Assembly: GCF_037042905.1 (NCBI RefSeq)
Contig: NC_087245.1
Coordinates: 29,886,001 to 29,950,000 of the forward strand
DNA: 64,000 bases
DNA from: Lytechinus pictus
Taxonomy: Eukaryota
Direction: 5' to 3'
The position numbers and the translations under genes are program-made. Numbering within the stretch: position 1 is the stretch's first letter; each line of letters opens with the position of its first letter. The notes beneath the pieces are model-generated. The model ran no database searches. It worked only from the letters and a program-made list of their open reading frames with translations, and was not told the DNA's origin. Of this stretch, positions 1 to 64,000 are shown piece by piece.

Positions 1-233
1 GTTCCCGTAATTTGCTTTCACATCGCCAAAATACCTGCGACCTTGGAAAAATCCCCGCGAAAGTTCTCGTAATTTCGCCAAGTACCTACTATTTAGCGGG
101 TATTTTCTTTCGGGGAAATTACGCGTAGTTTGCTTTCACATTACCAAAATACCTGGTATTTTCTGATCGGGGTAAATTTCCCGATCAGAGAATACCTGGA
201 ACGGACGAACTTCGAGGCGGTCTGAAACCACCT
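1..233 (-). mobile_element. Partial PIF/Harbinger-like MITE, inverted copy of 1205-1645, truncated by the window edge
   Basis: Reverse complement matches the left part of 1205-1645, including terminus AGGTGGTTTCAGACCGCCTCGA. Confidence 0.8.
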
Positions 234-1204
234 ATTGTGTAACCATATCCTTTTCAGGGGGAAAAAATCACATGGCGGCTGAAGGCGATTTGACCCCTGC
301 AAAGCTCAGAACAAAAAAAATGAGCCCTGGAAATCCCCATTCATACATGTAGCAACGCTAAAGCTTAACCAATGTTGCAGATTTAGGCAGTAAGTTGTGC
401 ATTTTTTTAGCCTGATCCTTTCCCCACACTTTTGTTATCTACAGAATCAAGCTAATTACTTGTTTGATTTTTAGAAAAATCATTCATCAATTTTGTTGTA
501 ATTCATTTATAAACCTAAAGTTTACAATTATAAACAAATTACAGGTGCAGTATGTATGCCAACACAGTCTAAAGATAGTACAAGTATATATCACAACATT
601 TCCTGTTACCGTTCTTTGCTTTTACAGTTTCATATTGTTTCGCTTCATTCAATGCAGGCTAGGATGCATTAGTGCATGTACAGTGTAAAAAAAAAGGCTT
701 AATAGAGCGAACCGGCTGAAATAATATGCATTGTGGTATAAAGTGGTGAAGTCAACAAATCAGAAAATATTTCATACATATGCATTCAATTCTATTAAAT
801 TTGCAAATTGAATTATTGGAGAATGTAATTTGATGGTGTACAGACTGTCTCTTTTGTAATTTGGTCATGCATACTGGAGTTTCTAACACTCGTACTTTTC
901 AATTCGATAGGCCAGAATTAATGAAAACAGGGTGAGATGCCGTACCTATATCACAACATACTGTTCACCAGCAGCACAATCCATTTTGTAATTTTGTCAT
1001 GCGTAAATTATTTTCCCCATCTGATTGTACTTTTCAATTTCATAGATGCCTTAATATCTCAGATACAGTATATTGAACCTACATTAAGATGGTGCAATTG
1101 GAAATTTTGCCACACTCTTCCCCCAAACAGATATGGACTTTGTTTATGAGCCAAATTGAAGGATTTCAATTGCAAAAGGTATTACATGCATACTTTTACA
1201 ATAA

Positions 1205-1645
1205 AGGTGGTTTCAGACCGCCTCGAAGTTCGTCAGTTCCAGGTATTCTCTGATCGGGAAATTTACCCCGATCAGAAAATACCAGGTATTTTGGTAATGT
1301 GAAAGCAAACTACGCGTAAAAATGGCAAAATTACGAGAACTTTCGCGGGGATTTTTCCAAGGTCACAGGTATTTTGGCAATGTGAAAGCAATTTACGGGA
1401 ACTTTTAGCCCAGCGTGTCGTTGGGCGCGGGCGCCGTGGGTGGCTGCTGGGCTAGTGGTTTTGAATCTCGCGCCTTGCCTGCTTATTAGACCATACTGCG
1501 CATGCTCCTAACTTCAGGAATTTATCCCGAAGGGTATGTTTTGGGGCGGTGTGAATGCAGGAATAATTAATGGGTATTTTTTAGCCTAAAAATGTTCTCG
1601 TAATTTAACGGGGATTCTTGTGGTCGAGGCGGTTTGAAACCACCT
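1205..1645 (+). mobile_element. PIF/Harbinger-like MITE
   Basis: TIRs AGGTGGTTTCAGACCGCCTCGA / TCGAGGCGGTTTGAAACCACCT; TAA on both sides (1202-1204, 1646-1648); internal TGTGAAAGCAA subrepeats. Confidence 0.85.
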
Positions 1646-1732
1646 TAAGAGAATAGTTTAAAAGAAAGACGGGTGAGATGGCGTATTTGCTGGTGTTTAT
1701 TATTAAGTAATTCTTATTTGGCATGCATCTCT

Positions 1733-2155
1733 CCCGGAGGGGGGCTAGTCAAATATATTGCTGTACGCACGCGTGACAAAAAAAAACACGTTTAAAGGGG
1801 TGTTTTTTTTCAGTTTTGGACGCGGGCCACGTGGCACTCGTTAAGGGTATAAAAAACACAAATTTTTAAAAAAAGGGGTAGTTTTGAAAGACTGGTCAAT
1901 GGTCAATCGCAGGGTCAAACGTATTAAAGGTATGTTTTTTTCCAAAGCTTTTTATTAAAGATTAGCCTATCGTGTTTAGGGCATGTTTTTTTTCCCTCAA
2001 GCTTTTTCCCCGGGTTCATATTCTGGCGACAACTTGTTTAGGGGGTTATTTTGCACACAGAGAAAAACTCGTTAAGGGGGTGTTTGGAAATAATTTGGCC
2101 AGGCGTGTGTACAGCAATACATTTTACTGTTCTCCCCCCTCCCCCCCCCCTGGGG
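1733..2155. mobile_element. Non-autonomous DNA transposon with CCCGG(G)n termini and 8-bp TSD
   Basis: TSD GCATCTCT at 1725-1732 and 2156-2163; poly-G/poly-C termini; subterminal IR TATTGCTGTAC / GTACAGCAATA. Confidence 0.8.
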
Positions 2156-2693
2156 GCATCTCTGATAAAATATCAGAAATATATAATGGTATACTTTCAA
2201 ACTTGAAGTTTGAACTTTTAACAACAAATCTATTAAAGACTGAATTACTCAATTTCAAATTCATGCAAAGTAGGCACATGTGTGTAAAACCTTAAATTGG
2301 AACCAAGCTCCTCATTTGATATAACATCACTATACTGCAGTCGGCATGGTCATTTTATCACATGCAATCTATTCCCCAGTCCCTGACTAATGGCACTTTT
2401 TGATGAGCACAATTTGATAAGCAACATATGTTCTATTGGTATATCTGGAGAGTGGAGGGTATGCAGTAGTACTTTTTCGCATCAGCTGACCTTTCCAGCA
2501 CAGAATTCAATTGTATTCTAGATTGATGTACGCTGTGCTCAAAATAATCTAATAAAGATTAAAGTATGCCATGAAATACTGCTTGACAAAATACGTAACA
2601 GCCTACAAACATGGCAGTTTGCCAATTAGGTGGGGGGGGGGGGGGCTTTGTACATGAACAGTATGCGGGGGGATGTGCTTCGTTGATCACTAT

Positions 2694-3072
2694 AGGGCTG
2701 TCTGCACCAGTTTCCAAATTAGCGCGCTATTTCTGATCTGGCAAATTATTCCGATCTGAACAATCTCAAGATTTGTCATGGAGACGCAATTATCGCGCTA
2801 GTTTGCAGGATTAATCTCGAGATTGCAATCCCAAGTTAACATGGGATTAGTTGCAAAATAGCGCGCTATTTTACAAATTATCCCGCTAATTTGCAGGTGC
2901 AGACGCACTCGGGATTATTTATTCACGGCGTCAGACCATAATGCCTCGCTCGAGCAGGAATCGCTCTTCTTGCGATGGTGGAGACGGGGTTTCTTGAATC
3001 TCGAATTTAATCGCGAAGAGGGCCGATCGTGCTAAAATCTCGAGATTGAGCAAATTGGTCTGGTGAAAGCCT
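2694..3072. mobile_element. Probable degenerate MITE with TAGCGCGCTATTT subrepeats
   Basis: Imperfect terminal IR (GGCTG..CACCAG / CTGGTGAAAGCC) and repeated palindromic subunits; no clear TSD. Confidence 0.4.
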
Positions 3073-3500
3073 GTAGCATCGCCTAATTTCCCCACAACAT
3101 GCCCCGTTCTGAAGATGCCATCAGGAGTAATTATTTATACTATTATAATTTCAATTGGCCAGGGCATAGAATTGCACATCGATATAAAATAGCTGCAATC
3201 CATAGGGCCTACAATGTACATGCATAGGCCTCGCTACAAAAATACAAATACATGGCTGAGAATGGGCTGCAAATATGTGTCCTTCAATCAGTCGCAGATC
3301 CAGTAGGATTAGACAATATAATCATAAAGGCCGACTTTTGTGCAAAAACAATTTGGGCCCTGAAATGGCATATTGTGGTCAACCCGGCTAGATCCGCCAT
3401 GTCCTTCAATGTTCATTGAAAGTCAGTATTTCTCAGGTGCTAGTAGCATACATGTTTTATGGTAAACCCAAGGAGGTAAAAAAATGGTATTAAGAGGCTA

Positions 3501-3784
3501 TAATAATAATAATAATAGCATTTATCAGGCGCCGATTATCTAGTTGCCTACATGTATTTAATGGTGCACTATATATATACTACCCTGGCTGTAGTTCCTG
3601 CTGCCAAAGGCGGTTGGTGCATTCAAGGAATGATCCTGCCTGGTACCCATTCACCTCACCTGGGTTGCGAGCAGCACAGTAAAGGTAAATTTCTTGCTGA
3701 AGGAAAACGCCCCATGGTTGGGATTCTAACCCACCTCCCTCTGATTGAAAGACGAGAATCGAAACCACTAGACCACAACGCCCC
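3501..3784 (-). mobile_element. tRNA-derived SINE
   Basis: Minus strand: A box TGGTCTAGTGG, B box GGTTAGAATCCC, body CCTTCAGCAAGAAATTT...CCCAGGTGAGGTGAATGGGTACC, (TTA)n tail; related copy near 58450-58712. Confidence 0.8.
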
Positions 3785-5628
3785 CACATTAAAACTTTTA
3801 CTATTGTAAGAACAAACGGAGAAGTGGGAGTGAGACACCTCCCTGGTACAAACATGGGTATGAAAATCAAATTCAAATGTCTTTTTTTATTAAAAAATGT
3901 ACATTTTATTGCACAATAGAATGATGCTTGAGCAGTCTGTTCAGGTGCACAAAGGTGATTGTATTCGGATAATGCCCCAAAAGTGTTTGATACACACGGA
4001 AAACTGTTCATTGTATTGGGACAATGCACAAAGTGGTTGTATTGGGAATCTTTTTGGGACAATGCAAAAAAATCCAAGATTCTGTGGTGAAATTATGAAC
4101 CCTGTGGAGTTTAGTAGGCCTACAGCTGTTGTCTATTGCTAATCTGATCACAAGTCTGCCAAGTCTCTAACTCATATTTCGAGGTAATCATCCCACTATT
4201 GGGGTCATGACTTTGACTTCAGGGTGATTCACGCAAAATGCATGCAGAAGAAGCATGCTTTGCCGCTAAAGTTAAAAATCATGCTTTCCCTTTTCATGTT
4301 ACAGAATTGAGGTCTAGTACATTACAAGTAGGCTATGGACATATGGTCAATGACTAGGCCAGTTCTTTTATATTTCTGCTCAAATCAATTGTAGGAAGCT
4401 GTTGAAAATTTGAACCAAATGAGAGATCATTGCAAAACACCATCTTTTTTTCATAAGCCTGTCTACATTCCAAAGGCATTTTCATTGCCCATTTTGAAAA
4501 TGAAGAAAATCAATGCAAATGAGAGAGTCAACAATATCCATTTCTGAAAATTTGATAACTATTAGTAATTTTTTGATAGAAGCATGATAAATTATAATAA
4601 TGGACATCACAAATATTAAGGGTGAAGTAAAACCATGACTTACGTCAAAAGGAGGTACATATGGGCAATACCAAGCAAAAGCAGACATTTTCCAAAATTG
4701 GCTCTACTGTGTATTTCAAATCTAGAACAACATTTCTGATTAAAACTCATATAAAGGAAATTCATAAAGTGGTATCATAATCAGCCTCAATCAAATTCAT
4801 GAAAAATATTCCTTGAAATGTTTAATAGGATAAATGCCAGCCAATGTCAATTCAGTGCCAATGATTATTGGTAAATTGAACAATCTTCAGTGTGGATGCA
4901 AGAAGTGCTTATATTTAAAAAAAAATGCTATCATATTCACAGGAAAACTGAAAGCACCGGTTTGACCAAAAAGAAAAAAAAACTCAGTAACAAAAATCAT
5001 AGAGCAGGCAATCAAACCATGAGGATAGTGCAAACATGGCTCCTACTACTAGCAGCTCGAGTTCATGGCATTTTTAATACATCATGGATTTCTGAAAGCC
5101 ATTCAGATAAAAATCAATGCATGCAAGCAGCGAGGGCTGATTGAGTCAATTCGTCAACAGAGTGAAAAACCCACATTCATCAACTATGACCTTCAATAAT
5201 GTATTATGAAAAAAAAACCCAGATCTATTCATGCACACTACCACTGTAATAATGTATGTTACCAAGGCAAGCCCGCCATGCAGAAAAAACTGCACAAATA
5301 TTGTTTTTGAAATGCTTGGATTCATTTCATCATGATATTTCATGTGTGACATACAGGGTCTGATAATTATGCATTTTCTAATATTTCTATGAACAATCTG
5401 AATACAAACATCCCTGTCTCCAGCATGTAAATACATATAGGCCTACACCCATTCAAGAAAAGGGCTACCAGTATTTTGTTTGATTAAAAAAACACCTACA
5501 TTTGTTACATCAAACAAGGAAATAAGTCACAACACTGAACAGCTGTGGTTTCTGTACATTTGGTAGCTAAATTTTAGTAAGATTTTACAATGTGCTTGCT
5601 AATTTTTTTTGATAATTTACTTTCCTTG

Positions 5629-6053
5629 CAGGGTGCTACATAACTTTTTAGAAGCGCTTGCCCGGATGGGCAAGTAAATTTTGAAAAAGTTGGAATATAA
5701 TTGCCCACAAATCTATTTCACTTGCCCGAAAAAATCCTTGATAAAAAAGTTTTACCTCTACAAAAGAAAGTTTTGCGGTTTTATAAAACCATTGACCTTT
5801 TTCTCTCTCTTGTTAATATTGCATTTCTTTTTCCAAAGTGATTTTCTCTTGCCTGCCATGACCAAAATTATGGTCAATATCATATCGACCCTAATTTTGG
5901 TCATTCTACAGAGAATTTTGCTATCTACTGTGTGAATTTTGCTTGCCCAATTCGGGCAAGTAGTTTTGGCCTTTACTTCAAAACACTTGCCCGACTCTAA
6001 CTTTTACGTGCACCTGGCAATCGGGCAAGTGCTTAGGTACATGTAGCACCCTG
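5629..6053. mobile_element. hAT-like MITE with 5-bp TSD
   Basis: 13-bp TIR CAGGGTGCTACAT; CCTTG at 5624-5628 and 6054-6058; CTTGCCC/GGGCAAG subterminal repeats. Confidence 0.75.
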
Positions 6054-6310
6054 CCTTGGTTCATAATTGACTGTACATTACAACCAGAGCAGTTGAAATA
6101 AGAAGGGGAACTCTGAAAAGTACTACATTTATATGTATTTTCAAGACAATACATTTTTGTTGTAATTGGGCATATAGTGAAATACCAGTTTCTGTCTTTC
6201 TGATGTTAATTAGTCTGCAGATTGTATGGATGACGTGACATACCTGCACTCACTTCCCTCTTCCCAAATAAACTTTCAAACTTAACATACATGTAATAAA
6301 GGGGTGCAAC

Positions 6311-6461
6311 CAGGGTTGTAATAAAAAACGTTTTTTATTAAAAAAAACCAAATAAAACGTTTTTTATTCTTTTAAAACGTTTTAAAACGTTATTTTTGTA
6401 AAAAAAACCGGGTGTTTTAAAACATGTTTTAAAACACACCGTTTAAAACGTGCCAACCCTG
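6311..6461. mobile_element. Short hAT-like MITE
   Basis: TIR CAGGGTTG/CAACCCTG; 8-bp TSD GGTGCAAC (6303-6310, 6462-6469); AAAACGTTTT subrepeats. Confidence 0.8.
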
Positions 6462-6482
6462 GGTGCAACATAAAATAAATAG

Positions 6483-6793
6483 AATAATAATAATAATGAT
6501 GATGATGATAATAATAATGATAATATAAAAATATGCAACATTTCTACATGTATTGCAATATTACAATGTTTCTAAGAGCTGCATATCACCCAGCTTTACA
6601 TGGTGCATGGCTACTCTGATAGGTGCTCACCATTCAAAGAATTTCTTCCTAAAAATACCCATTGGCAACACCTGGGTAAAGAGTGGCAAATGTAGATAAA
6701 TGCCTTGCCAGAGGATGCGAGTGCTGCAGTGGGATTTGAACCCCAGACCTTGTGATTCAAAGTCTGGAGACTTTATATCCACTGAGATACAGT
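6483..6793 (-). mobile_element. Degenerate tRNA-derived SINE
   Basis: Minus-strand B-box-like GGTTCAAATCCC, CTGGCAAGGCATTT...ACCCAGGTG...AATGGGTA body, (ATT/ATC)n tail. Confidence 0.6.
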
Positions 6794-6837
6794 CCCTCTT
6801 ACATGTACATGTATAATTACACAGCGAAGCCATATAC

Positions 6838-6997
6838 CTGTTTTTCTTGGGCTAGCCGGAGGTGTGCAGTCTGGAGATCCTATCGGAGACCCAGCAATAC
6901 CGATGGGCTCTGACCGCAACGAAGCCAATTTCTGATGACGCTGTACCTCACGACACCTCTGTGCTGCTAAGATTGTACCCGTGGGAATTGTAGCCAT
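6838..6997 (-). CDS. First coding exon (exon 7055-6838) of an unidentified gene: MATIPTGTILAAQRCREVQRHQKLASLRSEPIGIAGSPIGSPDCTPPASPRKT; the gene presumably continues left of the window
   Basis: Polypyrimidine tract plus CAG acceptor at 7058-7056; in-frame TAA just upstream of AAGATGG; CAG|GTATAT donor at 6837; GC-richer than flanks; SP/TP-rich peptide. Confidence 0.65.
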
Positions 6998-9900
6998 CTT
7001 TCCGTCTTAATCAATGTCCGACCGATACTGAGCAAGTCTAGTCCGATGATACTGCCTGTGTATGGAGAGGAATGAATGAGAAATGAAGATGGTTGAGTCA
7101 AGGCAACTCAGCTGAGTAGGTTATCTAATACTGCAGATCTAGCTTCGATTCAGGCTCAAGATATTATAGGTGGAAGTCTACAGTCATACAGATTGTAATG
7201 TAAAGTATGAAATCAAATCCAGCTTCACTTTCAACCAATCAGAATCATTAATTCCTTCCTGCAATTTATACATTCCAAAATTTCAATTTCCTGTATTGAC
7301 ATTCATCTCCAAATAATTCAAACATTTTCTCTCACATTTGATGAATTTGCAGCACATCATTGAAAGATTCCTTTGCACCCAGCTCTTATAAACCATTTTG
7401 CAAACGCAGGCTCTTTATTTCAGTTTACAAGTTCAGAAATGCCACGTTTTTCTCATGAATTACATTAGGCTGCTATGAAGACTGAGATAATTATATTATT
7501 CTACTGTATATTGACCTAGAGAATGCCAATGTTGACCATCCACTAGCTTGTTGCTATCATTTGGCATCCAAGCTACAGATATATCTAATTAAACATGATC
7601 ATCTCAATAGTATGTTGCCCTCGAACCCAAGTTACATGTACATGTAGTCACCAATTTTTTTTTTTTTTTGGGGGGGGCTTTCTTTTTTCTTTTCCTTCCT
7701 CTGTGAACTCCCCATGAATTTGCACCTTTAATGTGCAACATTGCGAATTCCAAGTTTATTAATCAGGCCAATTATTGATAGTACCTGATTGATGTTATGC
7801 ATCATTGGCATACAGATTGAGGAGCTGGGGAAATAGACCCCCCCTCAAAAAATTTCAGGACCAAGAAAAAAAAGGAGAAAAAAGAAAAAGGAGAGAAATA
7901 TGATTATAATTTTCTAATTATATAAATAATGTCACAAAATTAGATATTTGTGATAAAAAGGCTTTTTTTTTGCTCACTCGCAGCTAGTTTCATTGTTGAA
8001 GTTATACCCCCATACGTCAGCCATGTCTGGCCCATCAAAGTCTTTGGCTCAGAAAAGAGAGAGAGAGAGAGGGTGGTTCAAGACATATCCACAATTACCA
8101 AAACTGCCCTCGCAAGTTTTTCACCAAAAATATTCTGGGAAAATTCTAAAACAGAAAATAGTAATACACATGTATGCACGTTTATATGTGTAAGAACTTT
8201 ACATGTAGCTTCACAAACTCGAGAATAACAGACTATTAAACTCACAACAATTTTTTTTTCCATCTGGTACTTTGAAAAGTTACAAAAACATTGATTGATT
8301 GAAGCAATAGAAAGACTTGCATGTCAAAATCTGTGTGAAAAAAAAAGTGCATGCTTGATAGAATCTTCAACAACTCTAATGTGTCTTCCTTTCTCAACTC
8401 AGGATTAAGGAGGATAATCCTAATTTTCTCCTTTTTTGTAAATCCTTCATCCTTCACTTGGTACAATACATTGTTCCAATGATGCATTACCTAGGTCCAT
8501 GGCATAAATGACCAGGTTGTTCAATGAACAAATAAAAATCACAAATAAACAAATTTAATTTGTGCAGTACAGTTTCATCAGAGTTATTCTGAGTTTTCTG
8601 ACAAAGGCAAAAACATACCATTTTATTTTTTTTATTATTTTTTTTGGGGGGCTAAATTTTACAACTTAATGTCTTAGTCTACAATAAGCTTTAAAATTGC
8701 AATAAATTGGGATTTTCTAGAGCTCTTGCTTTTATAATAGTTTCTGGGGCTACTTTTAGCATTTCAGGGGCTAAATCGCCCCGAGCCCCCAAGTAAATTT
8801 TTTCTCAGCCCTGACAGAGAGATGAAAAATAATAACAGACTTGAAAAAAAAATGGAGCAAGATCATCCAAGACAAAGTTATGAGAATTTCAATTTGGCAA
8901 AATAAGCGTCATTCATTTTCAACATGAAAGTTGATCAGGGATGACAAGCCAGTGGTTCAGAGGACTTCACAACGGCCGCTGGAGATGAGAACAGGTCTAT
9001 ATCAAGCAGTTTATCATTTTCAGTCCTGTATTCATATACATGTATCTTAGCGATTAATCGTATGCTTTATTTTTAATAGCAATTGATAGTACATTGTTGC
9101 AATCTATCGACAAAATATATTCTGCAATCATTGCTAATCTTTGCAGGCTCCTGGTCAATTAAAAATTTATTCCATATTTTCAAATACCGTACATGTATTT
9201 AACAGCATAAAATGTACACTGTATCAACAAGGCTATCAAGTCACACAAAATCTGTCAAAAAGCCAAAATAAATTCATGTCTATGCAGGTGTACACGTACT
9301 TACATAGTATGTATGCAAGTATTAAACATATATTGTAATTTGGAAATCACACAAAAATCAGAATTGTGAATTTGGTGCCAAAGATTTGTCATCATTTTGA
9401 AATTACAGTCATTTTTTTTCTCGTTTATCCAGATACTGTACAAGATACCGGTACAATCAGCAATCAATTTCCTAGGGATGACACAAATGACAGAACCAAA
9501 AGATCTGCAATGCAATTTCTCTGAATAAACTTACAGAATCCAAAAAACACTGAAAAATATGTTAACATTTTTAGTTTTTTACCTGTGACCTTCCAATTGA
9601 ACTCTACTTTCCAAAATTTTGACGGCACTTGAATCTTCACAGAGGACGTTAGTTGTCCATGTGACCCGCATGAACCGGCCGGCCTTGTGTACATCGGGGT
9701 ACAGAGAACTGCTTAGAACTGCGGGGGAACAGGGTTTTATGTAATTCTCCGCCACTGATCAATAATCAAGATTGAGAAACCAGCCCAAGGAGTTTGCACA
9801 AAGGACACTTCCCCCTACAGGATTGCAGTCACAATAGAGATCGATACTCTGAAACAGAATGGACCGCCACAGGAGACAATGGGAGTTCTTTTCACGAGTT

Positions 9901-12900
9901 GGTGACAGACAAAAGAGTAGTGACAGTGTCCCAAACAAAACTCGGTTGTAATTTTTCATTGCATAACCTTGTGTTCTCGAACGCTCTTGCTCCCCCATTC
10001 AGTCAATGCATGACCCACTTCTGTAGTTCATGAATCCTCACCCCAATAAGCTAGCTCTATTTTTTTTTTAATTCATTCTGATCTTGAACAGAATGCAGGT
10101 CTAGGCTCTCGAGTCTCGAGATAGAGCATAATTAAGAATTTGGCCTACTTTTGATGGTATCCTGACAAGTAAACCCATATATATAACCCTTACCCTCTTG
10201 AAGAGAAGTTGTCAAGGGCATAATTTATCCCCCAAGTAAAATTTGGGTTTTGTATTGTCCAAAGATACTGTACAAAAATAACAGAATTACGAGAATGCTA
10301 CATGGAAATCCATGAAAATTGCATTTAAGATATATTTTTGTTCCTCAAAAGGAAGAGAAACTTTTTTAAATAACATTTTTATAACATTAAATTTTATCCA
10401 AAATGTGATGTATTGTAAAATAACAAAATATGATATTTACATCACGTAAAACTTACATTTTTACAAAATTAAAAATGAATGAAAAGAGGTCAAGTTTTAG
10501 TGACTTCATAGACCTTCAGAGTAAAAGATGCAAATCGGAAAACAGTAACGGCTGTAAAATCAATAATGGAAGTATTTTGAAGGCTGATGATCTAGTTAAG
10601 TTTGGTATATTGTACACAATCCTCAAAACAGTTACCGGTACAAGAAATGATCATTACTTGTAGGGTGCATATTAATCACATAAAGAGAGTCCCTATGGGC
10701 TATTCCATGGTTACCCACGTTACATTTGGAGACACCTTGACTCATACTTGGAGCTGTAACTCCATTATTATTGATAGGAACTAAACATCTCTTTATCACA
10801 ACATAGTATGCAGTCTGACTATCCTTTGTATAAAAACAAAACTTGGGAAATTTCATTATGCTCCTGGCAAATCTTTGAAATGTGTCGGTTACTCATGTTA
10901 CATGATTTGGACATGCATAAAAAGAAAAGTGGACATAAGTGAAAAGTGTCCTCAGACAAGGCTTTTATGAAAGTTGATTATATCCATTTCAAAGAAGTAT
11001 ATTAGGGAGACAAATTTGTATATAATTAAAAAAATAAAGAACACATGGTTTTTACTAGGGGTGCAGATAAAGTGGTTACTCACGTTACGGTTCAGATGGG
11101 CCATATGTACAAAGACACATTGAGCTCATGTCCACCAACCTATGGAATTGCCCCTATGGCCTACATGTATGCACTTAAGATACAGAGTAAGTAAACAAAA
11201 ACATACACCCCAAAAATTGTCAACTATACAAAATATGCCCTGAAAGAGTATCTTCTAAAAAATAATTTGTTACCATTTTTATAATGGTTATTTTACACTT
11301 GGATATAATCAGGAGATAAAATTGCTGTGCCAGAGTAAGGTATGACTGCAGTCAACAGTTTTAAAATAAGTACATGTAGCAAGAAAAACCATTGCAAGCT
11401 ACTTTTTAAAATGAAATAAACATGATAATCCTTTCCTAAAAAACTTTGTAGAATCAATTAATATCAATAAAATCGGAAAGGTATTTCACAATAAAGCGAA
11501 ACTCATTAGAGGATTATGACTTCATGGACATTTGGATGAATTTGTTGCAGTCACTATACGTTTGCACAAATCAGGACTCGCTGTATATAAAAGCTATACC
11601 CGATTGTTTCCAGAGAGAATCATCTTTCTACACTGTAATGAAATATAAATGATAAAGTTTGCGTACAATTTTAGCTAGCTCTTGACTGGTAATTTTCTAT
11701 TCAATTATGAATTGCGTTTACTCCTTCTTCTTTTGGGTTGATCTGCCTCCTTCAAGACTGAAGATTCTTGCAGATATGGTTGACGCAGTGTGTGTGTGAG
11801 TAGCTGGGTTAAGGTGCAGTGTGCGTATTTACAAGGTGTAAATATACATGTAAATAGTATTGATGATTTAGCTTCTGCCTTCTGTCAAGCTCTCGGGGGG
11901 GGGGGGGGGGGGAGGGGGGCCACTTCCATTGACGAGTGGATACCATGTGCGACCATGGGGTCTCCAAAAGCACCCTAAACATATTATTTTCCATGTTCTG
12001 AAAATGCACCCCTTAATAAGTATTGGTGTGTGGAAATCTACCCTGCCCTTTACTGCGGCAGCCCGAACACGTACTGTGTTCGGGCTGCGTTGTGATTCAC
12101 CCCGGCTCACCAGATCAAACCAGATGAGCATCGGGAATCAATCAAAAATACATAAAATTGCACAAAACTGTTACAAAGGAATCAATACATACTTACAACT
12201 TGAGGCGCAATATGGGCGCCCCTCAAAACTTCGAAATAATTCCCCAAAACGAAGCAAAAACGTCGGAAAATTTTGCCGGTGTGCATTAAAAGTCGTTTGT
12301 ACAGGAAGCAATGGAGGATCGATATAGCCTTTTGACGAGGCAACGAGATAAATTGATTTTTATCTTCGTGCTAGCAGAAAACAAAAACAAAAGATAAATA
12401 ATAGCCTAATCCTTATAAAAACAAAAAATAAAATAATAATCGATTATAATACGTTTATAATACGCTCTTCCTATTAATTTCACCCTGTTTATTCACTGAG
12501 GATCCTATAGAAATATACTAGAAGTCTTTGACAAAAGGCTATCGTATGAGGCATGCGAGAAAGGGTAATATGAATATTCATAAGTCTAACTTAGTGGCGT
12601 AATTTCTTTTTCGATGGTTTGGCTGCGTGGCAGCCAGTGAATAAATCACTATTTTAACGGCCTTTTGTTTTTATTCGATTAGCTTCTTTTCATGTAATTT
12701 TTTTCTTCATTCTTTTCTCGTGTTCTAATATTATTTCTTAGTTCTCCCTCGTGATTTCTTTTCACTTTCTTTATTTTTTATCCCCTTTTCCGTTTTGTTT
12801 TTATTATTTTCATATTTTGTTCATCTACTTTTCGTTTCGTAGTTGATTTTCTTTTCCTTTCTTTACTGTTTCATTCTTTTCTTTTTTACTTTTGCTCTTT

Positions 12901-15900
12901 TTTCTTCGTTTCTTGTCTTTTCTTTTCCCTTTCGTTTTCTTTTTTATTCTTTTTTCTTTACTTTTCTACCTATTGTCTCTATATTTAAATTAGTTTCTTT
13001 ATCATCTTTTTTTTTTCGAGAGAGATTATGCACGTGGTGTCGCACATTTTTTTTTAATATGCATAATTGAAAACAATTGATACACCTTGTGAGTAAAAAG
13101 ATAATTTGATAGCCTATTTTATGTGGTTTGTATTGACGCTTGAAATGATGAAGCCTATTCTTTGCAAATAATTTATTTCCTTGTATTATATTAAGAAGTA
13201 CTAGTAATTTGATATCATTTCATGTTTGTATTTGAGTATTATTCTATTGTTGTAAATTGTTGTAAATTGTTGTACAAAATAATTATTCAGCCTTTGGCTG
13301 CGAGGTATGTTTTTAACAAACCATTATTGAATTGATTTTAGCCATATATATGGCTGCTATTTTTTCAAGCATTCAGCTTACGGTAGCCGCCGGTCTCTGC
13401 ATTTGAATTCATTTGTTATTGTTTACATGAATTATGTCTATATCTTCTTATAACCATAGGCGGCGGAAGTGGGGGCGGGGGGAGTATCCCCCCTAAATTT
13501 TAGGTGGGGTTACGAATCCCCCTAAATTTTTTGTTGATAACCTTTTTTTTTTTTGCTTCAATTTTTTTTGCTTGTCATTTTTTTTTGCTTTTCAAAAAAA
13601 TGTGGAGCCCCCTAAAATTGTTGGCTTCCACCGCCAACTACATTGTCACCGTTGTAATTTGATCATTATGTATGTTTGATTTTAAATAATTGTTATAAAT
13701 TTGCAATTTTGAATAAATGCAGAAATACCTGCTTTAAAAAGAAAGAGAAATGCTCGCATATATGACGTCACAAATAAATAAAAATAAAACTCTATTATTA
13801 TTTAACGAGATATATAATCCTGTACCCCCCCCCTGTTATCAAGTCAATATACACCAAACATATTTCCTCGCACTTCGGGTTATTATTGTTTTATTTAGTG
13901 ACACATGCTTCTTTTTCATGACCACTTTAAGTGATTTCCCCATGTTATGGTCTTAATATAAAACAGTTCCTATCCGTGATTTTCATTATTGGATTGTTGA
14001 GATCTGTCTACTCTCCATGAAGTCCTAAAATCAGTCCTTAAAATGTCCCCTTTTCTGATCTGAATATAAAAAATTTTCAGCTCGCGCTTTTCGCTCGCCA
14101 CATTTGGTCAGTGAAATACGTATGGTCTTAATGAATTCCTACAAACAAGCCTGAGAATGCCCCATTTCAGGTCTGAATTATCTAAATTTTGAGCTCGCGC
14201 TTCGTGCTCATAATATTTGATTAGTGAGATGCATATGATAATCATGATTACAATGACTACAAAAAGTGTTTCATGTGTTCAGATGTAATTATAACAAAAT
14301 CAGCAAGCACTTGGCACTCGCATTAGATGACTATGATGAGATTTATACTCATCATAGATTCCTAAAATATAGTCTTTAAAATCTCCCTCTTTTAGGTCTG
14401 AATATAACAAATTTTCCGCTCAGTAGCGTTGTCCTTAAAATGTCTTTATTAGGTCAGTATACCTGCGCGCACACTAATTGACTAAACAAAAATTGCTGGT
14501 GACCCCCCCCCCCCCCAATGCCGTGACCCACGGTACGCCACTGAGTGTGACATCAATTCCCATTGTTTGTATGTTTACAAGCATTTTTCATACCATGTGT
14601 ATGTTGGTAGAGCACGATGAAATCCCTCTGAAACACTAATTTGGTGGGAATTGGTCCATGGTGCCTTGTCGTTTATTTTCACTTGGACTGGTCTACTAGC
14701 CATTTCGTCCAGTTACCAAATCGTCTACTATCATTGGTATGCCATACCCACATGGCCTAATTGCCATTTCGTCTACTCACCATTTTGTCTAACAACCAGT
14801 TGGTCCAATAACCATTTAGTCCTAACCATTTGGTCTAATTGGACTAAGTGTTAATCGGTTAAAATTATTGGAACTAAAATGGATATTAGACCAAAAGGTT
14901 ATGAGAGGAAATTGTCATAAACGAACAGGTGATAAGACGAAGTGATGATTGGAATAAACGGTTGGAGCGAAATTTAGATGGAATGTTAATTAGACTAAAT
15001 TAAGGTAGACCATGTGGGAAGTGAACGAGTTGGCAGTAGACGAATTGGAAATTTACCTTAGATATGACCTCATGAAATATGAATACATGATTTGCCCCTT
15101 TGTAATCTAGGAACCAGTCCAATGATTTATTGACTTCAATGGGGCTAATTATGTATACCTAATTTTATGGCCTAATGTAACGGGATTCATTAGGTCTTAA
15201 AGCCCCTATCAGCCAATATGCCTACGGACCGATTCCCACCATGTTTGGATGTGGAGGTATTTCATCATGCCCTACCAAACTAGGCCTATAAATCACTCAA
15301 ATTCGAAGAAGAAAAATTTCGTGACGTCATCACTTTGGTACTCTATAATTTTATTTTATCTAGTAGACTCCAGTAGATTTATAAATTGGGCCACTTGATT
15401 TTCAACTGGACCAGTACTAACAAAATTGGATGGTGCTGTTTACGTGGTTTAGTTATTTGCATTTTTTTAAAGCAATAAATCATACTTTAGAGTGACAATG
15501 CAAAAGATTCTGAAGAAGTATGTGTAGAGACTTAGAATAGGCCCTATATTTCAAATTAGAGCAGAAAGATTAATTTATGAACCATCTATTCCATCTCATT
15601 TAGAATTAGCTTCACGGTACCGTACGCCATGACGTATTTTTCTTTACTTGGGCAAGTGTTGGTCCTGAAAAGGACCACCCAATCTCTTTAAAAAATAAAA
15701 AAAAAAGACGTGTTGCATTTTGACCAAGAAAGATCAGTATGGAATCCAGTTGAGTACTACTAGATTAGGACACAAGTAATAATATTGTGACCAGTAACAA
15801 ACTCCAGTAGACTAATATTATATTAAGACCACTTTAATTTCGAGTTAGTAATTCAAGATCAGTTTGACAAGTGGAATTTCAACTTGTAACTTTTTAAATT

Positions 15901-16070
15901 GACTGGTCTAGCTTAGTTGATCCAGTCTAATTTCATATGGACAAATATACGCGCAGCACTGAACCAGTAAGACAAGTAACCAATGTTGCAATTTCCAGAT
16001 CGAGTTACCAGTTGAAATTCTACTGGTCAGACTTGTCCAGTTTAAACTGGTTCTTTGTGATTTATTACTT

Positions 16071-16224
16071 TCTCCATTAGTTTGTGATGGAGGGCAAAGC
16101 ACGTGCTCTTTCCGTAACCCGTTGGGAGAATCACGAGACTGTCATTTCCTCTCTGGGCCTCTTCCAGGGCCTGTTTTTGAGGCACCTTTAATTTTATTGC
16201 AAATTCTTCTTCAAGTTCCTCCAT
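16071..16224 (-). pseudogene. First-exon remnant of a RecQ-like SF2 helicase (Q motif plus Walker A)
   Basis: MEELEEEFAIKLKVPQKQALEEAQRGNDSLVILPTGYGKSTCF; LPTGxGKS is RecQ motif I; possible donor AAA|GTAATA; no later helicase motifs found. Confidence 0.7.
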
Positions 16225-16466
16225 ATTTGCAACGCGAACTACGTTTCTGACGTCAATGTCGACTCAATATTGACCTTGATTCTAACTTATTACATCTCTA
16301 ATTTAAAAAAAAATGTATTTTGTAAACGCAGTCATGTTTGTTCATAATATACAGATTGAGATAAATATAATTTTAATGAAATGAATTCTTTAAATACTGT
16401 TTTTTTTTCTATGTTAAATGCAAGCAAGATTGATATCCATTACTGAAATACCTAAATCGCGATTTA

Positions 16467-19400
16467 CTGTACAAGCTGTTATTTTCGCGTACAGAATTTT
16501 TAGCGAATCGCGGGGTCCCGACATTTTCGCGGGTTGTTAAATTCGCGATGGGAAGATGTACAAAACATTTCCACAGCATTCCTAAGAAGCAAAACTAGTG
16601 GAAATTACGTGCAAATTCATACTCTTCAAAGTCCTCATGCTGATGTGTCTCTTGTACATAAATATGTCCCTGTAAAAACAGTTACAAACTGTGGAAAAAG
16701 GTGGCTTGAATTTCACCTTTTTTTACCTTTAGTTCTGAAAATTCATCATGCCACAATTTGATCTGTAATCTACAGGGTTTAGCAATCTTTGGAATTTGTG
16801 ATTTGTTCGATTCATTTTTCAAAAAGTTGGTAAAAGTGCAAAAATTTGGAATTTTGTGAACAGAATCTTCACCTCTAAAAGCTCTGGTCATGTGACTTAT
16901 GAATATTAATGAGTATGCAAATAGCTGCCAATACGTGTGTATAGAGTCAATTAGATGAAAATAAAATCAAATTATTTCATGAAAAATACATTTTGATATT
17001 ACAGGGAGTGTATGAATATTGATAAAATGATATTAGAAAATAGTTTAGGCTCTGATTTTGTTTGAGAAATTTAAAAAAGTGAAATTCTAGCTAACTTTTT
17101 GAATCACTAACTGTACTTTCTAAGCCTTATTTTTTGTACATATACAGGTGCATATCTCCAAATTCCCACTACACAGGATGTTTTCGATTTCTACAGTAAA
17201 GCTTTGCTGTTACGGACATTGGCACTGCACGTACGTTAATCCCTCCAACTCAGTGTAAAAAGTGGGCGGAGCTTAATCGGATTTTCGGGCCTAGCAACCC
17301 TGTTAGCAACGCCTGTTAGCATCGTTTGGCTCAATCTCCATAATGTCTGCGATATTAAAATCCTACAAACTGATGGAATTATTCAAATTTAGTAAGGCTA
17401 TGAATGTTTATCATTTACACTGACTATCGGTGTACAAACTCATACCGAATTTAATGGCAATTGCCTGTTATATTACGAATTATCAGTCATTTTGATGAGT
17501 GATGCAAAGTGCCAAAATTTATGAAAATATAGCGTAAATTTTATATAGCATTTCAAAATCCTTATTTTCAATATCCCCATAATTTTTTGTTGTTTAAAAA
17601 AATATCTTATTACATTTACCAGAATTTTCCCGACCTGATAACGTTAATAGATTACTGTTTCTCGGCTTTATGAGGAAATGCCAGACCTTCAAAATCAGGT
17701 TAATTATTGTTATATTTCTAACAGAAAATTGTTAGATTCGAACTACTATACCAACTGTACGCCCGAATGAGGGTTATCATCTCGTATTGTTGTGTAAATG
17801 ATACATATCAATTCATTTTAGGAGTGTAGTAATCCATGTTAGATAATCTTTTTCACGATGAGTTTTGTAATGAAGAGAAAAAATCAAGTTCATTCTTGGC
17901 ACGCGAGCCGCAGAATGATAAATTTTAGTGTGCGCAGACGGGGCTGATCCCTAGTGTGTCGGACGGGATTATCTAGTCCCATACTGGTCATGCTGGTTTC
18001 GGGTGGTATATTCCACGATGACCACTGTCCAGTTTTATAGTGCTTAATGTTGATACTTAATCTGTGAAATGAATAGTTTACCGATATCTAAAAATGCTCT
18101 AATATACCTGACACATGAATGATTTCATTTTTGAGAATTATCATTTCTTTCGACCTGCATGAATCACAAAAAGTCAATCATTAGTCCCCTTTCTCTGCTA
18201 CTGAGACTGACGAGGTGGTAGAGGGAGGGGGGGGGGGGTAATCATCTCACCGTGCTCACTGCCGCCCCAGCCAAGTGTGTTTGATACATTTTAATTGCAA
18301 GGGCTTCTCCTCCTCCTTTATCTCCCTGTTCTCTCTTTCTTTGTTTTTGCTTTCGTGCCATTATATATCTCAAAGATCAGCTCTCCCTATTTAAATTTCC
18401 ACTGTCTTGTATTTTTCCTTCCCTCCTGTTATGGTCAAGCTCTCAAATAAAGCTTGCCCTATTAATATTTGACCCTCTGTCATTCTACCGGCCTGCAATC
18501 TCCTTTTGGCCCCTTAATTCTTTTTTTCTCTCGGCCTCGACCCCTCCCCATGCAATCTATTTCATCCAACCCTTTTACTCCCCCAACTCACCATGATTAT
18601 AATTTATAATCACAAGAGCCTGGTAATAGGCATATTGAAGGTCTATAAATATTGATACTACTTTCATTTTAACAAATAATTTGAGTCCCCCCCCCCCCCC
18701 GGCGGTCATGCAGGTTGGCTTCATATGTTCCATAATGGTAAAGGCGGTCGTGGAATTTACAAAACATATAGTTGTTTTATATTTTCTGTTTAACATATAC
18801 CGAGATGCTGATGACATTGGACAAACTTAACACGATATTTCCCAAACCTATATTTTTAACTATACAGTCAATGTTACACATTCTTGACATCAGTTTGACT
18901 TTTTGTAATTAAGGAAAGAAATAATAATCACCGAAAATGAAATAATTTATGTGTCAGGTATATTCCAAGTATTTTTAGACATCGGTAAAGTATGAATTTC
19001 ATAGACTGAGTATCGAAATAAAACACTAAAACTGCACAGTGGTCATCGCGAGGGGAAAAGGTACGTGAAATATACCACCTGACTCCAGTATCGGACTGGA
19101 TAATCTGAACGGACAGCCCGGGCGATCAGCCCCGTCTGCACACGCTAAAATTTTGCATTCTGCGGCTCGTGTGCTAAGAATGAACTTGATTTGTCTGTTC
19201 ATTACGTAACTCATCGTGAAAAATGTTATCCAACATTGATTGCTACACTCGTAATATTTAATGTTATGTATGATATACACAAATTTATGTGATGATAACC
19301 CTTCTTCGGGAGAACAATGGTATAGTTGTTCGAATCTAACTATTTTCTTTTAGAAATATAACAAAAAATAACCCGATTTTGAAGGCCTGAAATTTTCTTA

Positions 19401-19953
19401 TGAATGATGGAGAAAATAAGCTACCAACGTTATCAGGTCTGGAAAATTCTAGTTAATGTAATAAGATATTTTTTAAAACAACAAAAAATTATGGGGATAT
19501 TGAAAATAAGGATTTTTGAAATGCTATATAAAATTTACGCTATATTTTCATAAATTTTGGCATATTGTATCACTCATCAAAATGACTGGTAAATCGCCTT
19601 CTTACACACACTTGCTTATAATTTCGATATAGGTTGATACACCGATAGTCAATATAAATGATAAACATTCATAGTCTTACTAAATTTAAACGATTTCATT
19701 AGTTTTTAGGATTTTAATATCGCAGACATTTTGGAGAGTGAGCAAGAAGATGCTCGTAAGCGTCGCTAACAAGATTGTTAGGCGACCTACCGCGAGAGGG
19801 CTTTTATAATGGCGGGCTCCACTGAGTTGATACATAGCCTATAGGCGGTGAACGTACGTGACTGACTAAGAAATGTGTCAATATTTTCGCGTGTTGTTAA
19901 ATTCGCGGCCGATCGGCAATTCGCGAAATCCGCGAAAATAACAGCTTCTACAG
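16467..19953. mobile_element. TA-flanked non-autonomous DNA transposon (Tc1/mariner-like) hosting a nested element
   Basis: TIR CTGTA(C/G)AAGCTGTTATTTTCGCG; TA at 16465-16466 and 19954-19955; TTCGCG subterminal repeats. Confidence 0.8.
17228..19860. mobile_element. Chapaev-like (CAC..GTG termini, 4-bp TSD) foldback element with ~950-bp inverted arms
   Basis: Termini CACGTACGTT/AACGTACGTG; ACTG at 17224-17227 and 19861-19864; ~17228-18180 is a diverged reverse complement of ~18890-19860. Confidence 0.75.
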
Positions 19954-20884
19954 TATTTGAAAAGCAAGTTCGTGATTCGACCGAAGTTTTCTTATCTCTT
20001 CTTGTAATGCATATTCATTAACCTTAACAGTGACGACATCTTATAAATATTCATGTTGCGCATGCGCATACATGTTTTTCATTTAATTCAACATGGCGAT
20101 TCGTACGAAATCCGAAAATTGATCCTCTATTGTACGATTCCATCAAATTTTCATAATTTTAAGGAGAACGTATCTTGAACTCAGATTGTTTAGGTAAGGT
20201 CAGTCCTAACTGTCGTATTTTTGGTTTCGTTTTATCATCCATGTTTTTGTAATTTAGCGATTAATCTAGTGCATCAGTGCACTCCGGTGAGAACGAGTGG
20301 GAGCGTTCAGGACCTCGACACTGTCTAAAGACGTCGTGTCGAGGTTCCCGGGGCAACCCTGCCCTTAACAAGTATTCGAAGCAAAGCGATACCTTGGCAA
20401 GTATTCTTTGAATTGAACCCCTAAACAAGTTAAGTGTTATTTTAATTGTTAAATGTCACGGACTTCGGTCGTCGATTTTACCTTTACCTGCATCATTGGG
20501 TTTAGTACGGCCCCACCTACCACACCTCGCGCAAATCGGACTCTAAAATACTTAGTGATGACTGTTGGTTCAAAAAGTAGCCTACATCCTTTATAAAACA
20601 TTTTAGTCTTTTATACCCTCCCAAATTTGACCCTAAACACGTAGCTTTCTGAGCGAAATAGATACCTTTTTTCATTATTTAGTGTTTTTGACACCCTTAT
20701 TACATTACGTTCGTAATGTGCCCTATCTTGAAAAAGACGTCCTTTTTACGTGTTTTTGGTCGCAGATGGTATCCATTCGTCAATGCAAGTGCCCCCCCCC
20801 CCCCCCGGGTCAAGCTTTGACAGGAAGGCTTTTGGACTACTCCATTGACAAACAAGCCCAAATAAATGAAACCTTGAGCATAAA

Positions 20885-21005
20885 ATATGTTTGTCATTTT
20901 GCCTCCGACGAAGATTCTGCTAGGATCGAAAGCTTAGGCCCCTTTTGACTCTCTAATTTACTCCATTGGCTCTCCTTTATTAGATAAGCAGTTTTCAGCA
21001 GCTTT
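20885..21005 (+). mobile_element. Solo Penelope pseudo-LTR fragment
   Basis: 20885-20952 matches the 3' end of the Penelope element (51393-51460) with 2 mismatches; right boundary approximate. Confidence 0.7.
20901..20939 (+). ncRNA. Minimal type I hammerhead ribozyme-like motif (Penelope-associated)
   Basis: Stem I GCCT/AGGC; core CCGACGA(A); stem II GATTC-TGCTA-GGATC; GAAA; palindromic AAGCTT in place of stem III. Confidence 0.65.
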
Positions 21006-21862
21006 TTTTCAGCCAAAATATAAAAACAAAGTGATATTGTTTGTTTTTCTCGTAATACTTCCAAAATATGTTGTAATTAATTTTTCTATACCTTTTTGTA
21101 ATAGGTAAGAAGTAATGTTTACGATTTTCTTTCGTTTGTTCTGCACGTGCTGAGCACTGACTAAATCAAGGGAATACTGACACTGTTTACTATATCTAGC
21201 AGTCATCTTGACAACTTTACTAACAAGTTAGATCTCCACAATTAAAGGAAATAAATAATCGTGGTGCCGCAGAAATGCCGAATGAGGCCAATCGCCCGTT
21301 GACTTTCGCCGGAGAAGAAATGTCAGTGCGAAAGGTACATTTTTTTTCTTCGCCGGGGAAGTGAGGAATGCGAGGCAGAGAAGTTCGCCGGTGGAAAATG
21401 AAGAGGGCAGTATGAAAGGTGTATAAGCAGCTAAGCTTATCAACAAGCACTTTAGCCATCTATTTTCTTTGATAATCAGGCATTCAGGGGCTGCAGAACA
21501 GCAGGGGGGGGGGGGGGTGCCTAGGGGGCTTCAGCTCCCCACTCATTCCTTTTCAAATACAAACAATCTACTTATTTAGATCTGTTACTTTATTTAGAGT
21601 CTGTTTTGAAGATCTATTGTTTAATTTTGGCAGGGCCATACCATGTCCATGACTCCATGGTCAGCTTAGCCCCCTCCCCCATGATAAAGATTCACTCATA
21701 TTCATAAGATTATTAAGACATAACTCAGTCAGACATAGCGAATGATGGAGTATAAGTAAAACTATAATTACAATTTACATCCATGATACATCCACTCACA
21801 CAAAAACACACACACACAAAAAAAAAACACTATTATAGTATGCGCATGTACCATGTCCACCC

Positions 21863-21923
21863 TAGCCAGGAGGCTTCTAGATAAATGATTTTTACTCTCT
21901 AGAAGCCTCCTGGGACCTGGCTA
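21863..21923. mobile_element. 61-bp palindromic mini-element with TAG..CTA ends
   Basis: TSD GTCCACCC at 21855-21862 and 21924-21931; IR CCAGGAGGCTTCTAGA/TCTAGAAGCCTCCTGG. Confidence 0.7.
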
Positions 21924-22804
21924 GTCCACCCATCAACCTCGCCCGCCTGCATAAGCAAGCACCGCCGACCCTCCCTGGCTGAAGCCATCGACATCGTCCC
22001 TGGGCCGGTCAGTGCTTGGCCTTGCCCTTGCCTTGGTTGGGCGGCTCTGATTCTGCATCTGCCAAGTTCGTGCTCAACTCAACAGCAACAAGATGGGATG
22101 TATTTGAAAAATGATGCTTACCTCTGTTTTATACCAATAAGTGTTCTAGGTAAGCCTAAAAGCAACATTTAGATAATAACAATCAATGGACGATGTTTTG
22201 TTGTCCAAATCTGAGATGCTTGCTCAAGTTGCTGTTTCATTTCAATCAAGATATTATATTATGTGCATGCGCTGCGTGATCAGCTGGACTGCTCAATTTG
22301 TGAATTAGTCTAATAAAACGTGCGTTTTTGGTATACACAAAATTATTTGGAAGACAACTATCACAAAATGTCCGATTTGACGTCATACCCGAAACGTAAT
22401 TTCTAAAATCATTAAATGAATATCTGTTTTGATTAACGTTTCAATCGAATTATACCATCATCTTCACTTATTCGAGATAATAATTTGTGAATTTGAAATG
22501 AAGTGTCTAGTTGTGCCTGGGGCTTTGTTTACATCTAGAAAAACCACCAATCAGAGCAGCAGCTGAGCGAATGACTTTGACATCGCTTTGCGTCCTTCGC
22601 TTCATGCACAGGATAGGCTATGACAAGGGCTAGGGGATCGGGGGGGGGGGGGGGGGGTGGTGAGAAAGGAGGGAAATTGAGTTATTGTTTGTTTTAAATA
22701 TTCTTTTGTTCGTTTCTTCTCGTGACATCAATATTCATAAATATGACAAATAATTGTCATGAACTGACAAATAACTATAATACTAGTAGGCCTACAATAT
22801 TTAA

Positions 22805-23392
22805 AGGACAAGTCCACCCCAACAAAAAGTTGATTTGAATAAAAAGAGAAAAATCCAACAAACATAACACTGAAAATTTCATAAAAATCGGATGTAAAAT
22901 AAGAAAGTTATGACATTTTAAAGTTCCGCTTAATTTCACAAAACAGTTATATGCACATGGTTGATATGCAAATGAAGAGACTATGACGTCATCCACTCAC
23001 TATTTCTTTTGTATTTTATTATATGAAATATGAAATATTCTAATTTTCTCCTTATTGTCAAGTGATACAACGATTAATTCCTCCCTGAACATGTGGAATG
23101 AGCATTGTTTAATACTATATGGTTCAGTCAAGTTGGTCCTTATTGTCAAATCTATTAAAAATGAAAAATTGTATAATTCAAACAATAAAAAACAAAAGAA
23201 ATAGTGATTGATCGACATCATCGACTGACTCACCAGGTTGTGCATATCACTGTTTTGTGAAAAATATGCGAAACTTTAAAATGTCATAACTCTCTTATTT
23301 TATATCCGATTTTGATGAAATTTTCAGCACTATGCTAGTTTGATTTTTCTCTATTTATTCAAGTCAGCATTTTCCTGGGGTGAACTTGACCT
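22805..23392. mobile_element. TTAA-flanked palindromic MITE (Kolobok-like)
   Basis: TTAA at 22801-22804 and 23393-23396; TIR AGGACAAGTCCACCCC / GGGGTGAACTTGACCT; second copy at 54541-56908. Confidence 0.8.
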
Positions 23393-23649
23393 TTAAAGGA
23401 ATATGCTCCGAGCTGAAAATGATATGATATAAATTAACAGAATAATCAGACCAAAAAAAAAACACTGAAAATTTGATCAAAATCCGACAAGGAATAACAA
23501 AGTTATGGCATTTTAAAGATTTGCAGCATTCCGGTGTAACATTTTTTAGGCATGTCTTCATGAATATTCAATGAGCAAACTTGAAGATGTAATTTCCCCA
23601 CTTGTTCTTTTGTATATTAGGTTTATTCAATTTTTTTCTACCAAGAGAG

Positions 23650-26600
23650 ACGGATGAACTGTTTGAAAATTGGCAGTGCCCGAAATGTATTCTCCAAAGT
23701 GTATTACCTTTTTGGAATGATCCTGATCTATCTACTGAAGTCGTGTATAACTGTAATAATATTTCTGTCGACGCACATGATGATATGTCAACCGAAACTA
23801 ATGATTTTGCTCTAAAAGATATTAAAGGTATAAAATTAGCTCATCTTAATGTCAGAAGCATTGTTAATAAAGTTGCTGATTTACAATGTTGGCTGAATAA
23901 TAACCCTTATGATCTACTAGGAGTGTCAGAAACATGGTTAACAAAAGAACATTCTGATAGCTTGATTTCTGTTAAAGGTTATAAGTTTGAGAGGAAGGAT
24001 AGATGTACTCATGGAGGTGGAGTGGGATGTTTTATATCAGAAAATTTATCGTATATAAGGAGATTGGATCTTGAATCTGTTGCCTTAGAAATAATTTGGT
24101 TGGAGTTGCAACGTAGCAATAGTAGCTCATTATTTATTGGTATACTGTATAGAAAACCGGATAATCATTTAGATTTTTTTGACAGTCTTGAAAGTAATCT
24201 TGAGAAATTGTATACAGTTACAAACAACGTCATCCTTCTTGGTGATTTTAACTGTAATATGCAAACCATAAATAATCTTTCTAGAAAAGTTTCCAGTCTC
24301 CTTACTACAATGCAAATGACACAGGTTATATCTGAACCCACTAGAATTTCACCACATAGCCAGTCAGTAATCGATTTGGTATGTATTTCTGATGCACTTG
24401 TTGACAATATTATTAAGTCAGGAGTGCAGCCCGGGGGGGCCACTTCCATTCACGAGTGGATACCATGCGCGACCATGGGGTCTCGAAAAGCACCCTAAAC
24501 ACGTAATTTCCATATTCTGAAAATGCACCCCTTAACAAGTATTGGCGTGTGAAACCCTACCCTTAACAAGTATTGGAAACAAAACGATACTCTTGGCAAA
24601 TATTCCCTGAAATCAACCCCTAAACAAGTACAGGAATGTTTTATTGTTACGGGTCCTTCGGTCGTCGACTTTACCTTATTTGGTTTAGTACGACCCCACC
24701 TTCTACACATCGCGCAAATCGGACTCTAAACACGAAGTGTTGGGGCAAAATGGACATCCTTTATAAAACTTTTTTTTTTTGGTTTTATCATTCCCGCAAA
24801 TTCGACCCTAAACACGTAATTTTCCTAGCGAAATAGACACCCTTTTTTCATTATTTTTGTGTTTTTGACACCCTTATCACGTTACGTACGTAACGTGCCC
24901 TATCGTGAAAAGGACATCCTTTTTACGTGTTTTTTTGGTCGCGCATGGTATCCACTCGTCAATGTAAGTGGCCCCCCCCCGGGGAGTGCAGTCAGCTGGA
25001 CTTAGTGATCACTCTGTGATTTTTACTGCAATTAAAGGGAAACATGAATCCTTTTCTCCGAAAATAACTAAATGTCGTTCATTCAAGTACTTTGACAGTG
25101 AGAAATTTAAAGATGATGTAAGGAAAGTTGATTGGCATGAGTTTTATTCCTGTGGGACTGACGTTGAAAAATTGTGGCACTACTTTAAAAACACACTCCT
25201 GGACATTTGTGACAGGCATGCCCCCGTGATATCAGTGCGGCAAAAACAAAGAGGGGTACCTTGGATAAATGATGATTTTTTGGTGTTAGCACGCGAAAGG
25301 GATTATTATCGAAAGCAATTTAGAAAAACAAGATTAATTTATTGGTGGAATAAATTTCAGTTTTCCCGTAACAGAGCTAATAACTTGATTAAAAATTTGA
25401 AAAAGAAGTATTATCAGGACAAATTTAAGGACTGCGAAAATGACATAAAAAAGAACTGGAACATTTTATCGAAGCTTATACCTAAGAAAAATAAAACCAC
25501 GAGTCATGATGTTAAATTAACAATTGATAATGATCAAATACCTAGCAATGAAATAGCTCACGTTCTAAACAAAGCCTTTAATGAAGTCGGCTCAAGGTTG
25601 CAAGCCGCTTCGGGTAATTTCTCGAAAGATTTATTAAACAATTTACAAACTCTGTTTATTCCAGATTGTGAATTTAAATTTTATGCAATCAAAAAGGAGT
25701 ATATGTTTTGAAAGAACTATTACATATTGATTGTTCGAAAGCGGTCGTAGTAGATGGCATTCACCCTAAGTTTCTTAAGCTGGCAGCAGAGAGTATAGCT
25801 GGCCCTTTAACCCATTTATTTAATGCAACTTTACAAACTAGTGTTATTCCAGAAGATTTTAAAACAGCAAGAATTACTCCTGTACATAAGGGAGGATCAT
25901 TTGATATTGACAATTATAGACCAATTTCTGTGCTTCCAGTCCTGTCCAAAATACTAGAGAGAGCAATACATGATCAATTGTATAAGTACTTAAATGTAAA
26001 TGGTCTACTTGCTAATTGTCAGTCTGGCTTCAGACCGTCTTATTCTACTGCCACTTGTCTAACTGAGATTACAGACTTTTTGAATGATAAAATGGACCGA
26101 AAACATGTTACTGGTGGTATTTTCTTGGACTTACGCAAAGCGTTTGATGTTATTCCTCACAATTTTATACTTGCAAAACTTACTGAGTATACTATATGAA
26201 TACAACTGGATGGAATCGTATTTAACAGACAGAAGGCAATTTGTAATGATTAACAATTGTCGCAGTGAATTTTTGAAGATAAAATCAGGTGTCCCACAAG
26301 GATCTATACTGGGTCCATTGATATTTTGTATTTTTATTAATGACATGTGTAATTTGAAATTGCATGTACATTCTAAAATGTCTCTTTATGCTGATGATAC
26401 CGCCATTTTTAATCACGGTGAATCAATTAAGGAGGTACAAAAGTATTTGCAAGATGATTTTGATTCAATAAGTAAATGGCTAGACTTAAATAATATGCAT
26501 TTACACCCGCAAAAAACAAAAGCCATGGTATTTGGTCAAAAGAAAAAGTTGAGGGGTGCTTATTTGTCAGTGAAATTCAGGAACATACAATTAGAAAATG

Positions 26601-27208
26601 TAAAAAAGATTAAATACTTAGGTGTCATGCTCGATCCGGGCTTGACTTGGTGCGAACATATTACTAATATCGTTTGTAAAATATCTCGGGCAATAGGTTG
26701 TGTAAGGCGGATTAAGCACTTACTGTCCTTTGATATTATGAAGAAGCTGTACTTTTCTATGGTTTTACCTTACATTGATTACTGTATTACATCTTGGGGA
26801 AGCAGTGCAAAAATACATTTAGATAAGATACAAAAACTTCAAAATAAATATGCCAGAATGCTTTTGAAAAAAGATTATAATACATCACAAATTTCTTTGT
26901 TGCAGTCACTGAAGTGGCAATCAGTAGATCAGCGTATAAAATATCAGTATTGTGTTCTTGTATATAAAATAATGAATGATTTAGTTCCAAATTATTTAAA
27001 ACCTTTAGTATGTAAACGGCCCGTGAAATACAGGACACGGTATTCTTTACGATGCCCCCTTCAGCTTCCCAAAGCTAGAATTGAACATAAAAGAAAATCT
27101 TTCGCATATGTCGGACCCAAATTATTTAATGCACTTCCTTCAAATTTACAAGTTTGTACCTCCTTGTTAGTTTTTAAAAAATTATGCAAAGCCTTTCATA
27201 CGAATTGA
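23650..27208 (+). pseudogene. Disrupted LINE ORF2 (APE endonuclease plus reverse transcriptase)
   Basis: ORFs 23602-24498, 24968-25711, 25708-26199 and 26084-27208 are consecutive pieces of one ORF2. Confidence 0.92.
24430..24983 (+). mobile_element. Intact CCCGG(G)n-ended MITE inserted in the LINE endonuclease domain
   Basis: TIR CCCGGGGGGGCCACTT; TSD GAGTGCAG (24422-24429, 24984-24991); removal restores in-frame SGVQSAGLSDH. Confidence 0.92.
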
Positions 27209-27611
27209 TAAAGAGCGAAATGATATTCCTTTGATTTACAATGCTAATATGTATGTTTAAATTGTCACTTCCCACTCTATATTTTGGTGTTAATTGTTTC
27301 TGATGTTAGATATTTAGTATTTTGTATTTTTGATGTTGTTTGTTGTTGTTGTTCATAGTTATCTTGACATGTATTTTAAACTGCAGCATGGGCGGAAATC
27401 CCAGGGGGGACAGGGGGGACGTGTCCCCCCTACTCAAAATAGTAGGGGGGACACAATACCAAATGTCCCCCCTACTATTTTGGTCTTTTATGATGGTAAG
27501 AAATACATAATTCTAAATCGAAATAAAACATGTATATTGGGACGAGATGACCTTACTTTGGCGATGATAACCTTTTTTTTTTGCTTGTCAAATTTTCCCG
27601 CCCCTTGTCCC

Positions 27612-29952
27612 TATAGGCAGATCCATGGTGCCGAGGGGCCCGCCCCCTTCTCTTGGCGGAGCAAAAATATGAAAAAGGGAAAGAAAGAAGGAAACAAGGA
27701 CACTCTTAAAAACGTTGGGCAACATACGGTCCACACAACAATTGGTTAAAACATTATCCAACTCTGGGTAGTTTTCAACCAATACTGTGTAGTTTTCACC
27801 AAAAGCACACATTATTGGTTTAAAGCTACTCAGAATTTGATAAAGTTTTAACCAATTGTTGTGTGGACCGTATGTTGCCCAACGTTTTTAAGAGTGGAGG
27901 GAAAAGAGAGGAGAAAAAGAAGAGGACGACGAGTGCATAAAATAAGATGAGGGGAAGACTTGGAAAATTAAAAGAATCTTTCATTCAATTCAATTCAATT
28001 CTTATATTTCATTTCCATTCAAAACATGCCACTATATAAAATTTTCGCTCGCGCTCGCATTGCCTGTTAGGTGATTTACCCAATCTTGTTCAATATGGAG
28101 TTCGAATATCAAGTTTGGAAGTCAACATACAAAACATATTTCACCTCGGAAAACGAACTTTCATTATTTTGTGTAATTTACAAATTGGTTTTTAAAAAGT
28201 GCTCTGTAAAAATGTCAGTTTTATGGTCTGAATGTTAACATTTGCTGCTTGCGCTGCGCGCGCTCAAAATTTGATTTATCAGGTACCTATTATTTATGTG
28301 TATTCCATAAAGTTTTCAAAATATTTTTTTTCTTTTTAGGTCTGATTGTCAAGACGTATCAGCTAGCGCGCTGCACGCTCGCAATTTGATTGGCGAGTTA
28401 TATAAATGTTTCAATATAGATTATACAACAAACTACTTAAAATCCCCTTTTCATGACAGTTTATCAAAAAGATTTAGCACGCGATTTGCGCTCGCATTAA
28501 TGGTTTAAAATATATTAACTGATGCATCCTATTCATAATCACAAATATGAAATGTCCAGTTTTTATGCCATGATATCATCAGATTTCGCGCCCTCATTAG
28601 GCATTATTAAATATGATATTAATTTAATAATTAAATTGTCCCTTTTGTTTCATCTCGCGCTTAGCAAGAGGAATAGGAAGATAGTCATTATTTTCATTTG
28701 ATGACATGTCGTAAGGATGTCCCGGTCCTATGTCAAAACTCAAAGTAATAATAATATCAGCTCTTTTTTAAGTGCAATCCATATCCACCTTACAATTTTT
28801 CTTCAAAGTGCTTGAAATATAAAGCTGAAATTTACTTTTTTTTCAGATCGGAATATCAAAGTTTCATGATTTTCATGATTAAAGTTGTATTTAGAATGCC
28901 TAGATTCTATAGGTCTTAATATGAAACACGCTCGGGCATGTTTATTCAGATACTCAACTTGTTCTCTAATTTAAATCATTATCCAATTTTTCTGCTCGCG
29001 CTTTGTGCTCGCATTATTAATGTAGGAAGACCCCATATTACTCATCATTTTGATGATATACAAAACATGAACAGAGTGGCCCATTTTTAGGTCTAAATCT
29101 CGAAAAAAAATTCTGCTCGCGCTTCGCGCTCGCATCAATCGTTAAATTATATAGCTATCCTGTTCACGATTACAAACACTGTTTAAAATTTTCCATTCTT
29201 TCTTCAGAAAGTTCAAAAATTTTCAGCTCGCGCTTCGCGCTCGCATTTTTTGATTGTTGAAATATGTAACGCCTTCATGGCTAAGTGCAAGCAGTCCACA
29301 GGTACCAGTTCAAAACGTATATAAAATTTTTCTGCTCGCGCTTTGCGCTCGCATTATTAATACTCCTCCTTTTCAGGATTTACAAAACGTGAATAGAGTG
29401 TCTCGTTTAGTAAAGATTATAGGACTAAATCTCGAAATTTTCCGCTCCCGCTTCGCGCTCGCATTAATCGATTACTTATATACCTATTATGCTCGAGTTA
29501 CAAAAAGTGCTTAGAATTTCCATTCTTTTGGTGAAAATGTAAATGAAATCGGCTCGCGCTTCCCGCTCTATTGTTTGATTGTTAAATTCTACTTAACAGG
29601 TATCTTTTCCATCAGTTCGTTCCTGCTCGCGCTTTGCGTTCGTAGTAATTATTAAGTTGCATACACATCTTTTTCAGGATAACAAACATTGCCCAGAATC
29701 AGTTCAAATTTCCAACAACAAAAAAAAAACATAAAATTTCCAAAAAAAATAGCTCGCGCTTTGCGCTCGCATCTTATAAATAAGGATTATGATATTATAT
29801 ATTAATATATAAGTATAAAGCTAAGAAGTGACTAATGAGGACTACCCCTTCAAAGAAACAAACAAAAATCATCTTCGAGCTGCCGATCGGGGAAAATATG
29901 GCTGAAACAAATTTCCGCCCCCCCCTATTGGCGAAGGCTGGATCCGCCCCTG
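27612..29952 (+). mobile_element. Non-autonomous TIR element with 6-bp TSD carrying an array of GCTCGCGCTTCGCGCTCGC units
   Basis: TIR TATAGGCAGATCC / GGATCCGCCCCTG; TGTCCC at 27606-27611 and 29953-29958; inverted sibling at 31179-32341. Confidence 0.8.
27701..27896. mobile_element. CACT-ended palindromic MITE (EnSpm/CACTA-like, 2-bp TSD)
   Basis: ~50-bp perfect TIR beginning CACTCTTAAAAACGTTGGGCAACATACGG; GA on both sides; absent from the sibling at 31179-32341. Confidence 0.85.
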
Positions 29953-31178
29953 TGTCCCCCCTACCTTTTGGGAGAGATTTCCGCCCCTGAACTGCAGGGC
30001 GCCTTTGTAAAGCAGTTCTAAGAACTGAACAGGCCTACCCTGCAGTATAAAATAAATAAAACAAAATAAATAAATAATAAATAAATAAATAATAAATAAA
30101 TAAACTGAAAAAATTGAATTGACAACTGATTAAGTGCATTAGTTATTCATTTTATAGAGACACATCATATTTTTACACACTGAAATGAAACAATTATGAT
30201 TTCATGTATAACGACATAAGAAAAAGGCAAGTGGGGATGCGACGTCATCAGCCCACCGAATGAATACTCATGAAGACATGCCCAGGGGGGTTGGAAATGC
30301 CTAGAGCTGTTTCACCGGAATAAAGCAAATCTTTAAAATTCAATAACTTCGTTATTTGTTATCCAATTCAATGAAATTTTCAGCATTTTGCTCTGTGAAT
30401 GTTACTCTATTTATTGCAGGGGTGGTAGAGCGAAGTTGAAAGTGGGGTGGGGGCACAGGGAAAAAAGGGCACCTTTTCTTTCAAAAGGGACATTATCTTA
30501 AACATGGCCGTATGCAGACGTTTTTTGCGGGGGAGCAGCAGCACGCATAAACTTTTTAGAAAAAACCTCGAAAGCGAGGGAGCGAAGCAACCGAGCTTAT
30601 CATTGAGGCGCACTTGTATTTTGTTAAGTGAAATTGATAAATATTGTACATACTTTTGGTGAACTTTGTGAAAATCTGCAGTAAAAAAAAAATGTGAGTG
30701 AGTGTGCGTACGGCCATAATCTTAAAATAAAGAAAAATCTTAATCTTAAAACAAAGAAAAAAAATGATCTACCCCACTCACATGACTCATAAAACTTAAG
30801 GCAATATTCAGAAAATAATATCATTCCCGAAAATGATAACTTCCTGGAATTTCGTGGATTCCATGAAGAGTGGAAGCACTGGAGGCACATGACACGTTCG
30901 TGGGGGTAATTTTTCTGAGGTAAGAAAGGGCACTGATACGAAAAAGGAAAAGTGGCACTGCATGCTAACGGCATAAAACGGATCCTTGTCAGGTGAAAGG
31001 GGCACAGGAAATGTTCGTGAGGGGCACTTTCTTTGGGTAAAAAGGGGCACTGATTCGAGAAGGGGCACTTACTAGAAGCACTTACTTGAAGGGAGCTCTT
31101 GCTCAGACATAACGTGTCCTTCTCAGGTAAAAAGGAGCACAGAACACGTTCGTGAGGGGGATTTTTTTGGTAAGATTA

Positions 31179-32341
31179 CAGGGGCGGATCCAGCCTTCGC
31201 CAATAGGGGGGGGGGCGGATTTTTTTTTCGGCCGCTCGAAGATGATTTTTGTTTGTTCCTTTGAAGGGGTAGTCCTAATAGTCACTTCTTAGCTTTATTC
31301 TTATAAAGCAACATAAATTATCATAATCCTTATTTATGTAATGCAATCGCGAAGCGCGAGCGATTTTTTTTTTTTTTGTATTTTGTCCTAAAATTCGAAC
31401 ATTCTGGGCAATGTTTATTTTCTTGAAAAAGATGTGTATGCAACTAAATAATTACTACGAACGCGAAGCGCGAGGAAAATTTTTGAAAAGCATGAAAAGG
31501 ATGAGTAGTTGGGGACCTTCCGTACAATAATAATTCGATAATTTCATAAAAAGTTACAACAGTTGTAACTCTTTATGAAATGGGCCCCTGATATTTTTCA
31601 TTATTGAGTTTTGACATATAGGACCGGGACATTCAAAGGACATTTTGTCATTATTCCTATTCTTATTCCTAAGCGCGAGATGAAACTTGTCGATATTCCA
31701 TTCTGAACAAAGGGACAATTTAATTATTAATCAAGTTATCAACTTATTTATTATTCCAATAAGCATATTGAGAACGCGAAATTTGTTAATATTATGGCCT
31801 GAAAACTGGACATTTCAAGCATTTTTGAAATTATTAATAGGATGCATGAGTTAATACATATTTTTAACAATTAATGCCAACGCAAATCGGAGCCGAATTT
31901 TTAGATAAACTGTCATGAAATGGGGATTTCAAGTAATTTGTTAAAGAGTTAATATTGAGATAATTATAAATTATCTCAATTTTTACAGAGCACTTTTTAA
32001 AAATAAATTTGTAAATCAAACAAAATAATGAAAGTTCGATTTCCGAGGAGAAATATGTTTTGTATAATGACTTCAAATCTTAATATTTTAAGCTCCATAT
32101 TGAGCAAGATATGTAAATCATCTAACAGGCAATGCGAGCGCGAAGCGCGAGCGAAAATTTTATAGTGACATGAATTTTTTCCCCAAGTCTTCCCCTCATC
32201 TTATTTTTATCACTTGTCTTCCTCATCTCATCTTTCCCCTTATTTTTTTCTCCTCTTTTTTTTTTCTTTCCCCCTTTTTTTTGCTCCGCCAATAGGGGGG
32301 GGGGGCGGGCCCCTCGGGCCCCCTGGATCGATCCGCCTATG
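31179..32341 (-). mobile_element. Internally deleted inverted sibling of 27612-29952
   Basis: TIR CAGGGGCGGATCC / GATCCGCCTATG; AGATTA at 31173-31178 and 32342-32347; collinear reverse-complement similarity. Confidence 0.8.
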
Positions 32342-32938
32342 AGATTAGGCACTGATACGAGATAATATCATGGCACTTGCTAACACACAAAACGGGTCCT
32401 CACCTCAGGTAAATTGCATTGGGCTTTTTGCATGGCTGCCCCCAGGGGCAGATCCAGGAATTTCCAAGGGGGGGGGGCACATTTTCCCCGAGGAAAACTT
32501 TGACAAGCAAACAAAAAGGTTTTAACAAAAAAATAAAGACATTTCGTCCACGAAAAAGTTTGACATGCCAAAAAAAGGTATTTTAAAAAGGTTTTTACAT
32601 TACATGTTTTAATTGTGCCTCTCTAAGGGAGGGGGGGGGGGGGGGGCACGGGCCGGCTTTGCCCCCCACCTGGATCCGCCGGCATCATTCCCCTCCCCAT
32701 CTCCCATTCCTCATCCTCCTCCTAGTAACTTAGGGAATTGGCCCCATGGCCGTGTAGACTGAAGGCGTAGTACAAAAGACATGGAACCTATATTCCCCCG
32801 AATAATTCTTGACTTTTACCATTAGGCCCTAATGCAAATTTTTACATCAAAATATATAGTTCTATGTCAATAATTTAACTTTTGAAAATAATAAGAATCT
32901 CGGCAGAACCTTGATGCAATAATTGACAATTATAGCCC

Positions 32939-32969
<31 letters not shown>

Positions 32970-33286
32970 GGGGGGGGGGGGATTATACATGGAGCCTATG
33001 GGACATAGGTCCCTGGCACCTGTATGCGTGATGGCTAGACGTCTGTGTAGTTTAGCACCAAAATAACAAATATGTTTAAAAAAAACTCCTCTAAACAGAC
33101 GAATTTCATGTATAATTCCATAATAATGACGCATTTGACGGGGCCAGACATGGCGTATGGGGCAAGTTGGCCTGATAAGCTGCGAGCGAGCGAAGCGATC
33201 GATTAAAAATCTTGACCTTTATTATAAAAATCTAATATTGTGACACATTTTGTCAAAATATTTAGGATAGGCCTTTTATCATTACT

Positions 33287-33386
33287 TCTCCCCCTTTCCT
33301 TTCTTTTTCTTTCTTTCTTCCCCCTTTCCTTTCTTTTTCTTTCTTTCTTCCCCCTTTCCTTTCTTTTTCTTTCTTTCTTCCCCCTT
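33287..33386. repeat. Pyrimidine-rich 30-bp tandem repeat (~3 copies)
   Basis: CTTCCCCCTTTCCTTTCTTTTTCTTTCTTT repeated. Confidence 0.85.
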
Positions 33387-33559
33387 TTATTTTCTTGGTC
33401 GTGAAAATTTTGTGGCGTCCATACAAGCACCCCCCATCTTTACGCCAGTGGGTCAGGGTTTATTGTAATTTGCCTCGCCCGGCGGATGCCTCGAGATAAA
33501 ATGCCCAGGAACATAATTATGTGTGCGATCGGATAGGGGTTTTCCCTTCCCTATTTCTC

Positions 33560-33712
33560 TTGGCGCTGGCACGGCTCACTCAGCTGTGTTTACGTTTTCA
33601 GAATTTCGCGCGAAAACTGAAGAAAACACGTGTTCGTAAATTCACTCGCGCGCTCGCCCCCGCACACAACTAATAGCTGCGGGAGGCGCTGAAGCGGTGT
33701 TTTTGAATAAAC
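33560..33712 (+). promoter_or_regulatory. MSH6 proximal promoter/5' UTR with E2F and CDE/CHR-like sites
   Basis: CpG-rich; palindromic TTTCGCGCGAAA 33604-33615; GCGG-N4-TTTGAA 33694-33707; AACATGGCG start context. Confidence 0.6.
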
Positions 33713-33863
33713 ATGGCGACCTTATTCTCGTATTTTACCAAGATACCAGGTAAAAAGACAGATAAAACATCACCCAAAGCAGGGGACAAGGCAGAAACAG
33801 ATAAACCCGTTTCACCTCAAGAGAGTGCAAAGGAAAAAATATCGTCAAAATCTGTTTTTACAA
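33713..33863 (+). CDS. MSH6: DNA mismatch repair protein MSH6, coding exon 1
   Basis: MATLFSYF resembles the MSH6 N-terminal PIP box; GTAAGT donor at 33864; phase 1 fits exon 2. Confidence 0.88.
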
Positions 33864-34338
33864 GTAAGTATAGAGACGAGTACCAATGCCGTGCTACCGG
33901 CTACAGCCTACAGTACGGCACCTGGGCTGGGGGTTTAGCCATTACAGGTACGTGCGATTTGAATTACTTTGATTTGTCACAGAATGGTGATGTCCTTATT
34001 GAACATGTGTGCATAAGAATTGCTTGCAGTTGCACCGAGAATAGTATTGGCCTCCCGTGTGAAGGGGGGGGGGGGGGGGGAGCTGGAGTCGAGCTAGAAG
34101 TAGACTAGAAGTGCTGATGACATGGACATGGTGTGAGACTACTGAGAGAAGGAAGGTTTTCATATTTTGTACAGAACAATGAATTCAGCCAGGGATATTC
34201 TTTGTAAAAACCGGGTGTCTGGATTTTAAAAATGTGCTATGTCTTAGTAAGACTAGTAAGACAATGAAGATAAATAATTTTCAGTCTTTTCAGAGTGTCT
34301 AAGTCAGGATTGCGATATTTTTTGAAAAATCGCAATTA

Positions 34339-35355
34339 GAGTAAAGTGCCCAAACATCGGACACTTAACTCTTAAGCACAATTGGACCAAAACAAAAATA
34401 CAATCATTGAATTAAATAAAAATCATGTTTATTTCCGTTGTACAAATATTGAATATTAATGTCATAAAAAATTGAATCGAAAAAATTATGGTAAACGGAA
34501 ATTATTTACTTACTACCAGCTGAGGCTTGTTTTTTTCCAAAAATCTGATGCAGTTTCCTAATATCGGACGTGTAGACAGTAGAGCTGTGCGCCGCGATCA
34601 ATTTCGGCGATTTAAATCGCGCTCTAGACCCCAAAATAATTGCTTAATTGTTGATAAAATAATTCATTTTAGCTGGGCAAATGCCGATTTTAATTATTAC
34701 TAGTATCAATTTTGATATAGAAATAAAAAAATAATGATAATTTACTTTTTAATACCAAACGGACTACATCAATTTTGATATAGAAATAAAAAAATTATGA
34801 TAATTTACTTACCAAACGGCTCTGAACATTGGACGTCTTCGCTCAGTTGCGCGCGACTTTGTTCTGAAAACGAGCGCGCCCGCGTCAACAGCATGCATTT
34901 CCCATTCAATTGGCCGATATGTCCGATGTTTGGGATTGTGCCATATTTGGAAGGGTGTGGAATTTCCCGCCGTAAGGAACCCCTGCGGAGGCCATTGCAG
35001 TTTTTTTGCTATGGATCGAACATGTGCGATCTCAGCAGCGATATTTCCGGCGGAAAATCACTTCCCCCCTTACAAGATTTTTTTTGGTCATCGATCTTTT
35101 GGAGTCCATAATTAGCGAGGGCCATAAGAATATTTGGAAGTCAAAATCATGGATTCTACCCCTGGATTTAACCCCTGGAATATTTTTTTTGAGCAGCAAC
35201 TTTGATCTACTGTGTGTGCAGTTCAGTGGCAGGTATGTTCATGTATCTTATGCATTAAAGTCCCATGCCAGTGCGGGTCCCTGTAGTTATGGGGAGGGGG
35301 TTGAAGTCATTTTCGTCCGATATTTGGAACTGTCCGATGTTTGGCTACTTTACTC
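34339..35355. mobile_element. TA-flanked non-autonomous DNA transposon
   Basis: ~25-bp TIR GAGTAAAGT..CCAAACATCGGACA; TA on both sides; internal ATCGGAC/GTCCGAT repeats. Confidence 0.75.
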
Positions 35356-36130
35356 TAGATCTACAGGCCGCAAAAAAGAAGAATAAAATTGAGATTCTAA
35401 TAGATTTTCAGCATTTTTCTGCCACACAAATAAAAATGTTCAGCTTTCGAGAGTTGTTATTGTTAAAAATGTATTCTTCTTGATGACAAAAACTTGTCCA
35501 CAGAGTGTCAAGCTAGATAGGTAGGACAAAAGCAAAACCAAAAAACGAAACAGCATTTCTACTAAAAAGGATTACCTAATAATATAGATCTATTCTTTAT
35601 TAGCATTATTATCATAGACATTGCTCAAAACTTACCTGAAATTTTCCTAAATAGTGAAAAATAAGGCTTGAAAATACTCCATAAAATGTGCCTGGAAATG
35701 CATGTAGCATATTGGTCCGTCCCTATAGGCTATACTGTGTGGGCTTGTGGATAAAAATAGGTATTTTACAGTCAGTCTTTATGCTGACCTAGACTGTTTG
35801 AGCCTCTGTGAGGAGCCGTGGAAATGTGTTATTGATAGATATTCAATTTGGCTGCCAGAAAATGTGAAGAAGTCGTTACGTTTAACTACATTGTTCACTC
35901 ATAATATAGAAAAAAAAATTGAGGCCCTATTGACTTTTTGGACACATGTCTACAGCACAAATCTAGTGCCATTGCCTACCCTAGTCAAGATAGTAAATTT
36001 TACCCTCTCTCTGATGGTATGATTTTGTTTTTAATTTGAAAATCAGATCACAGTGTAAAATTGTGACAAAGTGAAAAAATTGTGCCAAATGGAAATTCAA
36101 TTTTCCCAGGTGTTGTCATATACTGGACAG

Positions 36131-37466
36131 TAGGCCTGGGACGAATGTCATTTTTACCATTCGATTATTTCCTGAAAAAACAATCGAATAGTTCGATTAA
36201 TCGTCGGGAATCACGTCTTCTAAAATCGCAAATGTTGACCTCCTTATTAGTGACCAAAAATGCAGGAAAATCTACAACTCTCAATGCCACACTTACACAA
36301 CTGGACCTCACTGCATTGAACATCAGGAGTCTGTTTCTCACAAATGAAAGTATGACTATTTGTTCCCCCTATGACGATGTCAAAAGAAATTGCATGAAAG
36401 TTGATTGTAACTTTCAGTTTATTGTTTCAATTAAAAAATTTCCTGAATCAATGCTTTTATACACCCCCGCATAATAAATGAATCAGCCTAGCTCATGTTC
36501 ACAGCTCAGTCCAAAGTCCAATTACGTCTTTTTTGTCTCCAATTCACAGTAAACAATTCATTCACGCCTATTCTTGTGACAGATACACTTTTGTGGGGGA
36601 AAAATTAATCCCTTGCCTACTGCCATACCCAAGCTTGTTGCACTGCCCACGATGCTACATACTGTATTTAAAAACAAATTAATTGCAAAATATTATTCAA
36701 TTAAATAATTAAAACTCTAAGTGCCAAATTATTATTTTTTGGATAATATTTGAACCTATAACTGGGTCTGTATTTGGAGACTAGTGGAGACATGGAATGA
36801 ATAGGCAAGGTACGAGTTGGAATTTTATGTTTAGGTCTCTGGGGAAATTGGTGTGCCTGTGTATGGGGGGGGGGGTAATACAGATTGCTTTGCTTTGTTT
36901 TGAAACATGAAAGTCCCCGCATTCAATGATTCCAGCCCTACCTTTCTTCCCCCTACCACTCTCTCTCTCTCTCTCCTCACACACGCACACAGATTGGGAG
37001 GGGTTGATTATTTTTCTCCGAAGTCATGACCTTTTCTGATATTGGTCACCACGTGCTTGAAAGAAACTCCCATCAGTGGAGCGCGGGCCAATCACAAATC
37101 AGCAATTAGCTGTTCTGTGTGTTCTATTTTAAGGCGCACATGTACACTGTGTATCGAGGGGGAAGGCCGGATGGGATCAAATTCATTCGGAGCTCTTTGA
37201 AGTTGGTGTTTAACAGTGAATGCAATACTATACAATCATTGTTCATTTTTTGACAAATTGCCTCGGTAACATCATTTTCAAACGTATTAAGTATTTTATT
37301 ACAATTGTTATTTGTCATTTTTTTGTACTACTTGAGTATTCGAGTTATCCCAAATGTCTAATCGGGATCTGCCGATCAATCGATTAGTAAAAATTTGCTA
37401 ATCGATTGGCAATCGGCGGTAAGCCATTCGAACCATTCGATCAATCGATGTTTACTCCCAGGCCTA
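36131..37466. mobile_element. hAT-like non-autonomous element
   Basis: TIR TAGGCCTGGGA; 8-bp TSD CTGGACAG (36123-36130, 37467-37474); ATCGA/TTCGA subterminal repeats. Confidence 0.85.
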
Positions 37467-37499
37467 CTGGACAGGACTCAACAGTAACCCTACTCTCCT

Positions 37500-37800
37500 C
37501 AGTGTTCCCATATTGAGTAACTCCACTAGTTTTCAAGGAGAAATGGCAGCCATTGATTGCTGTTGATCAGGTCACATCTTGGAGACCATTTCCTTCACTG
37601 CCAAAGCGTCCACATCCCGACTGACTAGCACACTACGCTCCTCCTCACTTCCGGAGATCGTCTCAAATACCAGCAAGAACGTTTCCATTTTACATAGCAG
37701 AGGAAGTTATGTACGGTAATCATAACATGGATTGCAGGTCATGCTGAAATCCTTGGAATAGTAACTGCAGAAAGACTGGCAAAGGATGCTGGTGCCCGTT
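37500..37800 (+). pseudogene. Fossil RNase H domain of a non-LTR retrotransposon
   Basis: Manual translation gives STSFQGEMAAI and ITWIAGHAEILG..AERLAKDA with stops and frameshifts. Confidence 0.6.
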
Positions 37801-38109
37801 TCTCAACATCTGGAAAAGTTATATCTTTGTCCACCAACTATGGAGTTAGTTCTTATCTTACTAAACCTGTTTCACGAAAGGCTTCCTAACTAGAATCCCT
37901 TGATATCGATACTGTCGGCAGAAAGAGCAGATGAGACGTAGACTTAGTCACAAAATAGCATAATTTAAAAAAAGCAACATTATGATAAAACTGCTAATAT
38001 TTTGATGAATTGGGAAATACATCTAATCAAAATAATAGCAGAGGCAAAATATACATCATACATACTCAAACCGTGAAGACTGGAACATTCAATTGATGAG
38101 AAAATGAAA

Positions 38110-41100
38110 TTATTAATAATTATTATTATTATTATTATTATTATTATTTATTCAGCAATTCACACAAAATATAACAATGTAAATATGAGTACACAAACAA
38201 TTATAAATGCAAAATCTTCCTGGCGGTCCTCTGAATGCATCAGTTGGCTGCCGGGGAAGAGGAAAGCAAACTTAATCACTGTAACCGTAATGGTCCCTCT
38301 TCCCGACCAACTGGTGCACATAGAAGACCTGTAAGATATAGCATGAAGGTAAATAAAATGTAAAATGTAAAACATTTCATAAACTAAACAACTAACAAAA
38401 ACAAAGTACAAAGAGAACATGAAACTAATATGTATGATGACACTAGGTCATGACACGATACTGAGCTTAAACATGAGGAATTAATTCTGGCTTAAAAACT
38501 ATTGCATAAAATGTAAAGTAAGCAAACTGAAACGATGAAGTCTAAAACTGAGAAAAAAGAAGAAAAAAAAAATGAGAACATGTAGTAGCAAGCTGACAAG
38601 AATGTCTAAAATTATATATGTTGACCGGTATATAGAAGTTAAGAAAACATGGTAAAAGAAGTGAATAGGTACATAGGCTTAGTGGGCTTCAGGCGATTAA
38701 GGAAACTAGGAAAACACATTAAAGAACGAGTACTTCATATATTAAATTGTATACACAATTATAATAAAGAAGCTGCGATGGAACTGTCCAGAAGATGTTT
38801 AAATAATGGCAGGAAAAAGAGGGGAAAAAAGCAAAAGAAAAAAGACTCCAGAGACATAAAAGCAGTATAATCAAAATTATAGTTTCGGCTCAAGAATGTC
38901 AAAAAAAAGTAGACGAATGAATGATTCCAAATCATACCGTAATTATTAAATTAACCTATCGTAAATTAAACAAAGACTTCAAAAGATAAAGTTAATTGAA
39001 GAAGATATGACTTTTCAGCCTGTATTGCCAGGTCTGAAATTTAGAGAGTACAAAGTCAATGCGCAAGTCCCGAGGTAGTTCGTCCCACAGTCTAGGAAAA
39101 ATGTAAATGGCGGAATCACTTAAACGTTTCGTACGAGCCATCAGGTGATGGAACCTGATATCCTCTTGTCTCCTTTCTATAACTCTGATTTTCAAAGAAA
39201 TATCACTGCTCTCAACAATTGTTGTAGAGAGCTTTAGCCACGAAGTTAATGAGCAAATATTTCCTACGGGATTCTAGTGAGACCCAATTAAGGAGTCTTA
39301 GACGCTCAGGATAGGGCATCTGCTGCCTGCGCTGTTTCAGGATGATACGAGTGGCTCTTCTTTGAATACTCTCAAGCCTGTCACCGAGATTCCTGTTGGT
39401 GGGGTTCTACGCAGGTAAGCAGGTAATTTGTAAAGTGCCAGGAGAGCTGAAGTTGCTAAACCCGATGACATGGAGGTGATCAATCCCAGCAATCTATTGG
39501 CTTTGCGGGTAATGTAATCAACGTGATCATCCCAAGACAGCTTGGTATTGATTATCACCCCGAGATATTTTGCTTGTAAGACTGGCTCAATGAGAGCTCC
39601 ATTCAAATGATATACTGGTTCGGCGACGTTTTTCCTTAAACATGAAATTCGCATCACTTTCGTTTTGCTCACATTTAGCTTCATTCCATTGGAAACACAC
39701 CACTGCGAAACCCTGTCAAGATCACGTTGTAATATTGCAGAGTCCGTGATATCACGTACAGGTCGGTAGATGATTGTGTCGTCCGCAAACAATGCACAAG
39801 GTGATTCCAAGCTATTAGGTACATCGTTGATGAACAAATTGAACAACAGCGGACCTAAGACACTCCCTTGAGGAACCCCAGACAGGACAGAAGCCCACTC
39901 CGAGAAGGAACCTTTGTATAGGACACGGTGGCGTCGTCCGCATAGAAAGGATTTCATCCATGCCCAGAGGTTACCGCCAATATTGAACATTTCTGAAAGC
40001 TTACAAAGCAGGACGTCGTGGGGCATCTTGTCAAATGCACGAGAAAAGTCTAAGTAGACTACATCGACAGGACATGAACGCCGACCCTCCAGGCAGGTAA
40101 GCCACTCATTCGTAAGATGTAATAATTGGGTTACACAGGATTTACGCTTTCTAAATCCATGCTGAACGCTGGTGATTGGGCAGTTAGTACTGAGATGGTT
40201 TTCAATTGCGCTCACTACAATAGATTCCATCATCTTACTGGCAACTGAGGTAAGCGCAACAGGCCGATAATTAGAGGGATCTGACCTGTCACCAGATTTA
40301 AAAACTGGACAGACATTCGCTACCTTCCATGATCCCGGAACTTTGCCTGCCGACAGTGACAATGAGAGAATACGCTGAAATATATGTGAAGACACCGCGG
40401 CGGTTCGCTTTAACAGGACAGGGGACAAACCATCCACGCCAGGGGCCTTATTCTCTTGAAGTGAGTCCATGAGTCGAAAGATATCACTGGTCGAAATGTC
40501 AAATGACTGCAAGCATTCGATCGGAAATTCACATGTCGGTGGAATAGCTGGCACACATCTTTCCTCCGAAAAGGATGATTGAAAACAGCTGAGGAACTTA
40601 CTTGCGATGTCGTGGGGTCTACTGAAGACTTCATCATTAACAACAAGAACTGGCGGAGGAGCGTTCCTTTTATGCTCTCGGATGAACGCGAAAAACCGCT
40701 TCTTATTATCGGGAAGAGAGAAAAGGTCATTGACATAGAGACTGTATGAGGATCTGATGGCATATTTTGTCTTGTTCCAAATATTCTTGAAGGACAGCCA
40801 ATCCTCTGCTATCTTTGACCTTGTAGCTTTCCTGAAGAGTTTGCCCTTCAATGAAATCATGGCTTTGATTTCCCTGGAAATCCAGGGCTTCCATCTCCTG
40901 GATCTCTTGGTTACTCGGGGGATGGCATCCTTAGCTGCAGCCTCGAAGATGTCTAAGAATCCTTCCCAAGATGCATCAACATCATTGGTATCAATAAAGA
41001 GTGACCAAGGAACCAACTAAAGCAAGCGGTTTAGATGATCGAAGTCACCTCGTTGATAAAGCATAAAGTTACGAAGAACATCTCTGGTTGTGAACGACTT

Positions 41101-42520
41101 ATTATTCACGATCCGAAAATGAACGGCGAAATGGTCACTAGGTGTTGGATTAGGACACACACGTGTCTCAGCGAACAGATCACGACGATTGGTGAACAAG
41201 TGATCAATCAACGTTCCTCTGGTCGCATCCTGAGGCGAAGGCCTCGTCACTGTATCAACTAGCTGTGTCAGGTCCATAGTGCTAAGCATAGTCAACAGCT
41301 GAGTTGCATCAGTCGAGTTGATGTCTAGCAAGTCAACGTTCAAGTCACCCGTCAGTATCACACCAGCATAATCACCCACGTATCGTTGTGTGTCATCGAT
41401 GAACTCCTGGAGAAAGTCCCAATACTGGACATTAGCATTAGGTGGGCGATAGATGGTAATGAGAAGCCATTTTGACTTACGCATCACAATCTCAACACAT
41501 GTCATCTCTAGGCAGGGGTGTTCCAATGCAACGAGACGTCGGGGACACAACTTTGCATGAATAACTGTAAGGACCCCACCTCCACCCTTTTCATGGCTCT
41601 CTTGAATGTCCTGCCGGTCACGTCGAAACAGAACATAGTCATGGGGAAATCCGAGCTCAGTAGAATCACAGGATTCATTTAACCAACTCTCACATATGCA
41701 TAAAATATCAGTGGGATTACAACTGAGGTGCGCTATCAAGTCTGGCATTTTATGTCTTATGGAGCGTGCATTGAATACAGTCCCAGATATAGTTGAGACA
41801 GATCGACTAGAAGAACGTGAGTTTTCATTGCTAGGACTATGAAGCACAGACGGGCCCGGGCTCGGACATATATCTCCGGCTCTAAGCAAGAGTTGGTATG
41901 ACGCTGTACAGTTGGGATAGTAGTAGATGTTAGATCCGCTACACTTGGGGCGCTGGGTTGGGGCGGCATATACATCACTACTTAAAATGCTCAAGTCACA
42001 TTGTACGAGACAATCCTGCTTTTGGAGCAGGATAATAACAACAAACAGACAACTGACTACCTTCATTGTTGATCGAGAAAAGCTCCTTCTTTGTGTAGTG
42101 CAGGGTCCTATTGGCAATTCCATTGTCAAGGGTGACCATTTAGGCAAATCCAAACAAAAGAAAAAGGACAATAATAGCCCCAATAGAGAAGACCTTTGCA
42201 GCTAGCATTAGTGAGTCCAGCAAGAGAAAGAGCGCTAAGGTAGAGAAGCATCAAGCCAGAGCTATGGCTAGACGAGGCAGGATCTCCTGTACCAGCAAAC
42301 TTTCCACACTGGGGTCACGGTCAGTCATATTTCAGAACCTAGAATCACTATTTTCTGAAGCAAGAGGATGGAATCCACAAGTCAAACAGGTCCAATGTGA
42401 TCACAGGACACATACAAATAGGTTGACAAACATTCCAAGCACAACTTTAACAAGAAAACAGAAATTTAACAACAAAAATAGGAGCACTCATGAGAGGTAG
42501 TTTTCTCCATCTTTGATGTC
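38110..42520 (-). mobile_element. Near full-length single-ORF CR1/L2-group LINE in MSH6 intron 1
   Basis: APE motifs FNARS, ESWL, GDLN, SDH; RT motifs YRPVAL, QHGFR, YLDFSRAFD, GVPQGSVLGP, FADDT; long AT-rich 3' UTR ending in (AAT)n; 5' end AAGATGG near 42515. Confidence 0.93.
38992..42183 (-). pseudogene. LINE polyprotein: hydrophobic leader, 2A-like peptide, APE, RT; one in-frame TAG and C-terminal frameshifts
   Basis: ORFs 41017-42183 and 39337-41016 are in frame across a TAG at 41017-41019; tail PRLWDELP in ORF 38992-39195. Confidence 0.9.
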
Positions 42521-43430
42521 CGTCATCACATATGGACCTTGAGATGGGTACCCTTGGGATATCTAATTTTAATAGTTTTATGGAAGTAAACCATATAAAG
42601 GTTCTCTTTGTAAAATGATGAGAATTATAGCCTACACTTTTTTATGATTCCAAACATCAAGATATAGTGCAAAATAATTTTTTTCTATATCTTTAGATAC
42701 CGAAACATGTCTACCATTTGACAAATTCTATGCATAAATTAGAGATATTATTTGTCAAAATGTTGACAAGGGTCTGAAAACAATGAATACGAGTCCAGTT
42801 ATGGATGGCCTGAAATGGCAGAATATTTTAATATCGATCCAATTATTTTATTATTTCAAAGTAAATGGTTTTGTAGCATTTTATCAAGTTTTTCTCGTTT
42901 CTGTGTATTACAAGACTATTATTGAATGATCTATTCCACTTGTTTTGCAATGTAATTTCAACTTCTATGATTGATTATGTAAGCTTATAATTTTTAAATT
43001 TTGAGGCACTGTTAAATGTCATTGTCTACCCACGTGATGCCACTATGTCATTACGAAAGAATCATAAATATTTAGTCAGGTTGTTGTCCCAGATCTTGGC
43101 AAAGAGGGCTTCGTGAAATGGGTAGCGGACAGGTTGCTCACTTTCTCCGATTTAGTCAAGAACTTAGACTTATGACGGTGTTGAGAAACGGGCCCCTGCT
43201 CTCCATGCATTTAATGCTCCTCCCTCTACATCTACTTCTTCCGCCAGAATCACTAAGACCATCCAGAAGAACACTGATACTGTGGCAACGGCGATGGAAC
43301 AGAGCACTCCCTCGTGTATGCCCTAAATCCCACATGCAACTGTGAACATGATCTAGGCAGACACTTGAACATGTCCTCCTTCACTGCCCACTTCACAACT
43401 TGTATCTTAGAGAAGAGATGATGTAATCGA

Positions 43431-43668
43431 TTGGGTGATTTCAAGTCCGGTGTTGGCGTTGGTGTTGGAAGCACAATATGGATTGCTTCCCCTAGCTCTA
43501 AAACGTATTCTGAGTTTGTAAAACTGATCCAGATCACATTATTGACATCTCCACATCTAGTGAGTGACATTTCAGGACCATTTTCGTTTTATATTTGGTT
43601 TTATACTCGTGTAAAAATTGACCTAACACCAACACCAAAAGGTCAACACTGAAATTGAAATCACCCAA
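43431..43668. mobile_element. MITE
   Basis: TIR TTGGGTGATTT(T)CAA / TTGAAATCACCCAA; GGTGTT/AACACC subrepeats. Confidence 0.65.
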
Positions 43669-44926
43669 TGACATAGGATATCAGGGGACAAACACCTCTT
43701 CCTGTCTTCGTGATATGTCTCTCTTTTCTCTTCTTGGCACTAACCCCAAATTATCCCCCCAAATGCAATCTTTAACATCATCATCTTCAGTTCGCTTCAT
43801 CACAAGCACCAATGTCGACTTTTAACACCAGTACCTAGTCCTAGCAGCTCATCAACCTTGTGACAGACCCACTGAGAGTATACCTAGGAAATCATTTGGG
43901 TGTGTAAATGACCCACTCTGAACTACAACAACAACAGCATCTCATAGTAAACGCATGGGGAAATGGCAATCTCATCATACATAAAAATAAGGGTTTGCAA
44001 TTTATCTCTTGATCCTGATTTCTAATGATCCTCTAAACTTGCCCTTAGCATCAAAAGAAGCACCTCCATAGTTTCTTTCCATACATCTTAAACATGAGTT
44101 GAAAATCAATTCTGATCACAAGTTTTCTGCAGGCTGAATTTTCTCCCCGAATTGTGCCACCCCCCCCAATCAGCCTGTTTTATGCTGACACTTTTCAGTG
44201 TGGCTTCAGACACCCTACATTAGATTAGAAATCTAATGTAATGTTTTTTGTTACGGAAATAGATTCTTAGACTAGTAATGTGCCATGTGGTGAAAGAAAA
44301 AAATCAATGAGCTCAACTACATTGGCTAAATTATAAAATTAATTTGTTTGTTTGATTTAATGCAAAAGTTTTACTTTAAATAAAGACTTTTTTTTGTATG
44401 TTTCATTGATTCAAAACAGCATGGAGAGGGTGATTGCCGAAGGCAAGTGGTCATACCATAATTTCCTGAGACATGCTCCAAGACATTATCAAATCACTGA
44501 GATTATGTGTTTTGACTGTGTTAATGTTATATATGATCTTGTGTGCTTTAGAACTTATGAAATTAAGCATGACTTTTTCTTTAAGTTTAGTACTGTACAG
44601 TCATCTTCTGCCTCTGGTGTATTCTCGTACTTTTGGCAGATGTTGAACTTGTGCAGGTTAAGAGAAATGCATTGGCTATGTACAGCGCAGCAGAAAAACA
44701 AGTGTGTCATGACCTACATGTAGGAGAATTTGGTTTCTTGTATCACTTGCTTGAATTGGGGTTACTGTTAGACATTTTATGGCATCTTTGGACAGCCATT
44801 TCCACATCCTTATACTAAAGTTATAGTGTCTTGGGAGAATTCTTTCAGGTCTGGGCCAGGCCAGGCAAGATAGCTGGTGCCCTAGACCCATAGATCTGCA
44901 TCCATCCTACCCAAGATAAATTTTAA

Positions 44927-45850
44927 GGACGCTCCATAGTTAAGTATATTTTGCGCTATGCGCTTTGACGTCACAAAGGATGAATATGTTATTAATCAGC
45001 TATAGGTATGAGTGGATTTTTCCCTTGATCTGCATTCTAATGATATATAAGATGTGTAATTTTATGAAGCTAATTAGCTGAACTATCCATGGAACCATTT
45101 TTTGAAAACCTCTACAATTTCAGAATACTTTACTCTGCATTCATGCAAAGTATGACGAATATGACCTCGAGTTTGAATAGACGGTAGAGCAACTTGAGAT
45201 ACTTCCTCGCATAGATACAAAGGATTTTGGACAATTTTGGTGTTTTAAAAAGATCATTTCCTCCAACAAAAGTGCTGATAGTTTTAAAACGAGCACATGA
45301 ACCCCTATTATTTAATGTTTAGGCCCATACCTTTTATTAAAACTATACCTTTCTCTACAACTTTGCAAATTTTGGTGAAAATGACATGGGTTTTGAAAAA
45401 AATGCAGCATTTATTGTACTTTGCAAATTTGGTACAGAAATTTACAATGTTTGAGATAGGTTTTTGTGTCTTTTTTGCAACATTTTAAAGAACTTAAGGT
45501 GCTGCTAGCCTTAAAAGGGCAATCGAATAGCAATATGAATGGATTTTCCATCTTAACTATACAGTTCTGAATTATATTGTGAAATTTTATGAAATTTACA
45601 TAGATTTTGATTGAGTAATATCTGTTTAAACTTAACATAGTGATCCCATTAAGTCTAAAAATGTCCAAACATTGTGAATGCGCATTTCTCAAGAACTTCA
45701 AATTGGGTGAACTTCAAAGCTCGATAGCAAAAGATCAAGCACATGTACCCATGTTTTTTTTGCATATTTGGCATATTTAGGCGCTGAAGTACATGTACCT
45801 CTGCAAAATTTGGTGAAAATGACATGGATTTCATTTTAACTGGAATGTCC
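44927..45850. mobile_element. TTAA-flanked non-autonomous element (Kolobok-like)
   Basis: TTAA at 44923-44926 and 45851-45854; imperfect TIR GGACGCTCCATAGTTAA / TTAACTGGAATGTCC. Confidence 0.6.
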
Positions 45851-45939
45851 TTAAAAATATCCTATTGATACTCTGCAACATTCTTTATCCCTTTTGATTA
45901 ACCCCAACCTTTCTAATTTGCTCTCTATTCCATGTTTAG

Positions 45940-46123
45940 ATGGACACCAGACGTTTACCCCTGGAGATCTGGTCTGGGCCAGACTGGAAGGATATCCCTG
46001 GTGGCCCAGCCTTGTTTGCAACCACCCCACCCTCCAGAAATGCACCAAGAAGGATGGCAAGCGAGGGCTCGTCCATGTCCAGTTCTTTGATGACCCACCT
46101 AGTCGTGCCTGGATCAGTGACAA
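45940..46123 (+). CDS. MSH6: MSH6 exon 2, PWWP domain N-part
   Basis: PGDLVWARLEGYPWWPSLVCNHP...VHVQFFDDPPSRAW; TAG acceptor, GTATGT donor. Confidence 0.97.
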
Positions 46124-49100
46124 GTATGTAGAAAACTATCTTCCATCTTGCTCATGATATATTCTTGATTCGCTGTTAAAGTGAGATTTTGAGTGAATTA
46201 GATATATAAATTCTGAAGTACGGTAAATGTAAGGTTTTGGTTTTTTGTGAAAATTTATTTTGTTTTGTTTATCCCTTAGTAACTTGAATAAATAAACAAA
46301 TTGAATGTATGATTTTTTTTTACCCTTTGCCAGCTCAGGCAGATGGTGTGCAGGGCATGGCATCTAGAAACTTCTTTATTTGGGAATCCACCCTTACATG
46401 AAATTGTTGTTTACTAAAGCACATAGTAAAAAAAACATATCGTTATTCTGTTAAAGAATGTCCTGGATGCATATCCTTTGTCAATATATGATTTATCAAT
46501 GAACAGGTGATTTATAAAAAAATATCTCATCCCAAGCAGAAACCTCTCTTCTCTCTAAAGGGCTCAAGTTTTGCCCCACGCCACCAGCAGTTGACCAGAT
46601 AGCTCTCAGCCAAGACCTCTCTACATTCTATCGCAGGATACGTCTCAAAGAGTTCTCTTTAGATGTACCCCCTTCTGATCCCGAGCCCTTCTACAAGAAA
46701 AGCACATGGACTCCACCCAAGAATAGAGTTCCTTCCCTTGAAACTTACATTCAAGCTGTCTCATCCCAAGTTCGCTCCACAGATACCCTCGACAGCAGAG
46801 CACATGACAACCTTCCTCGAGAAGAACGCCAGGCTCTCTCATCACTCAAAAACAGGTCCGACATCATCATCAAGCCTGCAGACAAAGGATCAGCCGTCGT
46901 CGTTATGGACCGCGAGCAGTACATCGATGAAGCCATGAAACATCTCAATAATCGATCTCACTATGCACTCCTCGATTCTGACCCCACTTGTAATTTCTCC
47001 CTACAGATCCAATCGACACTGAATGACATGAAAGAACACAAGCATCTCTCTGAGAAGGCCCACAAATTTCTTTCCCCTACTAATGTTAAACCTGCCCGCT
47101 TCTATCTCTTCCCCAAGATCCACAAACCTGGCAACCCCGGTCGACCCATCCTCTCAGGAAATGGTTCCCCAACAGAGAACATCTCTTTGTTGATTACCAC
47201 ATTAAACCCCATGTCTCACGTGCACCCTCTTACATCCACGACACTCTAGACTTTCTCAGGAAACTAAACGACATCAAGGACCAGATACCCGAGACTGCGA
47301 TCATCGGCACTTTCGATGTTTCTTCACTGTACACCAACATTCCCCATGATGAAGGTATCTAAGCATCATGTGAAGCCTTGGCCGCCAGTGGCCATTCCAG
47401 TCCCCCCATATCCGATATCAAATCTCTGATGTTTCATGTACTAACGAAAAACAACTTCACATTCATGGGCAAGCACTATCTACAGATATTTGGTACAGCA
47501 ATGGGCACTCGGATGGCTCCTTCATTCGCCTGTCTCTTCATGACCAAGCTGGAACAGCAGATGTTAGATTCAGCCCCCTGTCGCCCATGGATTTGGTGGC
47601 GTTACATATACGACATTTTCTTCATCTGGACCAGGGAGGAAGATAGCCTCCATACATTAATTGACCACATCAATTCCTTCCACAGGACCATCAAATTCAC
47701 TTCTGATTTCTCCGAACAGGAAACCCACTTCCTTGATGTCACAGTCCAGAAAAAGCCTCATGGTATTACCACTACCCTGTACACTAAACCCACAGATACC
47801 CACCAGTACCTGCACTCATCCAGCTGCCACCCCCATCACTGCAAAACTGGCATCGCTTTCAGTCAAGCCCTCAGACTTCGCCGCATCTGCTCCGAGGACC
47901 CTGATTTTTCCCTCCATGCCAGGAATTTGAAGAGACATCTCTGTGCCAGGGGCCACGGTGCCAGGGCAGTCCAACTGGCAATTAACAAAGTTCGTTCTCT
48001 CCCCAGATCTGAAGTTCTCAAACCACAAAGTGACAAGGAGACTACTGACAGAATACCGCTTGTGACCGCCTTCCATCCCAATCTACCCCCTCTCCGTCAA
48101 ATCCTGTGTGATAACCACCACATTTTACACACTTCTGATCGTCTCCAACAGGCCGTTCCCGATACTCCTCTCCTAGCGTACTGACGCCCACCCAATCTCA
48201 GGGACCTCATTGTTCGTGCTGAAGTGCCCCCCCTCACTAACCACTCTTCTCCCATACAGCATGGCACCTTCAAATGTACCAGCAACAGGTGCATCATATG
48301 TGAAATACACATTCACGAGGGCGACACTTTCACCAGCAACTCTACCAGCCTTTCTCACCAAACTATCCAATCTCCCGTTCTCCCGACCCCATGCCAAAAT
48401 CTCCCGGATAATTGGGATTTTTAGCTGTTAAATTGTAAAATTCATACAAACGACTGTTTTACGAGTCTAGCATGTTCAACTCCCTTTACACCCACGTGGA
48501 ACCTCCTTATCACATTTTCATTTTACCCAGTAACTTTTACCAGTTTTTGTATAATTGCACAATGATTTCCAATGTAAATGAAGATAATTTTACTGTACAA
48601 CTGGTGAATTAGTCTAACAAACCATTTTTTAATGGTTCTGCAATGTGTGTGATGGAAACGCTTCAGCGGCACTCCAGGGACATGCACCCCGGCGCGGCCC
48701 TGCCTGGTCTCCAGCCGGCCGCGCCGCGCCAGGAGGCTATGAGAAGGGAAGGCCACGAGCACTGCGAGGCATATTTCGGAAGCTTGTGTGCGCTTTATGG
48801 ATTTACAAGTGGATAACTATTATAATTACACCCCGACTTTCAGGAATAATTTTATTGACAATCCTGCCTTCCATCCCAATCTACCCCCTCTCCGTCAAAT
48901 CCTGTGTGATAACCACCACATTTTACACACTTCTGATCGTCTCCAACAGGCCGTTCCCGATACTCCTCTCCTAGCGTACCGACGCCCACCCAATCTCAGG
49001 GACCTCATTGGTCGTGCTGAAGTGCCCTCCCTCACTAACCACTCTTCTCCCATACAGCATGGCACCTTCAAATGTACCAGCAACAGGTGCATCATATGTG

Positions 49101-49125
49101 AGATACACAGTCACGAGGGCGACAC

Positions 49126-50146
49126 CAGAGATGCCAACCCGAAAATTCATCCCAACTCCCGCCCTTACGATTACCATCCTTATCCTCCCGAAATTACGAT
49201 TTTTTTTGCATTGATCAAATTGGATTGGAAGTACATGTATCGTCTGCTAACTTTAGCATGTAGTAACTCCATTACGTTTCGCTGCTACTAAATTCTGTGT
49301 GAAAGGCAGACAAATAAGGAGCAGCGAAAAGCTGGTGCATGTGATATGCCCAACGGGAATCCACTGTGCACCAGGCCGGTAGGCCCGGCTAGCTTTGCGA
49401 GGCGTGTGCGCTCGCGGCCGCTGGATTTGTCGAGTTGTGCGATGGAATATCGGTGTGTGATTTCGGCGTATTGATGGGTTGATATTGACACGAAATGGCG
49501 GAAAATCAACAAAAAAAGACCAAGAAATGGTCTCAGAAGTATAAGACTGAATACAGTCTCCAGTACCCGTGTATTCGGAAGTCGGAAAGAGGAATCTACC
49601 ATGCATTTTGCACAATTTGCAGCGTGGACATTAAAGTTGAGCACGGAGGTCGTGATGATATTCGGAAGCACGTAGGGAGCAAACGGCATACGGACATTGC
49701 GAAGACGAGATCTTCGAGCTCCACTAGTACCCTGTTGACTTATTTCACCAAGCAAGGGACCAGCGAGGAGGAAGACGTTACCCGCGCTTTAATAATAGTA
49801 AAGAGGATAATTCCTCATTATTATAGTTGAACAGGTACTTTTCTTCTATTGTCCCCTCATTTTTTTTACATGTAAAAATGCATATTTCAATTATTTGATA
49901 TTTTTATTTTTATGTCAAAAAAGTGGGAACAATGTTTTTTTTAAAACATGTGAAATGCTCCAAAATAAGGGTCAGATTGCACCAGAGAGCATCTAGAAAC
50001 CCAGAGCTTCCAGGGCCCTAAGGCGGGCCCTCGACCCCGGCCGCAAGGGTCGAGCGCTCCGCGCTCGAGATGTGCGCTACGCGCACATAATTTGGTGTCG
50101 GTTGAAAATCCTCCCTAATTCTGATTTCCAAAAGTTGGCATCTCTG
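49126..50146 (+). mobile_element. Internally deleted hAT element with 6-bp TSD, inserted in the Penelope element
   Basis: 13-bp TIR CAGAGATGCCAAC; CGACAC at 49120-49125 and 50147-50152. Confidence 0.88.
49495..49830 (+). CDS. N-terminal BED-like zinc finger of a hAT transposase (truncated ORF)
   Basis: AFCTICSVDIKVEHGGRDDIRKHVGSKRH motif; AAATGGCG start; no catalytic domain follows. Confidence 0.7.
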   Translation: MAENQQKKTKKWSQKYKTEYSLQYPCIRKSERGIYHAFCTICSVDIKVEHGGRDDIRKHVGSKRHTDIAKTRSSSSTSTLLTYFTKQGTSEEEDVTRALIIVKRIIPHYYS

Positions 50147-51408
50147 CGACACTTTCACCAGCAACTCTTCCAGCCTTTCTCACCAAACCAAGGGCAACAT
50201 CACATGCACTACCACTAATGTTGTATATCTCATCACTTGTAGAGTTTGTAGGGTACAATACATAGGGGAAACCAAGACCACACTCAAGAAACGGTTCTAC
50301 GGGCACAGATCCACCATCAACACAGAAAAGCTGGACACTCCAGTTAGCCGCCATTTTAACCTTCCCAACCACTCCATCACTGACATGATGCTACAGGGCA
50401 TCAAATCTTTAGGTACCTGTCCTGACTCAGTCCGTACTAGCAGAGAGAAGTTCTGGATGAGATGACTTCGCACCACCCAACCTCATGGCCTGAACATCCA
50501 AGAGGGAACGACTGATTAGTCTTTTCTATCCACTTTCTATATATATATATATATTTTTTTTCCCCTCAGTTCTTTTAGATTAGTTATATTATAGTTTCTT
50601 CCTCTACATTCCTCCCATATCTCAATACAGGCTCAGCTCCTATTTTTGCTTTCCACATTCAGGCGATGTAATATATATATATATATTTTTTTTTAAAACA
50701 TATTTTTTCTCCACTCACCTCTTTTGGACTTACTATATATTTATTTTGTTTAGTTACATGTATGCTGTAGTTTCTTCATATACATTCCCCCTCTCTCATA
50801 CAACCTCGGCTTCTATATTTACTCTACCCTTTTAGGCAATATGCTTCTCCCTTTTCATATATACATGTCTTGTTTCTACTTTATAGCATTATGGTTTTTT
50901 CCCCTCACCCCTAGCGGATTTACAATACTAGTTACACTATATATTTATATATATGTGCATGTTTTGTTTTGTTTTGTTTTGTCTTTTTGCTTTTTCATTT
51001 ATACTTATGTCTTTTGCACATTATCAGTTGTTCCCCTTTCTTTCCCTTTTTTGCCCCCACTCTTATGCACCAGATTATTATGCCTTTCTTTGTAACCTGT
51101 TTGACCCACCTCTCACTAATTCTCTTGTTATTCATCATTTCCTCACACCCCCTATCACTGTTTTGTTCCAGATCCTGTTTGATGTTGCCTGCCCAATTGT
51201 CGTAATCCCTCACAGCTTAAGGTCTTTTACTGGCCTTACTTTACTGACTTCCCTTTGTGTCTGCCTACTCCCTTGCTTTCATCCCCTTCTCTAACCTGAT
51301 TGGTCATCACAACTCTCTAATGCCCTTTTTGTCTCCTTGTTTCTAGTGTTGCTGTTGCATGTCTATGGTCTATATTATGTTTGTTCCACTTTATATGTTT
51401 GTCATTTT

Positions 51409-51447
51409 GCCTCCGACAAAGATTCTGCTAGGATCGGAAGCTTAGGC
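51409..51447 (+). ncRNA. Core-mutated hammerhead-like motif in the Penelope pseudo-LTR
   Basis: Same fold as 20901-20939 but CCGACAA and GGAA in the core. Confidence 0.55.
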
Positions 51448-51551
51448 CCCTTTTGACTCTAATAAAAAAAATATTATTAGTATTATTATGTTGATGATGA
51501 ATGATGCTGCTGATTGTTATTGAGTTTCATTATTGTACATACTTTGTAAAG

Positions 51552-51760
51552 ACTTGTAGACCCCTACAGAGGGAGCCAGGCCAAGGAATGCCAGTTTGGC
51601 TGCAAGTTCCATACCACCAAACCAGATGTGAGGAGGGGAATGGATCAAGCCGATGAGGCACTCAAGAAAGAAAGGGAGGAAAGGATGAAACTTGTCGTCT
51701 GCCATGTTCCATCAGAAGATGAAGATGAGGAGGAGGAGGAGGACGAGATGGAGATTGAAG
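51552..51760 (+). CDS. MSH6: MSH6 exon 3, PWWP C-part plus acidic stretch
   Basis: LVDPYRGSQAKECQFGCKFHTTKPDVRRGMDQADEALKK..EMEIE resembles vertebrate MSH6; phase 2 in, phase 1 out. Confidence 0.92.
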
Positions 51761-52446
51761 GTGAATTTTATTCAGAGGATGAGTGAAGAGTCAACATGAT
51801 TTTTTTTTCTGCTGATATCTGTAGCTCTTATGTATACAACCTGGTTTACTTAATGAAATAATGTATTTTTAAATTTTTCCCTAATAAGCTGCATGATTGT
51901 TTGCAATATTTAGTTTTATATATTTCTAATAAAGATTGATCCCATTTCATTCAAAATGATAGAGCAATAGTGACCTCTATATCCATGTGTTACAAAAATA
52001 ATATTTTGTTGTTTATTTCTGGGGTATTCAGTAATGTCATTTCAGGGAAATTCAGAAATGGTCCCATGACATTTGCATCAGCCACAATTGCTCTGCTATA
52101 AAATCCACACACTAATAGGATGACTATAAACGTCAACCCTGGATTTTAGTATTCCCTACCCTAAACCTCACACTTAATCTGATATAAAACCCTATTGCAA
52201 ACCTAACCCTACATCTGAGATGAAATAAAGCCCAGAGTGATTGTCGCAGGGGCAAATGAAGTGTCACCACCGCAGAAATATCCCCTTATTTATTATTCTA
52301 CTGTCTTTTCTTCATGGGTGTTTAGTCGAGAGTCGATGATGCTCTGGGGTAAGGGGTATCCAGCCAAGTGTTTAGCTAATCTTGAAGTCTAAATCTTTTG
52401 AGATTTGCTCTTACTTGTCTGCTGACAATACTCTTACATTTGACAG

Positions 52447-52584
52447 ATGCAAGTGATGGCAGTGCAAGTGAAGACAACATCACAAGCAGTAAAAGAAAGC
52501 CAAGAGCAGCTGCTAAGAAAGCCATGAGCACACAGAAGAAGAAACGAAGGAGAATCATGGTTGCCTCTGACAGTGATAGTTCAG
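52447..52584 (+). CDS. MSH6: MSH6 exon 4
   Basis: KKKRRRIMVASDSDSS (NLS-like); CAG acceptor, GT donor; phase 1/1. Confidence 0.9.
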
Positions 52585-52635
52585 GTATACATACAATTTC
52601 AGTTTCTTATGTAGACTTTGTTTTTGTCATATAGT

Positions 52636-52786
52636 ATGATAAGAATGATGATGATGATGACGATGATGATGATGATGGTGTTGCTGACGATGATGACGAT
52701 GATAATGATGATGGTGTTGATGATGATGATGAAATTGATGATGATGATGATGGTGTTGATGATGATGATGAAATTGATGATGATGA
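52636..52786. repeat. (GAT)n microsatellite
   Basis: Direct reading. Confidence 0.95.
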
Positions 52787-52854
52787 TATCATTCAGTACT
52801 TGTATCCTGAATATCATGTAATTCAATATCTTTATGGGCTTCCAAAGGTCTTGA

Positions 52855-53025
52855 ATATTATTACCCTAGCTTAGCCCAGCAAGCCTTTTACAGTGCACAA
52901 GCATTTCTGGGTTGAGTGCAGCAAAATGTAGATCAATTTCTTACTGATGGAAATTTTGTCATGTGGCTAGGAATTGAACCCATGACCCTGTGTTTCACAG
53001 TCCACCAATTAATACACTGGGCCAC
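52855..53025 (-). mobile_element. Degenerate tRNA-derived SINE
   Basis: Minus-strand GTGGCCCAGTG and GGTTCAATTCCT boxes; body similar to other copies. Confidence 0.55.
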
Positions 53026-53184
53026 TCTCTACATGAAGACAATTGATGATCAACTGCAACTTGTACATTGCATGATCAGTAAATACTGCTCTAAGCGATT
53101 TATAAATGGCTTCGCAGGAGTACTTATTTTTCACTGTCTAATGTATTTACTGTACATGTATGTTTGACCTTTGATCTATTTTAG

Positions 53185-53297
53185 GAGATGAATTCAAACC
53201 TGAAAGTGATGATGAATCTGAAGGAGCCGAGAGCAGTGGAGTGGATGAAGATGACATCTCAGGACCTGAGACGGAGTCAGACCCTGAAACACCAAAG
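53185..53297 (+). CDS. MSH6: MSH6 exon 5
   Basis: DEFKPESDDESEGAESSGVDEDD..TPK; TAG acceptor, GT donor; phase 1 in, 0 out. Confidence 0.9.
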
Positions 53298-54069
53298 GTC
53301 GGTCCATTTGACTGAATAACAGGCTGTTTTTTTTTTAACCCTTTCATCAATTCAGCTTCCAATAATTGCAAATATCAGATACAAAATTACAAGTGATAAA
53401 TCAATTTCCACTGAAGCAAATGGATTTATGATTGTTGATGCACAAAGCAGACCATCAATCAATCAAACATACTTGATGCTGTTGTTTAAGTTTAGAATGA
53501 AGTTATTTTTACTGGTTAAGTTTGTGATTGTAATTTGTATTTGTGAATTTATTGACTTTGTGAGGGCATTGATAGCCCTCACAAGGCTGAAATTAATTAC
53601 TATTGTGGACAATCTATCTGACACATCTTACCTTAATTTAATGAAAATGTGAAATTACAAAGTTTGACGGGTGTGAATTATAGACACTGCAAGATAATTG
53701 ATAACTGCCCATACTTGCACAGCACAAAATAAGGGTAAGCAAAGGGATTTCTACCATAAAATACCTTCACAAATTTTAAGTTTGGTCCTGATGCTTGTAT
53801 ATTGCAGCTGCTACAGTAGCATTGAAATTCTATGCTTCAGGTGAAATAAAAATTGAATTAGAAAACCTGAATGTAATACCGACATTGTGATAAGAATTTT
53901 GTTATGTGCTTTAAATACATTGTTCAGTGTTCTTTAATATCATTGCATAGTGCAGAGGAAAGTCAATTTTTTCATATCCTAAATGCTAGTATCATTTTAT
54001 CAAAGAAATATGAGATACATCCCCGCGGTTAATTTGTTAATACCTTCACTTCTTCATTCATAATTATAG

Positions 54070-54270
54070 AAAGCTAAAAAGCGAAAGAGGGGTTCCACTT
54101 CAACTGTCACTCCTTCCACGAAAAAGCCTGCAACGAAGGGTCGTAGCGTACTAACTCCATCTTCTATGGCACGCCCAGATTCGGCTACCCCACCCCCTAA
54201 GAAGACGTTTGGCACACCGTCTGTCAGCTCGTCCACCAAAGCTAAGCTCTCTGCATTCCAGTCTCCTTCT
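54070..54270 (+). CDS. MSH6: MSH6 exon 6
   Basis: KAKKRKR...STKAKLSAFQSPS; TAG acceptor, GTGAGT donor; phase 0/0. Confidence 0.9.
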
Positions 54271-54540
54271 GTGAGTTCACATGTTTTATTCTAATCTAAC
54301 AAATGTCAAATTATTTGTTGAACAGATGAAAAATTTGATTTCCGCTGATTTTTTGTTATTTTGATAAATAAGAGATATGTTGAATTTCTATGTATCACAG
54401 ATTATCACAGAATAAAAATAAGGTAGAAATTGTAGTTTCATAACAGAACATGTGCATATATGCTATTGTGAAAAATATAGTAAAAATGAGCGATTTTTTT
54501 TGAAAATGCTATGAAATTAGCAATTAGCATTGATATTTAA

Positions 54541-56908
54541 AGGACAACAAAAAGTTGATTTGAATAAAAAGAGAAAAATCCAACAAGCATAACACTGAAA
54601 ATTTCTTCAAAATCGGATGTAAAATAAGAAAGTTATGACATTTTAAAGTTTCGATTAATTTCTCAAAACAGATGCACATCCTGGTCGGTATGCAAATGAG
54701 GAGACAGATGACTCATCCACTCACTATTTCTTTTGTATTTTAACATATGAAATATTATGATTTTCTCCACATTGTCAAGTGAAACTAGTGCTGCCACCAA
54801 ACGGATATCTGAACGGTTTCCGCCCGCGTGGACGGATAACGGTTTTTATTTTTCGGGTTCGGGTATCCGTGGACTCACCAACAAAATTTTTAAGTTATAG
54901 TCGCCAATAAAGGCAATATAATCACCAATATCAATTAGTCTTCTCCAGGAATATATTCCCGCCGAAAACCATCGGTTTTAATTCAGTTTTGAAACATGAC
55001 CTTATATCAGTTTTGGAGCATGACCGTCCGTGAATGGAGTAAAGTTCCGTTCTGACAACGATGGCGATTTTACTATGGTGTCGCTTAAGATCGTTTTTCT
55101 TTCCCGTCTTATGTTTTGATGATTTCAAATGCGTAACTCATCGTATATTGAACTTTAAACGATAGTTGTTAGAATGAAGGGATTAAATCATTAAAGTAGA
55201 TTAAACATTTAAACAGCATTATTTTTAAGTTAAAAGTGTGGAGGAATCCTTGAGAACGTATTTCCCTCCTATCAAAATATCCTTGACTGGCATGAAGTTG
55301 ACCTAGAAATAAATCTAAAAATGCCTGTTAATCGAGGCATCTGTTCAGCTCACCAACTCAATTTCATTTCAACTTCTGTTTTAATGTGTACTGTCAATTA
55401 TTATGATACTGATTTACTGGTGATTATGATAATGGCGGACTTTGTGATGAATGATAATGAGAGTGAAACTGAAATGAATGACGATGATGAGTGATGGCTA
55501 GTGAAAATGATTTTAAATGATTATCAAGATTGGTGAAGATGATAGCGATGAATGATGATGAGAATTATGAAAGAATGATAATTGTCAATTGAAAATCTCT
55601 TTCATGAATTAATATTTAATATATAAATTACAAAACACACATTTTCCTTTATTTCAGTTTAAATGGCATATCCACTATAAATTTTGATATCCATCATCAC
55701 GTAAATAACAATACTTAAAAGGCGGTATCGTGCCAGAAAGGTTTATGATGTGCGCCTGCCGAGTATGTGGTCGGTTGTGAATCGACGTGTTTTGCAGTAA
55801 AACTTACTGCATGTAAGTGATTAGTTACTGTTACTGTGATTAAATCTTGTCTTGAATTCTTTGTTAGAAGTGTGATTATGTTTCAGAAGTTGAGAAATGA
55901 GAAGCTTGGCTATAATTTGGGGAATGGGGAGAAACCCGACATGAAATGAAAATATTTCAAGTACGATCCCATTTGAAGGTGTAGCGAGTGTAATGTGACC
56001 AAATATATATCAGACGATTCACTCCAGACACGTCCAGACAGGACAGCACGTGCGTGAGCTGAATGATGTAGGCCTGTCTGGTTTTAGACTTTTAGTAATA
56101 GTAGACTCGCACTTACACTCGCCTCAGTCAAATTCATTGCATCTTATTTCATTCGATCGGAACAAAAAAATAAACACACATACTCTCGCAACCGTTAAAT
56201 GGGATCGTAACGAGGCCCGACTTGTATAACTCAAATAATAGTCATTTACTAATAGCTTACACAGTCATACAATTTACATTTGTAGCCGTAGCCTCGCGCT
56301 AACTCACATTAGTCAAATCCTATTGCAAAACAGATTCAACCCAAAATATTCAGCTTCTCGTAATTTCATGGTTTTCAGAAATAATTTAATTAGCGCACGC
56401 AGACCCTCGCCATCATTGGATAGGTTCAAAACTCAAATATAACTGAAAATCTGAAATATAACTCAAATAAGTGCAAATGGATATTTTTTATATTTCAGGG
56501 TAAAATTTCGTATACTTGTCCGCCGTCTGGTTTTCAGTGTCGGGTATCCGAATATTGAAATATCCGTTTCAAGTCAGGCCTAAGTGAAACAATGATTAAT
56601 TCCTCCATGAACATGTGGAATTAGCATTGTTTAATACTATATGGTTCAGTCAAGTTGGTCATTATTGTCAAATTTGTAAAAAACGAAATATTGTATAATT
56701 CAAACAAAAGAAAACAAAATAAATAGTTAGTGAGGGACATCATCCACCATCTCATTTGATTGTCACTGTTTTGTGAAAAATAAGTGAAACTTAAAAATGT
56801 CATAACTTTCTTATTTTACATCTGATTTTGATGAAATTTTCAGCATTATGCTAGTTTGATTTTTCTCTATTTATTCAAATCAACCTTTTTCTGGGGTGGA
56901 CTTGACCT
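54541..56908. mobile_element. Kolobok-like MITE (family of 22805-23392) split by a hAT-like insertion
   Basis: TTAA at 54537-54540 and 56909-56912; both halves align to 22805-23392. Confidence 0.85.
54786..56582. mobile_element. 1.8-kb hAT-like non-autonomous element
   Basis: TAG..CTA termini; 8-bp TSD AGTGAAAC (54778-54785, 56583-56590); CGGATA/TATCCG subterminal repeats. Confidence 0.85.
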
Positions 56909-57516
56909 TTAAATAGAGAAGATTTGAAGTTTTAATTTTTTTCATAAAAAAAATCCTGAGCAGATAATCATTGGTCACTCTACTCGAGTAAAGATACAAT
57001 ACTATTGAAATATGAATGATTTGATTGTCACATTTTTATGTCAGTTTTATTCTTTGTAGGTTTTGAAAGTCTGGAGAAGGTTATGCCATTCAACCATTAT
57101 AAGATAGTCATATTTCTATAATCGGAATGTGCATGGCTTGCTAATGTTTTTATTTATGACCGGTCTTGCCATAACCTTTAATTGCAATTTTCCATTTTAA
57201 TACATATTCACATTTTCAGATGTTTTTATTTTTTTGCTGTATTGACATTTTTATACTTTAATACTCTGCCTTATTGCTTATTTTTTATTCCTATTTTTAT
57301 TTTTTTCTTCTTTTTTGTAATTTTTTTTTTAATGTGATGAATGTGTAAATATGGTACATATAATTTTTTGATTTTTTCAATAAAACATACAAATATATAT
57401 TTATAGAAATCAGTACAATGTCATATTTTGTAGTGATGGTTTGCAAAGTTCTGTTTACCTGAAAGCATTTAAAAATAGTCTGTTCCAAATAAAAAAAATC
57501 TTTTCTTTTATAACAG

Positions 57517-57605
57517 CCTTCTCCGTCTCCAACCCCTGCATCTGAATCAGACGTAGCACGCTTTCCACATCAGCGACAAGAATGGCTTAAACCAGGCAAA
57601 AGAAA
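57517..57605 (+). CDS. MSH6: MSH6 exon 7
   Basis: RFPHQRQEWLKPGKRK; CAG acceptor, GTATGT donor; phase 0 in, 2 out. Confidence 0.93.
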
Positions 57606-58449
57606 GTATGTTTATCATATCTTTCATTATATGATAACTAGATAGATCCTTGTCATTTTTGGTTGATTGGTTGTTTGATATCGATCATTCAGCCCATCTT
57701 AGCTTTTGAGTTTCTTCGATACAAGTCTATTCTCTTTCAAGCAGGGATTTGCATTTCACTAGTCTTTTTTGGGCATGATTGAATGTCAGTAGATAGTGAT
57801 GTTCATTTTGATATGCTCTTTATAAAAACAGTGAAACCTGTGTTAGAGGCCACCTACTTAGAGTAAAAACATGTCTTTTTTGGCCACCAAAATTGTCTCC
57901 CATTTGAGAAATATGTTCAAAAGAACCTGTCCATAAAAGCCATATATGTCTAGGAAACTTTGTCTGTTTCCTGTAGGTGGCCTTAATAGAAAGAGAGGTT
58001 TGACTTTAGTAAATTTCCACTTTTTTTCAATAGTACAATTCATAATTATGTGTATAAAATATAAGCACATGAACACGGGAATAATTCCTTAGTATATTAC
58101 ATTTCAAACGTAGCTATTCTAAGCTTTCACAGTATAGATAATTTTCCACCTAACCAACTTCACAAAAACAGAGCTATTTGTAATGTATTTTATCATTTCT
58201 GAATCAGAGCAGCATTGCATCAGCTTTGAAAAACAGGTGGGAATGTCCTGGGTGTTTGTAAATATCGATGGAGCTATTTCCTGCTGTGTCCATTTCAACA
58301 TTTCATCCTTTTGTTCTGGGAAGTAAATTTCAGATTCTAGAAGATGGATCACTTGTAGATTTCTACCAATTAAAATTCTCTGATGTACCTTACAGGAACT
58401 GAAATGAACTATTACTGTGTAAACAAGTTGGAATGTAAACCTTTAGAAT

Positions 58450-58712
58450 GATTATTATAGGCATAGACACAGTGCCATCTATCTAGAAATAATCTACTCT
58501 GAAGAGTGCTATCAGTATTTCCCTGGCTGTAGCTCGAGCTGCTGTTTTCAGCGCTGTGCATTCAAGGAATTAATCCTCCAGGTACCCATTTTCGCACTGG
58601 AGCTGAGTGCAGCACATTGTGGGTACTTTTTTTTTGCTGAAGGAAAACATGGCTGGGATTTGAACCAACACCTGTATGATTGAAAGATGAGATTCTAAAT
58701 CACTAGACCACA
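58450..58712 (-). mobile_element. tRNA-derived SINE (family of 3501-3784)
   Basis: Collinear similarity including CCCTGGCTGTAG, GCATTCAAGGAAT, GGTACCCATT, GCTGAAGGAAAAC, CACTAGACCAC. Confidence 0.8.
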
Positions 58713-58984
58713 AAAAACTTGTGTTGATTCATAAAAGCCAAGAAATTTGTAGAATTTGAATTCAGGGTAAAAAATATACAATAAAGATTTTTCAAAAAGT
58801 GCTACAGTGTATATTTGTAAGAGCAATGATAATTATGATGGCACCACAAATTAATGTTTAACATTATTTTCCTCACAGATATTGATGCCTTTCATATTGT
58901 AAGACATGCAGAGTTTGAAACATTATCAATCTTTTGGTGTTATGGGACATCATGATTTTTCTTTTTATGTGTGTGTGTATTTAG

Positions 58985-59072
58985 AGACATCAAAGGCAGA
59001 CCAGAGCATGACCCTGAATATGATCCCAGTACTCTCTTCGTACCAAAGACTTTCTTGGATAAATGCACCCCT
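58985..59072 (+). CDS. MSH6: MSH6 exon 8
   Basis: DIKGRPEHDPEYDPSTLFVPKTFLDKCTP; TAG acceptor, GTAAGT donor. Confidence 0.97.
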
Positions 59073-59579
59073 GTAAGTATCCAGTTTCTGCTTAATTTGA
59101 TTTTAAAAAAATATCAGAAAATCATTATGAATAATGTACAGAACTTGTTCAGTTTTCTTTAAGATTCAAGCTACTTTTCATCATTTTATATATTCCGATG
59201 GTATCCAAGTTGCCATTTTAACGAGTATAACAAATCATATCTTGGGGTAGACTGTCACATAGAAATTTAAACAACCGATGTATTGTTTTTTTTTTCACAA
59301 ATTTTTTTTGTTTCCATTGAGGCAGTCTAAGGAAATGATGGAGGTAGTGAGAGAGAGGGACAGAGAGAGAATACGGGGGGGGGGGGGGGGGGGGCAGACT
59401 GAAAAGAAAAGTCAGATAAAAAAAATGAGGATAAAGAGAAATATTTCCCGTACTTTAAGATTTACCATTGCATCGATGTCTCAATTGCCTTAGGATTTTG
59501 TCACTAATTTAGTTATGATGTATTTGAAACAGTTATTTATGTTAAAGCTTTCTATACCTTTGTCTTGATTTTCATTCAG

Positions 59580-59639
59580 GCTATGAGACAATGGTGGGAG
59601 ATGAAATCCAAGTATTATAATGCTGTTCTTTTCTTTAAG
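59580..59639 (+). CDS. MSH6: MSH6 exon 9 (MutS domain I)
   Basis: AMRQWWEMKSKYYNAVLFFK; CAG acceptor, GTGAGA donor. Confidence 0.97.
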
Positions 59640-60907
59640 GTGAGATCATATGCAATGCATCTTGTGAATCTTGGGGAAAATGCAGCCGTGGGTATATTTG
59701 CAACTGCATTGTTTAACCCTTGGCACGCGTACTTGCACCAATGCACATTCGGTGCCGCGTGAACCTCGTTTTTCACTCTCAAACAATCCATTGTTTCCCT
59801 CCCTGAAAATAATAAGCCAGTTCATGGTTAGCTCATGATCAACTTTTCTCAAATGACCTTTGTGATTTTTCATTAGGATAAGCACTTTCATAATTTTCAA
59901 ATGTAGATGTTGCATAAGCTTTACCGGGAGAGTATTCAAATTCTAAGAGCAAAAGGCATTGTATAGACCAGGTGACTAGAATAGTACATAAGGGATAAAG
60001 TTTGGAAATCTGTTTTATTGTCTGCCTTTGGCACATTTGACTATTGTTTAGGCTACTGTCAAATACCAGTTATTATGAAGGCTCTATTTATTACTCTTCA
60101 GCTTGGATACATGTGATAAAATGAATATTTTGAAAGGAATACATGAATAATCATCAAATCACAAATGCCTATGTCAGTGAATTTGAAAGCCACCTTCATG
60201 GTTGTCTCCAATGACCTTTTTCTGCTCGTGCGCAGTTTACAACCGTGAACAGGCTAATTCAGGACAGAGGGGTTCATGGCCCAGTGCACAAAGAGTTAAC
60301 ATTTAAAGGAAAGTTCAGAGCCTGTCTCAACCTTAGATAGACTGGGTTATTTTGACGCCTAAGAAGACTAGAATGATTAATTAGATGGACATCCTGTTAA
60401 TGATTACCTAATGATTACCTAAATTGTGTAGAATGTCTAGTTTGGAACGGAATATAAAAAAGGTTCAGCTCGCGCTTCGCGCTCGGATCGAATAATTTTT
60501 AAGTGCCCATCCTGTTCATGATTACCAATAATGCTTAGAATTTCCAAACTTTGGGTCATTTTGGAATATAGACAATTTTCAGCTCGCCCTGACAGATAGA
60601 GAGATACCCATCCTGCTCATGCTTACAAAACTTCTCAGAATATTCTATTTCCAGGTCTATACACAAGCTATCAAAAATCGCGTTCGCATTATTTTTTTGG
60701 ACTTATGAAATAAAACTCCCTTAACCATGTTAACTTGTTTGTATGAATAAAGTTAAGATGTTAATAAACGCATTAGTCTTAAGTAAGAACTACACCCTAG
60801 GAAACAACAAAAATCAGCATTTAACTCCCCATGATAATACTGATAATAATGATAATAATAATAATTTTACCCAAGTTAGCCGCTGGTAAAAGGGCAATGT
60901 CTGTGCT

Positions 60908-61503
60908 TCCTGGTCACATTTGTTCTTTAAAAAAAGTGGTATTACATCATATTCATGGATAGAAATTACTTTTTATCAAGTCATCATTAAAAAAGTGGTC
61001 TGCAGTTGCCCTTTTTCATGTGATTATGATAATTCAACATGCATTTAAGGCACCTGTTTGCCTGACGAGGAGGGGTCGCCATTTTTTTTCTGAAAAGTAC
61101 ACATGAATATGGGCCAAAATTATAGGTCGGGCCCCCGAGGTGCAAAATTATAAATACGCGCCTGGTGGCTCCCGAGCAGATAACACAAAAGGAGAAGGGG
61201 AAAGGAGGGAAGAAAAACACGAGGGCAGCCGCACGGCCACCGTACGCTCGACGTACGGCCGCCGTAGACCGTTCTACGCCATGCCTACGGCTAGTCTAAT
61301 TTCTACGGCGAGCGTAGAAAAGAAAAAATGTTATAACTCCGAGTTAAAATTCTACGGCCACACCTACGGCCTGTAAAAAGTAGGAATCCGCCGTACGTCG
61401 ACCCTGCGGCCACCGCAGATTTTCTGCGGCCGCCGCAGAAATCTCTCGAATTCAGGTATCTACGGCCACCGTACGGCCGCCGTAGAGCAAATGTGACCAA
61501 GGT
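60908..61503. mobile_element. Probable Harbinger-like MITE with TACGGC subrepeats
   Basis: IR TGGTCACATTTG(T/C)TCT / AGAGCAAATGTGACCA; many TACGGC/GCCGTA units in 61230-61485. Confidence 0.55.
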
Positions 61504-61644
61504 TTTATTGTTCGTTTTGGGGTGGCAGGTAAAAAAATGTATGCTCATTTAATTTCAGTGTCACTAGTATTCCCTTTCCCTCTATATTGTAGAGAGATAT
61601 TTTAATTTACTTTATTCATTTCCTTTACCTGTGTGTCTTTTCAG

Positions 61645-61719
61645 ATGGGAAAATTCTATGAGCTGTATCACATGGATGCAGAGGTAGCCGTCAAAGAGCT
61701 TGGACTCATCTACATGAAG
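61645..61719 (+). CDS. MSH6: MSH6 exon 10, mismatch-recognition Phe-X-Glu motif
   Basis: [28 protein letters not shown] acceptor, GTGAAT donor. Confidence 0.98.
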
Positions 61720-62786
61720 GTGAATATTACTTGAAAAATTGTACTTAAAGGTATTGGTCAGCATTGATTTAACTTAAAAATCTGATCAGCAAGGTCCCAT
61801 GTGTCACCTGTGTCTGTGATGTGTTGTAAAAATGAAGCCCTGAAAAAAATGCTCCCAAAAATCAATAAGTGGTTTAAAAAGTGGAGCATAAAGAGATCAG
61901 AAACAGCATCCCGATTTTATTCCATGTACTTGAACATGTTTCTTCTTGGATGTTTTATGCACATGAAGAATATTAAATACGACACAAATCAGAGTTCAAG
62001 ATTTTTTTTAAAAGAAGATTTGTGTAATGTCTTTAATATGAGTTTAGTGAGAAAGCACAAAGGTTTGCCCCTTTCTCATGAATGAACATAATTATGGATA
62101 TTGACAATAACCAATAGTTCCCAGATGGAGTATATGTGTGACCCAGTAACTTCCAGTAGCTATTGGGCAATTTCATGAAATGATCAACCTTTTTGTACGT
62201 CCGACCCCCATTTTCAAGTCTTACTTCACTTAAGAAACTGACCAAGGCATGGTCCTTTGAGACATGTTACAGACTATCAAAAGAACAAGAAATCAGAGAG
62301 GGAGTCGGATGTGCATATTTTATGGAATCGCCCTATTATGTGTTAGTATTATCTCTCTCCACTTATTAAACAAAGCGCCTGACAAGAAGGCAGAAGGTCC
62401 TTAGTACATGTATGTTGCTGTTTAGGATCAAATCCACAAGTTACCATTCATGATCTCTACTACTGAGCCACCATGCCTGGGGTGGCGTTTCATAAAGATT
62501 AAAGTGTGAATTAAAATCATGCTTAAATACCGACGTGCACATGATATTTAACAAGCAATCAAATTGGTTAATCCCCAGAAATGCGCATCCTCTTAGCATG
62601 ATATTACCAGTGTTTTGATGCGTTATATACCGCCCGCAGCCAGGAATCTAGGTGCAACTTTGAGTCATACTTAAATCTTTGTGATCTCTTGGTGGTATTA
62701 AGTACAAAGAACTAATTGTTGAATATTCTTACTTGAAACCAACTGGAAATCATGTAATCCCTGCTCCCTCTTCCATTTTATACTAG

Positions 62787-62922
62787 GGAGAGAATGCACA
62801 TTCCGGCTTCCCTGAGATAGCGTTTAGTCGGTACAGTGATACGCTAATCCAGAAGGGGTACCGTGTTGCTCGGGTGGAACAGACGGAGACCCCAGATATG
62901 ATGCAGGAAAGAATTAAAAACA
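62787..62922 (+). CDS. MSH6: MSH6 exon 11
   Basis: [36 protein letters not shown] acceptor, GTAAGT donor. Confidence 0.98.
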
Positions 62923-63358
62923 GTAAGTTAATAATACCATATATTATTTCTTTATTTCATGTTCATGATAATGACTTTCATTCAACTGCCATGCATGAGA
63001 AATGAAGGCACATAGAGTCTATATCTTAATATTTATGTATTCATTTCTTCATGGTTCAACAGCTTACATGGTATGAGTAGGATAACAGCAAGCATGGGAA
63101 TAATAAAAATTAAAGTGGACACACTTTGAAAATAATTTTGGCTAAATTTGGCATAGTTTGATGGGAAAGGGTATGTATAAGTTATTTAAGTAGATAAAAT
63201 GCTTAAAAACCAAATTAATTTCTTGAAAATAACTTTGGATAGAATCCATTTTCCTTTCTGAACTTGGGAATAATTGGTTGCAAAGCTGCAGTTATGTCAC
63301 AGGAAGAAGATGGTTTTGAATAGTCATTAGTAAGAAATCTTGAATAATTTTCATGGTG

Positions 63359-63451
63359 ATCATCTTTCATCAGTGTCATCATCATTGTCATCACCACCAC
63401 CACCATCGTCATCATCATCATCATGATCATCATCATCATCATCAATCATCA
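63359..63451. repeat. (CAT)n/(CAC)n microsatellite
   Basis: Direct reading. Confidence 0.9.
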
Positions 63452-63499
63452 TTTTATGCAACTTAAGTTTATTCATTCCATTTCATTTTTTCTTTTCAG

Positions 63500-63565
63500 T
63501 GAGCAGATCTGTAACAAAATTTGACAAAGTTGTCAAGAGAGAGATATGCAGGATTTCAACTCAAG
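63500..63565 (+). CDS. MSH6: MSH6 exon 12; the gene continues beyond the window
   Basis: KFDKVVKREICRISTQG; CAG acceptor, GTATGT donor; phase 1/1. Confidence 0.96.
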
Positions 63566-63702
63566 GTATGTTGTTTACCTCTGTTCTATTTTTTTTCTTT
63601 TCTCTATGTTATTTATCATAATTATGTGGACATTTTCTTGAGCTCCTTACTGTATTTAAAATTTGTCTTGCTTCCTAATCCACAACTTATCTACAAACAT
63701 TC

Positions 63703-63998
63703 TGGCCCATATTCTTAACTCGGGTTTGAATCGACCTCTGTTTTGTATAAGTTGTGGGTCAACTATGGAAAGCCTATTGTGACAAAATTATCTAAAAGTA
63801 GATGTTTGATTTATGGGACACTGACACTGAAATTATTCTCAAACTGTCTTGGAATGATAAATAGGATAGTTGTCTTCATTTAATGAAAATGGGAAAGATC
63901 AAAGCAAATATAATAAAATACAATGTAAACAAAATTTTGACATCTTAGGCTTAGACTTAGACCGTGATCTAAGATAATCAGACTTCATAATATAGGTC
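63703..63998. mobile_element. Probable MITE
   Basis: Imperfect IR GGCCCATATTCTTAACTC / GACTTCATAATATAGGTC. Confidence 0.45.
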
Positions 63999-64000
63999 GC

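Follow-up and report, generated by a model that had tools for sequence, protein, structure and literature searches.

The block at positions 12050-20356 of the window (the whole 64,000-nt stretch of Lytechinus pictus DNA analyzed here) is likely to be a non-autonomous, internally deleted derivative of an AcademH-like cut-and-paste transposon with two-part, natively unlike ends. It inserted into a MITE, duplicating 9 (possibly 11) bp of the target, and retains both ends together with the promoter side and exon 1 of a helicase gene, the exon lying about 640 bp from the right end. Younger elements became nested inside it later. The element may have been mobilized by a transposase acting in trans, or its genes may have been lost after insertion. 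Its probable classification is as a non-autonomous AcademH-like derivative with atypical ends.

The split MITE and the target duplication

The window is repeat-rich eukaryotic DNA with a G+C content of about 37%. The features that define the insertion are as follows.

11884-11891, plus strand: left copy of the 8-bp target duplication of the split MITE, GTCAAGCT; right copy at 20809-20816
11892-12049, plus strand: 5′ half of the split MITE, with the inner duplication (left copy) at its end
12040-12050, plus strand: left copy of the 11-bp repeat; the preferred 9-bp duplication, CCCTGCCCT, is 12041-12049
12050-20356, no strand assigned: inserted element, with TT..AA ends if the duplication is 9 bp; 12051-20355, with TA..CA ends, if it is 11 bp
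20356-20366, plus strand: right copy of the 11-bp repeat; the preferred 9-bp duplication is 20357-20365
20357-20808, plus strand: 3′ half of the split MITE
24430-24983, plus strand: intact reference MITE (different subfamily), with an 8-bp duplication, GAGTGCAG

The initial annotation had proposed that a block of about 8.3 kb splits a single MITE, and the alignments bear this out. The 5′ half aligns with positions 24434-24563 of the intact copy (90% over 131 nt) and the 3′ half with positions 24553-24980 (79% over 457 nt); together, the halves cover the intact copy at 24430-24983 end to end. The outer repeat is present on both sides, outside both MITE halves. The intact MITE itself breaks up a LINE-like reading frame. 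The site rebuilt from both flanks of the 12050-20356 block exceeds its counterpart in the intact MITE by 5 nt. Because the split MITE carries further insertions of 5-10 nt elsewhere relative to the intact copy, it probably belongs to another subfamily.

The inserted block measures 8,307 bp and is bounded by an exact 11-bp repeat, ACCCTGCCCTT, starting at 12040 and at 20356. The match extends no further, and the repeat occurs just twice in the window, in agreement with the earlier proposal of a flanking repeat that is 9 bp if the ends are TT..AA and 11 bp otherwise. Two boundary readings only, 9 bp with TT..AA and 11 bp with TA..CA, place the ends in register. The end-to-end TIR match is 14/22 under the former and 13/22 under the latter, upholding the weak TIR (about 12/20) previously described. 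A match of at least 13/22 is reached by 12 of the 10,148 GC-rich 22-mers in the window; the weak TIR match of the element exceeds chance. The 11-bp repeat is probably a 9-bp target duplication extended by two chance matches. In one of 15 relatives, L130, a 9-bp duplication is likewise stretched by chance matches to an apparent 11 bp, with an A before and a T after, as is seen here; the 12050-20356 boundary is therefore preferred.

Nested insertions and a RecQ-like exon

The interior of the block contains the following features.

13455-16050, no strand assigned: stretch holding several fragments, probably of MITEs or repeats (repeats compared; junctions placed by eye)
16069-16224, minus strand: RecQ-like helicase exon 1, 52 codons that cover the Q motif region as well as motif I, with a phase-0 GT after them
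16467-19953, no strand assigned: nested non-coding element with TA on both sides and 24/25-nt inverted ends
17228-19860, no strand assigned: foldback inside the TA-flanked element, with CAC..GTG ends, a 4-bp duplication (ACTG) and arms 81% alike over 901 nt
20057-20098, minus strand: promoter-like motif pair 5′ of the helicase, GCCAT and then TGCGCATGCGC

Younger nested elements, which the initial annotation did not contain, make up at least 3.5 kb of the block. The TA-flanked element lies between the helicase exon and its upstream region; its removal brings the helicase start codon to 642 bp from the right end, with the gene pointing inward. The probable fragments, whose approximate boundaries were set by eye, lie at about 13455-13640, 14009-14541, 14689-15058 and 15360-16050. 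The 11-mer palindrome of the promoter-like pair occurs once in the window. Both motifs are found in two of the six related loci examined, L070 and L076, in which their order is kept. We take the factors that correspond to GCCAT and TGCGCATGCGC to be YY1 and NRF1. Searches of the element with DUF6589 proteins and the N-terminal frames of a complete relative (L077, described below) recovered no transposase remnant, and searches with full-length relatives recovered no later helicase exon or motif. The absence of a transposase is expected for a non-autonomous derivative, and it bars filing the element as an autonomous AcademH.

The presence of a RecQ-type N-terminus inside the block, also part of the initial annotation, is confirmed. 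The exon is open throughout (16224-16069) and contains VILPTGYGKS; it matches Pfam DEAD with an E-value of 2e-5, below the curated cut-off, and its best match among solved structures is a RecQ. The RecQ-like SF2 helicase characteristic of AcademH is thus represented by exon 1 alone. A search of 1.84 billion proteins returned 26 at E ≤0.001. The best real matches are short unnamed frames, P0003 (65%), P0004 and P0005, in which similarity stops at the end of the exon. These three frames come without genomic context. The match with the best E-value, P0002, was rejected as a repeat artefact, and a weak search among 16 candidates yielded no longer homologues of the exon. Human BLM, RECQL4, RECQL5 and WRN score at most 17.7 bits, as compared to 61 bits for P0003, which, however, comes from another library.

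A tree was built from 52 columns and 49 rows; BLM, RECQL1, RECQL4 and RECQL5 are absent from it, and rows shorter than 48 residues (L066, L067, L076, P0043 and P0044) were left out. The peptide and P0003-P0005 form one clade in this 52-column tree (support 99/89). A branch with support of 97/98 parts the peptide from 19 of the 21 cellular RecQ rows, a vertebrate WRN among them, and leaves two cellular and six viral rows on the peptide’s side. Viral RecQ-like proteins are as near to the peptide in the tree as transposon helicases are. A two-profile test scored the peptide at 49.0 versus 46.3 bits, a margin of 2.7 bits that amounts to a near tie, in a test that sorted all 34 training rows correctly on leave-one-out. 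The exon peptide is probably not a cellular RecQ, judging from these comparisons, and its tie to transposon helicases rests more on context than on sequence. The comparison with cellular RecQ proteins that had been suggested as a check therefore has a divided outcome: the 97/98 branch separates the peptide from nearly all cellular rows, but the profiles nearly tie and the nearest relatives are free of context. Viral contigs scanned with the profile contained 59 matching loci, most of them RecQ-like genes of giant viruses with 33-68% likeness over short stretches; six of these 59 loci were used, as tree rows only. A protein atlas search returned only short DEAD-type clusters, with no informative taxa.

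Helicase-carrying relatives

Relatives were found with a degenerate motif scan of our own design, and the resulting set is biased accordingly; it comprises 17 metagenome loci and two genome loci. Among them, L077:9671-15408 is a complete element of 5.7 kb with TAG..CTA ends and a 9-bp duplication. It encodes a RecQ helicase with a zinc-binding domain and, convergent with it, a DUF6589 gene. L119 resembles this complete element. In L067, the helicase converges on a DUF6589 frame whose PHD-like match is weak, and the first intron of the helicase (phase 0) follows the same codon as the GT of the exon at 16069-16224. From the gene layout, DUF6589 is taken to be the putative Academ transposase.

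The assembly from which L077 derives (G001) contains 573 matches to the end motif, as compared to 17 for a control, and 39 helicase starts. Forty stretches were taken from it: 20 apparent pairs chosen among the first 100 ends in the list, and another 20 located around helicase matches. With L072 and L077 added, 42 loci entered the count of target duplications, for which an exact flanking repeat of at least 6 bp was needed. All 14 end pairs with such a repeat have a 9-bp duplication, or 15 of 15 when the complete L077 is included. Possible end pairs in L071 and L078 lack a duplication and were excluded from the count. Several derivatives keep the helicase start alone, namely, L072 (620 bp), L109, L124 and L115. 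In L113, the ends are identical at 15 of 30 positions and their motif spans differ by 9 nt, and the duplication is a clean 9 bp. The element at 12050-20356 fits a common type among helicase relatives, because these relatives share 9-bp duplications and helicase-start-only derivatives and include L113 as a case of a weak TIR.

The likeness to the TAG..CTA relatives (L077, L119, L113, L072, L109, L115 and L124) covers the probable 9-bp duplication, the inward helicase start near one end, an inverted second motif no more than about 85 nt from each end, the existence of helicase-start-only derivatives and, once (L113), a weak TIR with a 9-nt span difference. These relatives have TAG..CTA termini, a motif at nt 13-15 and stems that are often imperfect, whereas the element has TT..AA or TA..CA termini, its motif at nt 10 and near-perfect, unlike stems. 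Its helicase also belongs to another subclade than theirs. The uniformity of TAG..CTA among the relatives is biased, as they were partly selected on TAG.

The AcademH lineage of the Academ superfamily was reportedly defined by Kojima in 2020 (Mob DNA 11:15). AcademH elements make 9- or 10-bp duplications and carry a helicase (PMC10045372; PMC10799480); two other sources treat the distribution of Academ elements, which average 5.6 kb in length in bivalves (PMC5751038, PMC10294476). As far as these texts describe the lineage, the element resembles it in its RecQ-type helicase, its duplication of about 9 bp and its relatives with TIRs and a convergent transposase-like gene. It differs in being non-autonomous, in holding exon 1 alone, in its apparent 11-bp duplication and in ends that match at only 13-14/22. 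The AcademH-like origin first suggested for the block draws support from the 9-bp duplications of the relatives, their DUF6589 gene, the helicase-start-only derivatives, the intron of L067 and the tree position apart from most cellular RecQ rows, but it is weakened by the near tie of the profiles, by nearest relatives without genomic context and by the differing termini. The lack of a transposase remnant, the non-TAG termini, the motif at nt 10, a right end without CAG, viral proteins as near in the tree as transposon helicases and the absence of a second copy of either end from the contigs scanned are all observations that run against the explanation given at the outset.

Paired motifs at the ends and competing explanations

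Each end carries a subterminal inverted pair.

12058-12088, no strand assigned: left pair, perfect 13-bp stem with a 5-nt loop, containing CAGCCC..GGGCTG
20310-20348, no strand assigned: right pair, 12 pairs with one bulge and a 14-nt loop

Within the right pair, a perfect 10-bp stem with the 14-nt loop occupies 20312-20345. The folding z-scores are -4.6 for the left hairpin and -3.0 for the right, and the claim that each end has a hairpin of its own thus holds. The window contains 24 perfect stems of at least 10 bp. A lone stem in the window is not rare, but a stem at both boundaries is, with a probability of about 3e-5 by rough arithmetic. The stems span 29 nt on the left and 38 nt on the right, a difference of 9 nt. 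An inverted pair of CAG(A/C)CC-type motifs lies near the end, as CAGCCC..GGGCTG on the left and in a different sequence on the right. The left end shares the CAGCCC hexamer with which the stem opens in the relatives, starting at nt 10 (nt 13-15 in the relatives); at the right end, a stem of another sequence, lacking CAG, keeps the same register. The outermost bases read TTA/CAA or TAC/GCA, whereas all the relatives have TAG..CTA.

The inner ten pairs contain four positions at which the left stem is unlike the right one, and the partner arm mirrors every one of these differences. The two ends were therefore unlike before, or independently of, random decay. A decayed TIR is accordingly not an entirely correct description of these ends. 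Because such mirrored changes are beyond the reach of random decay, they also keep recognition of structure open. Palindrome repair can mirror stem changes without any function.

Comparison with the relatives bears on both points. At all 18 ends of the nine relatives longer than 200 bp, CAG(A/C)CC stands at nt 13-15 and an inverted copy ends at nt 38-82, usually within ordinary TIRs. The end hairpins are thus a trait of the group, and the view that they are special to this element has to be abandoned. In 12 of the 18 ends, which come from about four families, CAGCCC faces CAGACC as an unrepaired mismatch; this favors sequence sites that would be bound as a pair. The spans of the motif pairs vary between 26 and 70 nt. 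Of 10 ends tested, 8 have stems that beat all 60 shuffles; in a set of 14 ends, 10 have a folding z ≤-2, as compared to 15% of 60 GC-rich background windows; the remaining 4 of 14 lie above -2. The idea of a long end paired with a short one in each relative was rejected, the span differences being 0, 1, 0, 9, 3, 3, 3, 0 and 0; a difference like that of the element (29/38 nt) occurs in one of the nine, L113 (70 and 61). On the strength of the motif comparisons, paired putative binding sites are ranked ahead of folded structure as the reading of the ends. The earlier suggestion that the ends are recognized by structure consequently keeps the mirrored differences in its favor and has the uncompensated mismatches against it. 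A literature search found no account of AcademH end stems, the defining AcademH paper lying outside its reach.

An exact scan of public metagenome contigs with the left hairpin found no related copy, and an exact scan of viral contigs with the element junction found no match. Hairpin scans of viral contigs hit three loci per hairpin, which show no likeness to the ends outside the stem and were dismissed as chance. These scans of public metagenome and viral contigs yielded no second copy of either end. Fourteen sequencing runs have 5-52% of the sampled words in common with the query, an overlap that carries no weight for copy number, an empty site or the host.

Under the preferred explanation, each end would consist of two parts, a short terminal segment and then a head-to-head motif pair. 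The head-to-head motifs are putative transposase binding sites that, in the somewhat favored version of this explanation, would be read as duplex. Selection or palindrome repair may keep the hairpin, which folds on paper, perfect. Both ends would be natively unlike each other, in stem sequence and in span (29 and 38 nt), rather than decayed copies of one TIR.

A rather unlikely alternative retains the same ancestry but has the ends read as structures: RecQ would open the ends, or cruciforms would extrude, and the transposase would recognize stem-loops. Sequence could then drift as long as pairing persists, and hairpins unlike each other could still join one complex. The four left/right differences mirrored in their partner arms are consistent with such a reading, as are the 8 of 10 ends that beat every shuffle and loop lengths that vary more widely than a rigid dimer could tolerate. 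The 12 of 18 relative ends with an uncompensated stem mismatch argue against it, as do the conservation of the CAG(A/C)CC hexamer as sequence, the 2 of 10 ends that fail against shuffles and the 4 of 14 with z above -2; palindrome repair, too, can mirror changes without function. In the MULE Muta1, restoring the terminal palindrome increases transposase binding, not cleavage or joining (PMC5499845), which is in line with structural recognition. In its fullest and equally doubtful form, this alternative would make AcademH-type ends structure-bearing modules, with a stem-loop exposed or resolved by the element’s own RecQ helicase for a DDE transposase, and some lineages would pair unlike stems about one helical turn apart (29/38 nt here, 61/70 in L113).

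It is decidedly less likely that the block is a MULE-type element with degenerate ends and a helicase exon captured in the manner of a Pack-MULE, with an Academ element or some host gene as its source. MULE TIRs are long or start with GC, and autonomous partners carry a MULE transposase. Ends without TAG..CTA, a single exon and the near-tie profile test would suit such a capture, and Muta1 and other MULEs share duplications of 8-10 bp and, for Muta1, a palindromic end pattern that affects transposase binding (PMC5499845). The Muta1 palindrome differs in that it makes up the terminal 10 bp and has tandem repeats behind it, and a helicase is not mentioned in the text consulted (PMC5499845). Against such a capture, the exon here lies near one end and points inward, as in the Academ-type elements, with an upstream promoter-like motif pair common to helicase relatives; the left end has the hexamer and stem of the Academ-type relatives, and derivatives of exactly such content are common among them. 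It is highly improbable that the true ends are 12045 and 20361, displaced outward by 5-6 bp, with CCCT as a 4-bp duplication like that of the Academ lineage that duplicates 3-4 bp. Such ends would give a restored site as long as that in the intact MITE and a stem beginning at nt 14, like those of L072 and L066, and AcademX duplications are 3-4 bp (PMC10045372). All 11 matching bases would then have to be chance between element ends and flanks, however; only one of the outer 6 nt would match between the ends, and insertions of 5-10 nt relative to the intact copy occur elsewhere in the split MITE anyway. A RecQ-carrying KolobokH-type element deserves next to no credence. The KolobokH target duplication is TTAA, whereas the duplication here is 9-11 bp without TTAA. 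KolobokH does encode a RecQ helicase, but it is reported from fungi only (PMC9587614).

For the most part, the locus is ordinary transposon debris. It indicates that helicase-carrying Academ-type elements can have ends only about 60% alike, so that they are missed by TIR-based finders; a search for two subterminal inverted pairs together with a 9-bp duplication would detect them. The inverted motif pair at every end is a testable handle on the role of the RecQ helicase. If the ends do prove to be structure-bearing modules, an unexplained helicase would gain a job, and such elements would escape TIR-based annotation.

Repeats within and around the studied element

A foldback, which we take to be Chapaev-like, lies inside the studied element. 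Its arms, 900 bp each, are only 81% alike, yet the outer, older duplications are intact. A short inverted pair near the element's left end (12320-12336 and 12527-12545), was noted on visual inspection; it could represent a regulatory site or a small nested element. Elsewhere in the window, LINE-like endonuclease and reverse transcriptase frames (23593-27208) are split by the intact MITE at 24430-24983. The inverted repeat at the window start, each arm of which contains a 28-nt hairpin (162-189 and 1249-1276), is probably a further TIR element cut by that boundary.

Repeats in the window
17228-19860, foldback (ends CAC..GTG, 4-bp duplication)
1-1400, long inverted repeat pair with arms at about 1-235 and 1207-1400
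39337-42201, minus strand, LINE-like frames (translations read)
46518-48184, reverse-transcriptase-like frames (translations read)

Sources of related helicases

RecQ-like helicases were also observed on viral contigs (L001-L059), many of them giant-virus bins. They have the PTG(F/Y)GKS form of motif I in common. In the short helicase tree they group on the side of the transposon proteins, separate from most cellular RecQ proteins. Records labeled as bacterial, G001 (behind L077, L079-L090, and L097-L136) and that of L078, contain intron-bearing helicase-plus-DUF6589 transposons. The ends of these transposons number in the hundreds in G001 (573 end-motif matches versus 17 for the control). The likely reading is that DNA of an animal host was assigned to a bacterial bin.

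End architecture

The 5.2-kb element L113:51-5208, which encloses remnants of a helicase and a transposase, is flanked by an exact 9-bp duplication even though its ends match at only 15 of 30 positions, with motif-pair spans of 70 and 61. These ends look like products of different subfamilies. Four minimal elements, 59-102 bp long, consist of one motif pair within TAG..CTA.

Minimal elements
L102:51-152, 9-bp duplication, single motif pair
L103:51-141, 9-bp duplication, single motif pair
L105:48-146, 9-bp duplication, single motif pair
L130:1503-1561, 9-bp duplication, single motif pair

Either end of a larger element is similar to one of these minimal elements without the inner terminus.
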